The notes under the pieces are model-generated. The model had not been told where the DNA came from. It did not search any database and was given only the letters and a program-made list of their open reading frames with translations. A stretch of 63,850 bases of DNA, filler included, from Octopus bimaculoides (taxonomy: Eukaryota): the NCBI RefSeq assembly GCF_001194135.2. It is 9 parts of 8 records of this genome, joined end to end, with 100 filler letters (N's around TTAATTAATTAA, not from the genome) between each part and the next. Parts side by side here need not be neighbours in the genome. Positions count along the whole stretch, not along the records: positions 57,774 to 59,910 come from NC_068991.1; 8 more parts are not named here. One strand, given 5' to 3'. Shown here piece after piece: positions 1 to 63,850 of this stretch. Each line of letters opens with the position of its first letter. Positions within the stretch are counted from its first letter, which is position 1. A program made the translations under genes and the position numbers.

Positions 1-66
<66 letters not shown>

Positions 67-1221
67 TGTGTGTGTTTACACATGCATTTCTACAAGATAC
101 AGTAAAAATAATGATCATTACATATTATTTTATTGTAGTAAAGTAGACTTACAGCTGTTTCTGATCCACGTTGATTTGTTCATTGATCAGTTTACTCAAT
201 CTGTCCAGTTTGAGAAAAACTGAATGACCTCAAAGAACTAAGGATATCCTCATCAGAGTCAAGAGTATTCTGATGAAAAATAAAACAGAACAATGATAAA
301 TGAACGATACAAGCAAGGGAAAGGGAGCAAAAGTGGTAACAAGTATAAGGTGTGTGTGTATGTATGTATGTATGTATGTCTATATAAATAATATATAAAT
401 ATATTCATATATCCATACATATATGTACATACTTACATCTATATGTATACATACATGCATATATGGGTACAGGACATCCTCGTTTCCGTGTTTGGTTTTT
501 TTCGTTGTTCGAAAAAAGTTCGTTTTCTGTCTTCGTCTTTGTTTTCGTTTCTCATTGTGTTTAACGTTTTTTGTGATGTCCTGTATCCAGATATGCATAT
601 ATGTATACATATAGATGTAGATATGTACATATATGTATGGATATATGCATATATTTATATATTATTTATGTTATCATATGNNNNNNNNNNNNNNNNNNNN
701 NNNNNNNNNNNNNNNNNNNNNNNNNNNNNNNNNNNNNNNNNNNNNNNNNNNNNNNNNNNNNNNNNNNNNNNNNNNNNNNNNNNNNNNNNNNNNNNNNNNN
801 NNNNNNNNNNNNNNNNNNNNNNNNNNNNNNNNNNNNNNNNNNNNNNNNNNNNNNNNNNNNNNNNNNNNNNNNNNNNNNNNNNNNNNNNNNNNNNNNNNNN
901 NNNNNNNNNNNNNNNNNNNNNNNNNNNNNNNNNNNNNNNNNNNNNNNNNNNNNNNNNNNNNNNNNNNNNNNNNNNNNNNNNNNNNNNNNNNNNNNNNNNN
1001 NNNNNNNNNNNNNNNNNNNNNNNNNNNNNNNNNNNNNNNNNNNNNNNNNNNNNNNNNNNNNNNNNNNNNNNNNNNNNNNNNNNNNNNNNNNNNNNNNNNN
1101 NNNNNNNNNNNNNNNNNNNNNNNNNNNNNNNNNNNNNNNNNNNNNNNNNNNNNNNNNNNNNNNNNNNNNNNNNNNNNNNNNNNNNNNNNNNNNNNNNNNN
1201 CGTAGTATTTTAATTATATTT

Positions 1222-2411
1222 TAGGTAAATTTACCACATACTTAATAATTGATGCATGCTCTTTGATAACTTTCTAATTATTTCTGACAGAAAACATTCG
1301 TGAAGCAAAGGCGCCCTTAATCATGAACATGACAAAAAAAGGACCTTCACTTACTTTTCTTGCACGAATTCAAGTTTGGACACAATGCCTTCCAAACAGA
1401 TACCAATATCAAAGAGCATTGGGATAGGGGTTCACAAGTGATCGCACAGTACGAAGGTGGTTTCAGAAATTCTGTAGTGGTGATGAGAGCCTTGAAGATG
1501 AGGAGAGTAGAGGACGGTCGTGCAGACTTGACAATGAACAACTGAAAGCAATTGTTGTACGTCAAAGTGTCAGAGAAATGTCTCAGGCACTTGGTTGTCG
1601 GTTTTGCAATGGTCTCATGCAATCTGCAGAAGATTGGTAAGGTGTAAAAGCTCGATAAATGGGTACCGCATGAGCTCAATGAAAATTAAAATGTTCGACA
1701 TTTTGAAGTGTGCTCGATGCTCTTCCTGCGAAACATCAATGATCTTTTCTTGAACGAATGTTTACTTGTGACGAAAAGTGGATCCTTTATGATAACTGTA
1801 AATGATCAGGTCAATGGCTTCATCGTGATGAGTCCTCCAAACATTTCCCAAAGCCATAGTTGCATTAATTAAAGATTATGGTGTCTGTCTGGTGGTCTGC
1901 AATTGGTGTTGTCGATCACAGCTTTCTGGAAGCCAATCAGAGCATTACAGCGGAGATTTACTGCAGTTAACTCACTGAAATGCATGCTCACTTGCTAAAA
2001 GTGAGACCTGCATTGGTGAAATGGTGTAGCCCAATTCTGCTCCATGGTAATACAAAGCCACATGTTGCAAGATTGACACTGCAGAAACTCACAGACTTGG
2101 GATACTAGACTTTACCACATCTTCCATATTCTCCTGATCGTTCACCCGCTGACTACCATTTTTTAAAGCATTTAAACACGCTTTTAAGTAAAACTTTGTT
2201 CCAAACCAGAGGTGGAATAAGCTTTCAAAGAATTCTAAGATTCAAAGCCAATAAGTTTTTAATCAACGAGGCATAAATAATCTCGTTATCGATGGCAGAG
2301 ATGCATAGATGTTCACGGCTTATACTTTAACTAATCAAAACATTTCTATTGTTAATTTTTTCAGAATAAAATTTTGTTTCTGAAATCGGCCATTATTTTC
2401 AGAACAACCTA
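1222..2411 (+). mobile_element. Degenerate mariner (Tc1/mariner, SETMAR-like) transposon with a frameshifted transposase
   Basis: Pieces across frames read RTVRRWFQKFCSGDESLEDEESRGR, CDEKWILYDN, LLHGNTKPHVA and HLPYSPDRSPADYHF. These match the mariner DD34D motifs (DEKW, HDNARPH, YSPDLAP). The 3' end ...ggccattattttcagaacaaccTA ends at 2411. No 5' TIR is recognisable; it abuts an N gap. Confidence 0.9.
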
Positions 2412-3325
2412 TCACAATCCAAAGAAAAACAATAGTAAAAAAAACTTATGATCGTTTCGAGAATTGCGTTTGTGTTTGGCAAGTTTTCCAGCCGATACAA
2501 ATAGTTATATTTCTCTAATCAGAGATACAAAAAAAATCGATTAAAATTGTCTAAAAATTTGAGAAAGCTTAAAATATTTCCTACTTATTGTACGCGAGGT
2601 CATACCAAGTAATGTTATATATATATTTTTAATGTTATAGTACGTTTTAAAAAATTCACAAGGATATAGAAAAGGCTTTGTGAAGTGAAAAAACAAGGAT
2701 ATAGAAAAAGGTTTTGTGAAGTGAAAAAAACGTTGTGAAGTAAAACATTTGTGCGAATGAAAATAGAAAATATTTGCAAAAATAAAATGAGGACTCAGAT
2801 TTGGTTAACCATTTTAAAAGAGGACAGTTGGATTGCTGATAAGTAAAAAACTTAAAATAAGGTGAATCCATATATGCAGAATGTCAGTGGGAACAGTCTA
2901 AAAATTCACGTGATATTTGTAATCATTAATTTACAATGATTGCTAACTTACAACTTATATATAGAAGGTTAATAGGTTAAAATGCGACGCTAATCCCGTG
3001 AATCACTTGGAACCAAAGTATAAAGAATTTTACACTTAAACTTTAAATTGATCAAATCTAACCAAAGTGCACTAAAAAAAAAATTATTATTTTACTAAGG
3101 CAAGTCGGTGTTCATAAGATCAGATTCTATCCTAAGAGCCGTTACATGTCTCGGAGTATGGAAGTTTGACCCAGTTTTGTAGAGACCTAAACTACCAACA
3201 CTCAGTAAAATCGTGCTATAGCTGCAGTATTATATATTTTGTGTCGCATATTTATAAAATTCTCGAAAATACTTTTTCTTGAAAATGTTAATTTTTCGAA
3301 AATTTACAATATTTTCTTTCAATCT

Positions 3326-4317
3326 CTAAGGTGTTTCACCTGTTTTCCTATATTTAACCTTTGAAGATATGCTGCTCTTTATCTTTGCCTCAATTGGATA
3401 CGTGGATATATCCTCGTGTGGAGGATGTTTTTGTTGGAACAATTCCCATATCCTGCGTGGTGTAATATTAGGATCTTCCCGAAATATTTCCAGCACTGTT
3501 GACTTGAATGACTCATGTATTCCAGGGCGAGCATTATACAATGTTGATTGTCTCTTTTATTTTCTTTGTCATCAAAGATGAAATAACAGTTCGAATTTTT
3601 GTTTCCAAACGCTCAGGATGTTTACGTTTAAGTTCCACCAAAATTTTACCTGGACCTCGTTTCATTGCTTCGTTTTTATTACCCAAATTAAACATATCAA
3701 TAATTTCTTGTTTTAATCGATCCACTTTCCACTTGCCATATGTTTATACTTTCGTCTTAATGAAGCTACTTTCTTCGTACCAATACCAAAACGATCTTTC
3801 AAAACACTTAAAACTAAGGACACCGCTAATGGAGCTGTAACAGCATCAGCTTGTACAACATTTCTCGGCAATGCATCTCGTACTTTAATGATATTTTCTG
3901 CTAATTTGCCATCATCGATGACACCTTCTCCTTCGTTTTTAACAACCTCTTTCATAAGGCCTTCGGAATCATACGGACTAACGATACAGCATACATTTTT
4001 CATTATGGTACTGGTTAGTGTCACTAGTCGCTCTTTAGCTGCTCCGTCGAAGTAATGATGATAGTGATTTTAAACCAAATGCTTCATACAATGCCCCCAC
4101 TGTTGAAACAATTCGTGATGGATCGCCAACTTCTGGTTCAGAATCCTCTTGTTCCGTTTCCTTGTATTCATATTTGTTTTTCGTGTGCCGACACCTCCGA
4201 TAAGTCTTTGTGGTACATGTGTTTACATTTTCGTTGCGTTTATTACCTTCACGACATGTACATCTACATCTGTAACATACATCTACCTTTTTTGTAAGTA
4301 CATGAAAATTCTGACAT
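3326..4317 (-). pseudogene. Intronless, frameshifted coding remnant of unknown family, possibly an internally deleted DNA-transposon ORF
   Basis: Consecutive overlapping minus-strand ORFs (3713-4024, 3534-3725, 3326-3541) have protein-like composition. An upstream Cys-rich piece (VCYRCRCTCREG) is joined by frameshifts. Confidence 0.45.
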
Positions 4318-5074
4318 AACTGCCGATTGGGTGAAGCAAAATCAAAATCTGGCCTACCTGTGTGTTTTTTTTATACATTAATTTTAGCCAATCATATTGC
4401 CCCGTTTATTATTCAACTTGCGACAATTCAGTATTTCAAAGTTCTACAAAGACTCAATACTCTGACCCGCGAAGCGACTCGGCTAAACACTTATGCCTAC
4501 ATACAATTAAAACGTCTGAGATTTTATTAATTAAAACTGTCTTGTGAGTGGATTTCGTAGACAAAGTGAAAGAAGCCTGTCGTGTGTGGGTGTGGGTGTG
4601 GGTATGCTTCTCTTCCACGACCACTCGACAACCAGTGTTGGTGTGTTTACATCCCCTCAACTTAACAGTTCACCAAAAACCAACAGAACAAGTAACAGGC
4701 TTTAAAAACAAATAGTAGTGTGGTCAATTCATTCATCAAAAATTCCTCAAGGCAGTGCCCCAGCATGACCTCAGTCTACTGACTGAAATAATTAAAAGAT
4801 AACAGCTAAAAGATAATCCATAATGTAGAATGTGCCATTTGTGAGGTAATTGCCTTGAAAACAGACACAAAGATCTGATGTATTATAAACAGTAAACTTT
4901 TTAGCTGTTAATCTGACACCCAGATGACATAATCTGCTGCAATTCCATTAGAATGAGGCAACAGATTAACACAATATTATAGAATTTGAGATTCTTTTAT
5001 CCTTTACTTGTTTCAGTCATTAGACTGCGGCCATACTGGAGCACCGCCTTGAAGAATTTTAAGAAAAATAATAA

Positions 5075-5285
5075 TTTTTTATGCTTTAGGCAAAAGGCCC
5101 AAAATTTTGGGGGAGGGAGGCAGTTGATTAGATCGACTTCAGTATGCAACTGGTACTTAATTTGACCAAGAAATGATGAAAGGCAAAATCGACCTCAGTG
5201 AAATTTGAACTCAGAACATAGAGACAGACGAAATACCGCTAAGCATTTCGACCAGCATGCTAACGATTCTGCCAACTCGCCACCT
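5075..5285 (-). mobile_element. SINE family B (tRNA-derived); a second copy lies at ~5480-5650
   Basis: Contains the family motif gaaaggcaaa(a/g)tcgacctc..gaatttgaactcagaac (B-box-like gttcaaattc on the minus strand), which is repeated throughout the window. Confidence 0.8.
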
Positions 5286-5323
5286 TAATAATAATAATGA
5301 TAAGAATAATAATAATAATAATA

Positions 5324-5453
5324 AACAGCACTGCTTAGAACCACTTGAATACTCCGGATGGTTCTCGAAAAATAAGGGATGTTACATTAGTTCACTGGTA
5401 ATGAACAGCTGGCACAGTAGTACATATCCAACATTAGAAGCTGTGCAAAGACA
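5324..5453 (+). mobile_element. Dong/R4-clade LINE 3' end flanked by (TAA)n
   Basis: Reads TALLRTT*ILR.VL, then a 3' UTR ending agaagctgtgcaaaga. It is homologous to 40570-40720 and 32650-32697, and has (TAA)n tracts on both sides. Confidence 0.75.
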
Positions 5454-6420
5454 ATAATAATGATAATAATAATAATCCTTTCTACTATAGGTTCAAGGCC
5501 TGAAATTTGGGGGAGGGGACTAGTCAATTACATTGATCCCCAGTATGCAACCGGTACTTAATTTATCGACCCCAAAACAAGGAAAGGCAAAGTTGACTTC
5601 AGTGGAATTTGAACTTACAAAGTAAAGACAGATGAAATACTGCAAAGTCACAGCCTTAATAATAATAATGATGATAATAATAATAATAATAAAAAAAAAG
5701 AAACATCTTATTTTTTTTAACAAAGAACTTAACAGAATATTTTAGTCACAGATCTTCCACTTTGTTCTTTAATAATTTTCCTGCACCAAATATTTTCTGA
5801 ACTCAATAGAATCTGTCCGATAACAAAACTATAATGACACGTCAAGTGGCGGAGAGCCACGTAATGTAATTTAAACTGCTCAGAAATAAGGAACTTCATT
5901 TATTTGGCAATCAAGTCATATCAAAGCATGGAGTTCTTTAAGCCAGCCGACAGTCATTTTCTTGAACTCTGGAGAGTCGCCAGCTTTGTGAGTAGAAACT
6001 AATCAAGCAGTCAGAAGATTTGGACCTGAGATGATTAGATTATTGGTGAAAGGTTAATTAATAAACAAGGGGAAAACACTTCAGATGGGAAAGCAAGGAA
6101 CTCTTCTTCTACCACCCACTTGTGGCATCTACCAAACTCCTACCATTCTGCTTCTTCAGTTTTCTGTGTTAGTAATGCAAAGACCAGTAACGTATTGTTG
6201 TTTTGATAATTTATGGTTGAGGCCTAATGAGATTGTGATCTAAGAAAAGTGACCTTTGGCATATTATAAAGTAAATATTATACATCGATGGCCTTCAACA
6301 GGGGTTCTCAACCAGGGTCCACGTGACCTTTCGGGTTCCATATAAGATTTCGTTGTTAAAGTTTTAGTGCCATAAATTGGTTATATTTCTACAAAGTAAA
6401 AAAAAATATTTTACTCTTTT

Positions 6421-6912
6421 AATTGTTTCAGTCATTTGACTGTGGCCATACTGGAGAACCGCCTTTAGTCGAGCAAATCGACCCCGGGACTTATTCTTTG
6501 TAAGCCTAGTACTTATTCTATCGGGCTTTTTTGTCGAACCGCTAAGTTACAGGGACGTAAACACACCAGCATCGGCTGTCAAGCAATACTAGTGTGACAA
6601 ACACAGATACACAAACATACACACACACACACACACANNNNNNNNNNNNNNNNNNNNNNNNNNNNNNNNNNNNNNNNNNNNNNNNNNNNNNNNNNNNNNN
6701 NNNNNNNNNATATATATATATATATATATATATACATACATACATATATACGACGGGCTTCTTTCAGTTTCCGTCTACCAAATCTATTCACAAGGCTTTG
6801 GTCAACCGAGACTATAGTAGAAGACACTTGCCCAAGATGCCACGCAGTGGGACTGAACCCGGAACCATGTGGTTGGTAAGCAAGCTACCTACCACACAGC
6901 CACTCCTACGCC
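6421..6912 (-). mobile_element. SINE family A (tRNA head, internal microsatellite), full length
   Basis: Head ggagtggctgtgtggtag...ggttccgggttcagtcccactgcgtggca contains A/B-box-like motifs. There is an internal (CA)/(TA) tract and the tail gactgaaaca. Confidence 0.85.
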
Positions 6913-7149
6913 TAATAATATTTTAATACCGTTTACTGATTCCTTCATTTTTACTTTGAAACGGCCCAGGGTGAAGGATCCTGATGAAACTGCACTGACC
7001 TTGATGGTAGCTTGCATATCCTACTGTGCACAGTCGCTGCAGTTGATACGAAAATATGCTATAAATATCTACTAAATAAAATTATGGATGTGAAAAATCT
7101 CCATTGTCTTTGTCGTTAATAATAATGTTTAATTATAAAAGTATTCTTT

Positions 7150-7337
7150 TATTTGTTGTAGTCATTTGATTACGGCCATGCTGGAGCACCACCTTTAGTC
7201 AAACAAGTCGACCCCGGGACTTATTCATCGTAAGCCTAGTACTTATGCAATCGATCCCTTTTGCTGGACACCTAAGTTACAAGGACATAAACACACCGAC
7301 ATCGGTTGTCAAGTGATGGTGAGGTAGGACAAACACA

Positions 7338-7372
<35 letters not shown>

Positions 7373-7382
7373 NNNNNNNNNN

Positions 7383-7420
<38 letters not shown>

Positions 7421-7581
7421 ATGAGCTACTTTCACTTCCAGTCTACCATATCCACTCACAAGGCTTTGGTCAGCCCAAGACTCTACTAGAAGACACTTGC
7501 CCAAGGTGTCAAGCAGTGGGACTGAAACTGGAACCATGTGGTTGGTAAGCAAGCTACTTACCACACAGCCACTCCTGCACC
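7150..7581 (-). mobile_element. SINE family A, full length
   Basis: Same head, body and tail as 6421-6912, with an internal (CA)n. Confidence 0.85.
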
Positions 7582-7846
7582 TAAAGAGATTTTTTTTTTA
7601 AACGTCAAATGGTTAAGGTGGCCCGGCAGAGTATGACAGGAATCTAAAGAGGCCATAGATAAAAATAACGGTTAAACGCTCTGGTCTACGAATTAAAACT
7701 TATATGCATCATCTGGAAAACAAATATAAGTATTAAATTTGGGAAATGGCATCCCAAAAATAATAAAATCTGGAAGAGTGTAAATTAATCATATCAGTAA
7801 AATATGGAGGAATAATCTGAGACAACTTAGAATCATAAAACGTAGT

Positions 7847-8101
7847 TTAACCCATTCATGCTTATCGTCTGTTTAAACTGATTCTAAATTTATTAGGGTA
7901 TAAAACAAACACTTGATACAAATTGTGATTTGTGTATGATCGGCATCAAAGAATGAAACATGCTCTTAACATGTATGCAGTCTGTATCAAACGGATTTCA
8001 ATGAATTTTTTTTTTCAATTGTTATTTAGGTCAAAATAATAGTATCTGTGAATTTTCAGGCAATTTCATTCACTAGAAAAATTTTGGCACGAATGGGTTA
8101 A
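7847..8101. mobile_element. piggyBac-type MITE
   Basis: TTAA|CCCATTC ... GAATGGG|TTAA: a TTAA target duplication and CCC/GGG-terminated inverted ends. Confidence 0.75.
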
Positions 8102-8289
8102 ACCTTAAAAAGAAAATCAATAATGAATTACTTGTTGTCTCGCTTATCAGAGACAAGCATAATTTTCACTTCGTGGCTCTATGAGATTTTCAAAGTAATA
8201 TAAAAGCAACCAGCTAAAAAAATGGTATGAGGTGACCTGTGCAGGTGCTAATATTATGTACAAAATATTCAAATCTACAAAAAAAAATA

Positions 8290-8805
8290 TAGGCATGGTT
8301 CTGGGTTCAGTCGCACTGCATAGCACCCTGAGCGAGTGTCTTCTGCTATAGTCCTCAGGATGACCAAAGCCTTACAAGTGAATTTGACAGACAGAAACCG
8401 AAAATCATCTTCTTGAATATATACAGGAGTGGCTGTGTAGTAAGTAGCCTGCTTACCAACCACATAGTTCCGTGTTCAGTCCCACTGCATTGAACATTGG
8501 GCCAGTCTTCTACTATAGCCTCAGTCCAGCCAAAGCCTTGTGAGTGGATTTAGTAGATGGAAACTGAAAGAAGCCCATTGTAGATACATATATGTATGCA
8601 TTTGTGTGTCTCTGTTTGTCCCCCTACTTGATAACCGATGCTGGTGTGTTTATGCCCCGTAACTTAGTGATTCAACAAAAGGGACTGATAGAATAAGTAC
8701 TAGGCGTACAAAGAATGAGTCTTGGGGCGATTTGTTCAACTAAAGGTGGTGTTCCAGCATGACCGCAGTCAAATGACTGAAACAAGTCAAATGACTGAAG
8801 CAAGA
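8290..8805 (+). mobile_element. SINE family A: head fragment (8290-8410) followed by a full copy (8424-8805)
   Basis: Family head and tail motifs. The tail segment gtcaaatgactgaa is locally duplicated. Confidence 0.8.
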
Positions 8806-9822
8806 GTATATATATATGTATATATATATANNNNNNNNNNNNNNNNNNNNNNNNNNNNNNNNNNNNNNNNNNNNNNNNNNNNNNNNNNNNNNNNNNNNNN
8901 NNNNNNNNNNNNNNNNNNNNNNNNNNNNNNNNNNNNNNNNNNNNNNNNNNNNNNNNNNNNNNNNNNNNNNNNNNNNNNNNNNNNNNNNNNNNNNNNNNNN
9001 NNNNNNNNNNNNNNNNNNNNNNNNNNNNNNNNNNNNNNNNNNNNNNNNNNNNNNNNNNNNNNNNNNNNNNNNNNNNNNNNNNNNNNNNNNNNNNNNNNNN
9101 NNNNNNNNNNNNNNNNNNNNNNNNNNNNNNNNNNNNNNNNNNNNNNNNNNNNNNNNNNNNNNNNNNNNNNNNNNNNNNNNNNNNNNNNNNNNNNNNNNNN
9201 NNNNNNNNNNNNNNNNNNNNNNNNNNNNNNNNNNNNNNNNTATATATATATATATTCTTTTATTCTTTTACTTGTTTCAGTCATTTGACTGGTCATGCTG
9301 GAGCACCGCCTTTAGTCGAACAAATCGACCCATGACTTATTCTTTGTAAGCCTAGTACTTATTCTATCAGTCTCTATATATACACTATATATGTTAGCCT
9401 GAAATTTATGAAAGAAAATAGCATCAGGATAACATACTAAATATTCTGACGATCATAGGAAACCCCAGTATAAATTAATAAATTGATGTTTTATTTTCAA
9501 TAAATGGTTCCAAGCCTAGAAGAAAGGAAATATTTTTGACTGCAAATGAAGAAATGATGTTTGCTTTTCTTCACCAACTGAAAGTTTTAGTTTTCTTGAT
9601 ATTTGTTTTCTAGTCAATGCCTTGTCTTTGTAAATTCCTTTCCTGCTTTTATTCCTCCATACCATATATAGGAGTTTTCGATTCTTGCACTGAATGTAGT
9701 TATCATCTGGTTGTGACAATTTGGTAAACAACAGCAATAAAAATGTATGTTGTGAAGACAAAAACAAAACAAAGAATAAATAGTGTCATGATTCTACAGT
9801 AATTTAAAGGAGGAAACTGTTA

Positions 9823-10050
9823 TTAACCCTTTCGTTATTGTATTTATTTTGAGTCACTCTGTGTTTCTTTCATTTACTTTAAATATAACAAAGAATTTAG
9901 TAAAATAACTTAGTTATCATTAAGCTAGTGTTAGGAACATAAATTGTGACTAAGGTTTGGTGGAAGATTTTAATTCAAAACTTATGGAAACAAGACATTT
10001 GTACTACAGAGCCAGAGCTGGTTTAAACAGGTTGGCATCAAAAGGGTTAA
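9823..10050. mobile_element. piggyBac-type MITE, copy 1
   Basis: TTAA|CCCTTT ... AAAGGG|TTAA. The body is nearly identical to 10080-10309. Confidence 0.8.
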
Positions 10051-10079
10051 GGCCCACCGTATTCTCTCTCTCTCCAACT

Positions 10080-10309
10080 TTAACCCTTTTGTTGCCATAT
10101 TTCTATTGAGATGCTCTGTGTTACTTTTAATCAATTTTAAATATAACAAAGAATTTAGTAAAATAACTTAGTTATCATTAAGCTAGTGTTAAGAATAGAA
10201 ATTGTGACTAAGGTTTGGTGGAAGATTTTAATTCAGAACTTATGAAAACATGACATTTGTACTACAGGGCCAGAGCTGGTTTCAGCTAGGTTGGAAATAA
10301 AAGGATTAA
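10080..10309. mobile_element. piggyBac-type MITE, copy 2 (same family, same orientation)
   Basis: TTAA|CCCTTTT ... AAAAGGA|TTAA. Shares aaatataacaaagaatttagtaaaataacttagttatcattaagctagtgtta with copy 1. Confidence 0.8.
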
Positions 10310-10386
10310 AGGATGACATTACTGATGTTTTTGAGTAAAGTGTGGGAGTATATAACAGAAGCCTCCTCTACTCCTGTGAAGTATAT

Positions 10387-10612
10387 TTAACTCTTTGGCT
10401 TTCAAACTGGAGATATTTGGCCTAAATATTCTGCCTGGTTTATTGTCAAACTGGCCAGATCCAGCTTCTCAGACCTACCCTACAATGTCATTCTAAAAAC
10501 ATACAACCACATCATCAAAATCTCGAAGCTTTGAGATTATGCAGGATTAATTCAAAACAATGTGAATAAATAAGGATTATGTTTGAGATAACAATCTGAA
10601 TGCTTAAGGGTT
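10387..10612. mobile_element. Degenerate piggyBac-type MITE (different family)
   Basis: TTAA|CTCTTTGGC ... GCTTAAGGG|TT imperfect inverted termini. Confidence 0.5.
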
Positions 10613-10870
10613 GGTCCATAGACGTGGTTCTGATAGGTACTTGTGTGAGAATGGTGGATCTTCAAGGAAAAAGATAATCTGACATAAAACTTGCTGCCAA
10701 AATAGTATCAGTCATCTTGCAATACCTGTCACTGGAACTCACTATGGTGACCGAGAGGAGGGCAAAATCATTCTACAAGCTTTTGTCCCTTCAATGGTGT
10801 ACATATATCTCCTTACCATTTTTAAATCTGAGATGGCTATTATTTGACAGCATGAGGCAGTCGTCATATA

Positions 10871-11078
10871 TATGAAGGAGTGCTGAAAAGTTCTAGGTTT
10901 TAAGAGTATCACCAAAGGCCTGGCTGGAGGTCCAACCCTCCAAGTTCTCTTACAGGACTTAGAAAAACTGAGGGACCACTGAAATAAGTGTGTGAATCTG
11001 AGAGATGGATATGTTGAATAAGATCTTAACTGTATTTTCTTTTGCCCCAATTCAAGAGATTTTCAGCACCCCCTCGTA
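10871..11078. mobile_element. mariner-derived MITE
   Basis: TIRs TAtgaaggagtgctgaaaagtt / agattttcagcaccccctcgTA with TA flanks. The interior resembles a transposase C-terminus (WNKCVNLRDGYVE*). Confidence 0.8.
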
Positions 11079-11969
11079 CACAATATTTTCAGACAAATTA
11101 AAATTGAAATCTCTGTACTTCAATTACAAAGGTCTCCCATCAGCATAGGCCAAAAGCTACACATAAAATCAGTTGTAACTAGAATTTGTTTAAGTTTGTA
11201 AGTTTAACGATATATCATAAGTAAAATGTGATTAAATAAGACCTACCTGGGAAAAAGAATTTTATAAATCTTTACATCTCTCTTAGAATCATAATTAATC
11301 AATGCCAAAATTTCTATCAAGCATTCTTTAGAAAGTCGGTGAAGAATTAAGCAATGTTATATTAGAGCATCACTTGAACGAGTTATGTAGAGATATTTCT
11401 TCTCCTCTTCAGTAGCAAACCATTTTCTTTAAGTTAACCTTGAACCTCATCTGCATTCTATAGCAAAACAGAGTTCTGCCAACGTTCCAAACAGAAAATT
11501 ACAAAACTAGTTTTTATACATAAGCTTCGGTAATATAGCTTTGTTATCATATAGACCGAATCACGGTCAACAATTCTAGCAAGCTGTCTTCGCAGAATAG
11601 ATTCCAATAATTGGAAAGTTTATATAGAAGAAATCCTACATGATAAATGTGTTGTGGAAATAAAAGAACACAATGAGAGAAGACATATAGATTTATTACT
11701 CACGTATATGTTTCAAAAGACCTACCAATGAGTCGTATCCAAAGTTAATAAGAAATAATTTTTGTCTTGTGAGTTTCCTGCATCTAATATTAGGGTTATT
11801 GCTCATGGGAACTTTCGTTTTACATTTCCATTTTTCAGCTTCTGACTGTCTACCGATGCAGCCCTTATTCGTTTTTACTAGCTGTGTCTTTGATTTCTAT
11901 GACTATTGATTCCAAATGTTAGATGTTCTTGATATTGTCCCACTCCCTACCACACTCTCTGTTTTATAC

Positions 11970-12014
<45 letters not shown>

Positions 12015-12458
12015 CAATGAAATATCTTTGTCATTTATAGATTCTCAAACAATAAAGACATTGAGATATATGTATAGAATACTTCTATTAATTTAAATAG
12101 ACCCATGGGGTTACAGAAGGCATTTTCTATGAAGAGAAAAAAATAGCTTTTGATTCTGTTTGCAACATTTTTGTGGTACATGGTATACGTAACAGTTAAT
12201 AAATAGATTCTTGTTATTAAGAAAATACCCCCTACACGTAGCTGTATTTTAATAATGCATTCTATGGGAAATGTCTTAAATGTGTTAAACATTTAATCCA
12301 TGTTAAGAGAGAAAATTGGAATGTAAAATTAAGAGGGAGATGATATTATTAAATTTGTAGTATCTGCATTCACAGAATGCAACTAATCAAAACATATACA
12401 CGCAAATAAACATACACAAAACGCTGGACCTGCAAATACCTACACTCAAGCATTCGTG

Positions 12459-12491
<33 letters not shown>

Positions 12492-12569
12492 GCTATACAC
12501 ACATGTATACACATTTGTGTGTATGTATATATGTGTGTATATACTTATATGTATATATGTATACATATG

Positions 12570-12616
<47 letters not shown>

Positions 12617-14174
12617 ATATATATACATATNNNNNNNNNNNNNNNNNNNNNNNNNNNNNNNNNNNNNNNNNNNNNNNNNNNNNNNNNNNNNNNNNNNNNN
12701 NNNNNNNNNNNNNNNNNNNNNNNNNNNNNNNNNNNNNNNNNNNNNNNNNNNNNNNNNNNNNNNNNNNNNNNNNNNNNNNNNNNNNNNNNNNNNNNNNNNN
12801 NNNNNNNNNNNNNNNNNNNNNNNNNNNNNNNNNNNNNNNNNNNNNNNNNNNNNNNNNNNNNNNNNNNNNNNNNNNNNNNNNNNNNNNNNNNNNNNNNNNN
12901 NNNNNNNNNNNNNNNNNNNNNNNNNNNNNNNNNNNNNNNNNNNNNNNNNNNNNNNNNNNNNNNNNNNNNNNNNNNNNNNNNNNNNNNNNNNNNNNNNNNN
13001 NNNNNNNNNNNNNNNNNNNNNNNNNNNNNNNNNNNNNNNNNNNNNNNNNNNNNNNNNNNNNNNNNNNNNNNNNNNNNNNNNNNNNNNNNNNNNNNNNNNN
13101 NNNNNNNNNNNNNNNNNNNNNNNNNNNNNNNNNNNNNNNNNNNNNNNNNNNNNNNGTGTCTGGGGAGTCTTTTTCTTTTTGTGTCTTATAATTTAACACA
13201 CTCACCGGTAAAGTTTCCACTTATTTCTTATTTTTATTTTCCTAAAACATGCCAAAGACCAAACACTCAGGCAAATACGGGAGTACGTCCTTATAAAAGA
13301 AATTTTCCCAATACTAAATAGGAAATATACATAGTAGATATCATACCTCCAAACCCACAGTTTACACTGGTAGAGTAGAATAGTTAGTGGGCTGTTATGT
13401 AGATATATGTATGCATGTGTGTGTGTGGGTATATATGTGTATATGCACATGTATGTAAGCATATGGATATGAAAATAAACAAATCAACGTACAGATGGAT
13501 AGGTACATAGGATATATGAACAGACAAGCACACATATGCAAATGGAGACTGAAACACACGACCATATATGCATACACACACACACACACACAAACACACA
13601 CACTTTACTTCACACAAGGACACATATACAGACACGTGTCCATACATATAAAGATGCACATTCATACATACAAACATGGTACATAGTTCCAAAACACACA
13701 CACACACACACACACACATGCACACACAAGGAGACAGAGGTGTCACATTGCAAAGAATGAATGAGATGAACATGGAACGCCCAAAAATCGTATAAATAAA
13801 AGCACGTTAAAAACTATCTTCTACGGAATATTTAAATTTATGAACTTAGTAAATATGTGTTTCAGTAATTGATCGTAGTTGTTTACAGAAAGCGAACATT
13901 AAAAGTAGAGAGTGAGAGACGTCGCCGTTTTTTCACGTCCATACCGGAAGTTGACATTGAGAAACCTTTTTAAAGAAGTGAATCTTAAATATAAAGCAAT
14001 ATTATTTATTTTTAATTAGAGATGAAAAAAAATCAAATGAAGAGCCTAAGATTTATCCGAGGTCAAATTATTCATGTATCACAAGTATGGAAGTAAATAG
14101 CGAAGCCGTTTTCACGTGATAAGCGATTACACACACATCTCTGTTTTATATATAGTACAGATATAGATACTATC

Positions 14175-14333
14175 GATATAGATTTACATTTGACAGATAT
14201 TTGTCCTCATCTTCTTTGTTGTTAACACAATGCTTCGGCTGATATACCCGCCAGCCTTCATCAGGTGTCTTAGGGAAATTTCGAACCTGGGTTCTCATTC
14301 CTAAGGTATTTTTCGATATTATTATTATTATTA

Positions 14334-14386
<53 letters not shown>

Positions 14387-14452
14387 TCACTGCCTGGAAT
14401 TGAACTCAGAACCTTGGGGTTAGTAACCCGCGCTCTTAACTACTACACCAGT
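14175..14452 (-). mobile_element. tRNA-headed SINE with an internal (TAA)n and a Penelope-like tail
   Basis: Minus-strand head tggtgtagtagttaagagcgcggg...gagttcaattccaggc (A/B boxes), then (TAA)n, then a tail containing gacacCTGATGAaggctg..cagccGAAgcattgtgtt. Confidence 0.75.
14224..14269 (-). ncRNA. Minimal type I hammerhead ribozyme-like fold (degenerate copy)
   Basis: Stem I gacac/gtgtt, core CUGAUGA(+A), stem II ggctg/cagcc, then GAAG-CA-UU. A functional core would read GAAA-CG-UH, so this copy is probably inactive. Confidence 0.6.
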
Positions 14453-14804
14453 CCACTCAGCTGTAGAAATGAGTTGCAATCTCACTGGTGCCAAGCGGTA
14501 TCAGCCTTTTCCTTTTCCTTGGATAACGTCAGTGGTGTGGTGAGGGGAGGCTGGTATGCATCGGTGACAGCTGGTTTTCCATAAACAACCTTGTATGGAC
14601 TTTTGCCTTGGACAGGAACTTTCTAGGTGCAATCCCATGGTCATCCATAACTGAGAGGAGTCTTTACCCTCTACCTTTTCTTTACCTTAGTCTTGGCATC
14701 ACATGGATGTTGTAAATGAGTATCACTGCCATAAAAGAGATGAGGTTAGTTTCTCGTCTTCCATGTAAGCCATGGCTGGCGACAAACAAATATTAGTTAC
14801 AAAT

Positions 14805-15965
14805 TTTGGCACAAGGCTAACAAGTTCAGGAGGGATAAAGTTTAATATATCGACCCCCGCCCACCAACTCTTATGATGCCCCAAAAGTACACATCTACCC
14901 TGAAAGGATGAATGGCAAAGTTTACCTTGACAGAATTTGACCTCAAAGCATAACAACATGAAATACTACCAAGCATTTAACCCAGCATTCTAATGATTCT
15001 TATTTCTTTATTGCCCACAAGCAGCTAAACATAGAGGGGACAAACAAGGACAGACAAAGGGATTAAGTCGATTACATCGAACCCAGTGCATAACTGGTAC
15101 TTAATTTATCGACCTTGAAAGGATGAAAGGCAACGTCGACCTCAGCGGAATTTGAATTCAGAATGTAAAGACAAATGAAATGCCGCTATGCATTTCGCCC
15201 GGCCTGCTAACCATTCTGCCAGCTCACTGCCTTATATTCTAATGATTCTGCCATGAGCAAACATCTATTATCTCCCTTGGAAACATGTGTAAGTTGGTGA
15301 TAGGAAAGGCATACAGCTGTATCTAGGCACAAGGGCCAACATTTTTGGGGAGGGAGCCAGTTGATTAGATCGACCCAGTAAACAACTGGTACTAAATTTA
15401 TCGACCCCGAAAGAATGAAAGGCAAAGTCGACCTTGGCGGAATTTGAACGTAGAACATAAAGACAAACGTAAAACCACTATGCATTTTGCCCAGCATGCT
15501 AATGTTTCAGCCAGCTCTCCGACTTTAAAGAAAAGTTGTCACAAATATTCTTTTCTACTCTAGGCACAAGGCTCGAAATTTTGGGGAGAGTGGACCAGAC
15601 GATTAGATTGACCCCAGTATGCAACTGGTACTTAATTCATTTTATCGGTCTCGAAAGGATGAAAGGCAAAGTCACCCTCAGTGGAGTTTAAACTGAGAAC
15701 ATAAAGACAGACGAAATATGACTAAGCATCTCGCCCAGCATGCTAACGCTTCTTTTCTACTGAAGGTACAAGGCCTAAAATTTTTTGGGAAGGAGCCAGT
15801 CGATTAGATCAACCCCAGTGCACAACTGGTACTTAATTTATCGACCCTGAATGGATGAAAAGCAAAGCCAGCTTTAGAGGAATTTGAACTCAAAGCATAG
15901 AGACAGATAAAATACGACTAAGCATTTCGCCTGGCATGCTAATGTTTCTGCCAGCTCGCCGCCTT
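14805..15965 (-). mobile_element. Head-to-tail cluster of five SINE family B copies
   Basis: Five consecutive same-orientation copies of gatcgacccc...ctggtact...gaaaggatgaaaggcaaagtcgacc...gaatttgaact, each diverged from the others. Confidence 0.85.
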
Positions 15966-16549
15966 AAAATCTCACTCAAATTCTGTCAAACCCATGCAAG
16001 CATGATTAAGAAGACATTAACACAACAACATCAATAATAACAATATGTGAAATAACAGATCTGTATTTATTAATTGCAGAAAGGAAAGAAGGAAATACTA
16101 AAAATTAAAAACGAAATTTTCCTTATACACGTTGCGATACATTCGTGCCATGCAACCATAAAATGTAGCAAAAATGTGTAAACTTTCTATATTTTTAGAG
16201 AAAAACAAAAATAAAGCCACTATTTTTATAACTACACCATCACTCTGAAAATATGAAAAATCTTAACAAGTTACTTACGTACATAAATCACATTATCTTT
16301 AGACGTCATGTTTTCTTTCATTCTTAATTAAATTTTATGTTGTGTCCATTTATAGTAATGTTTGCAAGACTAAATTAATTATGTTTTACTGTAAAATAAA
16401 TTTTAACACAAGCAATATGCTGAGACAAACTCAACTTTTAATACACATGTATACACACATATAGATATGTGGGTGTATGAGTGTGTAGGTAAGTAAGTAC
16501 ATACGTATATGCATGTGTTTGTGTGCATGTGTAGGTGGGTATGCAGACA

Positions 16550-16586
<37 letters not shown>

Positions 16587-17231
16587 ATGTCTGTATGCAG
16601 GTGTGGCTGAGTGGTTAAGACATTTGTTTCCCAACTACATGGGTTCAGGTTCAGTCCTACTATGTGACAACTTGAGCTAGTGTTTTCTAGTATAGCCAAA
16701 GGTTAACCAGTCTTGTGAGCAGATTTGGTAGATAGAAACTAAAATTTGAAGGTGTTTCCATTAATTTGTTCAACACCTGTATATACACATACATATGTAT
16801 ATATGTATGTATATGTAGATTGATACATATGTATATGATATGTATGTGTATTTGTGAGTGTGTGTATGTTTGTGGCACCTTATCTTGACATTCCAAGAGA
16901 GTTTCATATGAATGGCATTCATTTCCAATATTCTGTGAAAATATGCCTTCTTGTGGAAAAACATTATCTTGCTTAGAAAGTGATAAGGGTTAGTGACAGG
17001 ATGGGCATCCACCCATAGTAACATTTGTTCCTTGTTGACTGGCCTCAAACATCAACTAAACAATTAAACACTTCTAATATGCAAATTAGAAGCTCCAGTT
17101 CTCTGGAGCTAATAGATTTGATGGGTATCTAAATAAAATGGCAACTTATTTCTCTCGGATTGCTCAAGTGATAAGAAAATTACTATTTGTAAATCTCACA
17201 ATGAGAGATATTCAGCAACAGTACTTCGGAG

Positions 17232-17614
17232 TAAAAGATTATTTGCCAAAATAACATGGCGGTCCTGGCTTAGGACGAATGTTGCTGTAATTTAGCCCTA
17301 GAAGACATCGTTTCCAGCTGGCCATATGGCATGATTTGTGTCTTTATATTTTCAAACAAGTGAATCTAGCACCCCACTCAGCTCAAAACAATATCTGTGC
17401 ATTGCAATATCCGGGTTATTTCCCTTCATCAGCTCAGAATAATTGTTCGGCTAGAGGTGACGCTGCCAAATTCACGTTTGAAATATATAGCTCGAAAATA
17501 TAAGGGCACAGATCGTGTCATATAGCCAGCTGTAGATGATGTCTCCTAGGGTTAAATTACAGCAAGATTAGTCCTAAACCAGGACTGCTATGTTATGTTG
17601 GCAAATAATCTTTA
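17232..17614. mobile_element. Foldback/MITE with ~130-bp imperfect inverted arms
   Basis: taaaagattatttgccaaaataacatggcggtcctggcttaggac...ccagctggccatatg is the inverted copy of catatagccagctg...gtcctaaaccaggactgctatgttatgttggcaaataatcttta. Confidence 0.8.
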
Positions 17615-17707
17615 TTGCTCAAGTGATGTTGACATTTCTAATAAAACCCCAGAAAGGGTTGAAAATTGATTTAGGTTGTTCATCATGTATTACAGTTCAC
17701 AGGTAGT

Positions 17708-18075
17708 GGAGGCACAATGGCCCAGTGGTTAGGGCAGTGGACTCACTGTCATAGGATCATGGATTTGATTTCCAGACTGGGCATTGTGAGTGTTTATTGA
17801 GCGAAAACACCAAAAGCTCCACGAGGCTCCAGCAGGGGATGGTGGAGAACCCTGCTGTACTCTTTCACCACAACTTTCTCTCACTCTTTCTTCCTGTTTC
17901 TGTTGTGCCTGTAATTCAAAGGGCCAGCCTTGTCACACTGAATCTGCCCAAGAACTACATTAAGGGTACACGTGTCTGTGGAGTGCTCAGCGACTTGCAC
18001 GTTAATTTCATGAGCTGGCTGTTCCGTTGATTGGTTCAACTGGAACCCTCGTCGTCGTAACCGATGGAGTGCCAC
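17708..18075 (+). mobile_element. SINE family C (tRNA-derived), full length
   Basis: Head gaggcacaatggcccagtggttagggcag...ttgatttccagac, ending gtcgtaaccgatggagtgcc. Homologous to 27479-27850 and 60839-61155. Confidence 0.85.
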
Positions 18076-18818
18076 GATGACGACAACGACAGTTCACAGG
18101 TAAAATTGAAATATTTGTATGTCTAGTATGTTGGTTTGAGTGGCTGTGTGGTAAAAAGTTTGCTTCCCAGGCACATGGTTTCAGGTCAGACTCACTGCTT
18201 GGCACTTTGAGCAAGTGCTTTCTATTATAGCCTTAGGCCAACCAAAGCTTTCTGAGTGGATTTGGTTGATGTAAACTGAAAGAAGCCTGTTGTATACACA
18301 CACACACACACACAGACACAGACACACACACACACACACACACTTTATTTAAAAGCATCAGAAATATAACAAAAGCTGTTACTCAGAGTTTCACGTTCCC
18401 GTTCATTGGACAGTTTTGTTGAAAAAATATATATATATAAAGGAAATAGTGGCACAACAGGGCACCAATGTTTGCTGGAAATAGTAGTTGATAACCTTAC
18501 AATGTTATGTAAAGCTTCATTGAATGTATAAAGGCAAAGATGTGTGCAGGCGGCGAACATAAAATATTTTCATCTTACCTCTATGAAGAACGCCGGATAA
18601 ATAGATAACCTAGTATCCGAGTTTCAGACTTTCCAGAATACACTTGTTATCATAAATCTGATTAGTCTTCTTCGGTTAGGTTCACAGTTACAATGGGATT
18701 TTGTTCCATTTGGGTTTGCAGGATGTCAGCATGGAATTCTAAAGATCCTCCAGGACGAGTCTCATCTTCTAGGCTGTAGTTTCTGGCTTGGAATTTCTAG
18801 AACCACCGTCGACACTAG

Positions 18819-18851
<33 letters not shown>

Positions 18852-18951
18852 NNNNNNNNNNNNNNNNNNNNNNNNNNNNNNNNNNNNNNNNNNNNTTAAT
18901 TAATTAANNNNNNNNNNNNNNNNNNNNNNNNNNNNNNNNNNNNNNNNNNNN
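18852..18951. other. Artificial 100-bp assembly spacer N44-TTAATTAATTAA-N44; eight copies in the window
   Basis: The 12-mer lies at 18896, 33034, 35674, 37852, 40940, 57718, 59955 and 62124, each between 44 Ns on both sides. It has stop codons in all six frames. Confidence 0.95.
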
Positions 18952-19503
18952 GTGTGTGTGTGTGTGTGTGTGGCTAGATAGCTCTTTAATTGAAATTGCA
19001 CCTTCGACTGCCAAACGAGCAGCTAAATTTAATACGGTGGTGCTCTTGGTATCCGAGGAGTATACAAACTTCTCTCCAAAACTAGGTGAAAGTATCTCAT
19101 TTATACATTTATTCATGTAAAAGATAACCTGAATGCCGGAACATCATATCCCAAAATCTATGTCCGTGACAAATAGACACTTCCTTTCAAATGAAACAGC
19201 TACAGAAACAGTGTATCAGTGACAAAAGTCCCGTTGTTCGGTAGTGCTAAGTCCTGAAATCCTATAATGGGTACAGTTCGGACAGATGAGTTCTGTCACG
19301 TTGATTCTTAGCTGCCCTGCACAGAACGGATTCTTGAGACCTTAAAGAATTTCGAGGATCCCTAGAAACTGTGCTATCCACTCTCACTTTATTAATATAT
19401 GCATTAAATATCCTCGTTTATTGTGTTTTGCATTTAATTTCGCTTTCATGCATTTTCCATTTGCATTTGCTGCCACATGATAAATCCTTTACTTTATTTC
19501 CAG

Positions 19504-19710
19504 TTACTTTATTGATCTACCTACCGGTCACAATATTCGGGTATTTAGTCTTCGGCAATCGCTTAACATTCAACGTCTTGGAGATCATCTCAGAAAGTCG
19601 TCTTCTTTTCGCCACCAAAATAACTATCTTTGTTCATATTACTCTGGCATTTATAATACTCCTGAACCCAGTTTGTCAAGAATTTGAATCTTTTCTAGAA
19701 GTACCGAATC
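19504..19710 (+). CDS. Amino-acid transporter (Aa_trans/AVT1-like; SLC32/36/38 superfamily), antepenultimate coding exon
   Basis: tttatttccAG|TT ACT TTA ... CCG AAT C|GTaag; 207 bp, phase 1/1. Encodes TLLIYLPVTIFGYLVFGNRLTFNVLEIISESRLLFATKITIFVHITLAFIILLNPVCQEFESFLEVPN, with the family-typical YLPV..G...G and F.I..NP motifs. Confidence 0.9.
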
Positions 19711-19843
19711 GTAAGACCCGTTTACAATATCTTTTCTTCAGTATTTTGTAAACCGTTTCAAACTGTATCTAAAGTTAATTTGATTATGTTATCATTAACA
19801 TTATTATACTATCGGAAGTGTTCTATGTCAAATGTATGTCTGC

Positions 19844-20430
19844 ATTTAGTATCAACCACAGATGTTTTGAATTCAAAATTCAACAAAGGCATCCAAAGTG
19901 CTTAAATACTGGTGATAAATGGGCAATAGAACTTCTTAAAAAGTACTCAAGACCAAAGCAATGTTAAACCAAGATTGTGTTAAACTGGCTGACAAATTCG
20001 ACCTACCACCCAAGAATATTGAAAGCAAAGCGTCAGGACAAATACTTTATGGTATCACCTTTAATGTTGCCAATCCTCCATTTTGAAGTGGTGTTGGCTC
20101 TAGATAGATTAAAATCAAAGTTGACCGTGGTGGGATTGAACTCAATGCACATAGCAAGAATAAATTGTGCAAGGGATTTTGTCCCGCGCCTTACCAACTC
20201 AGTCAAACCATCTACATAATATATATCAAAGGAAAGTTGGGTTTTTGGAGCGAATCTGTTTTCAGAGTTTTGACTATGCTCTGAAGCTGGGTATGTGAAA
20301 TATAAGCAATGAGCATGTGAGATATACGCTGAGTATGTGAGATATAAGCAATCCATTATATGTTGGTAAACCAAGAACTGGGTGTCTTTGTAGAATTTTG
20401 AATTCAAAACATCTGTGGTTGATACTAAAT
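19844..20430. mobile_element. Intronic MITE-like element with ~60-bp terminal inverted repeats
   Basis: atttagtatcaaccacagatgttttgaattcaaaattc vs gaattttgaattcaaaacatctgtggttgatactaaat. A SINE fragment is nested inside (~20100-20210). Confidence 0.75.
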
Positions 20431-20535
20431 ACTCAGGATGATTTAAACAATTATTTAGTTACTTCAAAAAAATTTTGGACCTTTTATAACTATTAAACGT
20501 CCATATTTTTTTTCAATTTGTTTTATTTTTTTTAG

Positions 20536-20725
20536 GGTTTCATTGGAAGCGGTGCTTGCTTCGTCTAATAATCATGCTCTGCATCGTATTTATGGCAGTT
20601 AGCGTTCCAAACTTTGGTTCCATTCTCTCTCTCATCGGCAGCTCTACTATAACTCTCTTGAGTTTTCTCTTCCCGTCTTTATTCTACTTAAAACTCGCCA
20701 GACAAAAGGGACCATGGAAACAAAT
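20536..20725 (+). CDS. Amino-acid transporter, penultimate coding exon
   Basis: ttttttttAG|GG TTT CAT ... CAA AT|GTaag; phase 1/2. Encodes RFHWKRCLLRLIIMLCIVFMAVSVPNFGSILSLIGSSTITLLSFLFPSLFYLKLARQKGPWKQ, with the P.FG.ILSL.G and .FP..FY motifs. Confidence 0.92.
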
Positions 20726-21248
20726 GTAAGTATACATACATTTATACAACAACTAATATATTCTAACACAGGCACAGGGCTTCATATTTAGAGGGAGAAA
20801 TAAAATGAGTTTAGTATTGGCAGGTACCTATTTTCACCGACATCAGAAGAGTGAAATGTCGACCAGACAGGATTTGAATCTACAGTGTATAGAGTTGTAG
20901 CAAAATACCGCATAACATTTTGCCCTCCTTTTTCACTGATTTTGTCATCAGCCCTAAAACCTTATTTCTACAAGAATTACTTCTCATTAAATAAATATAG
21001 CCGCTACTTGGTATTTTGGGTATCTTCCTCTAATTGTGGTTCCTTAAATGTCTAAAGGGAGAATCAACAACAGTTAAACACACACACACACACATATATC
21101 CTTGTTATTATGTTAACTGTCGTATGTCCAAATTTGGTTAAATGAGTTTTTTTTTTTTTCAATATTTAATTTTGTTTGTAAAAGCTGTTTCTTTTGGTCA
21201 AACTATCAAATCTCCAGCAGCTTCAGATGCCAAGATATGTGAATTGCC

Positions 21249-21350
21249 AAAGTGTAGTACAACGGTTTAGCATTTTTCAAAAGTGTAGTACAACGGTTTA
21301 GCATTTTTCAAAAGTGTAGTACAACGGTTTAGCGTTTTTCAAAAGTGTAG
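21249..21350. repeat. 31-bp minisatellite, ~3.3 copies
   Basis: Unit aaagtgtagtacaacggtttagcatttttca, nearly identical between copies. Confidence 0.9.
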
Positions 21351-21792
21351 TAAGTCCCACATACGACAGTTTTGCAAAAATATTTCTGACTGAAAATATT
21401 ATACATGCATGGAGTCACGATTTTATGCACCCAACAGAGTATTATTGTTAAGCTGAAACTGTTGCCAAAGTATAAAGAAATGGAATGGTGAAACTATTTC
21501 TCCGATTTCTGAAAAAGCAACGTTTTGGACTTACGACACTTTTGCTTAATATCAACGGTATATATACATACATACATACGTACATATATGTATATACATA
21601 TAGGCTCAGGAGTAGCTGTGTTGTAAGAAACTTGCTTCCCAGCCTCATGGTTCCGGGTTCAGTTCCACTGCGTGGCACTTTGGGCAAGTGTCTTCTACTA
21701 TAGCCTCGGGCCGATAGGGAGAACAACTTAAGAAATAAAGGAAAAGAAAGAAAACAGAATTTGTGTGTGTGTATGATGTATGTGCGTTGGGG

Positions 21793-21856
<64 letters not shown>

Positions 21857-21889
21857 TGTTGTCGATTCGCTGTGTGTTCATCAGAGTGG

Positions 21890-22725
21890 TGGATTGGCAG
21901 AAGCGTTAGAACGTTGGAAAAATGCTTAGCGGTATTTGTTCCTGCTCTTCGTGATCTGAGTTCAATTCACGTGAGGACCAACTTGGCTTTTCATCCTTTC
22001 AGTACTGTGGTCGATGTAATAAACTAAACATCTCTCTACCATAAAAAAAAAAAATGCTGACCTTGTGCGAAAACTAGAAACTTTATTATCATTAAAGACG
22101 GCGAACTGGCAGAGTCGTTTGCACGCCGGACAAAAATGTTGATTGCATTTCTTCCGTCTTTACATTCTGAGATCAAATTCCACCGGGGTCCACTTGGCCT
22201 TTCATCCTTTCGAGGTCAATGAAATAAGTACCAGTTGAACATTGGTGGGTTGATGTAATCGACTAGCCCCTCCCTCAAAATATTAAGTCTTGTGCCTATT
22301 TTATAGAGAATTATTAAAGGCTGCTTGCAGGCAGAATCGTTAGAATATCGGACAAAATGCCTTTCCATATTCATTCCGGCTCTTTATGTTTTGAGCTCGA
22401 ATCCTGCCGAGGTCAGCTCTGCTTTCACTCTTCTGGAGTTGATAAAGTAAAATACCAATCCAATACTGGAAGCGTTGGTATCGATTTAACTTCTTATTTC
22501 TTTATAGCCCGCAAGGGGCTACACACAGAGGGGGTAAACAAGGACAAACAAACAGGTTAAGTCGATTATATCGACCCGAATGCGTAACTGGTACTTATTT
22601 AATCGACCCCGAAAGGATGAAAGGCAAAGTCGACCTCGGCGGAATTTGAACTCAGAACGTAGCGGCAGACGAAATACTGCTAAGCATTTCGCCAGGCATG
22701 CTAACGTTTCTGCCAACTCGCTGCC
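21890..22725. mobile_element. Cluster of four SINE family B copies (three +, one -) in the last transporter intron
   Basis: Family motifs at ~21890-22030, ~22095-22290 and ~22330-22480 (+), and ~22500-22725 (-). Confidence 0.8.
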
Positions 22726-22883
22726 TTGGTATCGATTTAACTTCTGTCAAAAAGGCTGACCTTGTGCCGTAATCAGTTTTATGTTATTAATTTAAAATAA
22801 ACTATTTAGTCAGACAACAAAATTTTGCTCCACAACAATGACGAGTTCCACAATATTCTTTGAATACTTTTGTTATTTTTCAG

Positions 22884-23016
22884 TGATGTTCCACTGCATA
22901 TGATGGTCATTCATTTGGAAATCATCGGGGTCGGATTATTTGCAGCAGCGTCAGCAACATTCTCTTCTTTAGAACAAATGATCAATAGTAACTTTGTTAG
23001 TCCTTGTTATACGTGA
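22884..23016 (+). CDS. Amino-acid transporter, terminal coding exon
   Basis: ttatttttcAG|T GAT GTT ... ACG TGA; matches the phase-2 donor at 20725. Encodes IDVPLHMMVIHLEIIGVGLFAAASATFSSLEQMINSNFVSPCYT*, with a final TM helix. Confidence 0.88.
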
Positions 23017-23590
23017 ACTTATTTAAAACATTGGCTATATTTTTTTATATCATTAATACTCCATCGTTATTTTAAAACTAAAAATATCATTTTTTTTACC
23101 CACAATTCCGGGAACATTCCAGGAAGTTTAACAGTAGCAGTACTGTACCAATTCCCGTAAAAAATTTATGCTGAAGTTATTCCGTTAAAGGAAATTTTTA
23201 AAATAGAGTAATAAAATTTTTAAGTGAGATTAAAAAAAGATATATGTATTATATTTATGTCTATGCAATTTTCAAAAGTTTTTTAATATATATAAAACAG
23301 ATGCTCAATAGTAACTTCGTTAATCCTTGTTATGTGTGAATATATTTAAAACATTGAGACTACTTTATATATCATTTGCCCATTTTTTTATTTATAAAAT
23401 GTTGGTTACCCACATCTGGAATGTTCGAGAAAGTTTTAACATTTATATTATTGTAAAATTTTCAATAAAAATTTTAAGCTGAATTTATTCTCTCGAAGGA
23501 AATTTTCAAACTTTAAACAATAAATTTTTAAGTGGCATTTAGTGAAAATTATATCGTATTATATTTATGTCTATTCAATTTTCAGATTGT
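22973..23590 (+). repeat. Diverged tandem duplication (~323-bp period) of the transporter's last codons and 3' UTR
   Basis: Copy 1 starts at 22973 (QMINSNFVSPCYT*) and copy 2 at 23296 (QMLNSNFVNPCYV*). The downstream UTRs align with indels. Confidence 0.85.
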
Positions 23591-23665
23591 AAATATTATT
23601 TTTAAAAATCCTATACCTTTTATAAAACATGTCATATCAGAAATCAAGAGCAACGGAATAAAAAC

Positions 23666-24055
23666 ACTCTTCTTTTAATTTTGACTCTATATCTTCTGGA
23701 AGAGTTACCTCAATCCTTTATATATTAACCCAAAGGAAGTAGATTGACGAAATTATTTTTTGAACCTGTTGAAGACATACAGGATGTCGAAATATCGTTC
23801 ACTAGATGACAATGGCACTCTTCTTTTAATTTTGACTCTATATCTTCTGGAGGAGTTACCTCAATCCTTTAAATATTAACCCANNNNNNNNNNTTATTTT
23901 TTGAACCTGTTGAAGACATACAGGATGTCGAAATATCGTTCACTAGATGACAATGGCACTCTTCTTTTAATTTTGACTCTATATCTTCTGGAGGAGTTAC
24001 CTCAATCCTTTAAATATTAACCCAAATGAAGTAGATTGACAAAATTATTTTTTGA
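23666..24055. repeat. ~150-bp tandem repeat, ~2.6 copies
   Basis: ctcttcttttaattttgactctatatcttctgg..gttacctcaatcc recurs at ~23667, ~23817 and ~23958; a 10-N gap lies inside. Confidence 0.85.
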
Positions 24056-25443
24056 AACAGAAAATTTAAAAGACTCAATATCATAGATGAGAGGAAAACA
24101 AAACGAAGGTAGTAAGTTCCAGAGAATAGCAGTTCAAGAAAAGAAGCTATGAGAATAAAAAGACTTATGACTAACAGAAAGCTCAACATGGATGCACCTG
24201 GAAAAAGAAGCAAGTGACATGTTTAAAGAAATGTCTTCAACATCACTATTACGATTCAAAGTTCTCCCTGCTATAAATAACAAGCCACCGTCTTGAAAAG
24301 AGTAGTATATTAAATGTTATAGGCAAACAATGCCCGATAGACGGTTTGATCAGTCAGTGTTGTTCTTGGGCTAAATAACAGTAGCAGCGGCAGTAGCAGC
24401 AGCGCTATTTAAATGGAGAAAATTTTAATGAAGTACGATAAATTTAACCTGTGAAACTGCACGTTATTCTCATTTATTTGTACACCAAGTGCATACATGA
24501 TAAAACACTCTTTCATGTTATTAATGAGAATGTCATTTCTCTCTCAAATTTATTCACTGGTTTCTTCGAAATTTGTACATCCTTTTCTTCCCGCCCCATT
24601 TCAACTTTCCTCGTACAACACGCAGCCTTCCCAGTGTTTTATTTTCAATATTAGTCTCCCATACAAGAATTAATTTATTTTTAATAATCTATATTTTTGT
24701 TCAGCAAAATTCACTTAGAAGTAAATTTTATCGCATTTTCAAGTGAAAAGAAAATTTCAGAAATTAATGTTTTTCATGCATTATACGAAAGAATTGCCTC
24801 CCTTACTTCAAATGTAAGGGAGATAATCCAGCTGCTAAACGAAGAATCCTCTTAAATGAAGTCCCGTTGAAAGAAATTTTTCTCATCTATTTTATGTATG
24901 CTGAAAGGATAAAGTTTCGGACTCTGTTCCACTGCATGGCACCTTGGGTGAGTCACTTCTACAACTATAGCCCCGGACTGATCAACGTCTTGTAATTGAA
25001 TTTGATTGATGGAAATAAATAAATAAATACACAGCTTGCTTCCCAACTACATGGTTCCGGGTTCAGTTCCACTGCGTGGTTTCTTTGGCAAGTGTCTTCT
25101 ACTATAGACTCGGGTCGACTGAAGTCTTGTGAGTGGATTTGGTAGACGGAAACTGAAAAAGCCCGTCGTATATGTATATGCATGTGTGTGTGTATGTCTG
25201 TGTGTTTGTCCCCCTAACATCGTTTGACAACCGATGGTGGAGTGTTTATACCCCCGTAACTTAGCGATTTGGCAAAAGTGAGCGATAGAATAATTACTAG
25301 GTTTAAGTTCTGGGGTCGATTTGCTCGACTAAAGGCGGTGCTCGAACATGGCTGCAGTCAGATGACAAACAAATAGAATAAAAGAATATATATAAGTATA
25401 TATACTATTCTCTCTCTCCCTCTTAAATACATACATACATACA

Positions 25444-25475
<32 letters not shown>

Positions 25476-26324
25476 CACACACACACACACACACANNNNN
25501 NNNNNNNNNNNNNNNNNNNNNNNNNNNNNNNNNNNNNNNNNNNNNNNNNNNNNNNNNNNNNNNNNNNNNNNNNNNNNNNNNNNNNNNNNNNNNNNNNNNN
25601 NNNNNNNNNNNNNNNNNNNNNNNNNNNNNNNNNNNNNNNNNNNNNNNNNNNNNNNNNNNNNNNNNNNNNNNNNNNNNNNNNNNNNNNNNNNNNNNNNNNN
25701 NNNNNNNNNNNNNNNNNNNNNNNNNNNNNNNNNNNNNNNNNNNNNNNNNNNNNNNNNNNNNNNNNNNNNNNNNNNNNNNNNNNNNNNNNNNNNNNNNNNN
25801 NNNNNNNNNNNNNNNNNNNNNNNNNNNNNNNNNNNNNNNNNNNNNNNNNNNNNNNNNNNNNNNNNNNNNNNNNNNNNNNNNNNNNNNNNNNNNNNNNNNN
25901 NNNNNNNNNNNNNNNNNNNNNNNNNNNNNNNNNNNNNNNNNNNNNNNNNNNNNNNNNNNNNNNNNNNNNNNNNNNNNNNNNNNNNNNNNNNNNNNNNNNN
26001 NNNNNNNNNNNNNNNNNNNNNNNNNNNNNNNNNNNNNNNNNNNNNNNNACCTACCTACCTACCTACCTACCTACTTGTCTACCTATCTATGTCCATCCAT
26101 CCATCCATCCATCCATCCATCCATCCATCCATCCATCCATCCATCCATCCATCCGTCCGTCCGTCCGTGGTGTGGGAAGATATGGTGCTGCAGATTCAAA
26201 ATATTAACTTCAAAGACAGACCTTTTAAAACAAACTGCACTGTTAATTTTGTTAAGTTTTTATTTTACATGTTTGCAGTGTCCCTGTTCAAACACATCTA
26301 TTCATTGAATCCATCGTTCCTTTA

Positions 26325-26925
26325 CCAAATTAATCTCCAGTAACTTTCTATTTGTTCTGTTGATGGGATGCTTTTTACTAATATTTTATTTTTGTTGAAG
26401 TTGTAATAGACTGATGTGGGCTCTCTACCAAACAATCTATTCAGAGTTTTTCGCTTATAATCTTCAGATTTATATTTTGATTTCTCTGTTGTCGCTGTTA
26501 GTGCTTGAGTCATCTGGTGGTGTTTGGAATAATGGTTTTGAGTCATCGAGCTGCTTTCCTAGTTTTCCTTAACTGATCATGATGTTTCCGGAATTTGTTG
26601 ACCATGTTGTACTTGATAACTACGACAATCTGCAGGTTAGTTTTACGAATAAAGAGAATTTCATTCAAGTTGTAAGCTCAGCCCGGCTCCAGATGACGAC
26701 TTCTGTCTTTACTGTACAGCTTCAGCCGATAGCTGGTAGGCTAGCGATATTGTTGTTGACACATATATCAAAACATTTATAATCTCGTATTTGGGTTCGG
26801 ATACAATAGTCACTAGATAGCTTCCCGCTGTTTCATCTATCGCCTCCAGGTCTGATTTTGAAAACAAGATGTTTTCCTTCACAATCTTACCACGAAGCCG
26901 GTGGCCGGTCAAAATTAACTCTAAA
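26325..26925 (-). mobile_element. Dong/R4-clade LINE fragment (region N-terminal to RT)
   Basis: KTLNRLFGREPTSVYYNFNKNKILVKSIPSTEQIESYWRLIW matches the R4/Dong pre-RT pattern (N.LF...FY...P..E..E.FW..IW). Confidence 0.65.
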
Positions 26926-26956
26926 TTAGAAAGAGATCATACATACATACATGATG

Positions 26957-27445
26957 ATTGCCACTTCTTTACAGAAGAAGGCCATCTCATCAATTAATAA
27001 ATACTGTCATGCGATCTTAGATGATTAGCAAGTCCTGGTCTTGACAAACAAACTCTCCTGTAGATCTTACAAATATTTTTAGGCAGAAAAGTGTCTGGGA
27101 TTGTAGTTAAGTCCTGTCTACGAAATGCTCGTTTCAAGAGAGATTGTTCAATTCTTCGACCTTCAAATGCTTTACATCTATCGTAGATCATTTGTTTCGA
27201 AACTGATCGATCTTGCGTCATCTGCTCCCAGTCTTCAACTTTTACATTAAGAGCGTTAAGGTTAGTTTTGACAGCATCCCTAAAACGTTTCTTAGAGTTT
27301 GTGTCTCAGACGTTTGCCACACTACAATTCCCCGTAAAACAACTGCTTGGCAACCTGTCATCCTGCATCCAAGCAAGGTGCCCAACCCAACGCATCTGAT
27401 TGAGTATGAAGATCATTTCAATACTGGATGTGTTAGCTTGCTGAA
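26957..27445 (-). mobile_element. RTE (BovB-like) LINE 3' end with one C2H2-like finger
   Basis: RWVGHLAWMQDDRLP..., KRFRDAVKTNL...W...QDRS..., CKIYRRVCLSRPGLANHLRSH. (TACA)n lies on both flanks. Confidence 0.85.
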
Positions 27446-27478
27446 GAACAACGGTACATACATACATACATACATATT

Positions 27479-27850
27479 GGCACTCCGTCGCTTACGACGT
27501 CGAGGGTTCCAGTTGATACGATCAACGGAACAGCCTGCTCGTGAAATTAACGTGCAAGTGGCACTCCACAGACACGTGTACCCTTAACGTAGTTCTCGGG
27601 GATATTCAGCGTGACACAGTGTGACAAGGCTGACCCTTTGAATTACAGGCACAACAGAAACAGGAAGTAAGAGTGAGAGAAAGTTATGGTGGAAGAGTAC
27701 AGCAGGGTTCGCCACCATCCCCTGTCGGAGCCTCGTGGAGCTTTAAGTGCTTTCGCTCAATAAACACTCACAACGCCCGGTCTGGGAATCGAAACCACGA
27801 TCCTATGACCACGAGTCCGCTGCCCTAACCACTGGGCCATTGCGCCTCCA
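27479..27850 (-). mobile_element. SINE family C, full length
   Basis: Reverse complement of the 17708-18075 family, between (TACA)n tracts. Confidence 0.85.
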
Positions 27851-27883
27851 CATATACATACATACATACATACATATATACAT

Positions 27884-28148
27884 GGTGGTTGTCTACTCCT
27901 TACACAGAGTTTGACCACCTCCTGCACCTACACCTTAGCCCTTTCATGGCGTCTGATGTGGCTTTTTAAACCAGACAATGTTTTGAAAAAACACCCACAC
28001 AGATTGCACCTCTGATTTGCACTACCAATACCTGCAAGTAAGTTCTGCTCATTGTGGATCCTAACATGTCTTTTAAGACCCCAATTGGATTTGCAAGCCC
28101 TCTGGCACACACCACATTCAAACGTGTGTACAGACATATAATCAGACA
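27884..28148 (-). mobile_element. RTE LINE 3' end (short copy, two C2H2 fingers)
   Basis: Nearly identical to 28437-28692. Encodes FECGVCQRACKSNWGLKRHVRIH and CNLCGCFFKTLSGLKSHIRRH. Confidence 0.85.
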
Positions 28149-28436
28149 CATACATACATACATACATACATATATACGAGAATCTGGATAAACTGGGATT
28201 TTCAGAAAGAGAAATCGACCGGCTAATTCGTACATTACAAGTGCAATCTGAGAGTGGAACCGTAAAAATATGCAAGACTTTTCTCAAGTTACAAATGTGA
28301 ATTTGTCTGAGTTAACTACATCCAAATGATGGCGCCTTGTATCTTTGTTGGAAACCGGCTCTCTCCTCAGTGGAAGATTTATAACAATTAAAAAATAGAA
28401 GAGATATACATACATACATTTTTTTTTTTTTTTTTT

Positions 28437-28997
28437 TGGTTGTCTACTCCTTAAACAGAGTTTGACCACCTCCTGCACCTACACCTTAGCCCTTTCATGG
28501 CGTCTGATGTGGCTTTTTAAACCAGACAGTGTTTTGAAAAAACACCCACACAGATTGCACCTCTGATTTGCACTACCAATACCTGCAAGTAAGTTCTGCT
28601 CATTGTGGATCCTAACATGTCTTTTAAGACCCCCATTGGATTTGCAAACCCTCTGGCACACACCACATTCAAACGTGTGCACAGACATATAATCAGAATA
28701 GCTGGATGAGGTTTGTTTTCCATGGGTTCGCAGGTGAGATTTGAGGCCAGCCAAGGACAGACATGGTCTGTCACAGACTGTGCACACAAAAAGGTCCTTG
28801 TCATTCACCTTCTCAGTCTTTACATTTTTCCTTAAATGTCTCTTGAGCCCTGCTTGCATCATCCTGGCCTCTTCAAATGCTTTCACTCCACTCCACACCC
28901 TTGTTCGCCATCCAACTCGATCTGAAGCGAGGACTTCTATATCTTTTGGAGCCATTCCAATTGACTTCATAGCAGTCCTTATGCCATCCTTAAACCT
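28437..28997 (-). mobile_element. RTE LINE 3' end with an intact ORF tail, three C2H2 fingers and a poly(A) tail
   Basis: Uninterrupted RFKDGIRTAMKSIG...W.VLASDRVGWR..., then CTVCDRPCLSLAGLKSHLRTH, CGVCQRVCKSNGGLKRHVRIH and CNLCGCFFKTLSGLKSHIRRH. A poly(T) on the plus strand lies at ~28418-28436. Confidence 0.88.
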
Positions 28998-30034
28998 ACA
29001 TACATACATACATACTTGCCTATTTATTTACCTACAGGCGCAGTGACAGAAATTCAGATTCAGTCCGACTGCGCAGCTTCCTTGGTTCAATGTCTTCCGC
29101 TATAGCCCCGTGCCATTCAATACTTTGATACAAGTATTACTAGTGATTCAAGTATTACAATTAATTTTTAGTCTATTTTTCTTTTATTTTCCTTATTTTG
29201 TTTTCCTGTTTTCTTTTATTTTCTAAACAATTCTGTTTCTTTTTATGCCAATCTATGCACAACCTTCTACTTATGTTTAATGATTCTCGTGACGCTACTT
29301 CGGCTAAAATACAGTGAAATCTGTACTTTACTGCTGAAGTAATAAAAATACCAAATCATGCCAAGAATTTACAATATAACTAAAATAATATTTCACATTA
29401 ATGAATATTGCTTATTTCATCAACACTTAATTATTTCTGGTTAGCTTTAAATACAGCGTTCATTAAATAATTTTACACTAAATAACATAATCGGTGTAAC
29501 GTTTGCCAAGTTTTGGAATTTATGACATAGGAACGCCAGCAAATGGAACACGATCGTAAACACACATCTAAAACAGAATAAAGTCCGTATCAATTTATAC
29601 GCCCGATTCAAGAACAAATATATGTAAATCCTTTAATTACTGTTATTTTTTTTTTATCACAGACTGAAACCCTTGCGATTCAATCCAGCCGGGAGATCGT
29701 ATTTCTTATAGCTGATCAAATATCAGCTTATTCTATGAACGGATTCGTTTCTCTCGGGTGATGTAGCTAATAAAAGAGATAAAGCAATAGTTTATAAGCA
29801 TGGATTTTCTAGCTTTGTTATCTTATATAACCAGGTGCGCATAAATAGTAATTACAGTTTTATTTTAAATGCCTGTAAACCAAATACGATAAACACTAGG
29901 GAAATCGGTTATTAAATCACTGCACTCAGACACCGGCAAAAAGTATTAAAAAGCAACATTAAATAGAAACATGAAAAAGAAAATAAAGTAATTCACTCAA
30001 AAAGAGCGAAAAAGGTACCATTACTGATATAGTT

Positions 30035-30372
30035 ACTGGTACTTCGTCGGTTACGACGATAAAGGTTCAGTTGATCCGAACGGAGCAATCTGCTCGTGGA
30101 ATTAACATGCAGCTGGCTGAGCACTCCACAATATCGTATACCCCGAGAACTACGTTAAACGTTGTTCTCGGGGAGATTCAGCGCGACACAGAATGTGACA
30201 CAGTCGGCCCAATTGAATTATAGGTACAACTCATATTTTGCTAGCTGAGTGGACTGGAGCAACGTGAAATAAAGTGTCTTGCTCAAGGATACAACGCTCC
30301 ACCAGGAATTGAACTCAGGACTTCACGATCCTGAGCCGAATGCCTCTAATAACTAAGCCACGTGCCTTCACA
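30035..30372 (-). mobile_element. SINE family C-related copy with a different head
   Basis: Shares the family C 3' body (ggttcagttgatccg...ctcgtggaattaacatgc...gcgacacagaatgtgaca). Confidence 0.7.
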
Positions 30373-30893
30373 CTGTTATAGCTAATAGGGTTGTTTAGCC
30401 CCAAGTCAAACCTGATCAAGTAGATCATCCTGTTTCTTTCAGGAATATTTAAGTTTACCTTATCTAATGTAATGGTTTTTTGAATCTCAGACAGTAGGTT
30501 GTGGTTTTCGGTAGATATAACTGTTATTTTCGAAAGGCTGAGAGTCCAGATAGAAGTTCCCGTGTTGACTCGTCGCTGTTAGAATCTTCTTCTATAATAA
30601 TATTATTCAATTTGTCACGATGTTCGCGTGTTCGAGTGTTACGCAGTAAACAACTTTAACTATGGAAAGAATTTAACTATTCAAAGATATAATGGAAGAT
30701 GCTTACCATAATAAAAGAATTCTATAGACATGGCTGTGTGGTTAACAAGTTTGCTTTACAACTACGGTTCCGGGTTCAGTCTCACTGCACGGCATCTTAG
30801 GTAAATATCATCCACTATAACCCCGGGTCGATGAATGCCCTGTGAGTGAATTTGTGAACTCTTCGTATCCATCCATCCATCCATCCATCCATC

Positions 30894-30929
<36 letters not shown>

Positions 30930-31164
30930 ATACACACAAGCACACACACACATATATATATATTCACACAGGCGCAGAAGTGACTGTATGGTAAGTAGCT
31001 TGATCACTAATCACATGGTTCCTCGTTCAGTCCCACTGCGTGGCCCCTTGGGCAAGTGTCTTCTACTACAGTCTCGGGCCGACCAAAGCATTGTGAGTGA
31101 ATTTGGTAGACGGAAACTGAAAGAAGCTCGTCCTATATGTATATATATATGTATATGTCTGTGC

Positions 31165-31524
31165 GTCTGTGTTTGTCTCCCCACCATCATTTGACAACCG
31201 ATGTTGGTGTGTTTATGTCCCAGTAACTTAGCGGTTCGGCTTAAGAGACCGATAGAATAAGAACTGGGCTTACAAAGAATAAGTCCTGGGGTGGATTTGT
31301 TCGACTAAAGGTGGTGCTCTTACTCTGTACTCTTTTACTTGTTTCAGTTATTTGACTGCGGCCATGCCGGAGCACCACCTTTAGTCGAACAAATCCACCC
31401 CAGGACTTATTCTTTGTAAGCCCAGTTCTTATTCTATCGGTCTCTTAAGCCGAACCGCTGAGTTACTGGGACATAAACACTCCAACATCGGTTGTCAAAT
31501 GATGGTGGGGAGACAAACACAGAC
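31165..31524. repeat. Near-perfect inverted duplication of a SINE family A 3' half (155-bp arms, 50-bp spacer)
   Basis: Arms 31165-31319 and 31370-31524 differ at about two positions by eye. They share variants not seen in other copies (gaactgggc, ggggtggattt, cccagtaac, ttaagagacc). Confidence 0.88.
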
Positions 31525-31621
31525 ACACAAACATATACNNNNNNNNNNNNNNNNNNNNNNNNNNNNNNNNNNNNNNNNNNNNNNNNNNNNNNNNNNNNNN
31601 NNNTATATATATATATATCAT

Positions 31622-31914
31622 CCATTGTTCCTCTACCAGATCGGAAGCCACATTGAGATTCAAATAGGACATCATTTACGAGACATCCATTCAGAAGGGT
31701 AAGAAGAATATTTGCCAGAACCTTGCCAGCAGCTGATAGTCAAGCAATACTTCTGTAGTTACCACACATTGTTCTGGCTCTTTTTCCTTTATAGAGAGGA
31801 AGAATAATTGCATCCTTCCAGTCTTTAGGTATTGCACCATCCCTCCAGACTGCACTAATAAGTTCATGAAGAGACTGTATGATGTAATCTGGAAAAAATG
31901 GAGTCCTGCCACAT
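31622..31914 (-). mobile_element. RTE LINE reverse-transcriptase N-terminal fragment
   Basis: LHELISAVWRDGAIPKDWKDAIILPLYKGK...CGNYRSI.LLSAAGKVLANILL..L...ESQCGFRSGRGTMD. Confidence 0.9.
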
Positions 31915-32697
31915 GAGCAGAGGGGCTGCAAGTGTAAGTGCAGAGGTACCAAGGATCAACTCCTGGTAGACAAAACTGTATTTAGAGACCACAAGAGGAG
32001 GAAAACTAACTTAGCCATGTCATGGATCGATTATAGTAAGGCGTACGATAGGATCCCACATTCTTGGATTATGGAATGTATGAATCTATTTGGTATTGCA
32101 TCGAATGTTGAGCGACTGCTTGGAAAAAGTATGGCGAAGTGGAGGACGGGACTGACAGCATATGGAAGAAGTTTAGGGACAATAGAAATCAGGAGAGGCA
32201 TCTTCCAAGGGGACTGCTTGTCCCCACTGCTCTTTGTACTGTGCATGATAGAAACCACTAATACTGAGTCTGAGGAACGCAAAGGCTGGTTATGTATTCA
32301 AAAGCCGCCAACAAAAAGTCAACCGCTTGTTATTCATGGTAAAGATGAATCCCAAGTCAGTTCCCTCGTTGATACGGTATATACTTTCAGTGCCAATATC
32401 AGAATGGAATTCGAACTGAAAAAGTGAGGTGTGTTAGTCTTGAAGAGAGGCAAAATCAAATGTATGGATGGGCTAGCGATACCGTTGGGGGAGGTTATGA
32501 AGCAGATAGAAGAGACGGCCTATAAATACTTGGGGATATTGTAAATGGATAAATTGATGGAGAAAGAAATAACAGAAAAATTTAAGGTAGAGTACGTGCA
32601 CAGATTGAGACTGATCCTTAAGTCGAAATTAAACGGACGGGGAGTGAACAGCTGGCACCGTAGTACAGCTCCAGCGATAGAAGCTGTGCGAAGACAA
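31915..32697 (+). mobile_element. Dong/R4-clade LINE RT fragment, internally deleted, ending in its 3' UTR plus (TAA)n
   Basis: [56 protein letters not shown] and YKYLGIL. The catalytic DD is missing (LLFM|GK). The sequence jumps from KSKLNGR directly to the 3' UTR. Confidence 0.92.
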
Positions 32698-32745
32698 TAA
32701 ATAATGATAAAAATAATAATAATGATAATAATAATAATAATGATG

Positions 32746-32785
<40 letters not shown>

Positions 32786-33372
32786 ACACACACACTTATA
32801 TATATAGGCGCAAGAGGGTCTGTGTGGTAAGTAGCTTGTGTACCAGCCACATGGTTCTGGGTTCAGTCTCACAGCGTGGCCCCTTGGGCAAGTGTCTTCT
32901 ACTGTAGCCTCGGGCCGACCAAAGTCTTGTGAGTGGATTTGGTAGACGGAAACTGAAAGATGCCTTATATATATATATATATATATATANNNNNNNNNNN
33001 NNNNNNNNNNNNNNNNNNNNNNNNNNNNNNNNNTTAATTAATTAANNNNNNNNNNNNNNNNNNNNNNNNNNNNNNNNNNNNNNNNNNNNATTTTGTCCCT
33101 AATATTATTATAATTTTCTAATTTATAATTAACGTTTATTGTTTGTATTTAACTTTCAATTTTTCGTTGATTATAGAATTTACAGGTAGGATTGAGCCAC
33201 TGTTTTGGAATTCATCTTTTGGAATTCATATTTTGTGCTTTTAATTGTTAATTTTTCTATATGTCATAGTGGATTTTCATCGATGAGTTCTTGAAACTTG
33301 GTTATTTTCCCTAAAACTATATATTTTATATATATTTTAATCTATAAAGCTCAATTTAATTTTAATTTTTTA

Positions 33373-33612
<240 letters not shown>

Positions 33613-34825
33613 CTATCTCTCTTTCTTTCTCTTTCACTTTTATCTCTCTTTCTGTCTCTCTTTTCTTCCCTCTCTCTTTCTCTCTCTCACTCACTTTTAT
33701 GACACACTCTTATATTTGTGACATATCTTTGTGTTGTATCATTACAAAGATGTATTTAGGATATGTTCATAGCATCACTACCAACCACCACCACCACCAC
33801 CATCACCACCACCACCAACACCACCACCAACACCACCACCACCNNNNNNNNNNNNNNNNNNNNNNNNNNNNNNNNNNNNNNNNNNNNNNNNNNNNNNNNN
33901 NNNNNNNNNNNNNNNNNNNNNNNNNNNNNNNNNNNNNNNNNNNNNNNNNNNNNNNNNNNNNNNNNNNNNNNNNNNNNNNNNNNNNNNNNNNNNNNNNNNN
34001 NNNNNNNNNNNNNNNNNNNNNNNNNNNNNNNNNNNNNNNNNNNNNNNNNNNNNNNNNNNNNNNNNNNNNNNNNNNNNNNNNNNNNNNNNNNNNNNNNNNN
34101 NNNNNNNNNNNNNNNNNNNNNNNNNNNNNNNNNNNNNNNNNNNNNNNNNNNNNNNNNNNNNNNNNNNNNNNNNNNNNNNNNNNNNNNNNNNNNNNNNNNN
34201 NNNNNNNNNNNNNNNNNNNNNNNNNNNNNNNNNNNNNNNNNNNNNNNNNNNNNNNNNNNNNNNNNNNNNNNNNNNNNNNNNNNNNNNNNNNNNNNNNNNN
34301 NNNNNNNNNNNNNNNNNNNNNNNNNNNNNNNNNNNNNNNNNNNNNNNNNNNNNNNNNNNNNNNNNNNNNNNNNNNNNNNNNNNNNNNNNNNNNNNNNNNN
34401 NNNNNNNNNNNNNNNNNNNNNNNNNNNNNNNNNNNNNNNNNNNNNNNNNNNNNNNNNNNNNNNNNNNNNNNNNNNNNNNNNNNNNNNNNNNNNNNNNNNN
34501 NNNNNNNNNNNNNNNNNNNNNNNNNNNNNNNNNNNNNNNNNNNNNNNNNNNNNNNNNNNNNNNNNNNNNNNNNNNNNNNNNNNNNNNNNNNNNNNNNNNN
34601 NNNNNNNNNNNNNNNNNNNNNNNNNNNNNNNNNNNNNNNNNNNNNNNNNNNNNNNNNNNNNNNNNNNNNNNNNNNNNNNNNNNNNNNNNNNNNNNNNNNN
34701 NNNNNNNNNNNNNNNNNNNNNNNNNNNNNNNNNNNNNNNNNNNNNNNNNNNNNNNNNNNNNNNNNNNNNNNNNNNNNNNNNNNNNNNNNNNNNNNNNNNN
34801 NNNNNNNNNNNNNNNNNNNNNNNNN

Positions 34826-35135
34826 AGCCTCGGGCCGACCAAAGCCTTGTGAGTGGATTTGGTAGACGGAAACTGAAAGAAGCCTGTCGTATATATGTAT
34901 GTGTGTGTATATGTTTGCATGTCTGTGTTTGTTCCCCCCCTCCCCAACGTCGCTTGACAACTGATGCTGGTGTGTTTACATCCCCCGTAACTTAGCAGTT
35001 CGGCAAAAGAGAACCGATAGAATAAGTACTAGGCATCCAAAGAATAAGTCCTGGGGGTCAATTTGCTCGACTAAAGGCGGTGCTCCAGCATGGCCGCAGT
35101 CAAATGACTGAAACAAGTAAAAGAGTAAAAGAGAG
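34826..35135 (+). mobile_element. SINE family A, 3' two-thirds
   Basis: agcctcgggccgaccaaagccttgtgagtggatttggtagacgg... through the tail gactgaaacaagtaaaagagtaaaagag. Confidence 0.85.
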
Positions 35136-35378
35136 TATATGTAATCATATATATATATGTACGGTGTTGCCATCCGGTGTCACCAGTCCTCAGTCAAATC
35201 GTCCAACCCATGCTAGCATGGAAAGCGGACGTTAAACGATGATGATGATGATGATGATGATACAGGTTTAGTTCACAGGTAACCTAAATGATTAGGTACG
35301 CTAGGTAAGTGCTGTAACAGATTACTGAGGCTCGAAGGTTATGGTGGCGAAGATGGTAGTTACGGAGCTATTGCTATT

Positions 35379-35629
35379 GCCTTGTGAGTGGATTTGGAAG
35401 ACAGAAACTGAAAGAAGCCCATCATAAATACACATAAGTGTGTGTGTGTGTGTGTGTGTGGTAAGAAGCTTGCTTACCAACCACATGGTTCCGGGTTCAG
35501 TCCCACTGTGCAGCACTTTGGGCAAAGTGTCTTCCACTATAGCCTCGGGCCGACCAAAGCCTTGTGAGTGGATTTGGAAGACAGAAACTGAAAGAAGCCC
35601 ATCATAAATACACATAAGTGTGTGTGTGT
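35379..35629 (+). repeat. 180-bp tandem duplication of a SINE family A head segment
   Basis: gccttgtgagtggatttggaagacagaaactgaaagaagcccatcataaatacacataagtgtg is identical at ~35379 and ~35559. Confidence 0.85.
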
Positions 35630-37010
35630 NNNNNNNNNNNNNNNNNNNNNNNNNNNNNNNNNNNNNNNNNNNNTTAATTAATTAANNNNNNNNNNNNNNN
35701 NNNNNNNNNNNNNNNNNNNNNNNNNNNNNTATATATATACATATATATACAAATATATTTACTCTCCCATATATACATATACACACAGACACACACACAT
35801 ATATACATACCTTTATGAATCTATGTATGTGTATACATAAATATACATGTGTGTGCGTGTATGTATATATATAAATATGTATGTATGTATGTATGTATGT
35901 ATATGTTTGCATGTTTTTATGAAGGATTACTTCAACATGTTTCTGCAATTGGTTCCAAGGCATGGGACTTAACTCGAGAAACGATGTAGCACGAAAACAG
36001 ATTTCACAAAAATGTATTAGCTTATATCTGTTTTGATAAATGATTGTGATATCTTTTCACATGCATTCATAAACATAAATCATAAATAAGGGTATCTAAG
36101 AGATACTGTCATGCTTGAAATAACAGTCAAAACCTGACTCTAAAAACCACATCATAATTATAATATTTATAACCTATGAGGTCTTTCTTCACATACTGAC
36201 ACTTGACTTGATCGTTATTTGAAATAACAATCTCATCCTTATATATATATATANNNNNNNNNNNNNNNNNNNNNNNNNNNNNNNNNNNNNNNNNNNNNNN
36301 NNNNNNNNNNNNNNNNNNNNNNNNNNNNNNNNNNNNNNNNNNNNNNNNNNNNNNNNNNNNNNNNNNNNNNNNNNNNNNNNNNNNNNNNNNNNNNNNNNNN
36401 NNNNNNNNNNNNNNNNNNNNNNNNNNNNNNNNNNNNNNNNNNNNNNNNNNNNNNNNNNNNNNNNNNNNNNNNNNNNNNNNNNNNNNNNNNNNNNNNNNNN
36501 NNNNNNNNNNNNNNNNNNNNNNNNNNNNNNNNNNNNNNNNNNNNNNNNNNNNNNNNNNNNNNNNNNNNNNNNNNNNNNNNNNNNNNNNNNNNNNNNNNNN
36601 NNNNNNNNNNNNNNNNNNNNNNNNNNNNNNNNNNNNNNNNNNNNNNNNNNNNNNNNNNNNNNNNNNNNNNNNNNNNNNNNNNNNNNNNNNNNNNNNNNNN
36701 NNNNNNNNNNNNNNNNNNNNNNNNNNNNNNNNNNNNNNNNNNNNNNNNNNNNNNNNNNNNNNNNNNNNNNNNNNNNNNNNNNNNNNNNNNNNNNNNNNNN
36801 NNNNNNNNNNNNNNNNNNNNNNNNNNNNNNNNNNNNNNNNNNNNNNNNNNNNNNNNNNNNNNNNNNNNNNNNNNNNNNNNNNNNNNNNNNNNNNNNNNNN
36901 NNNNNNNNNNNNNNNNNNNNNNNNNNNNNNNNNNNNNNNNNNNNNNNNNNNNNNNNNNNNNNNNNNNNNNNNNNNNNNNNNNNNNNNNNNNNNNNNNNNN
37001 NNNNNNNNNN

Positions 37011-37086
<76 letters not shown>

Positions 37087-37766
37087 TATATATCAGGTTC
37101 CTGGAATATATATGATAGATATATACATATAAACACACATATGCACTTTTGTGTGTATGTACGTATACATGTGTGTGTGTGTATGTGTACGTGTGCGTGC
37201 ATATGTGCATGCAATGCCGGCTATAGGCAGAGTTGAATTAACCATTAAGCAAAATAAGCACGTGCTTAGGACAGCAAAGAAGTAGAAATGGTAAATGGTT
37301 TACGGCACAAAAAAATCACTTCTCAAAATAATATCGGAATGTCTTATCTCTACTAAGTATATAGAAGCTGATATGTTACGAAAGATTGTGAGGACCTGAT
37401 CAAAGAGTTTGCATTAAAAAAAAAGTAGGAGAAAGCTTTCCAAATACGAAAATAAACATTATTTTCCATCTTACTGTTAGTTTTGTTTCATTTTAAAAAG
37501 TAAATTTATTTCATTGTTTATTATTGTTTATATTTTAAATTACATATAATAGGGGCACCAACATCTTTTAAGTACTTAGGGCCTCTATAGGTCTTAATCC
37601 GGCTCTAGCCCTAGGGTTGTTGTCTCCCCGAGCAAGCTGAACTTCGACGTTTATAAGCTAACGGTCGTGGATATTTTCTTGTCTTCATCACGCCCTCCTT
37701 GGTTCCCCTAGCACATGACGCCCTGGCGAGTTGCCGGTACTCTCAGTTGACCCTGTGCATGTATAG

Positions 37767-37807
<41 letters not shown>

Positions 37808-38324
37808 NNNNNNNNNNNNNNNNNNNNNNNNNNNNNNNNNNNNNNNNNNNNTTAATTAATTAANNNNNNNNNNNNNNNNNNNNNNNNNNNNNNNNNNNNN
37901 NNNNNNNATATACGCTTACGCATACAGCTAAACATACTATACACACAGACACACAAACAAAACGCACACACACACACACACACATACACACACAACACGC
38001 ACACACGCCATTTCATAAGTGCTAGTAGGAGTTTATAGAGTAGTGGTGGAAAGAAAATTTATATTTATTAATATTTTTAATTACTATCAACAAAATGGTG
38101 TGAGGATATCACATAAAATGTAAATGAAAACTTGGTTGGTTTCATTAAAAGTCAGATAATAAAAATCCGTTATTTAATTAATATTTACCATCTAACTTAT
38201 ATTAATTTTCATGAACTCTTTCCTTGTAAATATTTTCCCATTCTGTTTTCTTTTTGTTATTGATGTTGATATTGCTGTTATGCTTCTTGTTTTGTTACTA
38301 GTGGCTGTTTTTTTTTTTCATTCC

Positions 38325-38480
38325 CAAGCGTTTTTTATCATCCTTAATCTCTTGGTAAAATCTTTTTTGGTCGGTTCTAAACAATTCGTTTTGCTGATAT
38401 TGCTTAATCCATTGTTCAAATCTAGTTACTTTTGCTTTTTTGTATGTATGCGCTGCTTCAGTTCTTCAATTACTACATAC
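38325..38480 (-). mobile_element. Dong/R4-clade LINE fragment
   Basis: IEELKQRIHTK.AKVTRFEQWIKQYQQNELFRTDQKRFYQEI. Confidence 0.8.
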
Positions 38481-38726
38481 AGGCAAATAAGGTTGATAGA
38501 ATAAGTACTAGGCTTATACAAATAAGTACTGGTGTCAATTTCTTCAACTAAAAGCCTTTAAGCCAGTCCTCAGTATAACCACAGTCAAGTGACTGAAGTA
38601 AATAAAAGAATAAAAGAATATGCATGCATGCTTGTATGTATGTAAGCAGGTACGCTTGTTTATATATATATATGAGTATCAAACATGTACAGGTGCCAAT
38701 TCATAACGGCCGTTTCAAGTGGCTCT

Positions 38727-39657
38727 TGTAATTGATTAATGTAAGCATTACATTAATTTGAAAGAAACCGTTCTCGTCAGATGACCACACATATTTCAAA
38801 CAAAAGGCTGTAACCAGTTTTAAAAACATATTTACATCAATAATGGAGCTCAAAATATCTATATCGTTTCTCTTGTCATATCTGTAGCAGAAAAAAATGG
38901 TTAAGCTTTTATCATGATCTTCTAAACACTTTGACTGGAAAAAAGCTTAATAGTTTTTTCTTATATATTAAAGCATCCCATTATTAGGTTTTAAATTAAT
39001 TTCTATCATTTTTCTATATATTGATTTATTTTTCTCAATAAATTTGATAAGCCATAATTTTCTACACCCAAATAACCTTCAACTCTAATTTCCATCCCTG
39101 AAGTTTATATTATTTATCTCTTTCAGTTTTTTCATTATATTCCCCTTTAATTTGCTAATCCAAATAAGTATTGGCCACCACACATTCATTCTTTCTTCCT
39201 TTTATCATCTCTTCCTCATAAGGTATTCTGTACTTTTATCCATTTTGTGTAGATAAATCTAGATGTATGGCTCCAGCACATAGAGAGTCTAGCAGATTGT
39301 CTGAAATTAATTGATTTATCATCATTAACTAGAATATAGTTGACAACACTCAATGGATTTAATTCTAAACGGTTGAAGACTACATTCTACTTAGAGTCTT
39401 CTAAAGATAAGTCAAAATTCCTTATTATTCTGACCCCCACTATTTCCTATGCTGCTCTCTAAATTATAGTAAGCTTGACATGGTATGCATTATTTTCTAT
39501 CACATTCTGCCACAGATAGGACGATGTAAATGTTTTAAGTTTCATTACTCATGTAAACATGTTTAAAATGGCTATATCCATATGTTTAAAGTCTGTGCGG
39601 ATACCTGACGAGAACGATTTCTTTCAAACTGATATAATGTATTCTTTAATCAATTAA
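38727..39657. mobile_element. Element with ~55-bp terminal inverted repeats; interior possibly a degraded CR1-like 3' end
   Basis: tttgaaagaaaccgttctcgtcag (38758) vs ctgacgagaacgatttctttcaaa (39608). The match extends outward with mismatches. Confidence 0.6.
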
Positions 39658-39974
39658 ATGCGCCGCATCAAACAACCGTAATGAATTAACAACTGTACAT
39701 CTTTATTACTCACTTATATTCGGTTCACTTAACTTGGAATCTGCACTTTGGAAATACTATAGAAAGTACTTTTATAAAAGTACATGTCTCTGTTACCAAG
39801 ATCGGATATCTTCACTTAGCTGAGTTACGTTGTTTGCATACACAGCAGGAATATCAGGTACAAACACACCTGCATGGTGTCTTGATATACAATGTTCAAT
39901 TAATATTGTATGAGTGTGCGGATTATATCGAACTAGCAAGGTACCTCACTTTAAGTATCTAATTCAACTGAATC

Positions 39975-40046
<72 letters not shown>

Positions 40047-40361
40047 CAGACACGTAACGTGTTGGAAACTAAAGTTTCATAACTCACTAGATTGTTTGTG
40101 TTTGCGTACAGTATGCGTCTATACTCAGGCCTGTGTGTTTGTGTGCTTCTCCGTACAAATAGCCACAGATATATAAATCTGCATTTCTCTCTTCTCATTT
40201 ATCTGTCTGTCGCTTTCTTCTTCTGTACACACACACATACACACACTCTGACAATAACATTCATCTATGTCGCGCGTTGTGTGTTTTCCCTGTATGTGAG
40301 CGTATTCTAGAAATAGTTCCTCATCGATATGCTTAAAATCTACTTAAGTTTCGCTTATGCG

Positions 40362-40407
<46 letters not shown>

Positions 40408-40720
40408 GTCAAGAGATATGACAGGTTAGCATGGAAAGTTAAGCAGCCGTGGTCAATGAAAAAGGTAGCAGTAGTACCAATAATTGGTGAATAGTGAGCA
40501 AAAATCTAAAGAAGTACGTGGAACAAATAGGGAATAGGGGCTGTAATAAGTGTGGGGCACTTGCAAAGAATAGCACTGCTTGGAACCGCTCGAATACTCC
40601 GGAATGTACTCGAAAAATAACAGGTGTTACCTTAGTTCACTGGTGACACCCGAATACTTCTCCGTAATAACAGCTGAGACCGTAATACATCTCCAGCGTT
40701 AGAAGCTGTGCAAAGAAGGA
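40408..40720 (+). mobile_element. Dong/R4-clade LINE 3' end inserted in (TAA)n
   Basis: RYDRLAWKVKQPWSMKKVAVVPII...LQRIALLGTARILRNVLEK*, then the 3' UTR. (TAA)n lies on both sides. Confidence 0.85.
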
Positions 40721-40761
40721 TAATAATAAAAATATATGTGTATGGATGCATGTATGCATGG

Positions 40762-40793
<32 letters not shown>

Positions 40794-40859
40794 GTGTGTG
40801 TGTGTATGTGTGTGTGTGTGTGTATGTATGTGTGTGTGTGTGCGTGTATAAGTATATGA

Positions 40860-40895
<36 letters not shown>

Positions 40896-40995
40896 NNNNN
40901 NNNNNNNNNNNNNNNNNNNNNNNNNNNNNNNNNNNNNNNTTAATTAATTAANNNNNNNNNNNNNNNNNNNNNNNNNNNNNNNNNNNNNNNNNNNN

Positions 40996-41027
<32 letters not shown>

Positions 41028-42379
41028 GTATAGATAATAGATAGATAGATACATACATACATACATACATGCATGCATGCATACTTACATACACGTAAAC
41101 ACACATTTCATGTGACACTCTGCCTCAATGAGATGTTCCTCATCATTCGCTATTCTACCCAACCTAATATAAAAAGGCAGAAATAACTGCCACTTGCCGA
41201 CATGGCACAAAATTCTTCATTAAGAATAGGAAAGAGAACACTCTCATGCAGCTTAACATCTACACCGCTTACATTAACTATAGGTATTAATATTCAACAT
41301 ACTGAAGTATACGGCCGACCGAGTGAATACTATGTAGTCTTTGTTATCTCACTTAAATAAACGTATAACAGCCTGTACACGCTTCCAACATAAATTTGTG
41401 GTGTATAGAGAGATGACTGCCTATATGTGTGTGGTTACATGTATCTATTTATCCTTGTATGTATGTATGCATATGTATATGTATATTTGTAGTTATAAGC
41501 CTTCCTCTTTTCTTTATCTTATTGATGATTTTCACAGAATGTGAACACTACCTAGAAGCGCTCTCCTCTGAATTACACATATTGAATATTTACCTTCCAG
41601 TTCTTCGATTTTTGCTTTGCATTATGTTTCAGTAACTCTAACGCTCCTACAATTACCAGGGACTCTTCTTGTAGCCATATTCTAGATCTTCAATATTTAT
41701 TTTTCTAAATTTTTATATTTCTAAAACGTTTACATCCATCTTCACTGAAATCTTATTCTCTGCTAGGCAAATCAAATCAATAAGTGTAAATTTCAAGATA
41801 GCTTGCCTTTTATTACTTTATCGAGCAATCGCTTTTCCTTATGTATATTATTATTATTGCTACAGAGAAGAGATAAAATTTGCATGTACAATAGCGCCGT
41901 CAGCAGTGTCCAGGGTGTACAGAATAACGAATCCCTTTAACATGCACATACATTGAGTATCTGACCATCGCTGACTTCTTTAGTTACGTCCACTTTTTAT
42001 TGTTACGATTTGAATGAATTTGGCTATCTATTGTAAAGATCTCTCTGTCCCTTTCTTTGATCGGAAGGAAATGCCGCATTCTAATGTACGATGGACAAAG
42101 TAAAAGTGAACTTACTGAGATAAGATCGAAAGGATTCCAGACATGCACTTTAATTTGCAGACGAAGGTGGAGGTATTAACCTCCTGGAATATTGTGGAAA
42201 TGTAACGAGTATGGCCCTGGTGAATGAACCTAATCTCAGTGTACACGTGTAGGCTGGAGAATACAACGCGGAGAGAGTGTATTTATTTTTAATAGTCAGA
42301 GTAATCTTAGATCTGTGAAGTTCCTTTGGACATCCCATTTCAAAAATCCTTATCATACTATTGTTTCCATAATTATTTG

Positions 42380-42950
42380 TCAGAATCGATTATACATAAT
42401 CCCAGCCCTACCATTTTTTGTAATTTGTCATGATAATGTACCCTCATCCGTCTATCATTAGCGCTTCTGTCTTTCGTTTCAAGTCCCGGTTCATCAGCCA
42501 GAGCCAGCGATCTTTACTTCCAACATTCTCAGTTTGTTGCATGAATTGTCCATGAAATTCTATTTTTTTTTCCATTTGTTTGTTCGGTTGTTCTTCCTTT
42601 TCTCTTTGAATTTTCCAACTGTTTCGGTCAATTTTGGGGTATATCTAGCGGCCGATAGAATTCTTTTAAATTGAAGGAGGCAAACTTTTTGCAAAGCTCT
42701 ACAAAACACTTAATTCCCATTCTCTTTATGTTCCTCTCAATCAAAGCCCCAACAATAATCGGTACTATCTTCACTTTTTCATCTTCCACAGTCAGGGTAT
42801 CTTGTATTTAAGAGGATTGTACACGTCTACTTTCTTGCCTTCCTCCTTAACTATCCGTGGCTATCAATTACAGAGCATACATGTTTTACTTTGTCCACCA
42901 CTATTAAGTCCGGTTTGTTGTACTCAAGCACCTGATTCGTTAACACACTG
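42380..42950 (-). mobile_element. Two Dong/R4 fragments (REL endonuclease tail; pre-REL region)
   Basis: NKPDLIVVDKVK..C.VID, KIVPIIVGAL and LQKVCLL (42660-42950). FHGQFMQQT...WLWL...LKRKTEAL (42400-42590). Confidence 0.8.
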
Positions 42951-43155
42951 GAATTGTTAGTACATTGGACAAAATACTTAACGGTATTTCGTCCGTCTTT
43001 ACGTTCTGAGTTCGAATTCCGCCGAGGTCGACTTTGCTTTCATCCTTTTGGCGTCGATAAAATAAGTATCAGTTAAATACTGGGGTCAATTTAAACAACT
43101 CATCCCCTCATCCCAAATTGCTGGCCTTGTGCCAAAATTTGAAATCATCATCATC

Positions 43156-43186
<31 letters not shown>

Positions 43187-44039
43187 ATTATTAATATTAT
43201 TATTATTATTATTAATATTATTATTATTATTATTAGTTTTTGCGGTGAAGACGGGTGTTCCTATACATCTTGGTTTAATATGTTTAAAAAAACTTTTTGT
43301 ATTATTCGCCAATAGAAATCTCTTACAAACTTGAGTATCATCCCAGTTTATTTTGGTTGAAAAATAAGGTTTGTCCTTGAAGATTTTTTTATCTTTTGTA
43401 TCTTACGCTCTGGTAAACATTCGTTTATTCGTGTTTTGATATGACTTCCTTTTCTCGTGTAGTGGTGACAGGTGCCAGCAACAAACGTTGAAGTACCGTA
43501 ACACCAAAAGGAAAATTCATGAAAGCAATAAGACATTTTTTAAAGACAAAAGCGTGACATTTGAAAGTAATGACATTTGAACAAGCAGACAAACCAGACA
43601 TTTGTACTATAAAACTTACACAGAGAACTATGACAGTTTCACAAGCGAATACATTTGTAAACAGAGACAATTGCATTTATAATAAATGCAAATAACAACG
43701 ACGGTAGTGACATTTTGCAAGCGTTATCAACCAGAGAAATGCGCTGGACATGGGTCAGCTTTAAAGTGATGGTGGAGGCACTCTGGGAGAGGGCTATAAA
43801 AAAATTATGCCTCTTTCTCTGAGATTTTCATCGCAGAAATAGTAAGATGAAAAGTAATATGCATAAACCCGTGTGTATGTGTGTGTGTGTGTTTGAAGTG
43901 TCTCTTGAAAAACAACTGTCAACAAGTGTTGTCGCTGTCCATACGAGATGTTTTCCGCTGCTTATTTCATTAACCGAATAATAATCTTAGGCCAAGCACC
44001 AAACGAGTTTAGGTCTTTCACATACAGAATGTTGCCAAG

Positions 44040-44640
44040 CACTCCCTCCTTTACCAGCTGTAGAAACTGGGAGTAATTCTGGTCAACAGCAGGTTGAGTA
44101 TTAGGGACAATTTCCAAAACTCCTTGTCTTGACAATACTACAAGAGGTTGATATTTCCTGTTCGGGACAAAACCTATAAAGATGGTTGTGTTATAGCCAC
44201 AAGACACTAAACTTATCCGAGATGTGCACAGGGAGACGAAATCTCCACCCCACCCCACTTCCATTGTTTGTTGTTTTCGTATGACAACACATGACAACAG
44301 CTGTTGTCATGTGTTGGACGAATACGACAATTGGCTGAGTTCCTCGTGAGGATCGCCCGACACAACCACCTTCCACAAGGCGGGGTGGGCGATGTTTCTC
44401 AATCTAGACGTTATGGCAAAAGAGGTTAGATTTTGTGGTGGACGAGGTTAAGAAGGTTGAGGACAGACACTTTCTTCTTCGATCAAGCCTTCACTGACTT
44501 TTTCAAGTCGCACTTGGAAAGGAAAATGAGTATAAAAAGAAAAGTGGCCTCTCGAACCACATTTGTCAAAAGGTGGGTGACTGTGTTAAAAATGGGAGTG
44601 GTGAATGGAATCGAATCTAAGCATGCGCCTGTAGATTAGA
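44040..44640 (+). mobile_element. L1/Tx1-clade LINE 3' fragment
   Basis: PVRDK.YK.G and PRCAQGDE (zf-RVT-like region), then WWTRLRRLRTDTF...FFKSHLERK...FVKRWV. Confidence 0.6.
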
Positions 44641-44869
44641 GAGCAACAGTTGGATGAGGGCTAGGTGGTCCTGAATCTATGGTATTCCTTGATTGACTTT
44701 CTCCATCAGTAGATCTGCATTATCCATGTGTCCATATATGTTGTATACCATGTTTACTTTTTATCTCATTTTTCCCTCTTAGCACGTTCTTCTCATTTTT
44801 TTTAATGTAAAACCCTAAGCTGTCCTTGTAATATCCGTCTCATCTGGTACACCAGTGGCAAATGTAAGA

Positions 44870-44939
44870 AATATCACAATCATCATCATCTTCATCATCA
44901 TATTCATCATCATATTCATCATCATATTCATCATCATCA

Positions 44940-45001
<62 letters not shown>

Positions 45002-45003
45002 TC
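44870..45003. repeat. Compound (ATC)n/(ATT)n microsatellite, representative of dozens of simple repeats in the window
   Basis: Direct reading. Other tracts include (TG)n at 1-75 and 21795-21855, (TTA)n at 14318-14382, (CCAT)n at 26092-26155 and 60660-60720, (TAA)n at 32700-32783 and 40363-40407, (GTT)n at 56900-56927, and (CTAT)n at 60780-60838. Confidence 0.95.
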
Positions 45004-46599
45004 CTCCGGCTTAGCGAAGGTGGAGCTATTACTTTCAGTCATGTTTGTTTGTTTGTTTATTTGTCCGTGGACAAGATATCTCAAGAACCACGGGATGGAT
45101 TCGGATGAAACTTACTTTTAGGAATGTTTGGTCTCGTGACTGGCATGAACTGATTAGATTTTGGGATCGATCCGGTACCGGGCAAGGATTCTGGATTATT
45201 TGTCATATTTACTTTACTTTACATGAAGTATTACAATCTTCCTTTCTTTCAAGTCTTTCTCTGATTATCTGCCTTAAAAGCACGCTCATGTTATCCACAT
45301 AAGCTATGGTGGCATTGCTGTTTCCAAAGTTTTATTTTCGTTTCTCTATTAATTTTACTCGCGTCTTTATCTTAGTAGAAACTGATGAATAAAGAATTCA
45401 AACTACATAAACAAACGGCAAAGAAACCGTTCAGAAATTAAATAACACTAACATATTCAGTAACAATAATAAATTTAATTTATCCTCGACAATTTTTAGT
45501 TTTACCAATTTTGAATATATCGCTCCTGTTTAAAACCTCTTACCTACTTGACAATCCCATTTCTCGCTCTGCTTTGAAGGAAGCTTTACTTCTTGGACTC
45601 ACTTTTTTGTGCGCAACGATGTTGTTAAACCTCCGTTAACAGCACCGTATGCAGATTCTTTTCGTTTTCTTTCACGCACAAATACATTTTTCACTACAGA
45701 CATTAATGGTCGTAGAGACACTATATTTATGTGGATAGACTAAAAAAAGGCCTTCCTAAAGAAAACTGTTTCTATTCCCACTGCAGATGACACACACACT
45801 GTATTACAAACATGGCCCGCACACCCACCTTCATATTCCATAACTACCATTGGGATCGATCAGGTACCGGACAAGGATTCTGAACTATTTTTCCGGTGGT
45901 AGGGCGGGTGATGATGATGTTTCACCTCCCTCATTTACGTTCTGAATTTTTTCCCCCCTAAGATCTACTCTGCTTTTTCTTCCCAACGAGCTGATAAATT
46001 AATTAAAAGACAAACTAGGATCGACTCAGAGAGACTGTACTCCCTTCAGGATGAGACTCCTTTTCTTATCTCAGAGGGTTAGGTAAATTCTAAATATTTA
46101 TGCTTTGACGTAGGCGTCGTTTAAAATGTTGTGTGAGTACATTCTAAATATTTTACCAACCTTTATATTACTATTTTCTGGAATTTGCTTATGTCTATTC
46201 ATACGAGTAAATTGTTGATATATTTACGCAAGTGATTGTGTATCGTTGCAGTTGTACCAACTTAAACTGGATAATGGACACTTCTTTCACATACCATAAT
46301 GGTTTTAGCGCAACGGCTAAATAACTGTAATTACTTTGCTTTCAACTCACTAATGCACAATATTATAGCCAGTCAGTATTACTGTGTCAATTATTAAAAG
46401 ACTATTGTCATTTTTGTCATGGCAAATGATGTCTGTATTATTACGCACCAGCTGGTGGTCTGTCTGTAAGCTATAACTCCATAGGATCTTTGTATTGTCA
46501 TTGTCTAAGAAAAGTGAATACCACAGAATGTTTTCTTTAAGCCAGTTGAAACTAGGTTGCCTGGCGTATATAGAGCAAGTTTTCTACATTGTTATATCT

Positions 46600-47740
46600 C
46601 AAGATATACTTTGTGATAGCTAATGTTGAACATTCTAATACAATATAATGTATTGCTTGAGAAAACAGATCTTGTAGGCGTCATCTGTTATTTACATTGT
46701 AGTATTTATAGATATTTCTCACACTATGCCTTATACTTGAGGCTTGTTCGTGTACGCTGTTACTTCTACTGCCCATGTAGGGTGGATTTATCATTTGCAG
46801 ATCAGCATCACTTTTTATTGATGTGCAGGGCATTCACTTCACAGAAATAGTAATTGTTATAGATTTTCATCATAATCGCCAGATGTACCATTTGTATGTT
46901 TATTTTTACTGCTCTCTTAGATTTACATTTTAGCTGTTCGAAATCTAATCTAATTACTTGGAAGAAGTTTGTTGTTGCAGTGGAGATCGATTTACTACCT
47001 TTCTTGTCGTTATAGTCAACAAAGGTACATAGCGTGCTTATTTTGACTTAGGAAGATAGCGAGAAACATTAATAATGGCTTTCTTAAACTGTTCTCTGGC
47101 ACTCAATAGTCTTCTGCCGCCTCCTATTTTGATGTTTTACAATCTTTAGAAGTTTTGCAATTACTTGATTTTAGATTTATTGTGAATATTTTCTTTCTTT
47201 AGAATACGTCTAGTGTAGCAGTTTACAGTGTCTATGTTACATTCAAAACCAATAAAACAAGCCATATGCTATGGATGATGCTGCAAATGCGTCAATGGCA
47301 CAGATATTTTTTCGATTTAAACAAGGTTTAAATTTTTTTATCTTCTGTTGATATGCTAAATTCTCTTTTCGTTTGCACAATTTTTACAAATGCAGATATA
47401 CTCACACATGTATCCATATATCTCCAGAATGTTCAATTATCCAGCTCCTCTGTTTTCTATGAGTATATGCTGAACATATCTCGCCAACTAGAATAACATC
47501 ACCACCTGGTTCTTTCGCAATGTTAGAAACAGTTAGGTCAAGTTTCTAGTCTATGTATAACTCGTTGAGTTGCACTTCATCTTCCTGCAAAAACTTGAGT
47601 TCTAGTTTCTTCCTATCTTTTTCTACTCTAGATAGTGGGGTCCAGCAAACATTGAATACGCTGCCCTTGCTCTGACAAAGCCACAAAAAATTAGAGTTTT
47701 AAATCATTTGTTCAAGTTTCAAGTTTCAAGTTGTATTATC
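46600..47740 (-). mobile_element. Degraded Dong/R4-clade LINE (post-RT region)
   Basis: Minus strand KIGGGRRLLSA (the R4 GGRGL motif region) and a degenerate Y..RH..V motif; many stop codons. Confidence 0.55.
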
Positions 47741-48160
47741 AGTTGTTGCTTTATCTGCCTGAGTATTATTTATTGCATGTAATTTTAGTTCCCTGATAAC
47801 ATGGCGAGCAGTCAGTTTTGAGAGAGTTTACGTTCATGAGTCTGTTGGAAATCGAGTGTAGTCTTATACTTATCTAATGCCCACTTCTCAATTTCTATAT
47901 ATTTTCTCATATTCTAAATCAGTTCATTATACATTTTGTTTATATGTATAAATGTTGCATGTAAGTTTGCATGGGTATGCATGCGTAGTTATGTTATATT
48001 TGTGCTGATCTCGATTCCTGAGCCGGGCAATGTGTATTGTACTTGAGCAAGGCGCGTGATTTCACGTTGCTCAAATCTACTCGCTTGCGAGAGACGGCTG
48101 TTGGTTTATGTGTATATATACATGTGTGTGTGTGAGTGTATGTGTATGTATATATGTATT

Positions 48161-48199
<39 letters not shown>

Positions 48200-48599
48200 G
48201 TGTGTGTAAGTATATATATGTATATGTATGCATGTAGCATTATGTACATGTATGTATGTGTATATATATGTGTGTGGGGGTGTATGTATGTATGTATGTA
48301 TGTATATGCATATATGTGTACGTATTTATCTATGCTTGCATATGCGAATGTATTTGTGTGTATGTGTACGCGTGTATACGTGAGCATGTTTACCTTACGT
48401 GTGGCAAACATACAAGTGTCAACACTTTTCTGACACAAGAGTATATTAAGTACGTTTATGTTGTTGTTTGCATTTTTCAACTTCAAGATATATAAAACAA
48501 TATATTGATCCCGCATGGCTGAACACTATAAACGTACAAAATGTTTACACATAAACACAGAATGCAAATAATGAAAAGAAACGATTTGAACTACTCAAT

Positions 48600-49000
48600 G
48601 AAAAATATCCGAATTCCTCCCAGGAAGCTAAAAGCACTCATCGATATAAAACAGAAAATGTGATAAAAACGCATGCGAGAGCTGGCTTACTTCTACGAGA
48701 ACAAAGATAACAAAATCACACAAGAGGAACGAGGTTCCAGATTCAGATACATTAACATCCGCCAAAAACTTATTCATAATAGCAGACAAAACAAAGAACG
48801 TATATGAGGTAAGGTCACTTAACAATAACCTTTTACACAATAGCGTTGCAAATTCCCACAAACAAAAAACAAATAGTAACATGTAAAATTAATCAATACA
48901 GAAGCAAAACACATAGCCACAAATCATAACATCTTAGACAAACTTCAATGCCTCACTGAAAAACCAAACTACATCTCACTGAAAGACTTTCAACTCACAT
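48600..49000 (+). mobile_element. Penelope-like element fragment (pre-RT region)
   Basis: LFIIADKTKNVYEVRSLNNNLLHNSVANSHKQ resembles the PLE ADKT.N.Y....Y..LL..NI...YKK motif. Confidence 0.6.
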
Positions 49001-49541
49001 TAACTCTACCAGTTATTTTGATTTAGTTAATAAATCGATATTAGAATAAACACTGGCATTTTCGTGGGACTGAAGTCTGTAAACTAATGGACCTGGGCCT
49101 CATAAAACTAAAAGAGGTGTTTTTGGTGGGATTAATGTGGGCCTGCACAGGGCTTACGGGTTTATGATTTCGTGGAGTGTGAATGAGCATGCAGTTAACA
49201 CCCTACTTAAACGAGTGGTAACAGCATTCAACAAATTTGGTTTGAGAGTGGCGGTAAAAGTAAAATTTACAATCTTAAAATTCCTAAGCTTGAAATCCTA
49301 CTATGGTAACTTCAGACAAATAATATTCCGTTTCATGTCCATGCTAAATTAAAATCACACCAAATATTACCAAACATAGGCGCACACGTGGCTGTGTGAT
49401 AAGAAGCTTGCTTCCCAACCATATGGCTCCGGTCTCAGTCCCACTGCATGACACCTTGGGCAAGTGTCTTCTGTTATAACCTCAGGCCGACCAAAGCCTT
49501 GTGAGTGTATTTGGTAAACGGTAACTGAATGAAGCCCGTCG

Positions 49542-49584
<43 letters not shown>

Positions 49585-50279
49585 ATGCGTGTGTGTATGT
49601 ATGTGTGTGTGTGTGTGCGTGCGTGCGTGTGTGTATATATATATATATATATATACAGAACGGCATAGAAATACCACTTGCTATGAACTGAACTGTTACT
49701 CTAAACCACAATTTACTCACTATAAAAATATACACGGTGGATGCGACAAACATAACATAGACAGGCTTACCTTGCATGGTATTATTAATTCATAATAGAA
49801 TGTAAGGAAAAAAATCACGTTTATCTGGAGTTTTTGGTAGTCTTTTTAAGGTATCAGCACTTCAAGCATGCTGGTCGTTTTCACCCTTACTCCCTTAATA
49901 TAATTATATACATATGTATATTATCAATAATTTAATATATAAATTGACAATAAATTTTTATAGCATGCTGACTACCTAATAAAAATAATTAACGTGATTT
50001 TTATCCTTATTTTCTATTACGAATTAATAAATAATATATATATATATATCAAAACAAATGAAAGACAGAAGATGAAATATACGAGAATATATTATTAACC
50101 ACAACAATTGTTTCGACAAATCTAGCATCGACTCCTCTTGTGGGACACTCAACAACTGGTTCGGGAGTATCGTGGGGTGCAGACGTATCTTGTCGGGTGA
50201 TAAAAAAAATTTTTTAAAACTCGTTAAAATGACTGTTCCACGATGCGACTTTCTGTTTTGTAGAGAGAAAAACAGCCAG

Positions 50280-50720
50280 ACATGGTCTGATCAATAAGTA
50301 TCCGGACTGTTGCCATAGTAACGAAGCTAAAGCACGCAGAGTGAAGCTGCTTGGCACAGATTGACCTTGAACTCTGCTGTGTATGGACACTAAGTTTTAA
50401 CATTCTAACTCACTTCCGCTGTTTACATCAGTGCTTAGAAGGACGGTGTGTACCGTGTGATTGTCGCACTGACCATTACAAAGCAGAGCGGAGAATCTGC
50501 GTCATATTTTACCAAAAGCTTGATGATACCTGTTCAGAGGTAAAAGAGTAAAAGAGTAAAAGAGATATATATACATATACGCGGTGCGTTCAAAAAGTAC
50601 CGGACTTTATTCTTTCCTGCCAAAACTAATGCCGCGTGGGTGAGAGGTGGCACCGCCCTTCATACGCACGTGTAAAAATTTTCACGTTGACAGGCCTCGT
50701 CAGTTCCCGAGTGTTTTCTA
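50280..50720 (+). mobile_element. Two mariner 5'-end fragments (~50280-50540 and ~50578-50720)
   Basis: TIR-like ggtctgatcaataagtatccggact and TAcgcggtgcgttcaaaaagtaccggact. The first encodes EQRICV.FYQKLDDTCSE, a mariner N-terminus. Confidence 0.7.
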
Positions 50721-50949
50721 GAGTACAGACTTGTAGTGCCCGTAATCAGAATCGAGAAGCATGTCTCCCGGGATTGCACAGCCTTCAAACTGTAGCCAAA
50801 CATTTTGCTCTCATTCTAAAACAATCTTTGCCAAATTTGCAAAACTCCTCCTTTTCTTTACTTCACATCAATGATATCTAGCTATCTATCACCCTCTTTT
50901 TAGGGATATATTTTAATCTTCGGAAATACAGTGTGTCCTATTCTAGTGA

Positions 50950-51340
50950 ATGTTAACCTCTCTGCCCTGTCAACTCGTATTTTATTGCAATCACTTCTCA
51001 CATGTCAAAAGACTATTGATCAAAATATTCTCCAGCAATTTGATTCTCTCTTCTTAACCACCACCATTACGACTTTCCTAAAGCTAGCTCTGATCTACTA
51101 GAAGCCAACTCTCTTATGTTACACACTTTCAAGAAATTTGATGTAAGCAGTGTTCTTGCACTCGATGTTAGCAAAGTATTCGACCAAATCTAGCACCTCT
51201 CTCGTCTCTTGGGTCGGCGACTTCCACTCAGATAGCCCTATCTGCAATATGTGATATTACAGCTCTCTATAATCTACACACTATTAATCTCGGTGTACTC
51301 CAAAGTTGGATTTTGAACCTAAAACTCTTCGTATATACCA
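50950..51340 (+). mobile_element. Highly degraded CR1/Jockey-type RT fragment
   Basis: VLALDVSKVFDQI*H (DxSKAFD) and INLGVLQSWILNLKLF (GVPQGS.L.P.LF). Confidence 0.65.
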
Positions 51341-53145
51341 ACGGCTCACTTTCATCACCGTCATCACTTCCCATTCTTTCTGAGACGATACTTCCATTCA
51401 TTCCTCCTTAACCTTTTTGCCTCCAGAAAACATATCCACGAACAAAGACAACTCACGTCAAGATTTCACTGACTCACTCTACACAGAAAAGGAAAACAAC
51501 CGTCGGCGAAATCATGCATACCTTGTCTCCTTCAAGAGCACAAAGTCATAATTATAAAGACGACATTATCTCACCACACCCACACTGCCAAACATGAGCA
51601 GCACACCACTAGAACTCTGAAAATCGCTACAAATGCTAGACCACGTCATAGCTGAGGATGTAACCAAGAGAACACATTCTCAACCTGGCGAAACTATATA
51701 ACAATGATTCTCATTCCTCTTTATGTTTAGAAAATACTTCAACTCCTAACGATTACAAACCTTCTACAGAGCTCAGAGAAAAGACTCATAATGGAGAATT
51801 TTCCCATAACTTCCCATACTTGGAGTGGCTCTGCTACTGCAGACATACACAGTCATCCTAGACTGTATTCAAAGAAAAACCACTAAATCCGTTGGCATGA
51901 AGTCACTCACCAACTTCTAACCTTCAAACGTTTCTGCTCTCAGCCTTCTTTGCCACAGTAGATTCTGCTCCTTGCGTTTCACCTCAACTCAGACATTCTC
52001 GGCTCAATTGTTTCTGATGCCACTTAACCCCTATATTACGTTTACAACCACCGCCACGCTGGTCACTATGCCCACTCCTTTCTCAACCAGAAACTCAGGT
52101 ATTTGGAGTTCCCACTTTGCACATATTTTCATGTAGCTCTCGACTTTTAATTATTCAAGAGGAATATTTACCACATTGATATCAACGAGATCAACGATGT
52201 CGATGTGGTAAGCATTCTATGAACAGCCTGTGAAGACCATATGTACAGCTTCTTACTCAAGACTTATCCAATAAAAACATGCATAAATATGCGTACCCAA
52301 TACATCTTTCTTCTTTTAACATGGAGAGCGAAAGCTCTCAAAGAAAATTGCACTTCTGTGTTGTTCTACTGCTTGGTAATGGTCTCTTATTCCAAGCAGT
52401 AAAGTCCTTGCAGTGGTCTATTTTGAAGATTCAGACAGTCTGTGTTACATTTACTTTATTCAAAAATGCAAGAAACTAAATTAACAATGCGAGACTAGAC
52501 AGAGTGATAAACAAAAGTCTAAGTGGTATGTAAATGCTTTCCTTTACGTTGTGAATTCTAATCCTGTCGAAGTCAGTTCTTGCCTTTCATCCTTCTAGGA
52601 TTAATGAAATAAATTATTAGTCTAGTATTGAGATCAATTTGATAGATTATATCTTGCTTAGCCTTACCTTCTCAGAGGAGTTGTAAGAAAACCATCATGA
52701 TATAAGGCATTTTCTTCGAATCGAAACATAGAAGAACCCATGCCTCTCTTGTTTGAGTATAGCCGATTTTTCCACAGAAAAATAGATAGATGAAAAGAGA
52801 GTAAAGGAAACAAATGAACTCGTACTTTAACGTCCTAGAAGTAATGGCAAAGGTGAGATTCGAACTCAGAATGCAGAGAGCCAACGTGAATACCACGAAA
52901 AAAAAACAGAAGCTTAAACACCGCTCTAACCATTCTGCCACCCGTCGCCTTTCGGCCTAATATAGCCTTTCTAAAGTTTCAAGGCCTTACACTGATGTTA
53001 GAAATTAATATTAAAGATTACAAAAGTAGCACAGAAATTTTAAAATGGCAAGTTGAACTTTGAACTGATGCTGAACAACGTCTTTTTCGAGTCATAGTCG
53101 TTCACACAAAATCCACCACCTAATCTGTGCCAAACAATAACATTT

Positions 53146-53760
53146 ATATTAATAAACATTAAGCTAAAGAATGCGTCAATTAGATGGAAATACAAATGAA
53201 ATTTTATTTTATTTATATACATTTTTATTAGTTTATATATAATTATTTTTATAGTCTTTGAATCAGTATTTTGATTAAAATTCAGTAATTAAAAACTTTC
53301 AAATGGAATTTAAATTATCTTTCACAGTTTCCCCGCAGTCGATATTTTATTTATAAAGAACAGTAGAACAGTAATATTTGTTCAGTGCTTAAAGTGACCG
53401 TCTGAGTACGAAAAAGAAATAGTAGATAGATAGAAAGAGAGAGAGGGATTGAGAGAGAGAAAGAGTTATATATGTGTGTGTATTAGTGAGAATAAGTACT
53501 CTGGAAGTAAATGACAGACTTTCGAGTTTGCGTATTAGGTTCAATTCTTGGACTTAACTTGTTTCATATGTTTCATGGGAAACGTTTAAACGTTACACCT
53601 TCCACTTCCTCGTCCTCTAAATTTAATAAACATTAAACTAAATAATGCGTCAATTAGATGGAAACACTAATGAAATTTTATTTTATTTATATGCATTTTT
53701 ATTAGTTTATATATAATTATTTTTATAGTCTTTGAATCAGTATTTTGATTAAAACTCAGA
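53146..53760. repeat. Direct duplication of ~140 bp (53146-53285 and 53624-53760)
   Basis: aataaacatta..ctaaa.aatgcgtcaattagatggaaa...ttatagtctttgaatcagtattttgattaaaa.tcag occurs twice. Confidence 0.85.
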
Positions 53761-53959
53761 CATTGGTGATGAGATGAGTGGCGTTGTGCTTATATAAATG
53801 CGTGTGTGGATGCTCATTTAAATTTGTCCAGTCTATATATTGTCCAGTCGGCTTCTATCACTTGCCTTTCTATTTTCACTTAAAGCAAAACAACATACAC
53901 ACACATTTATAGGACCTACACCCACTGAAGTGTAAACAATATACTAAATCCATCTTGTT

Positions 53960-54470
53960 TTACGATCGTCATATCTAGGCTACAAACTCTCCACAACAAA
54001 CTACTAAGAACGCAAACATTGCACTTCGCATCATTACAGGCTGTACGCCCATAGACAACCTAAATAACAAAACTAAATACTTAAAATGAAATATCACTTG
54101 GATGTGCAGGGTAACAACTGATGCCGTATGAAACTCAATCCATCATAGAGTTTCCAGCCCTCATAGTCACCACCAATAGATGCAAGATCACATCTAGATA
54201 CGACAACACGTCCTTACACACACAGCCCAGATAGAGACTAGCCCACTAACCTACTAACATTGGTTAATAAAAAAAATCAAGTGTCGCATTCAGACCGTAC
54301 CCATCGCACCCAACCAAGTTCTGACCACCACCTGAAACTGCTCGCACACCATCAGCCGACGAGTGAGCCATAATGTTGTCGCTTGATCGGCTGGAAAAAA
54401 CAGTCAAAATCAGCCTCAACTCGCAGCCAACTGGCTTAAAATAGAAAGAACGCAAGATAATGTTACCTTT
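53960..54470 (+). mobile_element. Degraded I/Jockey-group LINE 3' fragment
   Basis: RLQTLHN...IALRIITGCTPIDNLNNKTKYL, followed by an NQVLTTT...RRV...LS region. Confidence 0.55.
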
Positions 54471-55682
54471 ATGTCTGAAAGAATAATAGGTAGAAAACTC
54501 CTGATTTACTTGTGATCATAGACATGCTCAGTTAGGGCTTGTCTCGAGCTCGATAACACTAGTAAATGGACGCAAAAATGGACTGAACGTAGAAAATTAC
54601 ATGCTCGCAATACACATGGCACCATAGGTGGCGGTTTGATACACCCCGAATATTGATCTCAGTGGAGGCGCGTGCCTTAGTGGTTAGGGTATTAATCGTA
54701 AGATTGTGATTTCGATACCTGGACTGAGCGACGCGTTGAGTTTTTGAACAAAACTTCATTTCACGTTGCCCCAGTCCACTCAACTTGCAAAAATGAGTAA
54801 CCCCGCGACAGACCGGCGGGGAATTTATATGCCATGGAAACTGAGATGCCGGCCCTTATGAGTCGGCATGACTCGAGAAGGTAACTTTACCATTTTTTTT
54901 TTTTTACCTAATATTGATCAAGAATGACCGGGGCTAAGAGAAAGAACTTCCTAGCTTTTTCTTATCTCTAACCACACGATAAATTTCTTTGTTTTTCTAC
55001 AGATTAGCTACTAATAAAAATATTTAGACAATTTGATTAGTTACACAAAAGTATGATATCTTAAATATTTATGTGTAAATAGAATATATATTTAAAGCAA
55101 GTCAAAAAAATTAATACTAAAGGTAATAAAAAGATGATTTTTTTCAGTCAAAACACATTCACACAAGCACGCATATTAACACATACACACACATATTGAG
55201 ATACAGGTATGCATAGCCACACACGAGCACAAAGACACACAATCAGACAGACAGACAAATACACAGAGAAAACAACCCTCAAACAGAGGCAGTACCATCT
55301 TTATAGTAGTGCTTCTTAAGATTAGTCCCAGTTTCATGATTCTTGAAGATTCAATACATCACAAAGATTGGGAACAGTTGACAGGAAAATGGATGAAGAA
55401 ATAATCTACTGCAGACAAGCAACAATGCCGCCAAAATTTGCTGCCAAACATCTTGTTTGGAGATCGATCGTTTTTTATTTGCATTCTATATTGGCATCTC
55501 AGCGTGGAGGCCTAACAGTTCATTTTGTCTTATTTGTTTTTCTGAAATTTTCCATTCATTGTTCGTTTGGATAAATTGTTGTTTTGTCATATTAGATACA
55601 TATATACATTATATACATAAATATATATATATATATATATACATATAAATATATATATATATATACATTATATATATATGTG

Positions 55683-55713
<31 letters not shown>

Positions 55714-56053
55714 ATGTGTGTGTGTGTGTACATATATACATATTTATGTTTTACATATATTCATATACATANNNNNNNNNNNNNNNNNNNNNNNNNNNNN
55801 NNNNNNNNNNNNNNNNNNNNNNNNNNNNNNNNNNNNNNNNNNNNNNNNNNNNNNNNNNNNNNNNNNNNNNNNNNNNNNNNNNNNNNNNNNNNNNNNNNNN
55901 NNNNNNNNNNNNNNNNNNNNNNNNNNNNNNNNNNNNNNNNNNNNNNNNNNNNNNNNNNNNNNNNNNNNNNNNNNNNNNNNNNNNNNNNNATCTTATATAT
56001 ATAAGATTAGTTTATATTTATGTACGTGTATAAATATATGTGTGCGTGTACAT

Positions 56054-56100
<47 letters not shown>

Positions 56101-56204
56101 TACATATACATATGTATGCATACATATATCTATATGTGCATATATATATATATGTATATGTACATATATACATATTTATGCTATATATATATATTTAGAG
56201 AATT

Positions 56205-56257
<53 letters not shown>

Positions 56258-57064
56258 GTGCATAAATATATACTACTCATATATATATTCATATATATAT
56301 ATGTATGTGTGTGTATGTATATGTGTGTGTGTGTATGTATGTATGTATGTATGTATGTATGTACGTATGTATGTATGTACATACGTATGTATTCAATTCT
56401 TACAAGTAACGTCATTTCGTTATTTATCTATTTAGTTTCTTATTCAATCTTGTTTAGCTTTGAGTTTGATTTTGTTTTCAATTTTTTTTTTTTATTCCGT
56501 TTCAGATTCCTGTTTTCTTATTTTTACTAAAAAAAATTTCTCGTTTTTTTTAAATTTTTATTTTTTATTTATTTATTTATTTATTTAATTATTTATCTAT
56601 TTATTCATTTCATTCTTCATTTTGACACGTTACAAACTCTGTTTACGACTTCTTAAATATTCTGAAATTAATCTAAATGTAAATAAAAAGGCTGCCACAA
56701 AATTGGTTTCGAATTTTCTTTTCTCCTTCATTTTTTTCTTTTTTTTTTTAGTTTCTTTTCATGCTTTGTTTTGTTGTGTGTTGTTTTTGTTTTCTTCTTT
56801 GCTAACATTGACACTATTCTCATTTTTCTTATTGTTACTATTCCTGTTGTTGCTGTTGTTGTTTCCAGTGACACTACTATTCCTGTTGCTGCTACTGCTG
56901 CTGTTGTTGTTGTTGTTGTTGTTGTTCGTATTATTGGTGTTGTGGGATTAATGGTCTTAATTTTGGTATTAGATTTGGTACAATTAAAGAACTTTGTATG
57001 TTTTGTATTGTTTAATTGCGCGCTTCACCTTTCTCTTTCTTTCTCTCTCTCTTTCTCACACACA

Positions 57065-57095
<31 letters not shown>

Positions 57096-57325
57096 CTTAT
57101 CAATTTATCTTTGTATCTATTTACATATTTATCTGTCTTACCGTAAGTTTCTTTCTACAATATGATTTTAGCTCAATACTGCAAGCCAGACACACTCATC
57201 ACAAAAACTGTGTCCTTGCTATCTGCATCAGCAGCATGCTTCTCCACCTGTTAACCAGACGGGTGGATTTCTGTTTTTCTTTCTCCTTAAGCTGACACCT
57301 TTGGTATGGTCTCAACTAATAAATA

Positions 57326-57371
<46 letters not shown>

Positions 57372-57372
<1 letters not shown>

Positions 57373-57673
57373 CTTACTCTTTTACTTGTTTCAGTCATTT
57401 GACTGTGGCCATGCTGGAGCACCGCCTTTAGTCAAGCAAATCGACCCCAAGACTTATTCTTTGTAAGCCTACTACTTATTCTATCGGTCTCTTTTGCCGA
57501 ACCAGTAGGTTACGGGGACGTAAACACACCATCATCGGTTGTCAAGCGATGTTGGGGGGACAAACACAGACACACAAACATATACACACACATATATAAA
57601 TATATATACATATATACGACGGGCTTCTTTCAGTTTCCGTCTACCAAATCCATTCACAAGGCTTTAATCGGCC
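57372..57673 (-). mobile_element. SINE family A, truncated by an assembly spacer
   Basis: Tail tactcttttacttgtttcagtcatttgac through to cacaaggctttaatcggcc. Confidence 0.85.
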
Positions 57674-57773
57674 NNNNNNNNNNNNNNNNNNNNNNNNNNN
57701 NNNNNNNNNNNNNNNNNTTAATTAATTAANNNNNNNNNNNNNNNNNNNNNNNNNNNNNNNNNNNNNNNNNNNN

Positions 57774-58056
57774 TCCGTTACTTTCCGATAGTTTCCGTTA
57801 TTTTCAGTTGCTTTTCGTTACATTCCGTTGGTATCCATTACTTTCCCTTAGTTTCCGTTAGTTTCCGTTAGTTTGCGTTAGTTTCCGTTAGTTTCCGTTA
57901 CTTTCCGTTACTTTCCGATAGTTTCCGTTATTTTCAGTTGCTTTTCGTTACATTCCGTTGGTATCCATTACTTTCCCTTAGTTTCCGTTAGTTTCCGTTA
58001 TTCCCGTTAGTTTCCGTTAGTTTCCGTTAGATTCCGTTATTTTCCGTGACTTTCCA
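57774..58056. repeat. 10-bp minisatellite (GTTTCCGTTA) with a 130-bp higher-order duplication
   Basis: The variant series ctttccgata-gtttccgtta-ttttcagttg-cttttcgtta-cattccgttg-gtatccatta-ctttccctta repeats exactly at 57781 and 57911. Confidence 0.92.
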
Positions 58057-59910
58057 TTCGGGCCAACCGCAACGAACGAAGTTCCGTAGCTCTTGGCTCG
58101 AAGGAACGTACGTACGTTAGGGCGAAGACCAACGAACGAGGTTCCGTAGCTCTTGGCACAGACGAACGTACGTACGTTCGGGCGATGAGAAACGAACAAA
58201 GTTCCGTAGCTCTTCGCTCGAACGAATGTACGTTCGTTCGGGCGAAGAGCAACGAACGAAGTTCCGTAGTTCTTCTCTCGAACGAACGTACATACGTTAG
58301 GGCCAAGAGCAACGAACGAAGATCCTTAGCTCTAGTCTCGAACGAACGGACGTACGTTCGGGCCAAGAGCAACGAACGAAGTTCCGTAGCTCTTGGCTNN
58401 NNNNNNNNNNNNNNNNNNNNNNNNNNNNNNNNNNNNNNNNNNNNNNNNNNNNNNNNNNNNNNNNNNNNNNNNNNNNNNNNNNNNNNNNNNNNNNNNNNCT
58501 CTAGGCTCGAACGAACGTACGTACGTTCGGGCCAAGAGCAACGAACGAGGTTCCGTAGCACTAGGCTCGAACGAACGTACGCACGTTCGGGCCAAGAGCA
58601 ACGAACGAAGCTCCGTAGCCCGAGACTCGAACGAACATCCGTACGTTCAGGCGAAGTGCAACAAAAAAAGTTGTGTAGCTCGTGACTTGTACGTATGTAC
58701 GTACGTTCGGGCCAAGAGCAACGAACGAATCTCCGTAGCCCTAGACTCGATCGAACGTCCGTACGTTCAGGCGAAGTGCAACAAACAAAGTTGTGTAGCA
58801 CTTGACTTGTACGTACGTACGTACGTTCGGGCCAAGAATAACGAACGAAGTTCCGTAGATCTTGGCTCATGCGAACGTACGTACATTCAGGCCAACTGCA
58901 ACGAACGAAGTTCCGTAGGCCTTGGTTCGAACGAACGTACGTACGTTCAGTTTAAGCGCTACTAACGAAGTTCCTTAGCTCTTGGCACGAATGAACGTAC
59001 GTTCGGGCCGAGCGCAACGAACGAAGTTCCGTAGCTCTTGGTTCGAACAAACGTACCTACGTTCAGGCCAAATGCAACGAACGAAGTTTCCTAGCTCGTC
59101 GCTCGAACGAAATTACGTACGTTCGGGCTAAGAGCAATGAACGGAGTTCCTTTTTCTCTTGGCTCGAACGAACGTACGTACTTTCGGACCAAGTGCAACG
59201 AACGAAGCTCCGTAGCTGTTGCCTCGAACGAACGTAAGTACGTTCGGGTCGAGTGCAACGAATGAATTTCCGTAGCTCTTGGCTAGAACGAACGTACGTA
59301 CGTTCGGGCCAAGAGCAACGAACAAATTTCCTTTGCTCTTGGCTCGAACGAACATAGGTACGTTCGAGCCAAGTGCAACGACGAAATACCGTAGCTTCGG
59401 GCCAAGTGCAACGAACGACGTTCCGTTGCTCTAGGCTCGAACGAACGTACGTACATTCGGGCCAAGAGCAACGAACGAAGTTCCGTAGCTCTTGGCTCCA
59501 ACGAACGTATGTACGTTCGGGTCAAGAGCAACGAACGAAATTCCGTAGCACTTGGCTCCAACGAACGTACGTAAGTTCGGTCTAAGAGCAACGAACGAAG
59601 TTCCGTAGCTCTTGGCTACGACGAACGTACGTACTTTCGGGCCAAAAGCAACGAACGAATCTCCGCATCGCTTGGCTCGAACGAACGTACGTACATTCGG
59701 TCCAAGAGCAACGAACAATGTTCCGTAGCTCTTTGCTCGAACGTACGTACATGCGTTGGTGCCAATTGCAACAAACGAAGTTCCGTAGCTCTTGGCTCGA
59801 ACAAACCTACGTACGTTAGGGCCAAGAGCAACGAACGAAGTTCCGTAGCACTAGGCTCGAACGAACGTACGTACGTTCGGTCCAAGTACAACGAACGAAG
59901 TTCCGTTGCA
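58057..59910. repeat. CpG-rich 60-bp tandem satellite, ~30 units
   Basis: Consensus by eye: AACGAACGAAGTTCCGTAGCTCTTGGCTCGAACGAACGTACGTACGTTCGGGCCAAGAGC. Period 60; truncated by the spacer at 59911. Confidence 0.95.
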
Positions 59911-60010
59911 NNNNNNNNNNNNNNNNNNNNNNNNNNNNNNNNNNNNNNNNNNNNTTAATTAATTAANNNNNNNNNNNNNNNNNNNNNNNNNNNNNNNNNN
60001 NNNNNNNNNN

Positions 60011-60075
<65 letters not shown>

Positions 60076-60541
60076 ACATACACACACATATATATTGCGT
60101 GTGTGCGTGTGTGTTACATATGGTGGAATTAAGTAGTTGATATATTATCCCTGCATCTATCTGTTTGTCTGACGATCTGTCTGCTTCTTGGTGAAATTGT
60201 CTGACTACATATCTATCTACATCAATTTATCTGTATGTTGCGAGGTCTGTCTATCAGTATATCTCTTTTATTTTCTCAGTTTCTCACGTATGTGCTACAC
60301 ACACACGTACATATATGTGGGAATATATGGAAGTACACACACACGCGCGCGCGAACATGTATACGTACACATACATACGTATGTTAATATACATATTGTA
60401 TTTATGTATGTACACACACTCTCACCGCACTTTTCTGGCTTTCTACGGTATAATGTACGTTAAGTAAGGTATACAGAATGCTATTTTGATCTGATACAAC
60501 CTCCGTCGCTAATAACTGACTCTTTCTCTCTCTCACTCTCA

Positions 60542-60581
<40 letters not shown>

Positions 60582-60780
60582 CACACACACATCTACATAC
60601 ATTTGTGCGTATATGTGTGTGAGCGTGTGCATAACTCGCTCTACCAGCATCCCTATCTATCCATCCATCCATCCATCCATCCATCCATCCATCCATCCAT
60701 TCATCCATCCATCCATCCATCTATTTGTCTACCTGTCTGTCTACCTGTCTGTCTGTCTGTCTGTCTGTCTGTCCGACTGG

Positions 60781-60838
<58 letters not shown>

Positions 60839-61155
60839 GTGGAGGCGCAATCGCCCAGTGGTTAGGGCAGCGGGCTCGCTGTCGGAGGATCGCGGTTTCG
60901 ATTCCCAGACCGGTCGTTGTGTGTGTGTTTATGGAGCGAAAACACCTAAAGCTCCACGAGGCTCCGGCAGGGGGTGGTGTTCGACCCCTGTTGTATTCTT
61001 CCCCCCCCCCAACTTTCTCTCACTCTTTCTTCCTGTTTCTTGAGTAACGCTGCGAAGGACTGGCGTCCCGTCCAGCTGGGGGGGGGGGAACGCATACGCC
61101 ATAGAAACCGGGAAACCAAGCCCATGAGCCTATCTAGGCTTTAAGAGGGCGCATA
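60839..61155 (+). mobile_element. SINE family C head with an alternative 3' half, between (CTAT)n tracts
   Basis: Family C head to tcactctttcttcctgtttct, then gagtaacgctgcgaaggactggcgtcccgtccag...ccatagaaaccgggaaacc. Confidence 0.75.
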
Positions 61156-61169
61156 ATAAATAATAAATA

Positions 61170-61227
<58 letters not shown>

Positions 61228-62700
61228 CTTTGTCTTGTTAACCTTTCAGTCAATTTTCCTGTGCGTTTTTCTGAGATCATAGCTCTGAAAGCAATATAGT
61301 CGTGAATGTGCATATGTGCATTCATTTTTCACACTTTTCCTTCTACTGTTTCTACAGCCTTTCTTCTACGTTGTCGTCTTCCACTCACCCCCTATTCTCA
61401 GTGACTTTCAGCTCCCTGGCCTATCCCTTTTAAGAGGGTAACGGTGTGATTTTAAGGGAGTGTTCCAGTCATCAGTATTTCGTCTTTTCATATCTCAGAG
61501 ACTTCATCGTTCAACAGAGGCAGATTTGGCTGCTGTTTCCAGTGCGCACGCACATGCCGCCTGCTTCGTTAAAATGAAATGCCTACTGTAGCACCATGTC
61601 ACCATTGATCAGGAACATTTTTGATTTTATTTCTCCGCTTACCTCTATCGTCACAGAAACGCTAGCGTATAGCCAGGCGTGGCTGTGTGGTAAGAAGATT
61701 GCTTCTTAACCACATTGTTCTGGGTTCAGTATGACTATGCGTTATCTTGGGCAGGTGTTTTCTACTATACCTCCCACCACACACACACATATTGACTTCA
61801 TAACTTTTCAGAGAACGGGCAATAACTTTTGTTTTGGAACTGGATCGTGAAGCACATATGTACTAGCATGTAAATATTATATATATACTCTTCGAAACGC
61901 CGGTGGTAAAATGGGGGTAGCTGATGAAGGAAAATGTTCTCTATGTGGCTTGTGTGTTTTCTGTACTCTGGTTATTATTATTTTCTTGTCTACGTTTTGT
62001 TTGCAATGTCCTGTACCCAGATATGCACCTATATATACAGGTAGACGTAATATATTCATTTATTATTTGTTATATATATNNNNNNNNNNNNNNNNNNNNN
62101 NNNNNNNNNNNNNNNNNNNNNNNTTAATTAATTAANNNNNNNNNNNNNNNNNNNNNNNNNNNNNNNNNNNNNNNNNNNNACAGACAGACAGACAGACACA
62201 CATTCTCATTTTTATATATATAGATATTGGATACCCTGAAGAGATCGTACTATCAATGCATAAATCGCTGCGTACAAATATGCAACAACATGCAATTAAT
62301 GCAATCGAAACAGGTGTCGGACAATTATTATGAATAAACCAAAAAGTTTCAATGTTCATATTCTTCGTTCTCATTATTATCAATATTGTACTTTACATTC
62401 TAAGTAGCGAGGAAAAAAATGTAATATCGGATGGGAGTTAAAGGAAATTTACCATAAAAAGCGCCATCTGAAGGAAACTACCATGACATTTTACATAAAA
62501 ACATTCGGTATCCCACCTCTTACTATATACATATATAAAAATATATGTGTATTTTTTCAATGTGTACAAATAACACTGAAAATATAAATAGTTACAAAGG
62601 TAGCAAAAAAATTCACATAAGTACCAAGGGTGTTAACAGACAACATATAAAGGTAGAAATTCCAGGGTTTAGTGAAATGATTTTCCATAACGGCTAAATA

Positions 62701-62907
62701 GAGTTAAACGCAGAGGTTATTCAAATCTCTATACTTCCGACATGTGTTACGAAGAAAACATTGGAGTTAATCTATTTTTTTTTTCCCTGACGAGAAGATC
62801 GCATTGTTTTACATCATTTTATTCCCTCCGGAATAATACCAATATTTTCTTCGAAACATGTGTCGGAAATATAAAGATTTGAATAACACCTGCGTCTATT
62901 TAACTCC
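62701..62907. repeat. Inverted repeat/MITE with ~65-bp arms
   Basis: gagttaaacgcagaggttattcaaatctctatacttccgacatgtgttacgaagaaaacattgg vs ccaatattttcttcgaaacatgtgtcggaaatataaagatttgaataacacctgcgtctatttaactc. Confidence 0.85.
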
Positions 62908-62985
62908 ATTTCTTTATATATATATACATATATATATAGAATTCTTGAAACTTGGACCCCACCTCAAACATAGGTAGACAAAACG

Positions 62986-63265
62986 GCGATCTTTCGGTAC
63001 TAGATCCCATAACTTCCGGTCGTTGTGCGCACGCATACTGATTACATTATCGTATAGTGTATTTATGTTTTTAAAGTTCGAGAACTGTATGAATCTGAGG
63101 GGAGAAGGTTTGAGTCTAGTGGACCATTCATTTTTTTTTTCTATTTAATGTTGTCTTTTCATATTTTCAAGTCATTAAAAAAACATAAACACGCTATGCA
63201 GTTATGTAATCAGTATGCGTGCGCACAACAACCGGAAGTTATGGGATCTAGAACCGAAAGATCGC
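62986..63265. repeat. Inverted repeat/MITE with ~88-bp arms carrying ETS- and NRF1-like motifs
   Basis: gcgatctttcggtactagatcccataacttccggtcgttgtgcgcacgcatactgattaca...tttatgtttt vs aaaacataaa...tgtaatcagtatgcgtgcgcacaacaaccggaagttatgggatctagaaccgaaagatcgc. Confidence 0.88.
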
Positions 63266-63850
63266 TGGAAACTCACTTCCGCCAACTGTATTCGTGACTG
63301 TACTCTTGCAGTCATTACCCAAATTTCTAGCCACAGGCACGAAAATCAAGTTAAAGATAACGAATCTGGCTGTTTCACCCAAACCTTTCATCTAAAGGTA
63401 GAATACTTGAAGCTTCAAACGATAAACGTTATTTGAAAAAAAAAATACGGTATCAATATCTTGTGCATTTAATGCCAAATGTCTTTATATCATGTTATAT
63501 TAAAGTGTCAGCTATTGTAAGATGTAATCATAAATTATTTTAGACCTGATGTCCGTTGTACAAGTATATTTGATATTTATCAAAAATGTACGAAAAAGAA
63601 ATACACGCAAAAGAAAACAATAGATCGGAAATACGTTCTTTTTAAAAATTCGACAAAAACTCGCTATTGATGTGAAAATAGTCAAAAATGTAAGTAAAAC
63701 TCGAAATCAAAAAACATGTCTCAAGAGAAAGATATTAATCAAAACGGCTTAAATCTGTTTTTTTTTCTTTCCTTTTTTTCAGAGAGAATGTAGTAAAAAT
63801 AGGATTTTTTTTTTTTTTTAAGGAATTTGTATAAATTAGTTTAGATAACA

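What the first reader, a model, noticed from the sequence alone, without database searches (positions are those of the whole stretch)
58057..59910. CpG-rich 60-bp satellite built from two hairpins, with reciprocal arm variants
Seen: each unit holds a ~42-bp imperfect palindrome (GCTCTTGGC-TCGAAC-GAACGTACGTACGTTC-GG-GCCAAGAGC) and a small AAC-GAA-GTT hairpin of the stable C(GAA)G type. There are 9 CpG per 60 bp in an AT-rich genome. The unit at 58209-58250 changes both arms together (GCTCTTCGC/GCGAAGAGC). GCACTTGGC left arms and GCCAAGTGC right arms also both occur. A local 120-bp dimer repeats at 58621/58741. Established: dyad symmetry and cruciform potential are proposed features of some centromeric satellites. 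Inference: the structure is maintained by selection or arm-to-arm conversion, and retained CpGs suggest low methylation or a young array.
Basis: partly seen in the sequence, partly recalled or inferred. Interest (0 to 1): 0.7.

Follow-up and report, generated by a model that had tools for sequence, protein, structure and literature searches.

The report
Palindromic CpG-rich 60-bp satellite DNA
This is an ordinary non-coding satellite repeat whose 60-bp unit is nearly its own reverse complement, but about two thirds of the copies have lost the strong predicted hairpin by mutation, and nothing shows that it is being preserved.

Summary
Positions 58057-59910 carry about 29 head-to-tail copies of a 60-bp unit, interrupted by a 100-N gap. 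A separate 10-bp satellite lies at 57774-58055. The consensus unit has 9 CpG and folds into a 42-nt hairpin (-18 kcal/mol, z -8.3) plus a GAA-loop mini-hairpin. The whole unit matches its own reverse complement at 46 of 60 positions.

The main inference fails. Paired columns pair no more often than when partners are shuffled among units (82.8% against 83.1%). Double changes are at chance level (4 against 4.5). The unit at 58209 is a real compensated case, but a best unit that good arises in 31% of column shuffles. The 9-bp arms are the most variable part of the unit (15% against 8%). Only 10 of 28 units still fold clearly better than shuffles.

"Low methylation" fits the data: CpG sites change no faster than other G/C sites. 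"Young array" does not fit: units are only 81% alike.

No frame stays open, there is no Rfam family or tRNA, and nothing matched in bacterial, viral, metagenome, phage, plasmid, protein or literature searches. The source organism, copy number and chromosomal location remain unknown. I read it as a new member of a known kind and of low interest.

The parts
57774..58055 (.). Neighbouring 10-bp satellite (TCCGTTAGTT, about 28 copies, 49% T on the + strand). It abuts the 60-bp array and runs to the left edge of the piece.
   Evidence: TRF period 10, 28.3 copies, 78% matches. Composition. An exact 97-nt copy recurs 130 nt apart. Not significantly related to the 60-mer (P = 0.28).
58057..58398 (.). 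60-bp satellite, left block: 5.7 units, ending at unit position 10 at the gap.
   Evidence: TRF period 60, 84% matches. Unit table.
58399..58498 (.). Assembly gap (100 N) inside the array. Its length is a placeholder.
   Evidence: The phase requires 51 + 60n nt. The flanking units are 95% alike.
58499..59910 (.). 60-bp satellite, right block: about 23.5 units, running to the right edge of the piece.
   Evidence: TRF period 60. Unit table. Alignment A1.
59275..59316 (.). Well-kept 42-bp dyad. Left arm GCTCTTGGC at 59275-59283, perfect 18-bp palindrome CGAACGTACGTACGTTCG at 59289-59306, right arm GCCAAGAGC at 59308-59316.
   Evidence: Exact motif positions. The unit folds at -17.4 kcal/mol, z -6.1. 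Consensus fold.
59471..59486 (.). Mini-hairpin ACGAAC-GAA-GTT(C)CGT in a consensus-like unit (unit positions 44-59). The GAA loop is closed by C.G.
   Evidence: Consensus fold. Pairs 44/59 to 49/53 form in 88.7% of cells.
58209..58250 (.). G>C at 58215 pairs with C>G at 58244, and A>T at unit position 26 (58234) closes a consensus mismatch. This is the best hairpin in the piece.
   Evidence: variants. (-23.6 kcal/mol, z -7.6). (19 of 21 Watson-Crick pairs; P(max >= 19) = 0.31 under column shuffling).
58618..58857 (.). Local 120-bp higher-order dimer (A-B-A-B units).
   Evidence: The two dimers are 91% identical, against a background of 81%. There is no array-wide dependence of identity on lag.
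59335..59427 (.). 93-bp fused unit. A deletion of about 26 nt removes the left arm and most of the core of the second unit.
   Evidence: Unit table. TRF period 93.

Best explanation
This is non-coding satellite DNA, most likely from a eukaryotic chromosome, next to an unrelated 10-bp satellite.

The founder 60-bp unit had two parts. One was a self-complementary tetranucleotide run (CGAA CGAA CGTA CGTA CGTT CG). The other was a 9-bp inverted repeat bracketing that run. As a result the unit is nearly its own reverse complement, in effect two inverted 30-bp halves.

The unit was amplified head to tail, and copies then drifted. Point mutations hit the stems as freely as anywhere else, so the dyad is an inherited property of the founder that is decaying, not a structure kept by selection or by arm-to-arm correction.

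Consensus-like copies can still form strong hairpins on single strands, or cruciforms under torsional stress. The most likely effect of that is on the array itself: slippage, unit-scale duplications and deletions, and trouble for assemblers.

CpGs persist because they are not preferentially lost, which points to little or no germline CpG methylation at this locus.

Shown: the tandem structure, the dyad, the decay, the absence of covariation, the CpG rates, and the absence of coding or known RNA. Inferred: eukaryotic origin, the mode of amplification, hairpin formation in vivo, and low methylation.
For: - Tandem 60-bp units, 89.5% identical to the consensus and 81% identical pairwise.
- The consensus hairpins are far better than shuffles (z -8.3, -5.5 and -5.7). 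A dimer folds into one long hairpin (-53 kcal/mol, z -13).
- The unit matches its own reverse complement at 46 of 60 positions. Shuffles average 26.6, with a maximum of 38 in 5000.
- Stretches of 100-148 nt are 70-75% self-complementary across the array.
- There is a 4-nt sub-period (28 of 60 matches, z 4.0). A 4-nt deletion unit and a (GTAC)4 variant fit slippage.
- No covariation appears in three structure tests and two permutation tests.
- The shuffle standard deviation is 0.5 points. By my estimate, an excess of about 1.5 points in paired cells would have been visible.
- The arms are the most variable segment.
- Real units fold at a mean of -11.0 kcal/mol, against -20.7 for the consensus and -7.1 for shuffles. 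Only 10 of 28 have z < -2.
- CpG sites are not hypermutable.
- No frame stays open, and five frames are about equally stop-poor.
- No tRNA was found. Rfam gave only sub-threshold generic miRNA-hairpin hits on both strands.
- Nothing matched in GTDB genomes, metagenomes, IMG/VR, phages, plasmids or the protein collection.
Against: - Only 29 units from one short scaffold were available. Short-read contigs of satellites can be chimeric, and they favour diverged array edges over the homogeneous bulk.
- Counts are cells, not independent mutation events.
- The consensus dyad is very strong and could still matter at the level of the array.
- Unit 58209 carries three symmetry-restoring changes, so an occasional template-switch event cannot be excluded.
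- The core and the segment at positions 43-60 are about twice as conserved as the arms. That could reflect a constraint I have not identified, such as a binding site.
- Organism, copy number and location are unknown.
Confidence: 0.7

Rival explanations
1. The dyad is functional. The repeat is a centromeric or pericentromeric satellite whose hairpins or cruciforms help specify centromeric chromatin. Symmetry is kept at the level of the array by homogenisation towards a symmetric master copy, not by pair-by-pair compensation.
For: - The dyad in the consensus is very strong and the unit is strand-symmetric.
- Dyad symmetries are reported as enriched in many centromeric satellites (PMC5889037).
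- Tribolium (peri)centromeric satellites show dyads at several scales (PMC13081366).
- The units beside the assembly gap are the most consensus-like, so the unassembled bulk may be more symmetric.
Against: - No covariation was found.
- The arms are the most variable segment.
- About two thirds of units have lost a clearly better-than-shuffle fold.
- There are no data on location or on CenH3.
Confidence: 0.12
2. The piece is part of a transposon rather than a free satellite. One option is the long terminal inverted repeat of a foldback-type element, which is built of tandem sub-repeats. Another is a satellite seeded by such an element.
For: - Two tandem arrays of different period (10 bp and 60 bp) lie directly side by side.
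- Foldback elements carry internal tandem repeats in their terminal repeats and can seed satellites (Tetris / TIR-220, PMC4079207).
Against: - The 10-mer and the 60-mer are not detectably related.
- No transposon end, body or second inverted copy lies within the piece.
- Both edges of the piece fall inside repeats.
Confidence: 0.08
3. It is a repeat block with a regulatory or replication role outside classical heterochromatin. Examples are rDNA spacer sub-repeats, or a region like the palindrome-bearing 'homologous regions' of large insect DNA viruses, possibly endogenised.
For: From general knowledge rather than a test here: sub-repeats of about 60 bp are common in rDNA spacers, and baculovirus homologous regions are ~60-70-bp repeats around a ~30-bp imperfect palindrome. 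The unit architecture here resembles that.
Against: - No rRNA or other Rfam family lies in the piece.
- No match in IMG/VR to three diagnostic 18-22-mers.
- Thirty diverged copies beside a 10-bp satellite are unlike what I recall of viral homologous regions.
Confidence: 0.05
4. It is contaminant, symbiont or artefactual DNA: bacterial, phage or plasmid sequence, or a mis-assembled chimera.
For: The piece is an isolated 2.1-kb scaffold with an internal gap, and both of its ends lie in repeats.
Against: - No hit in 185,579 species' genomes, in metagenomes (only one lone 21-mer in L001, with no repeat around it), in phages or in plasmids.
- There are no unique spacers, so it is not CRISPR-like.
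- It has no coding capacity.
Confidence: 0.03

Closest known systems
Dyad-symmetry-rich centromeric satellites (Kasinathan & Henikoff 2018, PMC5889037)
   Same: Tandem satellite whose units hold inverted repeats predicted to form hairpins or cruciforms well beyond what shuffled sequence gives.
   Different: That work concerns short (<10-bp) dyads in satellites known to be centromeric. Here the dyad spans 42 of 60 bp, location is unknown, and the copies show no sign that the dyad is being preserved.
Tenebrionid beetle satellites built of inversely oriented subunits (Tribolium madens TmSat2, T. brevicornis; PMC13081366)
   Same: The monomer is in effect two inverted halves, so the repeat unit is itself one large dyad.
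   Different: Those monomers are hundreds of bp long (a ~600-bp dyad in a 704-bp unit) and also form kilobase-scale inverted sub-arrays. Here the unit is 60 bp, all units point the same way, and no sequence relationship to them was tested or found.
Tandem repeats inside foldback-transposon terminal repeats (Tetris TIR-220, PMC4079207)
   Same: Adjacent tandem arrays, and a documented route from such repeats to satellites.
   Different: No element ends or inverted partner are visible. TIR-220 is 220 bp and AT-rich, whereas this unit is 60 bp and 51-53% G+C.
GNA-loop DNA mini-hairpins, d(GCGAAGC) type (PMC13037366, PMC3201870)
   Same: The small hairpin has a GAA loop closed by a C.G pair (C49-GAA-G53).
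   Different: The stem continues with A.T pairs rather than G.C. Stability in this context is predicted, not measured.

Membership tests
Satellite DNA | Many head-to-tail copies of one unit | tested here: met
   About 29 units of 60 bp.
Satellite DNA | Non-coding | tested here: met
   No frame is open across the array, and units of 56, 61 and 93 bp break any frame. No protein relatives.
Satellite DNA | High genomic copy number, long arrays, heterochromatic location | not testable with these tools
   No reads or chromosome-scale context. The array runs off the piece at 59910 and contains a gap.
Centromeric dyad-symmetry satellites | Dyad symmetry enriched over composition-matched shuffles | tested here: met
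   z -8.3 (42-mer) and -13.3 (dimer), 0 of 200 shuffles as good.
Centromeric dyad-symmetry satellites | Association with CenH3 / centromere position | not testable with these tools
   No chromatin or mapping data.
   82.8% against 83.1% shuffled. Double changes 4 against 4.5.
Satellites with inversely oriented subunits | Unit composed of two halves in opposite orientation | tested here: met
   46 of 60 identity to its own reverse complement, against a maximum of 38 in 5000 shuffles.
Foldback-transposon terminal repeat | Sub-repeat arrays related to each other, and a second inverted copy of the block | tested here: inconclusive
   The 10-mer and 60-mer are unrelated. An inverted partner cannot be sought without the genome.
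CRISPR array | Conserved repeats separated by unique spacers | tested here: not met
   All 60 positions are conserved between units, and there are no unique spacers.
Known structured RNA / miRNA / tRNA | Score at or above the Rfam gathering threshold, or an ARAGORN call | tested here: not met
   Best hit 31.9 bits against a threshold of 99. Hits fall on both strands and on many miRNA models. No tRNAs.
rDNA spacer sub-repeats | Linkage to rRNA genes | tested here: inconclusive
   No rRNA in the 2.1-kb piece. Flanks are unavailable.

The most novel reading that the evidence does not exclude
The repeat may be a strand-symmetric satellite. Any few units can fold back on themselves, and the two strands read almost alike. 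That could let it act through structure, in one of two ways. It could mark centromeric chromatin through array-scale hairpins or cruciforms. Or it could yield self-pairing hairpin transcripts from either strand that feed small-RNA heterochromatin silencing. In either case symmetry would be kept by homogenisation of the unassembled bulk of the array, not by the diverged copies seen here.
Probability: 0.1. Interest if true: 0.55.

Novelty: new member of a known kind. Interest (0 to 1): 0.25.

Why it matters
If the dyad were actively maintained, this compact unit would be a convenient test case for the idea that centromeric satellites are selected for non-B DNA. The copies available argue against that, because the hairpin decays like neutral sequence. 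What remains useful is a clean example of how a self-complementary tetranucleotide run plus a short inverted repeat can produce a satellite unit that is almost its own reverse complement. The array also hints, through CpG sites that mutate no faster than other G/C sites, that its host methylates this DNA little or not at all.

Tried and rejected
- **Protein-coding 20-residue repeat.** The consensus has a stop in only one frame, but no frame stays open and several frames are equally open. Indel units break any frame. Rejected.
- **CRISPR or bacterial palindromic-unit cluster.** There are no unique spacers and no hit in GTDB genomes. Rejected.
- **tRNA, structured RNA or miRNA cluster.** Only sub-threshold generic hairpin hits. 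Rejected.
- **Contaminant, phage or plasmid.** No matches. The single metagenome hit, L001, shares one 21-mer with no repeat around it and is a chance match.
- **Finding the source organism through predicted proteins of public assemblies.** A 300-residue query of all five open consensus frames gave nothing. Two window ORFs are not on record.
- **Finding the consensus in papers.** Seven diagnostic strings on both strands gave no paper.
- **Common origin of the 10-mer and the 60-mer.** The best local score is ordinary (P = 0.28).
- **Array-wide higher-order repeat.** Identity does not depend on lag. Only one local dimer exists.
- **Population-level reciprocity of variant types.** Not significant.
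- **'Best unit' test for 58209.** Not exceptional.
- **Z-DNA potential of CGTACGTACG.** One literature search gave no usable support, and I did not pursue it.

Full report
**What is there**

The piece spans 57774-59910 and holds two tandem arrays.
- Positions 57774-58055 carry about 28 copies of a 10-bp unit, TCCGTTAGTT. This array is 49% T on the + strand.
- Positions 58057-59910 carry a 60-bp repeat, interrupted by 100 N at 58399-58498.

A wrap-around alignment resolves 28 units of at least 50 nt plus fragments. MAFFT gives the same consensus: GCTCTTGGCTCGAACGAACGTACGTACGTTCGGGCCAAGAGCAACGAACGAAGTTCCGTA. Units are on average 89.5% identical to the consensus and 81% identical to each other.

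**The gap**

The left flank stops at unit position 10 and the right flank resumes at position 2, on the same strand and in the same family. A true length of 100 nt would resume at position 51. So the N run is a placeholder, and an unbroken array needs 51 + 60n nt. The units bordering the gap are among the most consensus-like in the piece (95-97%) and are 95% alike. That is what one expects if the assembler failed in a more homogeneous stretch. Nothing below relies on continuity across the gap.

**The dyad is real, and larger than described**
- The consensus 42-mer folds as single-stranded DNA at -18 kcal/mol. Shuffles give -5.5 +/- 1.5 (z -8.3).
- The 60-mer adds a hairpin with a GAA loop closed by C.G, which is the GNA-loop type (PMC3201870, PMC13037366).
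- The right arm of one unit and the left arm of the next form a second dyad around that small hairpin (-12.5 kcal/mol, z -5.7).
- A dimer folds into one continuous hairpin (-53 kcal/mol, z -13.3) (all folds).

The underlying reason is that the unit is nearly its own reverse complement. It matches at 46 of 60 positions in the best rotation. Shuffles average 26.6, with a maximum of 38 in 5000. Stretches of 100-148 nt are 70-75% complementary to other stretches of the same strand.

The core is a degenerate tetranucleotide run, CGAA CGAA CGTA CGTA CGTT CG. At lag 4 the consensus matches itself at 28 of 60 positions (z 4.0). Such a run is self-complementary by construction, so part of the palindrome follows from microsatellite-like ancestry.

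**Is the structure maintained?**

No, as far as these copies can show.
- With the fold register on alignment A1, 82.8% of cells form a standard pair, against 83.1 +/- 0.5% when 3' partners are shuffled among units.
- Cells with changes on both sides number 4, against 4.5 expected.
- The dyad across unit borders gives 81.2% against 81.1%, and 5 against 4.0.
- My own Watson-Crick-only permutations give 73.6% against 73.7% for the arms (P = 0.53). Double changes are 2 against 2.8 within units and 4 against 3.0 between neighbours.

The shuffle standard deviation is only 0.5 points. By my estimate, even a modest excess of about 1.5 points would have shown.

Unit 58209 has G7>C with C36>G, and in addition A26>T closes a consensus mismatch. 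It is the best hairpin in the piece (-23.6 kcal/mol). But C36>G is shared with the two preceding units, which lack the partner change, and G7>C recurs in the next unit, which lacks C36>G. A best unit with at least 19 of 21 Watson-Crick pairs arises in 31% of column shuffles.

T3>A occurs in 5 units and A40>T in 10. They coincide in the same dyad no more often than the frequency of A40>T predicts. T6>A, in 7 units, has no reciprocal at all. A statistic for reciprocity of variant types over all pairs is 119, against 97 expected (P = 0.13-0.17). Because the two arms are the same sequence in opposite orientation, the same context-dependent mutation would create 'reciprocal' variants without any conversion.

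The arms are in fact the most variable part of the unit: 15.0% of cells changed, against 8.3% elsewhere (position-level Mann-Whitney P = 0.04). Real units fold at -11.0 kcal/mol on average, against -20.7 for the consensus and -7.1 for their shuffles. Only 10 of 28 reach z < -2.

**CpG**

The consensus has 9 CpG. The copies average 7.5 per 60 bp, and CpG observed/expected is 1.9.
- CpG positions differ from the consensus in 11.1% of cells, and other G/C positions in 12.4%.
- Transitions are 6.5% against 5.0% (Fisher P = 0.34).

There is therefore no methylation-type decay. That fits low germline methylation of this DNA, which is an inference. With 19% divergence between units, 'young array' does not describe this stretch.

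**What it is not**
- No reading frame stays open. Five frames are stop-poor simply because the consensus contains one TAG and no TAA or TGA. Units of 56, 61 and 93 bp shift any frame.
- No tRNA was found.
- Rfam gave only sub-threshold matches to assorted miRNA-precursor models on both strands, that is, generic hairpins.
- There are no unique spacers, so it is not CRISPR-like.
- Diagnostic 18-22-mers are absent from GTDB species genomes and from IMG/VR. In the metagenome set they hit only one contig (L001), which shares a lone 21-mer with no repeat and is a chance hit.
- blastn found nothing in phages or plasmids.
- A query of all five open consensus frames found no predicted protein in the large protein collection, and two window ORFs are not on record.
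- No paper prints the sequence.

The source organism, copy number and chromosomal position therefore remain unknown.

**How it most likely works**

My best reading (about 0.7) is a non-coding satellite that is most likely eukaryotic.

A founder unit was made of a self-complementary tetranucleotide run bracketed by a 9-bp inverted repeat. It was amplified head to tail. The amplification process left these marks:
- a local 120-bp dimer duplication (58618-58857, 91% identity);
- a 4-nt core deletion (58978);
- a (GAAC)2 to (GTAC)2 change shared by two units;
- a 26-nt deletion that fuses two units (59335-59427).

Copies then diverge without regard to pairing. Hairpin formation by consensus-like copies on single strands probably promotes slippage and instability. 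That is an inference from established behaviour of palindromic DNA, not something shown here.

**Rivals**
- A structurally functional centromeric repeat, kept symmetric by homogenisation of the unassembled bulk (0.12).
- Part of, or seeded by, a foldback-type transposon whose terminal repeats consist of tandem sub-repeats (0.08; PMC4079207). The 10-mer and the 60-mer are unrelated, however.
- rDNA-spacer sub-repeats or viral homologous-region-like repeats (0.05).
- A contaminant or artefact (0.03).

**Comparison with what is known**

It works like the dyad-rich satellites surveyed by Kasinathan and Henikoff (PMC5889037). In architecture it resembles beetle satellites built of inversely oriented subunits (PMC13081366), but on a much smaller scale and with all units in one orientation. 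Membership of any named sequence family was not established. I file it as a new member of a known kind.

**Caveats**

The sample is 29 units from one short scaffold. Short-read satellite contigs may be chimeric, and they over-represent diverged copies. Counts are cells rather than independent events.

Noticed in passing
window 57774-58055: A separate 10-bp satellite (TCCGTTAGTT, strongly T-rich on the + strand, CpG observed/expected 2.1) abuts the 60-bp array. Positions 57774-57870 recur exactly (97 of 97) at 57904-58000, a 130-bp higher-order copy. It is not significantly related to the 60-mer.
   Followed up: partly
window 58050-58062: The two satellites join directly at ...CTTTCCATTC|GGGCCAACC..., with no unique sequence between them. 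The last 10-mer ends in ATTC where the 60-mer has GTTC.
   Followed up: no
window 58678-58737 and 58798-58857: Three joint changes (unit positions 11, 13, 17) turn (GAAC)2(GTAC)2 into a (GTAC)4 run. TRF reports (GTAC)4.5 at 58809-58826. This looks like one slippage or copying event that was later duplicated along with the 120-bp dimer.
   Followed up: partly
window 58978-59033: A 56-bp unit has lost 4 nt at unit positions 9-13 (alignment dependent). This is consistent with the 4-nt sub-period of the core.
   Followed up: partly
window 59335-59427: A deletion of about 26 nt fuses two units into a 93-bp unit lacking one left arm and most of one core. It explains the 93-, 153- and 213-bp periods that TRF reports.
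   Followed up: partly
window 58618-58677 and 58738-58797: In these two units the small hairpin is remodelled (G46>A with C57>T, plus C56>G), giving GCAAC...GTTGT. It is a single compensated change, shared because the dimer was duplicated.
   Followed up: partly
window 58057-59910: At CpG sites, G>A changes outnumber C>T on the + strand by 24 to 10 cells (binomial P = 0.024). Cells are not independent events, so this strand asymmetry is only a hint.
   Followed up: no
window 58057-59910, unit positions 18, 29, 30, 44, 47, 48, 55: The most invariant columns are all A or T, within the AACG / CGTT motifs. Segment 43-60 and the core are about half as variable as the arms. This could be an unidentified constraint such as a binding site, or an uneven mutation rate.
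   Followed up: no
L001 1232-1252 (JAAUYM010042765.1): The only public hit to any diagnostic string. It is a lone 21-mer in a non-repetitive 2.2-kb metagenome contig and is judged a chance match.
   Followed up: yes
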